Below, in pieces: positions 1 to 24,428 of a stretch of DNA of 24,428 bases. A model generated the notes under the pieces. It saw only the letters and a program-made list of their open reading frames with translations. It searched no databases and had not been told where the DNA came from. Origin of the DNA: a virus (taxonomy: Duplodnaviria > Caudoviricetes); IMG/VR virus record IMGVR_UViG_3300011335_000379, positions 1 through 24,428 of that record. One strand, written 5' to 3'. A program made the position numbers and the translations under genes. Numbering within the stretch: the first letter of the stretch is position 1; the number at the start of each line of letters is the position of its first letter.

Positions 1-486
1 GTCTCGGTACTCACCCGCGCTCACCTCAAGGCGTTGAGGTTGGCGGGGCTGTCGGCGGCGCTGAGCAATCCTGGGTTGACGAAGGTGACGGAGGTGGAGG
101 CGAGGTGGGCGATTGAGTTTGTGGAGACGGACATCACGTACATGATGGCGCGGTTTGAGAGAGGGGATGTGGGGGAGGGGGATGCGAAGCAACTCAACGT
201 GCTGCGGGACAAGATGAGGTCGTTCTTTAACCCGTCTAAACCACCCACAAAAGATGCGCGCTGGCTCAAAATGTTGGAGAAGGGCGCCGTGCCTCATTCC
301 CTCATTTCTCAACGCTTGCTGAATGTTGCATGCTTTGCCAATGACCGGCGAGGCGCATCAGCAGCGCTTGCCGCTTCGCTAAAAGAGCTCATGGCCATGG
401 GCGAAGTAAGAGAAATTCCCGCGCAGCAAGTTCTAAACGAGTTCGGAACGTCAACGAAGGCCTATGTGTTGATGGAAGGTACTTGA
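1..486 (+). CDS. C-terminal part of a probable replication protein (primase/helicase-associated, DUF3987-like); 5' truncated
   Basis: Frame is open from base 1 (VSVLTRAHLKALRLAGLSAALSNP...EARWAIEFV), resembling the helical lid segment of DUF3987-type ATPases, followed by a winged-helix-like tail (LAASLKELMAMGEVREI); sits next to an origin-like region. Confidence 0.5.
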   Translation, partial: VSVLTRAHLKALRLAGLSAALSNPGLTKVTEVEARWAIEFVETDITYMMARFERGDVGEGDAKQLNVLRDKMRSFFNPSKPPTKDARWLKMLEKGAVPHSLISQRLLNVACFANDRRGASAALAASLKELMAMGEVREIPAQQVLNEFGTSTKAYVLMEGT

Positions 487-510
487 CAAGATTGGTGGGT
501 CTTTACATTG

Positions 511-550
511 CTATGTTAGTGGTCGCTAACGTTAGTGAACGCTAACATAG
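511..550. repeat. Tandem pair of 16-bp palindromic boxes (GTTAG-N6-CTAAC) inside an outer inverted repeat
   Basis: GTTAGTGGTCGCTAAC (515-530) and GTTAGTGAACGCTAAC (531-546); CTATGTTAG (511-519) is the reverse complement of CTAACATAG (542-550). Confidence 0.85.
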
Positions 551-587
551 GGGCTATTATTAGGATATTAAGATCCGCTATTAGGGC

Positions 588-600
588 TAACCCATTGATT
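588..600 (-). promoter_or_regulatory. IHF consensus site
   Basis: Minus strand reads AATCAATGGGTTA, matching WATCAANNNNTTR. Confidence 0.6.
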
Positions 601-742
601 CATAAGGCTTTTTTAGATTATTACGTTATTAGGTGTAAAAGACAAAAAGACAAAAATATTCATACGCGCTAACTTCACGCGTTAATGAATATCACTTATT
701 CTTAAGTTAGTAATAATAGTAATAACGTAATAAACATATATA

Positions 743-755
743 AATCAATAGGTTA
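743..755 (+). promoter_or_regulatory. IHF consensus site
   Basis: AATCAATAGGTTA matches WATCAANNNNTTR, with an AT-rich tract upstream. Confidence 0.6.
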
Positions 756-843
756 GCTATCATAAAGATGTAATAAGAACCTAATACGAGGTTTGGGTTG
801 GTTTTACGGTTTAGTAAGTTCTATTTAACGAAGGAGAAGAGCT

Positions 844-1323
844 ATGGCGTTGCGACCAGGTGGGAATAGGCAGAAGGGGCATGATGGGGAGAGGGATGTG
901 GTGAAGTTGCTTTCACCGATTGTGGAGATGGTGTTGGGGGAGGGGAAGTTGCGTCGGAATTTGATGCAGTCGAGGGAGGGTGGGCATGACATCTGCGGGC
1001 TAGATCATTTGGCCATTGAGGTGAAGAGGTGTGAGACGTTAGAGGTTGAGAAGTGGTGGAGGCAGACGCTTCGCCAAGCGGAGGATGCGGGAGGGGCGAT
1101 TCCGGTGTTGATGTTTAGACAGAATCGAGGGAAGTGGCGGGTGATGATGTTTGGGCATGTGGGCGTAATGGTGTGTCGCGTTGAGATAGATATGACGACG
1201 TTTGCACTGTGGTTGGGAGAGGATTTAAAGATGCGGGGGAGAAGGGGGGAGATTCGGGCGCTGAGCGGGTGCTATGAGGAGGAAGGTGCGCAGGTAGGGG
1301 AGACGGGCGCAAAGGCGTTGTAG
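844..1323 (+). CDS. PD-(D/E)xK nuclease, Holliday junction resolvase-like (Hjc type)
   Basis: N-terminal RQKGHDGERDV, then GGHDI and AIEVKR catalytic motifs; RBS AAGGAG upstream. Confidence 0.8.
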   Translation: MALRPGGNRQKGHDGERDVVKLLSPIVEMVLGEGKLRRNLMQSREGGHDICGLDHLAIEVKRCETLEVEKWWRQTLRQAEDAGGAIPVLMFRQNRGKWRVMMFGHVGVMVCRVEIDMTTFALWLGEDLKMRGRRGEIRALSGCYEEEGAQVGETGAKAL

Positions 1324-1327
1324 CAAG

Positions 1328-1359
1328 TTTCTTTGAATTTTTTGATTTCTTTGAATTTT
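1328..1359. repeat. 14-bp direct repeat upstream of terS
   Basis: TTTCTTTGAATTTT at 1328-1341 and 1346-1359. Confidence 0.8.
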
Positions 1360-1413
1360 CCTGTAATATGTCAAACTAGTTTGACGGTGCTTTGAATATA
1401 GGAGTGGGTAATC

Positions 1414-1884
1414 ATGGCAACTGGTGGTGCAAGACGAGGCGCGGGTAGACCTAAGAAATCAACGTCTGTGGTGCTTGTAAACGCCAAAGCAGCGCTTGCG
1501 CCACTAGCGAAGGCGAGGTTGACGGAACGACTGATGGACAAGGTGATGGGGATGAACATCACGCCTCTCGAGGTGATGCTTAACACCATGAAGTTGGCCT
1601 ATGATCAGGGACAACTTGCACTCAACGCCCGAGAGAGGGAGGTTGATAACGACAAACGGGAGTATATGCTCCGCATTGCGCAGGCTCAAATGGGCCAGGC
1701 GTCGTTGGTTGCAGAGAAGGTGGCGGGGTATCTTCACCCTAAACTTCAAGCGGTGACGTTGAAAGGAGACGAAAAGAATCCTCTTGAGATGGGCGTAAAC
1801 TTTCGTAACTTATCAGACAATGATCTTAAAACAATGGAATCTATCATGTCCAAAGTAAATGGAGATGATTTAAAAACAAACTGA
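1414..1884 (+). CDS. terS: Terminase small subunit (putative)
   Basis: Immediately upstream of terL; N-terminal GGARRGAGRPK motif, TPLEVML helix and YLHPKL motif typical of phage small terminases; RBS GGAG. Confidence 0.75.
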   Translation: MATGGARRGAGRPKKSTSVVLVNAKAALAPLAKARLTERLMDKVMGMNITPLEVMLNTMKLAYDQGQLALNAREREVDNDKREYMLRIAQAQMGQASLVAEKVAGYLHPKLQAVTLKGDEKNPLEMGVNFRNLSDNDLKTMESIMSKVNGDDLKTN

Positions 1885-1885
1885 A

Positions 1886-3463
1886 ATGAACGCACCGTTA
1901 TCACCCTCAGTAGTTCTTGAGCTCATCAAGAAAGAAAGGCAAAGGAGAACGGCTGAAGGTTGCTTGTATGACTTTGTCAAGCAGAGCTGGCATGTTGTAG
2001 AGCCGGGCATACCGTTTGTACCGTCGTGGCACATTCAAGAGATTTGCGAACACCTTGAGGCTATTTCTAGTGGCGACATCCGCCGGCTGCTTATCAACAT
2101 TCCGCCAAGGCACTCTAAGTCAACCATTGTGTCGGTCATGTGGCCGATGTGGGAATGGCTGACAACGCCGGAACAGAAGTTCTTGTGCGCTAGTTACGCC
2201 GGCAACTTGAGCATCCGCGACAACTTGAAGGCGCGGCGCTTGGTGCAGTCGCCTTGGTACCAAGAAAGGTGGGGTTGGTTGTTTGAATTGTCTGGCGACC
2301 AGAACGCCAAGCAGCGGTTCGAGAACAGCAAGACAGGTTACCGCATCGCCACATCACCCGGGGGTATGGCAACAGGAGAGGGGGGCTCTCGGTTAGTGCT
2401 TGATGACCCGCATGGGGCGCAGGATGCACAATCCGATGCCATGCGTGAGAGTACTCTCGAGTGGTTTGACATGGTTTGGTCAACGCGGCTGAACAACCCC
2501 AAGACCGACGCCATGGTTGTAGTGATGCAGCGACTACATGAGCGCGACATCAGTGGGCACATACTTGAGGACATTAAAGGTTGGGAGCACGTTTGCATCC
2601 CGGCCGAATGGGATGGCAAAGCACGTAAGACGGTGCTCGGTCCTTATGACCCACGTACCAAGAAGGGTGAACTCATCTGCCCTGAACGCTTCGGGCCGGT
2701 GGAGATTACTGCTCTCAAACAACTGCTCGGTTCATACGGCACGAGCGGCCAACTGCAGCAGGACCCTGTGCCAAGCACCGGCGGCTTGCTTAAGACATCT
2801 TTCTTCCAGCAGTGGCCGCACAATGAGCGGTTGCCGCAGTACGAGTACATACTGCAGAGTTACGACTGCGCGTTTACCGAAAAGACTTCTGGCGACCCAA
2901 CGGCATGCACTGTATGGGGTGTCTTCACCCACAAGAAAGAGCGACACTGCATGCTGCTTGATGCTTGGGACGAGCACTTGAGTTACCCGGACTTGAGGAC
3001 AAAAGCGGTCAAGGACTGGACGACTGAGTATGGAGGCGACAACAACAACGGTGCCGGTATGCCCACTCGTGCTCGACGGCCAGACAGGATTCTAGTTGAG
3101 GCGAAAGCCAGTGGGCAATCGCTGCTGCAGGACTTGCGTTTGGCAAAAGTGCCTGCGGTAGGTTATAATCCGGGAAATGCCGATAAAATCAGCCGTGCGC
3201 ACCAAGCCGCACCCACTTTGGAGCTCGGACTATTGTGGATACCAGAGTCAAAGCGCAACCCCGGACAGCCTGTCAGTTGGGCAGCGGCGTTCCTCAAGCA
3301 AGTGGCCAAGTTCCCACTGGCCGAGCATGACGACTATGTGGACACGTTCACGCAGGCCGTCATCTACCTCAAGAATGATGGCTGGTTTGAGCTGCCACAA
3401 GCCAAGGACGTTGATGAACCACGGCCAAAAAACCGAGACAAGGTGAACCCCTATGCCGCGTGA
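1886..3463 (+). CDS. terL: Terminase large subunit
   Basis: Walker A-like INIPPRHSKST, Walker B LVLDDPH, VVMQRLHERD coupling motif, RNase H-like nuclease residues (SYDCAF, DPTA, HDDYVD). Confidence 0.97.
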   Translation: MNAPLSPSVVLELIKKERQRRTAEGCLYDFVKQSWHVVEPGIPFVPSWHIQEICEHLEAISSGDIRRLLINIPPRHSKSTIVSVMWPMWEWLTTPEQKFLCASYAGNLSIRDNLKARRLVQSPWYQERWGWLFELSGDQNAKQRFENSKTGYRIATSPGGMATGEGGSRLVLDDPHGAQDAQSDAMRESTLEWFDMVWSTRLNNPKTDAMVVVMQRLHERDISGHILEDIKGWEHVCIPAEWDGKARKTVLGPYDPRTKKGELICPERFGPVEITALKQLLGSYGTSGQLQQDPVPSTGGLLKTSFFQQWPHNERLPQYEYILQSYDCAFTEKTSGDPTACTVWGVFTHKKERHCMLLDAWDEHLSYPDLRTKAVKDWTTEYGGDNNNGAGMPTRARRPDRILVEAKASGQSLLQDLRLAKVPAVGYNPGNADKISRAHQAAPTLELGLLWIPESKRNPGQPVSWAAAFLKQVAKFPLAEHDDYVDTFTQAVIYLKNDGWFELPQAKDVDEPRPKNRDKVNPYAA

Positions 3464-4553
3464 AGACAAAACAAAAGCAGCCTTTGGTATTTACCCAAAG
3501 CAACGGGCTAAAGCTAGTTCACCAGAGACTATTAAAGGGGTGAATGACCTGGTAAATTTGCTTGGAGACATAGTTCTACCTAAAGATGCCGTTGATGTTG
3601 GCTTAATGGCTTTACCTGTTGCTGGCAACATGCGCAAATTAGGGGCTGCTTTAATTGCAGGAGGAGCCACAACTGACTCTGAAGCCGGTGGTTTAAGCGC
3701 ATTGATGCGGTTGCTTTCAAAAGAAGCCCCTGCTCAAGCGCGTCAAATCAGAGAGGCGTTGGGTCGTGCATATACATCCAACGTTGAGCATTCTGTAGTT
3801 GGATCAGCCGATAAGGGTCCTGTAGGATCAATAGTTTCAGGAATATACGATTCGGTTGCTCCAAACCAACTTGACATTGCCCGGGCATTAAAGAGCAATG
3901 GATCTATTGCTGATTTTCATACACATCCAACTATTGGTCAACCAGCCTTTGATGTTTCACCGAGTTCATCTGACTTCAGATTTGCATCAAATGAATACTT
4001 TCCAGGTAAACAAGATAGAGAACTAAGAACAATCATTGCATCGCCAGCAGATCCAGGCTCTCGCTCACCGTCGGCTTACTCGTTCTTTGCAACTGATAAT
4101 CCTAGTAAAGTATTTGATAAACGCAAACTTGATGCTGCAGTTTTTGAACTACAAAGAGGGGGTAGCAAAGGGACTTTTAAGTCTGTTCTTGATGATCCGA
4201 GGTTTCGCGAATACTTTGACCAAGGCGGATCAATGGGTGAGCTTGCTGAAAATATAGCCCCTTTATCGCTGTTTGACTTGCGTAAAGCACAAGGAATGGG
4301 AAGGGGAGAAGTTGTTCTTAGTGGAAGACCGTTAAGTCAAAACCCTGAGTCGACAAACACAGAACTATTCAGAATGATGAACCCGAGTGCTGTTGAATTG
4401 TTAACCCGCAAGGGTTTTGCTGAGGGCGGTATGGTCTCATCAAACCACTTTGACCCAATTAGAATCAAACAGATCATTGCCGGCTTAGATGATGAGTATG
4501 ATCCCGAACGCATCCAGCAAATAGTTGCGCAACGTGAAAGTGCATATGCCTAA
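3453..4553 (+). CDS. Hypothetical protein with JAB/MPN-like metallopeptidase motif and C-terminal FAEGG motif
   Basis: E(HSVVG)...DFHTHP-x11-SSSD; overlaps both the terL stop and the portal start; central part visibly more AT-rich than its neighbours. Confidence 0.6.
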   Translation: MPREDKTKAAFGIYPKQRAKASSPETIKGVNDLVNLLGDIVLPKDAVDVGLMALPVAGNMRKLGAALIAGGATTDSEAGGLSALMRLLSKEAPAQARQIREALGRAYTSNVEHSVVGSADKGPVGSIVSGIYDSVAPNQLDIARALKSNGSIADFHTHPTIGQPAFDVSPSSSDFRFASNEYFPGKQDRELRTIIASPADPGSRSPSAYSFFATDNPSKVFDKRKLDAAVFELQRGGSKGTFKSVLDDPRFREYFDQGGSMGELAENIAPLSLFDLRKAQGMGRGEVVLSGRPLSQNPESTNTELFRMMNPSAVELLTRKGFAEGGMVSSNHFDPIRIKQIIAGLDDEYDPERIQQIVAQRESAYA

Positions 4554-7095
4554 AAATACAGACCTGACCATTGAAGATGATGAAGACGAAATCGTTGAGG
4601 TAGATGATGACGAGTCAGACACCGAGGATACTGATGACGGCGGCGCAATGGTCAAACTCAAGAACGAGGACGACCAACGCCAAAAGCAAGCGCACTTTGC
4701 CAATATTGTTGACGAGGTTGACCAAGGTGACTTGCAAGACGCCGTTACCGACCTGCTAGACAAGGTTGCCAAGGACAAGGACGCACGGCAGAAGCGGGAC
4801 AAGCTGTACGAGGAAGGCTTGCGCCGTACTGGCTTAGGTGACGATGCACCGGGCGGGGCGCAGTTCACAGGCTCAACAAAGGTTGTCCACCCCATGCTGG
4901 TGGAAGCCTGCGTTGACTTCTCTAGCCGAGTGATGAAGGAGATCTTCCCTCCCGGCGGTCCTGTCAAAAGCAAGATCCTAGGTGAGAAGGAGAAGGACAA
5001 GGTCGCCAAGGCCGAGCGCAAGACTGACTTCATGAACTGGCAGACTACTGAGCAGATGGTTGAGTTCCGTGGTGAGTTAGAGCAACTCAGTACGCAGCTG
5101 CCCTTGGGCGGTGCGCAGTATCTCAAGCTGATGTGGAGCGCCCAATACCTGCGCCCATGCGCTGAGTTTATCCCCATCGATGATGTGTACCTGCCCTTTG
5201 CGGCCACCAATTTCTATTCCGCAGAGCGCAAGACCCACGTCCAGTACGTGACCGAGATGGAGTACCAGCGCCGTGTTAGGTCTGGAATGTACATTGACGT
5301 TGACATCGGATCGCCTGAAGAGCCTGACTACAGCAAGGCGTCCATTGCCAACGACAAAATTGAAGGGCGCAAGGACACCAGCTACAATGAAGACGGTCTG
5401 CGTACTATCTTTGAGATCTACACCCACCTAGACTTTGGCGATGGTGTTGAGCCTTACATCATCAGCATTGACAAGACTAGCGGCAAGGCCGTGGCTCTGT
5501 ACCGCAACTGGGAGCCTGAAGACGAGCGCCGTGTAGAGCTTGACTGGATTGTGGAGTTCCCATTTGTGCCTTGGCGTGGTGCTTACCCCATCGGCTTGAC
5601 GCACATGATTGGTGGCTTGTCGGGTGCGGCTACAGGTGCACTACGCGCCTTGCTAGACTCGGCTCACATTCAGAACATCCCAACCCTGCTCAAGTTGAAG
5701 GGTGGCCCTGGTGGCCAAACGCTCAACGTCCAACCAACTGAGGTTGTGGAGCTTGAAGGCGGTGCGCTCATTGATGACGTGCGCAAGCTAGCTATGCCGC
5801 TACCGTTCAACGGCCCGAGTCCTGTACTGTTCCAGTTGCTTGGCTTTGTCGTTGACGCCGGTAAGGGAGTTGTGCAGACCAGCTTTGAGAAGCTGAGTGA
5901 TGCCAATCAAGCGCAACCTGTTGGCACAACCTTAGCTCTTATTGAGCAGGGCATGGTGGTCTTCAGTAGCATCCACTCCCGCATCCATGGCTCAATGAGC
6001 CGTGTGTTTAAGATCCTGCACCGCATCAACAGTGCCTACTTGACCATAGAAGACATCAAGGCCCAAGCCTCCGGTTTGGATGTCAAGCCTGAAGACTTTG
6101 ACGGCCCAATGGACGTTGTGCCGGTGAGTGACCCTGCAATCTTCAGTGAGACACAGAGGTTTGCTCAAACTCAAGCAGTCCTACAACGCGCAGCGACCAT
6201 GCCGCAGATGTATGACCAGCGCAAAGTTGAGCAAATGTTTTTGCGCAGCCTGAAGATCAGCGCTGACGATGTACTGCAACCAGCGCCCGGCACCGAGGAC
6301 ATTGATCCAGTGAGCGAGAATGTTGCCGCCGTTATAGGAACACCTGTTTATGTTCTGCCGCAGCAAGATCACATCGCTCACCTCAAAACACACTTGGCGT
6401 TCCTAAAGTCACCACTATTTGGCCAGAACCCGGCTATCGTTAAAACGTACATATTCCCAATGGCCACTCACTTGCGCGACCACTTGCTGAACTACTACTT
6501 GACCGAGGCGCATGAGGCAGTGGACGTTGCTCAGAAGAAAGATCTGATTGAGAAAGAAGCAGAGCAGCAGGTGGGGGTAATCTTGAAGGTGCAAGAAATC
6601 ATTGAGCAGCAGCTTGGTAGCTTTGCCCAAGAGCTCGCCCAGATTGACCAAGTTGCTCAGCAGTTCAAGCCCCAGCCACCGATGCCACCTGACAGTAGCA
6701 TGCAGATAGCTCAGATGAATGCACAGTTGCAAGGCCAAGCACTCCAGCAACGGACGCAACTTGACCAAGCAAAAATGCAGCAGGCCGCCCAAGCTGAGCA
6801 GGCAAAAATGCAAGCTGAGCAAACCAAACTGCAACTTGAGCAAGCTAAGCTACAACTGGAGCAATCCAAGGTCCAGCAAGATGCCCAGCAAAATGCACAG
6901 CAAATGGCTGCAGATGCTCAGCAAACAATGCTCAGAGAGCAGGCAGAGAACGAACGCTCAAAAGCCGATCTTCAGACCCGCTATCAAATGAACACAGACG
7001 ACAACAACACTGCCCTACGCCTAGCCGCAGCCGAGCTAGCCACAGGCGAGAAGTTTGCCGTCTCAACAGGTACAGGCGTCAATCCCGGCACTTGA
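4546..7095 (+). CDS. Portal protein with acidic N-terminus and long Gln-rich C-terminal coiled coil
   Basis: About 850 aa, follows terL; VVHPMLVEACVDF and KTDFMNWQ motifs of P22-like podovirus portals; ATG at 4546 preferred to the ORF-track start at 4525. Confidence 0.88.
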   Translation: MPKNTDLTIEDDEDEIVEVDDDESDTEDTDDGGAMVKLKNEDDQRQKQAHFANIVDEVDQGDLQDAVTDLLDKVAKDKDARQKRDKLYEEGLRRTGLGDDAPGGAQFTGSTKVVHPMLVEACVDFSSRVMKEIFPPGGPVKSKILGEKEKDKVAKAERKTDFMNWQTTEQMVEFRGELEQLSTQLPLGGAQYLKLMWSAQYLRPCAEFIPIDDVYLPFAATNFYSAERKTHVQYVTEMEYQRRVRSGMYIDVDIGSPEEPDYSKASIANDKIEGRKDTSYNEDGLRTIFEIYTHLDFGDGVEPYIISIDKTSGKAVALYRNWEPEDERRVELDWIVEFPFVPWRGAYPIGLTHMIGGLSGAATGALRALLDSAHIQNIPTLLKLKGGPGGQTLNVQPTEVVELEGGALIDDVRKLAMPLPFNGPSPVLFQLLGFVVDAGKGVVQTSFEKLSDANQAQPVGTTLALIEQGMVVFSSIHSRIHGSMSRVFKILHRINSAYLTIEDIKAQASGLDVKPEDFDGPMDVVPVSDPAIFSETQRFAQTQAVLQRAATMPQMYDQRKVEQMFLRSLKISADDVLQPAPGTEDIDPVSENVAAVIGTPVYVLPQQDHIAHLKTHLAFLKSPLFGQNPAIVKTYIFPMATHLRDHLLNYYLTEAHEAVDVAQKKDLIEKEAEQQVGVILKVQEIIEQQLGSFAQELAQIDQVAQQFKPQPPMPPDSSMQIAQMNAQLQGQALQQRTQLDQAKMQQAAQAEQAKMQAEQTKLQLEQAKLQLEQSKVQQDAQQNAQQMAADAQQTMLREQAENERSKADLQTRYQMNTDDNNTALRLAAAELATGEKFAVSTGTGVNPGT

Positions 7096-7113
7096 CACAC
7101 AGGAGAAACCGAA

Positions 7114-7242
7114 ATGAACAATACCCCCGCAGTCCCAATGAATAACGGCGCAGTCAAGCAACACCACCGCATGGCAGCAGGAGAGCCTTGCAATGGCCAG
7201 ACTTTGCCTGCACCACCCTCAATGCCAAAGACGCCTGCGTGA
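7114..7242 (+). CDS. Small hypothetical protein, 42 aa (MNNTPAVPMNNGAVKQHHRMAAGE...), absent from ORF track
   Basis: RBS AGGAG at 7101-7105; its TGA overlaps the next GTG start (GTGA). Confidence 0.7.
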   Translation: MNNTPAVPMNNGAVKQHHRMAAGEPCNGQTLPAPPSMPKTPA

Positions 7243-7436
7243 ATATAGAGACCGTTTTATTGCACCGGCTTAAAGCCGCGCAAGCAAGTTTTGCGCTTGA
7301 GTCACTCAAGCGCCCCCAAAACCGCGATAGCTTTGAGTACGGCTATCGCGTGGGTGTCGTATCTGGTTATGACGCAGCGTTAGATGTACTTTTTACCATT
7401 TTGGAAGAGGAGAAAAACAGTGGCAATGACTTATGA
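7239..7436 (+). CDS. Hypothetical helical protein of the head cluster, 65 aa
   Basis: GTG start coupled to the upstream stop; FEYGYRVGVVSGY motif; fills the portal-GroES gap. Confidence 0.75.
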   Translation: MNIETVLLHRLKAAQASFALESLKRPQNRDSFEYGYRVGVVSGYDAALDVLFTILEEEKNSGNDL

Positions 7437-7827
7437 GGACGCACTAGCAGAGGCTTTTCCGGCTGCAGAAGCCGGCATTCAGCCTTTTGGGAGCCGTGTT
7501 CTGGTACAAATTCGTAGTCCCAAACAACGTACCGCTTCTGGCATTATTTTGGATGTAGGCTCCCGAGACACTGAAAAGTGGAACACCCAGGTAGCCAAAG
7601 TCATCTCAATTGGCCCTTTGGCGTTTAAGAACCGTAACACTATGGCCAGTTGGCCTGAAGGTTCTTGGTGCGAGGAAGGTGAGTATGTGCGAGTTGCCAA
7701 GTATGGTGGCGATAGGTGGGAAGTTCCCATGTCAAACGGCGAATCGGCGCTGTTTGTAATCTTTAACGACTTGGACATCATCGGGCGAGTTAACGTCGAT
7801 CCACTGTCCATTCGTGCATTCATCTGA
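7420..7827 (+). CDS. groES: GroES/Cpn10-like co-chaperonin
   Basis: IQPFGSRVLV, TASGIIL mobile loop, AKVISIGP, KYGG, NDLDIIGRV; RBS GAGGAG before GTG 7420 (alternative ATG 7426). Confidence 0.9.
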   Translation: MAMTYEDALAEAFPAAEAGIQPFGSRVLVQIRSPKQRTASGIILDVGSRDTEKWNTQVAKVISIGPLAFKNRNTMASWPEGSWCEEGEYVRVAKYGGDRWEVPMSNGESALFVIFNDLDIIGRVNVDPLSIRAFI

Positions 7828-7837
7828 AAGGAGATGA
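7820..7837 (+). promoter_or_regulatory. RBS hairpin of the scaffold gene
   Basis: TCATCT-GAAAGG-AGATGA: 6-bp stem with the SD in the loop and 3' arm. Confidence 0.6.
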
Positions 7838-7840
7838 GAA

Positions 7841-8758
7841 ATGGCTGAAACACTGAATGAGCAAGACGAGGACAAAAAGCCCACAGAAGACATTGTCATT
7901 GTGGAAGACAAACCACAACGTGACGATGCTGACGAAGATGATGACCGCATTAAGGCTGACGAAGACAGTGGCACTGATTCTGAGCGAGAAGCAATCCGTG
8001 AACGCCGTAGGCTAGAGAAAATTGAGCGCCGTGACCGCAAAGACAAGGCTATCACCCGCGACAAAACGGAACTAGACTTCCTGCGCAAACGCAACGATGA
8101 GCTAGAACGCCGCATGGGGGCGCAAGAGCAGCGTGCTTACCAGTCTGACTTGCAAAACATTGATGCACATATCAGACGTGCGCAAGAAGAAGCTGAATTG
8201 TCAGACCGAGTCATTGCCAAGGCTGTTGAGTCAAGCAATGGTGCTGATGTTGCACAAGCATTAAAGTATCGAGACCAAGCACTAGCCAAACTCAATCAAC
8301 TGAATGCCATCAAAGCGCAGGCTACACAGGTTCAGCCGAAACCGCAACAACAGGTTGATGAAGCCACTATATCCCATGCAAAAGAATTCATGGCTGATCA
8401 CCCTTGGTATGACATTAATGGGCGTGATGAGGACAGCGCGATTGTCCTAGCAATTGATCAATCGTTGCACAAGGACGGTTACGACTCCAAGTCTGATGAA
8501 TATTGGGCAGAACTTAAACGTCGCGCTGCTCGCCGCTTGCCGGAGCGGTTTAAGAACGAAACACGGGTAGCACGAGGAGGTCCTGCCGTTGGTTCTGGCC
8601 GAGAACACGCACCAACCTCAACTCGCAATGAGGTTTACATCAGTCCAGAACGAAAGCAAGCTCTGATTGAGGCCGGAGTGTGGGATGACCCAATACTGCG
8701 CAAGAAATACGCCGCTCGGTACGCCGAATACGACCGTAACAATCGCAACCAAGCATAA
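7841..8758 (+). CDS. Capsid scaffolding protein (putative)
   Basis: Acidic N-terminus, long charged coiled coil and short C-terminal helix pair; located between portal and capsid genes. Confidence 0.7.
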   Translation: MAETLNEQDEDKKPTEDIVIVEDKPQRDDADEDDDRIKADEDSGTDSEREAIRERRRLEKIERRDRKDKAITRDKTELDFLRKRNDELERRMGAQEQRAYQSDLQNIDAHIRRAQEEAELSDRVIAKAVESSNGADVAQALKYRDQALAKLNQLNAIKAQATQVQPKPQQQVDEATISHAKEFMADHPWYDINGRDEDSAIVLAIDQSLHKDGYDSKSDEYWAELKRRAARRLPERFKNETRVARGGPAVGSGREHAPTSTRNEVYISPERKQALIEAGVWDDPILRKKYAARYAEYDRNNRNQA

Positions 8759-8774
8759 ATATTTTATTTTTTGA

Positions 8775-8789
8775 AAATTGAGGTATAAT
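8775..8789 (+). promoter_or_regulatory. Putative late promoter
   Basis: AAATTG-AGG-TATAAT in an AT-rich intergenic gap; similar motif at 12321 and 23854. Confidence 0.65.
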
Positions 8790-8798
8790 CCTCACCAA

Positions 8799-8814
8799 TC
8801 GCTGAAAGGAGCGA
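8799..8814 (+). promoter_or_regulatory. RBS hairpin of the 8819 gene
   Basis: TCGCT-GAAAGG-AGCGA, same loop as the 7820 hairpin. Confidence 0.6.
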
Positions 8815-8818
8815 GAAT

Positions 8819-9349
8819 ATGTCAGACGAACGCTTAAAGAAATCCGCTGGTGACAATCGCGAGCAACGCGCAGTGCAGGATCGCACCGCGACCGAGAACC
8901 GTGAGTTGTCCGATGATGAGCGAGTTGAAATGTTCCGTCAACAGTTTTTCCAGTCCTCGTTACCTGATTTACCAAAGCTGCCCGGCTGGCATCCTTGCTG
9001 GCTAACAACGACGAACCCACGTGATTCAATCCAAACACGTATCCGCTTGGGCTACCAGCCCATCAAGCCAGAAGATGTTCCTGGCTGGGAATACGCCACC
9101 CTTAAAACAGGTGATTGGGCAGGATTTATTGGGGTCAATGAGATGCTTGCGTTCAAGTTGCCCATGAGCCTGTACGAAAAGTACATGCGCGAAGCCCATC
9201 ATGATGCCCCTCTGCGCGAAGAGGAAAAGCTCACCGATACGGCTGACTTTCTTGAGCAACAAGCGCGATCATCTAAATCGAAGTTGACGCTGGGCGACGG
9301 TAATACAGAATTGGGACAAAAGCGGCAAGCTCAGTTTGATCTTGCTTGA
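8819..9349 (+). CDS. Head-cluster hypothetical protein
   Basis: 176 aa ORF with strong RBS; PGWHPCW and RLGYQPI motifs; two genes upstream of the major capsid gene. Confidence 0.8.
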   Translation: MSDERLKKSAGDNREQRAVQDRTATENRELSDDERVEMFRQQFFQSSLPDLPKLPGWHPCWLTTTNPRDSIQTRIRLGYQPIKPEDVPGWEYATLKTGDWAGFIGVNEMLAFKLPMSLYEKYMREAHHDAPLREEEKLTDTADFLEQQARSSKSKLTLGDGNTELGQKRQAQFDLA

Positions 9350-9379
9350 CAGACTTTTAACCATCTTAGGAGAAAGCTA

Positions 9380-9979
9380 ATGTCTTCGACTAGCGCACCC
9401 TTTGGTTTTAGGCCCAGTTTCCACAACAGTGGACAAATGCGGCCTAAAGCCTACACAATCGCCAGCACTTACGCTGCCAACATTTTCGAGGGAGACCCCG
9501 TAAAGTTGGTGGATGCAGGTACTGTTCAACTCGGCACGTCTGACGGCACCCGCTCGGGTACTGTTGCTGGTATTTTGCTGCTTGGCATCTTTGCCGGCTG
9601 CCAATATACCGACGCATTGGGCAAGCCGACCGTATCGTCGTATTGGCCTTCCGGAGTAACCGCAACGGATATTACGGCTTGGGTTTATGACGATCCAGAG
9701 ACCTTGTTCAATGTGCAGTACTCTAATCCGGGTACACCTGGCACCACGACCATGCAAACTGCCGTTGGTGAGCAGATGGATTGGGTTGTGGCCTCACCGG
9801 GCGGTTCTACCGCAACAGGGTTGTCAAACACCCAAATCGGCGTCATTGAAGCTACTTCTGGTCAATTCCAGTTGACTGGCTTTGGTGGCGAAATCAATGA
9901 CTCTCTGACAGACGCATATATTGTAGCTATTGTTCGTATCAACGAGCACATCTACAAAGCTGCCGTCAACTCAATCTAA
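9380..9979 (+). CDS. Capsid decoration / minor capsid protein (putative)
   Basis: APFGFRP N-terminus, IFEGDPV, GIFAGCQY, VYDDP; beta-rich, small-residue-rich; directly upstream of the MCP. Confidence 0.65.
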   Translation: MSSTSAPFGFRPSFHNSGQMRPKAYTIASTYAANIFEGDPVKLVDAGTVQLGTSDGTRSGTVAGILLLGIFAGCQYTDALGKPTVSSYWPSGVTATDITAWVYDDPETLFNVQYSNPGTPGTTTMQTAVGEQMDWVVASPGGSTATGLSNTQIGVIEATSGQFQLTGFGGEINDSLTDAYIVAIVRINEHIYKAAVNSI

Positions 9980-9992
9980 GGAGGGCTAAAAC

Positions 9993-10907
9993 ATGGCTAC
10001 CCCAATGAGAAGTACCGACTTTAGGTCGGTTGTTGAGCCCATCATGAACGAGGTGTTTGACGGTGTTTACGAACAGCGTGCAGACGAGTGGAAGATGGTG
10101 TTCCGTGAGCAAAAAGGTATTCCTCGGAATTACCACGAAGAACCCGTCCTGTACGGTTTCGGCGCGGCTCCTGAGTTGCCTGACGGCATGGCTGTGACCT
10201 ACCAAAGCGGTGGTGTGCTCTTTATTCAGCGTTACCTTTACAAAGTGTATGGCCTTGCCTTTGCTTTGACCAAAGTGCTCGTTGAAGACGGCGACCACAT
10301 CCGCATTGGTCAGACCTATGCCAAGCACTTGGCTCAGTCGCTGATTGAGACTAAGGAAACCCTGGCTGCCAACATCCTGAACCGTGCTTTCAACGGCGCG
10401 TATCTGGGAGGTGACGGTGTTTCTCTGGTGTCAACGGCACACCCGATTGTCAGTGGTACGTTTAGCAACCAGCTAACCACCGCTGCTGCACTGTCGCAAA
10501 CATCGCTTGAGCAGATTTTGGTTCAGATCCGCAACGCTGTTGACAACAACGGCAAGCGTATTCGTCTGGTGCCTAAGAAAATCGTTTCTGGACCCAGCAA
10601 TGTGTTCCAGGCCGAAGTTCTGCTCAAGTCGGTACTGCGCACCGGCACAGCTGACAATGACATCAACCCGGTCAAGTCCATGGGCTTGCTGGCTGAAGGT
10701 CAAGGCAATCTGTCACGTATTACGTCTACCACCGCTTGGTGGGTGCAGACTGATGCGCCAGATGGCTTGAAGCTGTTGATGCGTCGTGGCTTGGAGAAGT
10801 CTATGGAAGGCGACTTTGAGACTGACTCCATGCGCTACAAAGCGACAGAGCGTTACACGCTGGGTTGGACTGACCCACGCGGCGTTTTCGGCACCGCTGG
10901 AGTCTAA
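9993..10907 (+). CDS. Major capsid protein, HK97 fold, Mu gpT-like family
   Basis: 304 aa; TKETLAANILNRAF, GGDGVSL...HP, C-terminal RYKATERYTLGWTDPRGVFG; RBS AAGGAGG. Confidence 0.92.
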   Translation: MATPMRSTDFRSVVEPIMNEVFDGVYEQRADEWKMVFREQKGIPRNYHEEPVLYGFGAAPELPDGMAVTYQSGGVLFIQRYLYKVYGLAFALTKVLVEDGDHIRIGQTYAKHLAQSLIETKETLAANILNRAFNGAYLGGDGVSLVSTAHPIVSGTFSNQLTTAAALSQTSLEQILVQIRNAVDNNGKRIRLVPKKIVSGPSNVFQAEVLLKSVLRTGTADNDINPVKSMGLLAEGQGNLSRITSTTAWWVQTDAPDGLKLLMRRGLEKSMEGDFETDSMRYKATERYTLGWTDPRGVFGTAGV

Positions 10908-10918
10908 GACTACGGCTT

Positions 10919-10947
10919 TAACCCTCAACTCACAAGGTTGGGGGTTA
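10919..10947 (+). terminator. Stem-loop after the MCP gene (terminator, attenuator or stability hairpin)
   Basis: TAACCCTCAAC / GTTGGGGGTTA 11-bp stem (one G-U), 7-nt loop; no immediate U-tract. Confidence 0.55.
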
Positions 10948-10961
10948 TGGAGGTAGTTTTA

Positions 10962-11027
10962 ATGCGTCTGACAGCTTAAACCTCAAGCTGACGACATGCA
11001 GACAGACGCATCACTTGCATGTAAGGA
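10962..11027 (+). ncRNA. Structured RNA downstream of a gpT-like capsid gene; candidate Mu-gpT-DE-type motif
   Basis: Stem ATGCGTCTG (10962-10970) / CAGACGCAT (11003-11011); inner hairpin CAGCTT/AAGCTG; pseudoknot ACATGCA (10994-11000) / TGCATGT (11016-11022) abutting SD AAGGA. Confidence 0.65.
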
Positions 11028-11033
11028 AATATC

Positions 11034-11504
11034 ATGGCATCAACGACCTTTTCGGGACCAGTAACCTCCACCAATGGCTTTATCGGCGCTTTGACCGGCA
11101 ACGTCACTGGCAACGTCACTGGCAACATTGCCGGCTCAGGCTCAATCACCCATACGCCAACAGCAATCAATGCCACTGCAACAGCCACTGCGGCACAGGT
11201 AGCAACTGGCTACATCACCTCCACCTCTGTTGGAACAGTCACCATCACGCTGCCTACAGGCACGTTGCTTGGCGCAGCCCTTGGCGCGGCTCAAGGTACA
11301 ATTTTTGATCTGTATGTTGACAACACCGCTGGCGCAAGCGTAGTGACTGTAGCTGTAGCCACAAACGGCATCTTATCTAGTGGCGCTGCTGACACTCCCG
11401 GTTCCTTTGGTGACCTGACAATCGCTGCTGGCGTCACAGGCTTGGCTCGGTTCACGCTGATGTTCTCTAGCGCAACGGCCTATGTGTTTACTCGTACAGC
11501 TTAA
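11034..11504 (+). CDS. Virion structural protein (head fibre/decoration-like)
   Basis: MASTTFSGPV N-terminus, Thr/Gly/Ala-rich, TGNV tandem repeats; first gene after the MCP. Confidence 0.7.
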   Translation: MASTTFSGPVTSTNGFIGALTGNVTGNVTGNIAGSGSITHTPTAINATATATAAQVATGYITSTSVGTVTITLPTGTLLGAALGAAQGTIFDLYVDNTAGASVVTVAVATNGILSSGAADTPGSFGDLTIAAGVTGLARFTLMFSSATAYVFTRTA

Positions 11505-11516
11505 TCAGAGAATGAC

Positions 11517-11927
11517 ATGGCTGACGCAGTAGCTTCACAAATTCTACTTGACGGTGAACGGCTGTTCATCGCCAAATTTACAAACATTTCAGACGGTACG
11601 GGTGAGACCGGCGTTGTGAAAATTGATGTTTCTACTCTTGCTCCAAATGCATTTAATTTGGCTTGCAATGGCGTGAAAATCAACAAGATCTGGTCTACTA
11701 CTCACGGCATGGAAGTACGCATTCTTTGGGATGCAACAACCGACGTGTTTGCATGGATGATTCAGCAAAATGCAAACTACCTAATGGACTTCTCATCTTT
11801 TGGTGGCTTGCAAAACAATGGTGGTGCAGGAGTCACCGGCGATGTGTTGTTTACCACCTCTGATGCTTCTAGTGGTGACATGTACACCATTGTGATTGAA
11901 TGTATCAAAACCTACGCAAGCGCGTAA
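11517..11927 (+). CDS. Putative virion structural protein
   Basis: 136 aa beta-rich ORF (MADAVASQILLDG...TGDVLFTT) in the structural operon. Confidence 0.7.
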   Translation: MADAVASQILLDGERLFIAKFTNISDGTGETGVVKIDVSTLAPNAFNLACNGVKINKIWSTTHGMEVRILWDATTDVFAWMIQQNANYLMDFSSFGGLQNNGGAGVTGDVLFTTSDASSGDMYTIVIECIKTYASA

Positions 11928-11938
11928 AAGGAAAGAAC

Positions 11939-12322
11939 ATGGGCTGCACTTACGTTAAAGAGTTTAGTTTCGGCGGCAAGGTTACACCCGCAGCTGCTGT
12001 GCATAAGCATGAGAAAGCCTTGCACCCTGACAAGCCAATGACCAAGATGGCCAAGGGTGGCAAGGTGATGGAGAAGGCAACTGGGGAAACCTACCCAAGC
12101 CGCAAAGCTATGATGAAGCATGAGAAGGAGGAAACTCCTAGGATGCAACGTGAAGAGATCATGCAAAAGTCTAGTATGCGTGCTCCTCGCCGCTCAGTAC
12201 CCGTAGCTCCGATGGCTCCGATGATTGCCATGAACAAGGGTGGTATGCACAAGATGCCTGACGGAAAAATGATGAAGAACTCCGCCATGAAAAAAGGCGG
12301 CATGGCAAATCCAAATTGTTAA
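11939..12322 (+). CDS. Basic Met/Lys-rich low-complexity protein with repeated xxKGG motifs
   Basis: RBS AAGGA before ATG 11939; FSFGGKV, MAKGGKV, MNKGGM, MKKGGM. Confidence 0.75.
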   Translation: MGCTYVKEFSFGGKVTPAAAVHKHEKALHPDKPMTKMAKGGKVMEKATGETYPSRKAMMKHEKEETPRMQREEIMQKSSMRAPRRSVPVAPMAPMIAMNKGGMHKMPDGKMMKNSAMKKGGMANPNC

Positions 12323-12336
12323 TTTGAGCTTATAAT
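12321..12336 (+). promoter_or_regulatory. Putative late promoter
   Basis: AATTTG-AGCT-TATAAT upstream of the adaptor/tail operon. Confidence 0.65.
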
Positions 12337-12391
12337 TTAGTCTTCCGGGCGTGCTGAAACAGCGGCCAATTGACCTCAACCCGGAGCTAGC

Positions 12392-13372
12392 ATGGCGTTT
12401 TCTGGCAACGTAAGCGGCACAACATTCAATGCGTTGAAGGTAGTTGACCATGCCTTTAGGCGTTGCCGTTTGCCTGCGCAAGCCATTACCGCCGAAATGC
12501 AAAGCTATGCACTAGAGTCGCTCTACTTGCAGTTGTCAGACATGGCAAACATCAAGGCTCCAAGTTGGTGTATTGAAAAACTCATCTTGCCCTTCTACGA
12601 AAACCAGGAGATTATTCCTCTCCCTGTCGGCACGGTAGAGGTGCTCAATGCCAACTACCGGGTCATTCAGCCGGTGACCGGCACTACGGTAACGGCCAGC
12701 ACTTCGTATACGGTAGATTTTGGCTCAGCCACGGTGGTGGACACGATTGGCATTGAATGGTCAGGCACCTCAGTCACCGTCACGTTCCAAGTCTCCACAA
12801 ATGGCACAACATGGGTCACAGTCGGTAGCTCGTCGGTGGCCGCCGTTGCTGGTGAGATTGTTTGGACAGACATCTCAGGAGCTCTTGCGTACCAGTACTT
12901 TAGGATTACCTCGGCTAGCACCATCCTTTATACGACCATTACGCTGGGCAACATGCCGCAAGAAATACCTTTTGGTGTCCTGAATAGGGATACCTACGTT
13001 GCGCAGTCAAACAAGGTTTTTCCAGGTAGGCCCAACAGCTATTGGTTTCAGCGAGACATTCCAGAGCCTGTGATGCATGTATGGCCAGCACCATTTGCTG
13101 GCGCTGAGCAAGCCCAACTCATTGTTTGGCGGCATCGCCACATCATGGATACTGAGACCCTGCAGCAAGACGTTGAGGTGCCACAGCGCTGGCTTGAAGC
13201 CATTGTCAACGGGCTAGCTGCCAAGATGGCCGCAGAGACGGCTCAAGTGGACATCAACTTGATTCCAATCCTTGAGCAGAAATATTTGGCGTCTCGTCAA
13301 ACAGCTTGGGACGGCGACAATGACGGCTCGCCAATCTTTATCCAGCCTGCAATTGGTGCATATACTCGATGA
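12392..13372 (+). CDS. Head-tail adaptor / tail tubular protein with an inserted beta-sandwich (discoidin/F5-8-like) domain
   Basis: Helical N-terminus (VVDHAFRRC...ALESL), GRPNSYWFQR, VWPAP, VPQRWLEAIVNGLA; central VTFQVSTNGTTWVTV...YQYFRI insert. Confidence 0.65.
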   Translation: MAFSGNVSGTTFNALKVVDHAFRRCRLPAQAITAEMQSYALESLYLQLSDMANIKAPSWCIEKLILPFYENQEIIPLPVGTVEVLNANYRVIQPVTGTTVTASTSYTVDFGSATVVDTIGIEWSGTSVTVTFQVSTNGTTWVTVGSSSVAAVAGEIVWTDISGALAYQYFRITSASTILYTTITLGNMPQEIPFGVLNRDTYVAQSNKVFPGRPNSYWFQRDIPEPVMHVWPAPFAGAEQAQLIVWRHRHIMDTETLQQDVEVPQRWLEAIVNGLAAKMAAETAQVDINLIPILEQKYLASRQTAWDGDNDGSPIFIQPAIGAYTR

Positions 13373-13668
13373 TGTACCTTGACGTTTCTGGCCAGGCCAC
13401 CTACGGGATTGCCATATGTGGGCGGTGTTCACGCAAGTTCTTGCTTGCTGAACTGTCGCCGGACCCAAATTCTCCGGGGCTTATGGTTTGCAAAGAAGAC
13501 CTAGATGACTATGACCCGTACCGACTTGCACCCCGAGCGCCTGACCAGATTGTGCTGCCTTTCACCCGCCCTGACACTCCTATCAATACTCATCCTGCAG
13601 GATTGATACAGGAAGCAGGTGACTTGTTCATCATCACCGAAGACGGTGATGAGTACTTGGAGATTTGA
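13369..13668 (+). CDS. Hypothetical protein with Cys motif (possible Zn-binding virion protein)
   Basis: AICGRC...LMVCKED; translationally coupled to neighbouring genes. Confidence 0.75.
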   Translation: MMYLDVSGQATYGIAICGRCSRKFLLAELSPDPNSPGLMVCKEDLDDYDPYRLAPRAPDQIVLPFTRPDTPINTHPAGLIQEAGDLFIITEDGDEYLEI

Positions 13669-15117
13669 ATGTCAGTGCCTAGCAACTTAATCCCAACGCG
13701 AATCACGCAGCTTCCAACAGCGCCTGTGGCTGACGCAAACAGCTTGATGCTGATTGTCTATCAGGGCAACAACTACAAGATCCGCGTTGGTGATTTGCTT
13801 AGCGTTTCAGGAGTGCCTTTAACCAGGCAAGTGATTGCAGGTACAGGTATGACCGGCGGCGGGGCACTTTCTAGCGACGTGACGCTCAGCGTTGCGGTCG
13901 GCGGGATTGGCGGCACTCAGCTTAACTCTACTGGCGTGACCCCTGGGGTTTATGGCAACGCCACAAACATTCCGGTTTTCACTGTTGACTCAAACGGTCG
14001 CTTGGCCACGGCAACCACCATTCCTGCTGCAGTCCCATCAGTTACAGGCACTGTCAATCAGATTGCAATTTCAGCAGGGCCAACAGTTGCCATAGCTAAT
14101 GACCCAGTTTTACCAGGGAGTGGTGGTGTTGTTGTGCCGGCTGGAACAACGGGCCAGCGTGGGTCGTCTACGTTAGGGAACATCCGCTACAACTCCACGA
14201 TAGGCTTGTTTGAGGGCTACAACGGTGCGTGGACTGCATTCGCATCAGGCTCTGGCGTTACTTCAATTGCAACCGGCACAGGGCTCACAGGCGGCCCAAT
14301 CACCTCCACGGGCACAATCAGCATTGATGTGACCGGGGTAACTGCGGCCACCTATGGCTCTGCCACGACTGCCCCTGCAATTGCAGTTAACGCGCAGGGT
14401 CAAATTACAAGTGCAACAAACACGACGATAACCCCTGCGGTTGGCTCAATCACAGGCTTGGGTACTGGCGTTGCTACTGCACTGGCGATCAATGTAGGTT
14501 CTGCGGGCTCACCTGTTGTAAATGGTGGTGCATTAGGTACTCCCTCCAGTGGCACTTTGACCAATGCAACTGGCCTACCTTTGACCACGGGCGTGACAGG
14601 CAACCTGCCGGTTACAAACCTAAATAGCGGCACCGGCGCAACGGCGTCAACCTTTTGGCGAGGCGATGGCAGTTGGGCAGCGGCAGGTACAGGTTCAGTT
14701 ACTAGTGTTGCCCAGTCGTTCACAGGCGGCATCATTTCGGTGGCCGGCTCACCAATTACCACCAGTGGCACTTTGGCCTTGACGGTTGCTGGAACAAGCG
14801 GCGGGATTCCCTACTTTAGCGGCACAAGCACATGGGCAACCTCAGCGCTGCTGACGGCAAATGACTTAATGATCGGTGGGGGCGCTGGAGTCGCCCCAAG
14901 CACCGTGACTACCGGCACTGGCGTTGTGACGGCCCTAGGGGTCAATACAGGCACAGCAGGGGCATTCGTAGTCAATGGTGGCGCACTGGGCACACCGAGC
15001 AGCGGTACGTTGACTAGCGCCACGGGCCTGCCCCTGACAACCGGCGTTACAGGAATTCTCCCTATAGCTAACGGCGGCACAGGCACAATCTATGGCGTCA
15101 CGGGCGGAACATTTTAA
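13669..15117 (+). CDS. Tail fibre protein (Gly/Thr/Ser-rich)
   Basis: VTSIATGTGLTGG, GVTPGVYG...VDSNGR and GVTAATYG...VNAQGQIT repeats, IRYNST..FEGY, TFWRGDGSW motifs. Confidence 0.85.
   Translation: MSVPSNLIPTRITQLPTAPVADANSLMLIVYQGNNYKIRVGDLLSVSGVPLTRQVIAGTGMTGGGALSSDVTLSVAVGGIGGTQLNSTGVTPGVYGNATNIPVFTVDSNGRLATATTIPAAVPSVTGTVNQIAISAGPTVAIANDPVLPGSGGVVVPAGTTGQRGSSTLGNIRYNSTIGLFEGYNGAWTAFASGSGVTSIATGTGLTGGPITSTGTISIDVTGVTAATYGSATTAPAIAVNAQGQITSATNTTITPAVGSITGLGTGVATALAINVGSAGSPVVNGGALGTPSSGTLTNATGLPLTTGVTGNLPVTNLNSGTGATASTFWRGDGSWAAAGTGSVTSVAQSFTGGIISVAGSPITTSGTLALTVAGTSGGIPYFSGTSTWATSALLTANDLMIGGGAGVAPSTVTTGTGVVTALGVNTGTAGAFVVNGGALGTPSSGTLTSATGLPLTTGVTGILPIANGGTGTIYGVTGGTF
14461..15072 (+). 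repeat. Internal 53-codon duplication in the tail fibre
   Basis: GTGVATALAINVGSAG...NGGALGTPSSGTLTNATGLPLTTGVTG (14461-14619) versus GTGVVTALGVNTGTAG...NGGALGTPSSGTLTSATGLPLTTGVTG (14914-15072). Confidence 0.9.
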
Positions 15118-15126
15118 GGAACTATC

Positions 15127-15444
15127 ATGGCACAAAGCGGCTACACCCCAATTCAGCTTTATCGCTCAACAACAGGAGCGGCTGTACCTTTAGCAGCTGA
15201 CTTGCTCCCTGGAGAGCTTGGTTTTAACATTGCCAACACCGACATGGCACTGTATGCTGAAAATGCATCAGGCACCGTCACACGCATTATGAACAACCCT
15301 GCTGGGTTGAAGTACCCTACGGCTGATGGCACAGCAAATCAAGTTATTAAAACTGACGGTGCTGGCAACCTCGCCTTTGTAACCCCTGCAAGCGGAGCCA
15401 CCAAAGGCCAAGCAATCGCTTTTTCAATGATCTTCGGCCTCTAA
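15127..15444 (+). CDS. Short tail-fibre-related connector protein
   Basis: TPIQLYRS...LLPGELGFN N-terminal fibre module, DGTANQVIKTDGAGNLAF motif, hydrophobic C-terminus QAIAFSMIFGL. Confidence 0.7.
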   Translation: MAQSGYTPIQLYRSTTGAAVPLAADLLPGELGFNIANTDMALYAENASGTVTRIMNNPAGLKYPTADGTANQVIKTDGAGNLAFVTPASGATKGQAIAFSMIFGL

Positions 15445-15453
15445 GGAATTATC

Positions 15454-15831
15454 ATGGCAAACCCCAACATAGTCAACGTAACGTCCATTCTTGGGACAAC
15501 GACTTACCTCACACCCGCCAACACCACAGCCAACACGCTGTTGTCCAATGCTGCATCTTCTGGTCTGGTCTACAAGATCAACCAGATCGTGTGTGCTAAC
15601 GTCAATGGCTCAAGTGCAGTAAACGCAACGGTAGCCATCAACAGTGCCGCCGCTGGTGCGGGTACAAACTACCCGGTCATCAGTACCGTGTCAGTGCCAG
15701 CCAGTGCGTCTGTGATCGCCGTAGACAAAACGACTGCCATCTACCTCATGGAGAATAGCTCCATCGTAGTGACCTCTGGCACGTCAAGCGGCATCACTTA
15801 CACCTTGAGCTACGAATCCATAGCCGCTTAA
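15454..15831 (+). CDS. Putative tail-associated structural protein
   Basis: 125 aa beta-rich ORF (MANPNIVNV...LSYESI), strong RBS, between fibre genes. Confidence 0.75.
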   Translation: MANPNIVNVTSILGTTTYLTPANTTANTLLSNAASSGLVYKINQIVCANVNGSSAVNATVAINSAAAGAGTNYPVISTVSVPASASVIAVDKTTAIYLMENSSIVVTSGTSSGITYTLSYESIAA

Positions 15832-15841
15832 GGATAGCCCC

Positions 15842-17050
15842 GTGAGCATCCGACAGCAAAACTTAGGCAGCATCATCAAGCCGGGGTTTAATCCGTTGGC
15901 TGCGGGTGCTGACCAGTACAAAGGCATCTGGACAATGCAACAGGTGAACGCCGCTGTAGCTGCGAATACTTGGCCTGTGCCGCCGCCTCCACGGAAGTTG
16001 TACGCTTGGGGCAATAACAGTAGTGGTCAGTTAGGTTTAGGTAACACAACAAATTATTCTTCCCCTAAACAAGTTGGCGCGTTAATTACTTGGTATGGTA
16101 TTTCAGCGGGAGATACTTTTGTAATTTCAACTAAGACTGATGGGACTTTGTGGGTTTGGGGGAGTAATGGTAATGGTAACTTAGGTTTAGGTAACACAAC
16201 AGATTACTCATCCCCTAAACAAGTGGGTGCGTTAACAACTTGGTCAAACCTTGCAACGGGTGCAGCGCACACTATTGCAGTAAAGACTGATGGGACTTTG
16301 TGGGGTTGGGGGAGTAATGGTAATGGTCAACTAGGTTTAGGCAACACAACTAGTTACTCATCCCCCAAACAAGTGGGCGCACTGACTTCTTGGCGCAATA
16401 TTGCTGATGGGTCTGGAAATAGCTACACCCTCGCCACTAAAACAGATGGTACGTTATGGTCTTGGGGGAATAACAGCTATGGACAGTTAGGCTTAGGTAA
16501 CCTTACGTATTACTCATCTCCCAAACAAGTGGGTGCATTAACTACTTGGTTAAAAGTATCATGCGGTAGGTATTTTTCCGCTTCTATAAAAACTGACGGT
16601 ACGCTTTGGACTTGGGGTGATAATGGTAATGGTCAGTTGGGTTTAGGCAATACCACATTTTATTCAAGCCCAAAACAAGTTGGTGCATTAACAAATTGGC
16701 TTACAATAACCGGCGGTAGATATTTTACAGTTGCAGTAAAAACTGACGGAACTTTATGGAGTTGGGGCAGGAATAATACTGGACAGTTGGGTTTGGGCAA
16801 TACTACATATTATTCATCACCAAAACAAATTGGCGCACTTACAACTTGGTTAACTTCTGTTGCTGGTTCTACTCATACTGGCGCAGTTAAAACTGATGGT
16901 TCGTTTTGGGTTTGGGGACGTAATCATGTTGGGCAATTAGGTTTAGGAAACCTCACTAACTACTCCAGCCCAAAACAAGTAGGAGCTTCTCTTACGTGGT
17001 CAACTCCAGCTATGACTAACGACTCAACTCTAGCTGTCTCATCAACATAG
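15842..17050 (+). CDS. RCC1/BLIP-II repeat 7-bladed beta-propeller protein (putative receptor-binding protein 1)
   Basis: Seven ~50-aa repeats KTDGTLWxWGxNxxGQLGLGNxTxYSSPKQVG; GTG start. Confidence 0.92.
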   Translation: MSIRQQNLGSIIKPGFNPLAAGADQYKGIWTMQQVNAAVAANTWPVPPPPRKLYAWGNNSSGQLGLGNTTNYSSPKQVGALITWYGISAGDTFVISTKTDGTLWVWGSNGNGNLGLGNTTDYSSPKQVGALTTWSNLATGAAHTIAVKTDGTLWGWGSNGNGQLGLGNTTSYSSPKQVGALTSWRNIADGSGNSYTLATKTDGTLWSWGNNSYGQLGLGNLTYYSSPKQVGALTTWLKVSCGRYFSASIKTDGTLWTWGDNGNGQLGLGNTTFYSSPKQVGALTNWLTITGGRYFTVAVKTDGTLWSWGRNNTGQLGLGNTTYYSSPKQIGALTTWLTSVAGSTHTGAVKTDGSFWVWGRNHVGQLGLGNLTNYSSPKQVGASLTWSTPAMTNDSTLAVSST

Positions 17051-17053
17051 ACC

Positions 17054-18823
17054 ATGAACAAAACACTTCACTTCCTCTCTGGCATCCCGCGCTCTGGTTC
17101 AACAGTCCTTGCTGCTATCCTCAACCAGAACCCGATGACTCACGTATCCACTACGTCTGGTCTGGTTCATGCGCTGGATGGCTTGGCAAATACGTGGCAT
17201 TCTGCCGGGTTGCTGAACGAGAATGATCCTGAGCGGAAAAAGTTAGCCCAGACGATGCGCGGTGCGATTGATGCGTTCTACGAGGACACAGAGGCTCCGG
17301 TCATCATTGACAAGTCCCGTGGCTGGCCTATCGCTCAGATCATGGCGGCTATGTCCCAAGTCCTCGGTCATCAGCCTAAGATCATTGCTACGGTGCGCTC
17401 AGTGCCAGATTGCGCTGCTAGTTTCATCCGTGTGGCAAAACCTAAAAACCTTGACGATTTCGTGTATTCCGGGCAACTTATGGATCACCTCAAGGCTGCT
17501 TACATCTCGCTCCAGAACGGCTACGCATACGCTCCTGAGAACTTCTTGTTCGTTGAGTACGAAGACCTGCTGGCTGACCCAAAAGCGCAACTAGCCCGTA
17601 TCCACGCCTTCCTTGAACTGCCTGATTTCTCCTACGACTTTGACAACATTGACGGTTCCACGGTAGCTGAGGATGACGAGAACTTGCACGGTCACGCAGG
17701 CATGCACGATGTCAAGCCCAAGCTTGAAGCACAGCACAAGCAAGACCCCAAAGACCTGCTCAAGTCCCACTACGGCAGTTTCTGCCAGCCTGAGTTCTGG
17801 CTGGACACCCCCCGCACCGCCCCGGAGCTTCACGCCCTAGACCTCCAACTGGCAGCGTCCACAACGGGTGACTTTGCTGAAGGCTGGCGCTTGGCCCAGC
17901 AACTTGAGGCTGAAGAGCCAAACAACCACCGTGCAGCCTACAACCGTGGCTGGTACTACTTGCGCCAAGGACAGATTCAAAAAGGCTACAGCCTGATGGA
18001 CAGGGGCCGTGTGGCCGGTGTCTTTGGCAACAAGCGCCCTGATGTGCCCACCCAGCAGTGGGACGGAAAAACCAAAGGCATCGTCCTGCTCAATCTGGAG
18101 GGTGGTCTGGGCGACCAGATTCACCAAGTGCGTTACGCCAAGCACATCTCCGCACGGGGCTGCAAGGTCATTGTGGCCTGCACAGGCTCACTCGCATCGT
18201 TGTTCGTTGATGTGGGGGGTGTGTCCTCAGTCATCCAGCACGAGGCCGTATTTGGCGTCTACCACGACTTCTGGGTGGCCGGTATGTCCGCTGTTGTGCC
18301 ACTTGGGTTTGAGTTGGCAGACATCTCTGGCGCTCCGTACCTGACCAAGCCAACCACCATCAAAGGCCGCAAGAAACGCATTGGCCTGCGTTGGCAAGGG
18401 CAGAGTCAGTTTGAGCATGAGCATCACAAGAAGTTTCCCTACGAGTTGATGTTCACCGCCGTCAAGGACGCAGACGCTGAGTTCATCAGCCTGCAACGGG
18501 ACGAAGGTGCAGACGCCTGCCCAGCTTGGGTCAAGCCCGTGCCGCTAAATAGCTGGGAAGACACCCGCGCTGCTGCTGCATCGTGCGACTTGGTGATTAG
18601 CTCTTGCACCAGCGTCAGCCACCTGTCAGCAGCTATGGGGGTTGAAACTTGGGTCATCACACCCGTCATGCCCTACTTCCTGTACGCGCTTGATGGTGAA
18701 GCTACACCCTACTACGACAGCATGAAGTTAATGCGCCAAGAAGTGTTTGGTGACTGGCAAGCCCCGTTTGACCGCATCAAAGACCGCTTGGGTGAGAAGC
18801 CCATGTTGAGGAGCGTTGCATGA
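17054..18823 (+). CDS. Sulfotransferase - TPR - GT-B (family 9-like) glycosyltransferase fusion
   Basis: 5'-PSB loop SGIPRSGSTVL, 3'-PB motif IIATVRSVPDCAASF and FVEYEDLLADP; TPR (EPNNHRAAYNRGWYYLRQGQ); EGGLGDQI, RIGLRWQG, CDLVISSCTSVSHLSAAMG. Confidence 0.88.
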   Translation: MNKTLHFLSGIPRSGSTVLAAILNQNPMTHVSTTSGLVHALDGLANTWHSAGLLNENDPERKKLAQTMRGAIDAFYEDTEAPVIIDKSRGWPIAQIMAAMSQVLGHQPKIIATVRSVPDCAASFIRVAKPKNLDDFVYSGQLMDHLKAAYISLQNGYAYAPENFLFVEYEDLLADPKAQLARIHAFLELPDFSYDFDNIDGSTVAEDDENLHGHAGMHDVKPKLEAQHKQDPKDLLKSHYGSFCQPEFWLDTPRTAPELHALDLQLAASTTGDFAEGWRLAQQLEAEEPNNHRAAYNRGWYYLRQGQIQKGYSLMDRGRVAGVFGNKRPDVPTQQWDGKTKGIVLLNLEGGLGDQIHQVRYAKHISARGCKVIVACTGSLASLFVDVGGVSSVIQHEAVFGVYHDFWVAGMSAVVPLGFELADISGAPYLTKPTTIKGRKKRIGLRWQGQSQFEHEHHKKFPYELMFTAVKDADAEFISLQRDEGADACPAWVKPVPLNSWEDTRAAAASCDLVISSCTSVSHLSAAMGVETWVITPVMPYFLYALDGEATPYYDSMKLMRQEVFGDWQAPFDRIKDRLGEKPMLRSVA

Positions 18824-20022
18824 GTTTTAGATACATTGCAGGACTGTTAGGAAAAGCACCTACCGTAGTTGCCCCTGTGGATGGCGAAGGCGGGTCTGCT
18901 AAGGGTATCTGGAGTACAGCCAGTCAAGCTAATCTGCAAGCATTGGGAACATGGCCTAAGCCTACATTAGATAAATACTTGTGGACTTGGGGTCGCAATA
19001 ACAACGGGCAGTTAGGGTTAAGCAATACTACCGACTACTCCAGCCCAAAACAAGTAGGCGCTCTAATTACTTGGTCTAAGATTGCCGGTGGCGGTAGTTT
19101 TACTATAGCCACCAAGACTGACGGAACACTTTGGTCATGGGGTCAAAACGTCCGTGGTCAACTAGGTTTAAATAATGCCACTTATTACTCTAGCCCCAAA
19201 CAAGTTGGAGCATTAACTACTTGGTTAAATATTGCTGCTGGGTATCAACATACCATGGCTACAAAAACAGATGGCACTCTTTGGTCTTGGGGGTATAACA
19301 ATTTTGGTCAGTTAGGGTTGGGCAACATTACAAATTATTCTAGCCCCATGCAGATTGGAGCCTTGACTACATGGGCAGCTATAGCAGCGGGATCATCTTT
19401 TAGTAGCGCCGTTAAAACTGACGGAACGTTATGGACGTGGGGTAGAAATTTTATTGGACAGTTAGGGCTTGGAAACACAACTAACTATTCAAGCCCAAAA
19501 CAAGTAGGTGCATTGACTACATGGTCTAAAATATCTATTAGATCAATATCTGTTATAGCCGTAAAAACAGACGGAACACTTTGGTCATGGGGTTCAGGTT
19601 CTAGCGGTTTGCTTGGTTTGGGTAACACAACAAACTACTCGTCTCCCATGCAAGTTGGTGCTTTGACTACATGGCTATCTACAGCATGTGGAAAATATCA
19701 CACTATTGCTACCAAAAATGACGGGACACTTTGGACATGGGGCAGCAGTGCATTTGGGCAACTGGGCCTTGGAAATACAACTAACTACTCCAGTCCTAAA
19801 CAAGTCGGTGCTTTAACTACGTGGCTTAATATTGCAGGTGGATACCGTTCTACCATTGCTACGCAAACAAACAAAACCCTTTGGACTTGGGGACAAAACA
19901 CATATGGTCAACTAGGCCAAGGAAACACCACTGATTATTCCAGTCCAAAACAAGTTGGCACATTAACTACGTGGCTAAAAGTTGCTGCTGGGTACTTCCA
20001 AACATTAGCCACCAAATCTTAA
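18820..20022 (+). CDS. RCC1/BLIP-II repeat 7-bladed beta-propeller protein (putative receptor-binding protein 2)
   Basis: Seven repeats paralogous to 15842-17050; ATGA overlap with the upstream gene. Confidence 0.92.
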   Translation: MSFRYIAGLLGKAPTVVAPVDGEGGSAKGIWSTASQANLQALGTWPKPTLDKYLWTWGRNNNGQLGLSNTTDYSSPKQVGALITWSKIAGGGSFTIATKTDGTLWSWGQNVRGQLGLNNATYYSSPKQVGALTTWLNIAAGYQHTMATKTDGTLWSWGYNNFGQLGLGNITNYSSPMQIGALTTWAAIAAGSSFSSAVKTDGTLWTWGRNFIGQLGLGNTTNYSSPKQVGALTTWSKISIRSISVIAVKTDGTLWSWGSGSSGLLGLGNTTNYSSPMQVGALTTWLSTACGKYHTIATKNDGTLWTWGSSAFGQLGLGNTTNYSSPKQVGALTTWLNIAGGYRSTIATQTNKTLWTWGQNTYGQLGQGNTTDYSSPKQVGTLTTWLKVAAGYFQTLATKS

Positions 20023-20048
20023 ACTTTCTCAACCCGTAGGAGTCTCAA

Positions 20049-20435
20049 ATGGCACTTTTCGTACGCATCCAAAACAACGCAGTAACCGACTGCTGGGACA
20101 CCCCACCACCAGCGGGTCAAGACGGCTGGAAATCAGCCGTTGAGGTTCGTCCTTCAATCACTGCCCACCGTCAAGGCTACACAGCCCACACGTTTGACCT
20201 GTTCACTGACCCAGTGCAGATCGTGTACAACACCTACGACATCCCAGTTGCAGACCGCAAGGTTGGCATGAAGGCCAATGCCTCGTTCAGCTTCCAGCAA
20301 GTTGTCCAAGAACAGATGCGTGACCCGTCCAAGTACGACCCTGCTGCCGTTGCCGCTGCACAAGCTGCCATCGCTCCCAAGGTTGCTGCTATTGAGGCCG
20401 CTACAACGCACGACGAACTTGACGCGCTGATGTAA
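20049..20435 (+). CDS. Hypothetical protein, tail fibre assembly chaperone-like
   Basis: Follows the RBP gene; C-terminus AAIEAATTHDELDAL resembles tail fibre assembly protein ends; RBS AGGAG. Confidence 0.55.
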   Translation: MALFVRIQNNAVTDCWDTPPPAGQDGWKSAVEVRPSITAHRQGYTAHTFDLFTDPVQIVYNTYDIPVADRKVGMKANASFSFQQVVQEQMRDPSKYDPAAVAAAQAAIAPKVAAIEAATTHDELDALM

Positions 20436-21277
20436 TGAAAAAAATCCTGATCATGGGTCTGCCGGGTAGCGGCAAAACGATGCTTGCTACCGCACTGAAG
20501 AAGTACCTTGAGTGCAACTCGGATGTGAAGCATATGCCTGCTTACCGGGCATCTGAACACGTTCCTACGTCCTACAAGTGCAGCGTGGACTGGTTCAACG
20601 CTGATGACATCCGCAAGCGGTTCAATGATTGGGACTTCAGCAAAGAGGGCCGCATCCGTCAGTCCTTGCGTATGGCTGAGTTTGCCTTCAAGTCCACCGG
20701 CGACTTTGTAATCTGCGACTTTGTAGCTCCCTTGGTGGAGATGCGGAACAACTTCAAGGCCGACTGGACGATCTGGGTAGACACCATTGATCAGGGCAGG
20801 TTTGACGATACCAACAAAGCATTTATTCCACCAAAGGAATACGACTTCCGTGTCACTGAGCAAAACGCCGAGAAGTGGGCCGAGTTCATTGGTAACCATA
20901 TCTTGGATCAACGCCGTCGTCCTACCTTTGACTGGAAGAAGGAAACCGTGCAGATGCTTGGCCGCTGGCAACCGTGGCATCCGGGGCACAGAGCGTTGTT
21001 TGACCGGGCCATTACCAAAACGGGGCAAGTGGTCATTCAAATCCGCGACTGTCAAGGCTGGAACGGTTCCAACCCCTTTGCCGCAGAGCAGGTGAAAGAC
21101 CTGATCAAGCGTGACCTAGACCCCCTGTACCAAGGCCAGTACGAAATACAGCTTGTGCCCAATGTGGTGAACATCACCTACGGCAGGGATGTGGGATACA
21201 AGATTGAGCAGGAGGTGTTTGACGCTGCCACCCACGCTATCTCCGCCACTGAAATCAGAAAGAAGATGGGCGTATGA
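20435..21277 (+). CDS. Adenylylsulfate (APS) kinase-like domain fused to a HIGH-family nucleotidyltransferase domain
   Basis: P-loop GLPGSGKT, NADDIR, DFSKEGRIRQ, DFVAP, FIPP (CysC-like); C-terminal GRWQPWHPGH and ISATEIR. Confidence 0.85.
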   Translation: MKKILIMGLPGSGKTMLATALKKYLECNSDVKHMPAYRASEHVPTSYKCSVDWFNADDIRKRFNDWDFSKEGRIRQSLRMAEFAFKSTGDFVICDFVAPLVEMRNNFKADWTIWVDTIDQGRFDDTNKAFIPPKEYDFRVTEQNAEKWAEFIGNHILDQRRRPTFDWKKETVQMLGRWQPWHPGHRALFDRAITKTGQVVIQIRDCQGWNGSNPFAAEQVKDLIKRDLDPLYQGQYEIQLVPNVVNITYGRDVGYKIEQEVFDAATHAISATEIRKKMGV

Positions 21278-21444
21278 GCGAGATAGACATCCGATTGACG
21301 AGCCACGAGGCGGTGTGTGCCGAGAGGTATGCACAGATCAACGCTCGGCTCAAGCGGCTGGAAGGCGTGATTATGAAGACCACTGGCGTCTTGATCGTCT
21401 CCATGTCAGCCATCGTCTACGCATCTCTGACGTTGGGCAGATGA
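21274..21444 (+). CDS. Small membrane protein, 56 aa (MSEIDIRLTSHEAVCAERY...), absent from ORF track
   Basis: ATGA overlap with upstream stop; coiled coil followed by a C-terminal hydrophobic helix. Confidence 0.8.
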   Translation: MSEIDIRLTSHEAVCAERYAQINARLKRLEGVIMKTTGVLIVSMSAIVYASLTLGR

Positions 21445-21445
21445 A

Positions 21446-21598
21446 GTGGATTTATTTGAAGTCCTGTCCAAAGCATGGCCGATCCTGCTGGCGCTGATCA
21501 CTCTGATTATCGTGCTGGCAAAGTTAGACTTGCGTGTGGCGGTACTGGAAGAGAAGATCAAGGCTTTATTTGAAATGTGGAATAGGCGGGATAAATGA
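21446..21598 (+). CDS. Small membrane protein, 50 aa (MDLFEVLSKAWPILLALITLIIVLAK...), absent from ORF track
   Basis: GTG start right after the previous stop; one TM helix then coiled coil; stop overlaps next ATG. Confidence 0.75.
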   Translation: MDLFEVLSKAWPILLALITLIIVLAKLDLRVAVLEEKIKALFEMWNRRDK

Positions 21599-22050
21599 TT
21601 GACGTAACCAAAGCCATTGGAGCAGTCGCAGCCAGCATTGCAGCCATTGGCGGCGGGTACACGTTGGCAGACAAGTTTGGTTGGTTTGACAGGGCTATCC
21701 TTGAGTGGTCACCAGAGCATTTTAAAATTGTGGCAGCGGCAGGGCAACCTATCAATGTGACAGTAGCCCGGATCAAAAAGCGGGATGACTGCTCCGTGGA
21801 GAGTTTTACCCCCAGCATCCGTGACGCCGCAGGTATGGTGCATGAGGCAACGACTACGGCGAGCAAGTTCAGCGGCCCAGCAGGGCCAACGATTGACACG
21901 TTTACCTATCAGCTTACTATGGTGAGAAAAGAAAAGATTGCACCGGGTGCAGCCACATTGCTGGCAACGATCAAGTACAAATGCCCGGAGGGTGAGCGCG
22001 TTGTGCAATACCCCCGCCATGCAAACCTGAGTTTTGACTTAAAGGGCTGA
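21595..22050 (+). CDS. Membrane-anchored or exported hypothetical protein in the lysis cassette
   Basis: N-terminal hydrophobic segment, then a beta-rich domain with two Cys. Confidence 0.7.
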   Translation: MIDVTKAIGAVAASIAAIGGGYTLADKFGWFDRAILEWSPEHFKIVAAAGQPINVTVARIKKRDDCSVESFTPSIRDAAGMVHEATTTASKFSGPAGPTIDTFTYQLTMVRKEKIAPGAATLLATIKYKCPEGERVVQYPRHANLSFDLKG

Positions 22051-22052
22051 TT

Positions 22053-22538
22053 ATGATTACTCTGTTTACTACACTGGTCAGCTTCCTTGCTGGCGGCTTA
22101 CCCAAGCTGCTTGGGTTCTTTCAGGACCGTGCTGACAAGAGCCACGAGATGGCAATGGCTCGTCTTCAGACTGAGCGTGAGTTGGAACTCCGCAAGGCGG
22201 GTTTTGAAGCCCAACAACGGGTGGAAGAGATCAGGGTAGAGGGCCAGATGATTGAGGCGGCATCAGCAGAGCGCAGCGCATTGTACGCCCACGACATAGC
22301 CATTGGGCAGGGTGCCAGCCAGTGGATGATCAATCTCCGTGCTGGTGTTCGGCCCCTTATCACCTACGGCCTGTTCCTGTTGCTGGTGTTTGTTGACGTT
22401 GCTGGGTTTGTTTACGCTTGGAAGCACGGTGTAGATTTCCAGATCATGCTAGACAATATTTGGGATGACGAAACTCAGATCATTTGGGCCAGCGTCATTA
22501 GTTTCTGGTTTGGAAGCCAAGCGTTCAGCAAGAAATGA
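22053..22538 (+). CDS. Holin (3TM / GTA-holin-like)
   Basis: Hydrophobic N-terminus, coiled coil, W..NLRAGVRPLITY, two C-terminal TM segments ending FWFGSQ; directly upstream of the endolysin. Confidence 0.75.
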   Translation: MITLFTTLVSFLAGGLPKLLGFFQDRADKSHEMAMARLQTERELELRKAGFEAQQRVEEIRVEGQMIEAASAERSALYAHDIAIGQGASQWMINLRAGVRPLITYGLFLLLVFVDVAGFVYAWKHGVDFQIMLDNIWDDETQIIWASVISFWFGSQAFSKK

Positions 22539-23011
22539 AAGTCTCTCAACGGTGCAAAGAGATGATCAAGCACCACGAGGGTGTGCGATTTAAGCCGTAC
22601 CGCTGCCCAGCGCGTCTTTGGACTGTAGGAGTAGGTCATGTTTTATACCCCGATCAAGGTCGTTTACCTCTGGATCAGAGAGACGCTTTCCCGCTTAAAG
22701 CGCAGGATAAGCGCGTATTTTCAGGAGCCGAAGTAGATGGAATCCTTGGTGCTGATCTCCAGCGATTTGAAGTTGGGGTTGCCAAACTTTTTCCTATGGT
22801 TCTTACCCAAGGCCAAAACGACGCTCTTGTCAGCTTTGCTTTTAATCTCGGTCTGGGCGGCGTACAGCGATCAACCCTCCGTCAGAAGGTTCTTCGGGGA
22901 GAGATTGAAGCGGCGGCAGACGAGTTCTTGAAGTTTGTGAGGGGTGGGGGTAAAGTACTCCCCGGCCTGGTTAAACGAAGAAATGATGAACGAGCCCTTT
23001 TTCTATCTTAG
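22535..23011 (+). CDS. Endolysin, GH24 phage lysozyme
   Basis: E-x8-C-x5-T triad (HEGVRFKPYRCPARLWTVGVGH), DALVSFAFNLG, GLVKRRNDERALF; no SAR domain. Confidence 0.95.
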   Translation: MKVSQRCKEMIKHHEGVRFKPYRCPARLWTVGVGHVLYPDQGRLPLDQRDAFPLKAQDKRVFSGAEVDGILGADLQRFEVGVAKLFPMVLTQGQNDALVSFAFNLGLGGVQRSTLRQKVLRGEIEAAADEFLKFVRGGGKVLPGLVKRRNDERALFLS

Positions 23012-23020
23012 GAGAAACAG

Positions 23021-23203
23021 ATGAAACCCAAATCATCAGTCAATGAAGCCGGTAACTACACCAAGCCGGATCTTCGTAAACGGATTTTCAACAGCGTTAA
23101 AGCTGCTGCTGTGCAAGGTACGGGCGCTGGGGAATGGTCAGCCAGAAAAGCTCAATTAATGGCTAAGAAATACAAAGCTGCTGGGGGTTCTTATCGTGAT
23201 TAA
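23021..23203 (+). CDS. Small basic protein (resembles the N-terminal half of DUF5872-like proteins)
   Basis: NYTKPDLRKR, GEWSARKAQLMAKKYKAAGGSY; RBS AGGAG. Confidence 0.7.
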   Translation: MKPKSSVNEAGNYTKPDLRKRIFNSVKAAAVQGTGAGEWSARKAQLMAKKYKAAGGSYRD

Positions 23204-23324
23204 ACATATGGAAGATTGCGCCATACATGAAGATGGCCCTTGCACTTGTGGCGCTGAAGAAGCCCATGATGAAATACTTATGGATGAATTTCAAGCTGAG
23301 TTGACTGCTGAAGATTTTGAATGA
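23196..23324 (+). CDS. Small acidic Cys/His protein, 42 aa (alternative start ATG 23208), absent from ORF track
   Basis: HMEDCAIHEDGPCTC followed by an acidic tail; fills the gap and its stop overlaps ATG 23321. Confidence 0.6.
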   Translation: MIKHMEDCAIHEDGPCTCGAEEAHDEILMDEFQAELTAEDFE

Positions 23325-23554
23325 AAGCTCCGCAGCAGTCTTTGAAGGATTGGGGTGACCAGAAATGGCGCACCAAGTCTGGTAAGCCTTCATCCCAAAC
23401 AGGTGAGCGATATTTGCCAGAGGCGGCTATCAAGAGTCTGACGCCTGCCGAGTACGCCGCCACCACAAAGGCCAAGCGGGAAGGCACCAAGCTGGGCAAA
23501 CAGTTTGTGAAGCAACCTAAGGCAGTAGCAAAGAAAGTGGCGGCATACCGATGA
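23321..23554 (+). CDS. Small basic protein (resembles the C-terminal half of DUF5872-like proteins)
   Basis: QQSLKDWGDQKWRTK, GERYLP, GKQFVKQP. Confidence 0.7.
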   Translation: MKAPQQSLKDWGDQKWRTKSGKPSSQTGERYLPEAAIKSLTPAEYAATTKAKREGTKLGKQFVKQPKAVAKKVAAYR

Positions 23555-23841
23555 AAACTCCAGCATGGCAGCGTAAGGAAGGTCAAAACCCCAAGGGTGG
23601 TTTGAACGCCGTGGGACGGGCAAGCCTCAAGGCGGCTGGGCAGGACATCAAAGCACCCGTCAAGGCCGGCGATAACCCTCGTCGTGCATCCTTTTTGGCA
23701 CGGATGGGCAACATGCCTGGGCCAGAACGCAAAGATGGAGAGCCGACTCGATTGTTGTTGTCATTGAAGGCTTGGGGTGCTAGCAGCAAGGAAGACGCAC
23801 GGTCCAAAGCCAAAGCGATCTCTGCTCGCAATAAAAAATGA
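23551..23841 (+). CDS. Small basic hypothetical protein
   Basis: GQNPKGGLN, RRASFLARMG, SLKAWG; ATGA coupling. Confidence 0.75.
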   Translation: MKTPAWQRKEGQNPKGGLNAVGRASLKAAGQDIKAPVKAGDNPRRASFLARMGNMPGPERKDGEPTRLLLSLKAWGASSKEDARSKAKAISARNKK

Positions 23842-23853
23842 CGCTTGTTTCCC

Positions 23854-23869
23854 AAATTGGGTTTATAAT
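23854..23869 (+). promoter_or_regulatory. Putative late promoter
   Basis: AAATTG-GGTT-TATAAT upstream of the second adaptor gene. Confidence 0.65.
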
Positions 23870-23918
23870 TCCTACCTGAGCATATGATGCTCCAGCTGCT
23901 ATCATCAACGAGGCGCTT

Positions 23919-24428
23919 ATGGCATATGTGATGACCTACGATAGTTTGTTAGTAGACCTACGCCGATATTTAGAGCGCGGGTTTACTGAGGCTAGTGACC
24001 AGATTGTTTACGATCAACTGCCGAGGCTAGTAACGCTCGGAGAGCGTAGGATTTCCCGCGAGTTAAAAATCCAAGGGTTTATCAGGGCAATCACCACGCC
24101 GTTGTCCATAGGCGTGGCGGTCTACCTCAAGCCTGACCGCTGGCGTGACACGGTGTCAATGACCGTGGATGGTATCCCCATTTATGCAAGATCCTACGAA
24201 TATCTTCGCAACTATTGGCCGTTCGAGGCGACAACCGGCAATCCGGCGTTCTACGCTGACTACGACTATCAACACTGGCTGATCACGCCGGCACCGGCTG
24301 CAGCCAAAACGCTAGAGATCCTGTACGACGAGCAGCCTCGGTGTCTTGGTGACGATTTCCAGACCAGTTGGGTCACAGAGTACATTCCAGATGTGCTTCT
24401 GTATGCCGCCTTGCTTGAGGCCTCGCCT
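23919..24428 (+). CDS. Second head-tail adaptor / tail tubular protein; 3' truncated, absent from ORF track
   Basis: Open frame MAYVMTYDSLLVDLRRYLERG...ERRISRELK...TGNPAFYADY...LITPAP...PDVLLYAALLEASP to the window end; RBS GAGG. Confidence 0.75.
   Translation, partial: MAYVMTYDSLLVDLRRYLERGFTEASDQIVYDQLPRLVTLGERRISRELKIQGFIRAITTPLSIGVAVYLKPDRWRDTVSMTVDGIPIYARSYEYLRNYWPFEATTGNPAFYADYDYQHWLITPAPAAAKTLEILYDEQPRCLGDDFQTSWVTEYIPDVLLYAALLEASP

Follow-up and report, generated by a model that had tools for sequence, protein, structure and literature searches.

A predicted minimal PAPS synthase in a phage genome, with a putative ATP sulfurylase domain outside the Sat family

We analyzed a stretch of 24,428 nucleotides of viral DNA (hereafter the window) and focused on a 280-aa ORF that joins an APS-kinase-like domain to a small nucleotidyltransferase of the HIGH superfamily, which we call MINI. 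We propose that this fusion is a bifunctional PAPS synthase of minimal size, in which a non-orthologous ATP sulfurylase is joined to the kinase, and put the probability of this reading at about 75%. The protein has two domains, each with a recognizable fold and conserved motifs, and MINI is repeatedly linked to genes that use APS. A PAPS synthase had been suggested in the preliminary description of this DNA, and comparative genomics now supports it: MINI is found in cysH-cysI, aprMBA, CysC-fusion, sulfotransferase, and nod settings, the activity itself being predicted. The phage locus, a third conserved motif (YGRDVGY), and a shortened kinase lid go beyond that description. The features of the window discussed below are the following.

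15842..17050, plus strand: RCC1-repeat propeller protein, possible acceptor
17054..18823, plus strand: 589-aa sulfotransferase-TPR protein (Sulfotransfer_3, 60.1 bits, residues 7-190)
18820..20022, plus strand: second RCC1-repeat propeller protein, possible acceptor
20049..20435, plus strand: 128-aa protein with no function assigned, its stop overlapping the start of the fusion gene
20435..21277, plus strand: fusion ORF, 280 aa, predicted minimal PAPS synthase (APS-kinase-like domain and MINI nucleotidyltransferase)
20435..20917, plus strand: kinase domain, residues 1-161, with Walker A, D57, R60, F68, and R73 and a shortened lid
20927..21277, plus strand: MINI, residues 165-280, nucleotidyltransferase of the HIGH superfamily and predicted non-orthologous ATP sulfurylase (evidence: likeness to a SAR11 protein before aprM, fold, and hhalign)
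20960..20989, plus strand: GRWQPWHPGH, NadM-type HxGH motif, residues 176-185, with G176, R177, Q179, H182, and H185 in 57/58 sequences
21179..21199, plus strand: YGRDVGY, residues 249-255, resembling the GRD loop of Sat (a motif likeness; hhalign did not pair the loops)
21239..21259, plus strand: ISATEIR, C-terminal nucleotide-binding motif, residues 269-275, R275 in 58/58 sequences

The window is from a phage, since it encodes terminase, portal, capsid, RCC1-repeat proteins, and lysozyme, and the fusion lies in the tail region. The ORF reported to carry GRWQPWHPGH and ISATEIR is real, with both motifs at the residues listed above, and its start ATG overlaps the stop of the preceding gene as TAATG. 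The cluster of the 128-aa protein encoded by this preceding gene recurs in 29 of 85 loci. The fusion matches phrog_10255 of PHROG with 151 bits, and its AlphaFold model has a mean pLDDT of 93.6 and a pTM of 0.72. The sulfotransferase said to be nearby is indeed there: its gene lies 1.6 kb upstream of the fusion, flanked by the two RCC1-repeat genes, and the 589-aa protein is likely the consumer of PAPS. The C-terminal part of this protein has no assigned function and is called glycosyltransferase-like from a motif; a glycosyltransferase identity was rejected, as this part has weak TPR matches only in Pfam and zero sequence matches in PDB. The two RCC1-repeat genes have a GC content of about 0.43, against about 0.54 in their neighbours.

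The N-terminal domain was described as carrying CysC-type motifs. It matches Pfam APS_kinase (PF01583) with 31.9 bits for a cut-off of 21.1, and in a fold search of 48,161 chains APS kinases take the first five places (Z 14.6-16.8, the top one with an rmsd of 1.9 over 128 residues), followed by gluconate kinase (13.8). The Walker A motif is GLPGSGKT (residues 8-15), and G8, G13, K14, R60, and F68 are kept in 58 of 58 sequences, down to 36% identity. The domain resembles CysC in fold, Walker A, the conserved Asp/Arg/Phe/Arg, and a Pfam score over the cut-off, whereas it misses the cut-off of the CysC equivalog model TIGR00455 (25.2 vs 138.7 bits). Two further differences count against the PAPS-synthase reading. 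Aligned with canonical CysC, the lid lacks about 19 residues, and the first position of the DGD motif is Asn in 44/58 sequences and Asp in 11/58 (thus mostly NAD for DGD), the second Asp being retained in 55/58. In the human APS kinase, the D87/D89 double mutant is inactive, according to the accessible part of PMC11697783. Elsewhere in the family, the partner of the trimmed kinase is a domain whose N-terminal motifs look like those of sulfotransferases, although Pfam does not call it (P0181, P0192, and P0203).

MINI has conserved motifs too. Residues G176, R177, Q179, H182, and H185 are each found in 57 of 58 sequences, and G250, R251, G254, and R275 in all 58, while D252 is found in 48 and is Gly in the SAR11 forms. 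Sat motifs include QXRN, HXXH, and the VGRDHAG loop, as given in the available part of PMC6607087. The HXXH motif is present in MINI (H182 and H185, 57/58), whereas the phosphosulfate-binding QXRN was not found in the alignment of 58 sequences, where GR[WFY]QP occupies its position in 54-57 of them. The ATP-sulfurylase models of Pfam (PF01747) and NCBIfam (TIGR00339) gave zero matches to the window protein, and PF01747 was matched weakly by 7 of 28 family members (best E 0.011). The best NCBIfam matches of MINI are NadM-type and below their cut-offs (NF002243, 31.6 vs 127 bits; TIGR01527, 30.8 vs 181.2 bits). In hhalign, MINI paired with phage NadM at 97% over 60 columns, against 34% over 22 columns with the Sat alignment, where the GRD loops were not aligned. 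In the predicted structure, which had been proposed as a check, residues 168-280 match PPAT and NadM folds (Z about 10, rmsd 2.7-3.2 over 107-110 residues); for these residues, no Sat catalytic domain was found among the 50 fold matches listed. The full-length search was dominated by the kinase, and its row for 1x6v (rmsd 20.4) is uninformative on domain arrangement. Residues 242-263 have no sheet partner in the monomer model and may pair across a dimer.

Models and profiles thus agree with the earlier view that the C-terminal domain is closer to NadM than to Sat. The same profile comparison argues against the accompanying claim of a stripped-down Sat, and membership of MINI in the Sat family is ruled out by Pfam, NCBIfam, and hhalign. 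Judged from its sequence, MINI would have been recruited separately, with a NadM-like scaffold as its origin, rather than being a trimmed Sat. What it shares with Sat (PF01747, TIGR00339) is HxxH, a C-terminal S-x-T-x-x-R, and the same operon slots, and its YGRDVGY may correspond to the GRD loop. Sat is however about 340 aa long, against about 115 for MINI, which lacks QXRN and passes the cut-off of no model, and the spacings differ, with 86-93 residues from HxxH to GRD in Sat vs 68 in MINI and 62-64 from GRD to the C-terminal motif vs 20. With NadM (2qjt, 1f9a, 1ej2), MINI shares GR-x-QP-x-H-x-GH, the first 60-70 residues, and the fold (Z about 10), but it scores far under the cut-offs of the models, its second half is smaller by about 40 residues, and it has a GRD/GRG loop; neither a Nudix fusion nor a Nampt neighbour was found for it. 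Sequence by itself would suggest a NadM; the argument for sulfate comes from the gene neighbourhoods.

The family comprises at least 7,728 clusters, cultured phages included (7,728 of the 8,000 scored candidates pass an E-value of 1e-10). This number, together with motifs that are nearly invariant in 58 sequences down to 36% identity, indicates that the ORF family is not due to chance. Among the 15 matching records of cultured phages, 12 have the complete fusion, under the name 'kinase' or as a hypothetical protein, and two Ralstonia phages match the kinase part only. In Ralstonia phage RSL1 (L084:6995-14229), the kinase-only form is clustered with annotated glycosyltransferases, a sulfotransferase, and a gene of the thymidylate-synthase family, a cluster that may point to DNA modification.

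For cellular genomes, the scan covered 6 of the 64 parts of the set, and we retained the best 80 loci. There, SAR11, SAR86, and further marine bacteria encode MINI by a gene of its own, and at least 57 of the 80 loci also hold a separate kinase gene (the overlap filter missed one, L161). One locus, L134 ('Synechococcus'), was dropped as cellular context because its neighbours look like T4-type phage genes. In a second scan of phages, the kinase accompanies MINI in 75 of 80 loci (28 fused, 47 separate). The reverse order also exists: MINI is N-terminal to a canonical CysC in P0216 (233.6 bits, cut-off 138.7) and precedes a trimmed kinase in P0194. MINI-CysC fusions occur in 37 of the 80 metagenome loci listed, with a sulfotransferase domain in view in 7. 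Altogether, MINI and the kinase occur in four arrangements, and the APS kinase is of two kinds. Since the two domains can also be split or reversed, the kinase-first order loses the meaning that had been given to it as a likeness to animal PAPSS. DUF2061 recurs as a neighbour or fusion partner of the kinase, MINI, or CysN (L101:7285-7548, L044:8737-9036, P0142, P0195, L304:8758-10344) and in 15/80 and 8/80 phage loci; it may be an accessory of the sulfate pathway.

A first context is that of assimilation. In one alphaproteobacterial family, nine genomes carry cysI-cysH-DUF2061-kinase-MINI (L101 and 8/8 further loci), the order in L101 being chelatase, uroporphyrinogen methyltransferase, sulfite reductase hemoprotein, cysH, DUF2061, kinase, and MINI. 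MINI occurs in 10 of the 11 genomes of this family. The family is streamlined (loci L101:3267-8401 and L293-L300), and its CysH carries CC and CxxC cysteines, which we take to be those of the Fe-S APS-reductase type. We searched six of the nine genomes for other sources of APS; these are incomplete (0.9-1.2 Mb) and from one related family. Sat (PF01747) gave zero matches in 6/6. No CysD was found in G009, and in the other five genomes the sole PF01507 match over the cut-off is the operon's own cysH. A cysH-cysI operon requires APS, no other source was found in these six genomes, and MINI sits where cysDN or sat would be expected.

A second context is sulfite oxidation. Among the best 80 genome loci, MINI is directly before aprM-aprB-aprA in four (L157-L160) and within a few genes of the apr cluster in three more (L116, L146, L155), and cysQ is near MINI in 12. 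The MINI of the window is 53% identical to the protein directly before aprM in L158. In 201 Pelagibacterales genomes, we found MINI in 164, aprA in 167, and Sat in 8. MINI and aprA occur together in 155 genomes, MINI only in 9, aprA only in 12, and neither in 25, which gives an odds ratio of 36 (p 1e-15), a statistic that ignores relatedness. In this set, which includes one unpublished genome (G130), negatives were obtained by subtraction from lists and Sat was the sole sulfurylase profiled. Among the 167 genomes with aprA, 160 are without Sat, and 149 of these have MINI; six of the eight Sat-bearing genomes also carry MINI. The canonical Sat of these eight genomes (L205-L212) is surrounded by genes that look like those for surface polysaccharides and is in some cases accompanied by a PRK05541-type CysC. 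At the L157-L160 loci, a CADD-family gene stands where L197, L202, and L203 have pabB/pabA/pabC-like genes; the N-terminal sequences, on which these assignments are based, suggest a swap of p-aminobenzoate routes.

These counts can be set beside published ones. The portions of the papers available to us report AprBA in P. ubique together with the absence of sat and cysDN (PMC5069961), list one and the same set of five strains, out of seven, for cysC and for aprA (table of PMC5069961), and give sat in one of seven SAR11 strains (PMC3448164). A recent preprint (10.64898/2026.04.03.716430) lists aprA-aprB as conserved, and the word 'sulfurylase' was not found in the part of its text that was accessible.

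The association of MINI with apr genes has exceptions. MINI is not always beside aprM: in SAR11 genomes G010, G042, and G047 a 132-aa HIT-family gene takes this slot (L197:6707-7102, L202:7529-7924, L203:9026-9421), which counts against the PAPS-synthase reading. HIT proteins can break down APS, and the HIT gene before aprM is a candidate for a second route of APS disposal. Strict mutual exclusion of MINI and Sat or CysD is refuted by their coexistence in several genomes, i.e., Sat with MINI in G015 and G031, CysD in G021, and a CysD-length match in G460 and G589. Of five incomplete genomes whose MINI lies at the apr locus, two gave a kinase partner in a search with one query. Most SAR11 kinase-MINI pairs have organosulfur and C1 genes around them but no sulfotransferase, and in the SAR86 genomes that we tested the pair occurs without aprA; both count against the proposed reading, as no use of PAPS is apparent there.

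These exceptions feed the alternative that survives best, although we consider it unlikely. MINI might handle APS otherwise, working in the ATP-forming direction only, using phosphate or water instead of PPi, or binding APS or PAPS, and the fusion would then be an APS kinase acting on host APS. The alternation of MINI with the HIT gene before aprM, its frequent coexistence with Sat or CysD, and the two Ralstonia phages with the kinase part alone would all fit. However, the cysH-cysI operon needs APS to be made, and no other source was found in the six genomes tested. The HxGH and arginine motifs are moreover 98-100% conserved, and the apr cluster of G028 is flanked by MINI as well as by the HIT orthologue. 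We therefore favour the synthesis of APS by MINI.

A third context is given by sulfotransferases. They are encoded in 39 of the 80 close phage loci (33 of the 52 with at least 5 kb upstream) and in 29 of the 80 loci of the second phage scan, both being raw counts, uncorrected for a background rate. About half of the phage loci are without a detected sulfotransferase, which counts against the PAPS-synthase reading. Phage Sano has a weak sulfotransferase-like gene two genes upstream (20.7 bits, cut-off 22.8), and no annotated sulfotransferase was found nearby in phage DLP6. In haloarchaeal plasmids, ten records match MINI, nine of them annotated as cysC, and the three loci opened (L301:7027-10123, L302, L303) all have a sulfotransferase, a CysC-MINI fusion with canonical CysC first, and YqcI/YcgG. 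This three-gene unit may make a sulfated small molecule.

In alphaproteobacteria, MINI was found in 8 of the 401 genomes sampled (one of them, G457, unpublished). The five that we opened have no Sat, a CysD-length match in two, and a sulfotransferase directly after the fusion in one. On a plasmid of Microvirga lotononidis, nodC, nodI, and nodJ are followed by a sulfotransferase, a gap, kinase-MINI, cysD, and cysN. This cysN ends in a DUF2061-like tail, without a kinase domain. The MINI is degraded, with HESH, GLD, and SPTAVQ for HxGH, GRD, and SATxxR, and lacks R251, R275, and the first Gly of the HxGH loop; the motifs of the kinase are all in place. This single example fits a MINI made redundant by CysDN, with the kinase supplying the missing domain.

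It is very unlikely that MINI activates a sugar, a polyol phosphate, or another oxyanion for adjoining glycosyltransferases, in an HldE- or TagD-like succession of kinase and NDP-transfer. Phage loci do commonly hold glycosyltransferases, epimerases, and separate cytidylyltransferases, and databases chiefly call MINI a 'cytidyltransferase', NMNAT, PPAT, or hypothetical protein (an automatic source gives 'ATP sulfurylase' for one of 120 proteins listed), with 'cytidyltransferase' clusters only in the ESM Atlas. The label 'cytidyltransferase' traces however to a weak superfamily match, of 19.6 bits for a cut-off of 21, and such a role leaves the cysH-cysI, aprMBA, cysQ, CysC-fusion, and nod contexts unexplained.

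The least probable alternative, which we regard as remote, is NadR-like salvage, with nicotinamide riboside as the substrate of the kinase and NMN, adenylylated to NAD, as that of MINI. NadM enzymes are the best sequence and profile matches of MINI, a NADAR gene lies directly upstream in phage Sano (also a point against the PAPS-synthase reading), and L021 has a NUDIX gene on the opposite strand. But Nampt, NadM-type Nudix, and NadD were found in 0 of 277 loci (80+80+37, then 80 more; tblastn with one query per family, which can miss distant homologues), so that the neighbours lend an NMNAT role no support, whereas two annotated phage NadM-Nudix control genes adjoin Nampt. In addition, MINI is about 40 residues shorter than phage NadM from HxGH to the C-terminal motif, the kinase fold is nearest to APS kinases, and Pelagibacter HIMB1495 encodes a NadD and a CoaD that score over the cut-off, hence does not need MINI for those steps. 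The best 25 of the 29 NCBIfam matches at E up to 1 include no NadR model.

For the PAPS synthase that we propose, the predicted reactions are as follows. MINI would join sulfate to ATP (ATP + sulfate -> APS + PPi), the N-terminal kinase would phosphorylate APS to PAPS, and the attachment of the kinase would pull the unfavourable first step forward. By analogy with other HIGH enzymes, ATP and PPi are presumably bound by HxGH, R251, and ISAT-x-x-R, with R177, Q179, and R204 as candidate sulfate ligands replacing the QXRN of Sat. In the phage, PAPS would feed its own sulfotransferase, and our favoured guess for the acceptor is a sugar on the flanking RCC1-repeat proteins. In cells, MINI would serve sulfate assimilation in cysH-cysI operons, and beside AprBA it would run in reverse, making ATP and sulfate out of the APS that sulfite oxidation yields.

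The closest known systems are human PAPSS1/2 (1x6v) and the Aquifex Sat-CysC (2gks), which also combine the APS-kinase fold with a HIGH-superfamily adenylyltransferase and have the same overall reaction as predicted here; PAPSS moreover has the kinase first, as in the phage fusion. Their PDB chains are 546-630 aa long, against 280 aa for the fusion, whose adenylyltransferase is outside the Sat family and whose lid is shortened, in a family where the order is variable and split forms are common. CysDN/NodPQ have the same predicted product and the same slot in cys and nod clusters, but MINI has no GTPase subunit, belongs to another fold family, and decays beside CysDN in Microvirga. Genome annotation looks for two families of ATP sulfurylases, Sat and CysDN. 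Our literature search, which left subscription journals mostly outside, found no description of MINI as an ATP sulfurylase, and the accessible part of PMC13584214, on viral cysC auxiliary genes, does not mention a partner sulfurylase domain. The reaction and the superfamily, which is that of Sat, are known; new would be MINI as a separate family of ATP sulfurylases.

We think it reasonably probable that MINI is a third such family, of about 115 residues on a NadM-like scaffold, that it is the 'missing Sat' of SAR11, by which most Pelagibacterales recover ATP from the APS made by AprBA in organosulfur breakdown, and that it completes hidden assimilation operons and gives thousands of phage lineages a one-gene supply of PAPS. 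If this is true, a gene of 124 residues present in 164 of 201 Pelagibacterales closes the sulfurylase gap of SAR11, and an ATP-yielding step becomes possible in organosulfur breakdown by the ocean's most abundant bacteria. Sulfur-pathway calls would change for genomes scored as lacking sulfate activation, and many viral 'cysC' genes would be a private PAPS supply for phage sulfotransferases rather than a boost to the sulfate reduction of the host.

Other genes of the window were also recorded. A 366-aa gene with an HTHP motif and zero family matches lies in the terminase-portal interval (3453-4553), and a GroES homologue is found at 7384-7827. There are two SU10-adaptor-like genes, at 12392-13372 and 23919-24428, the latter placed after the lysis genes.
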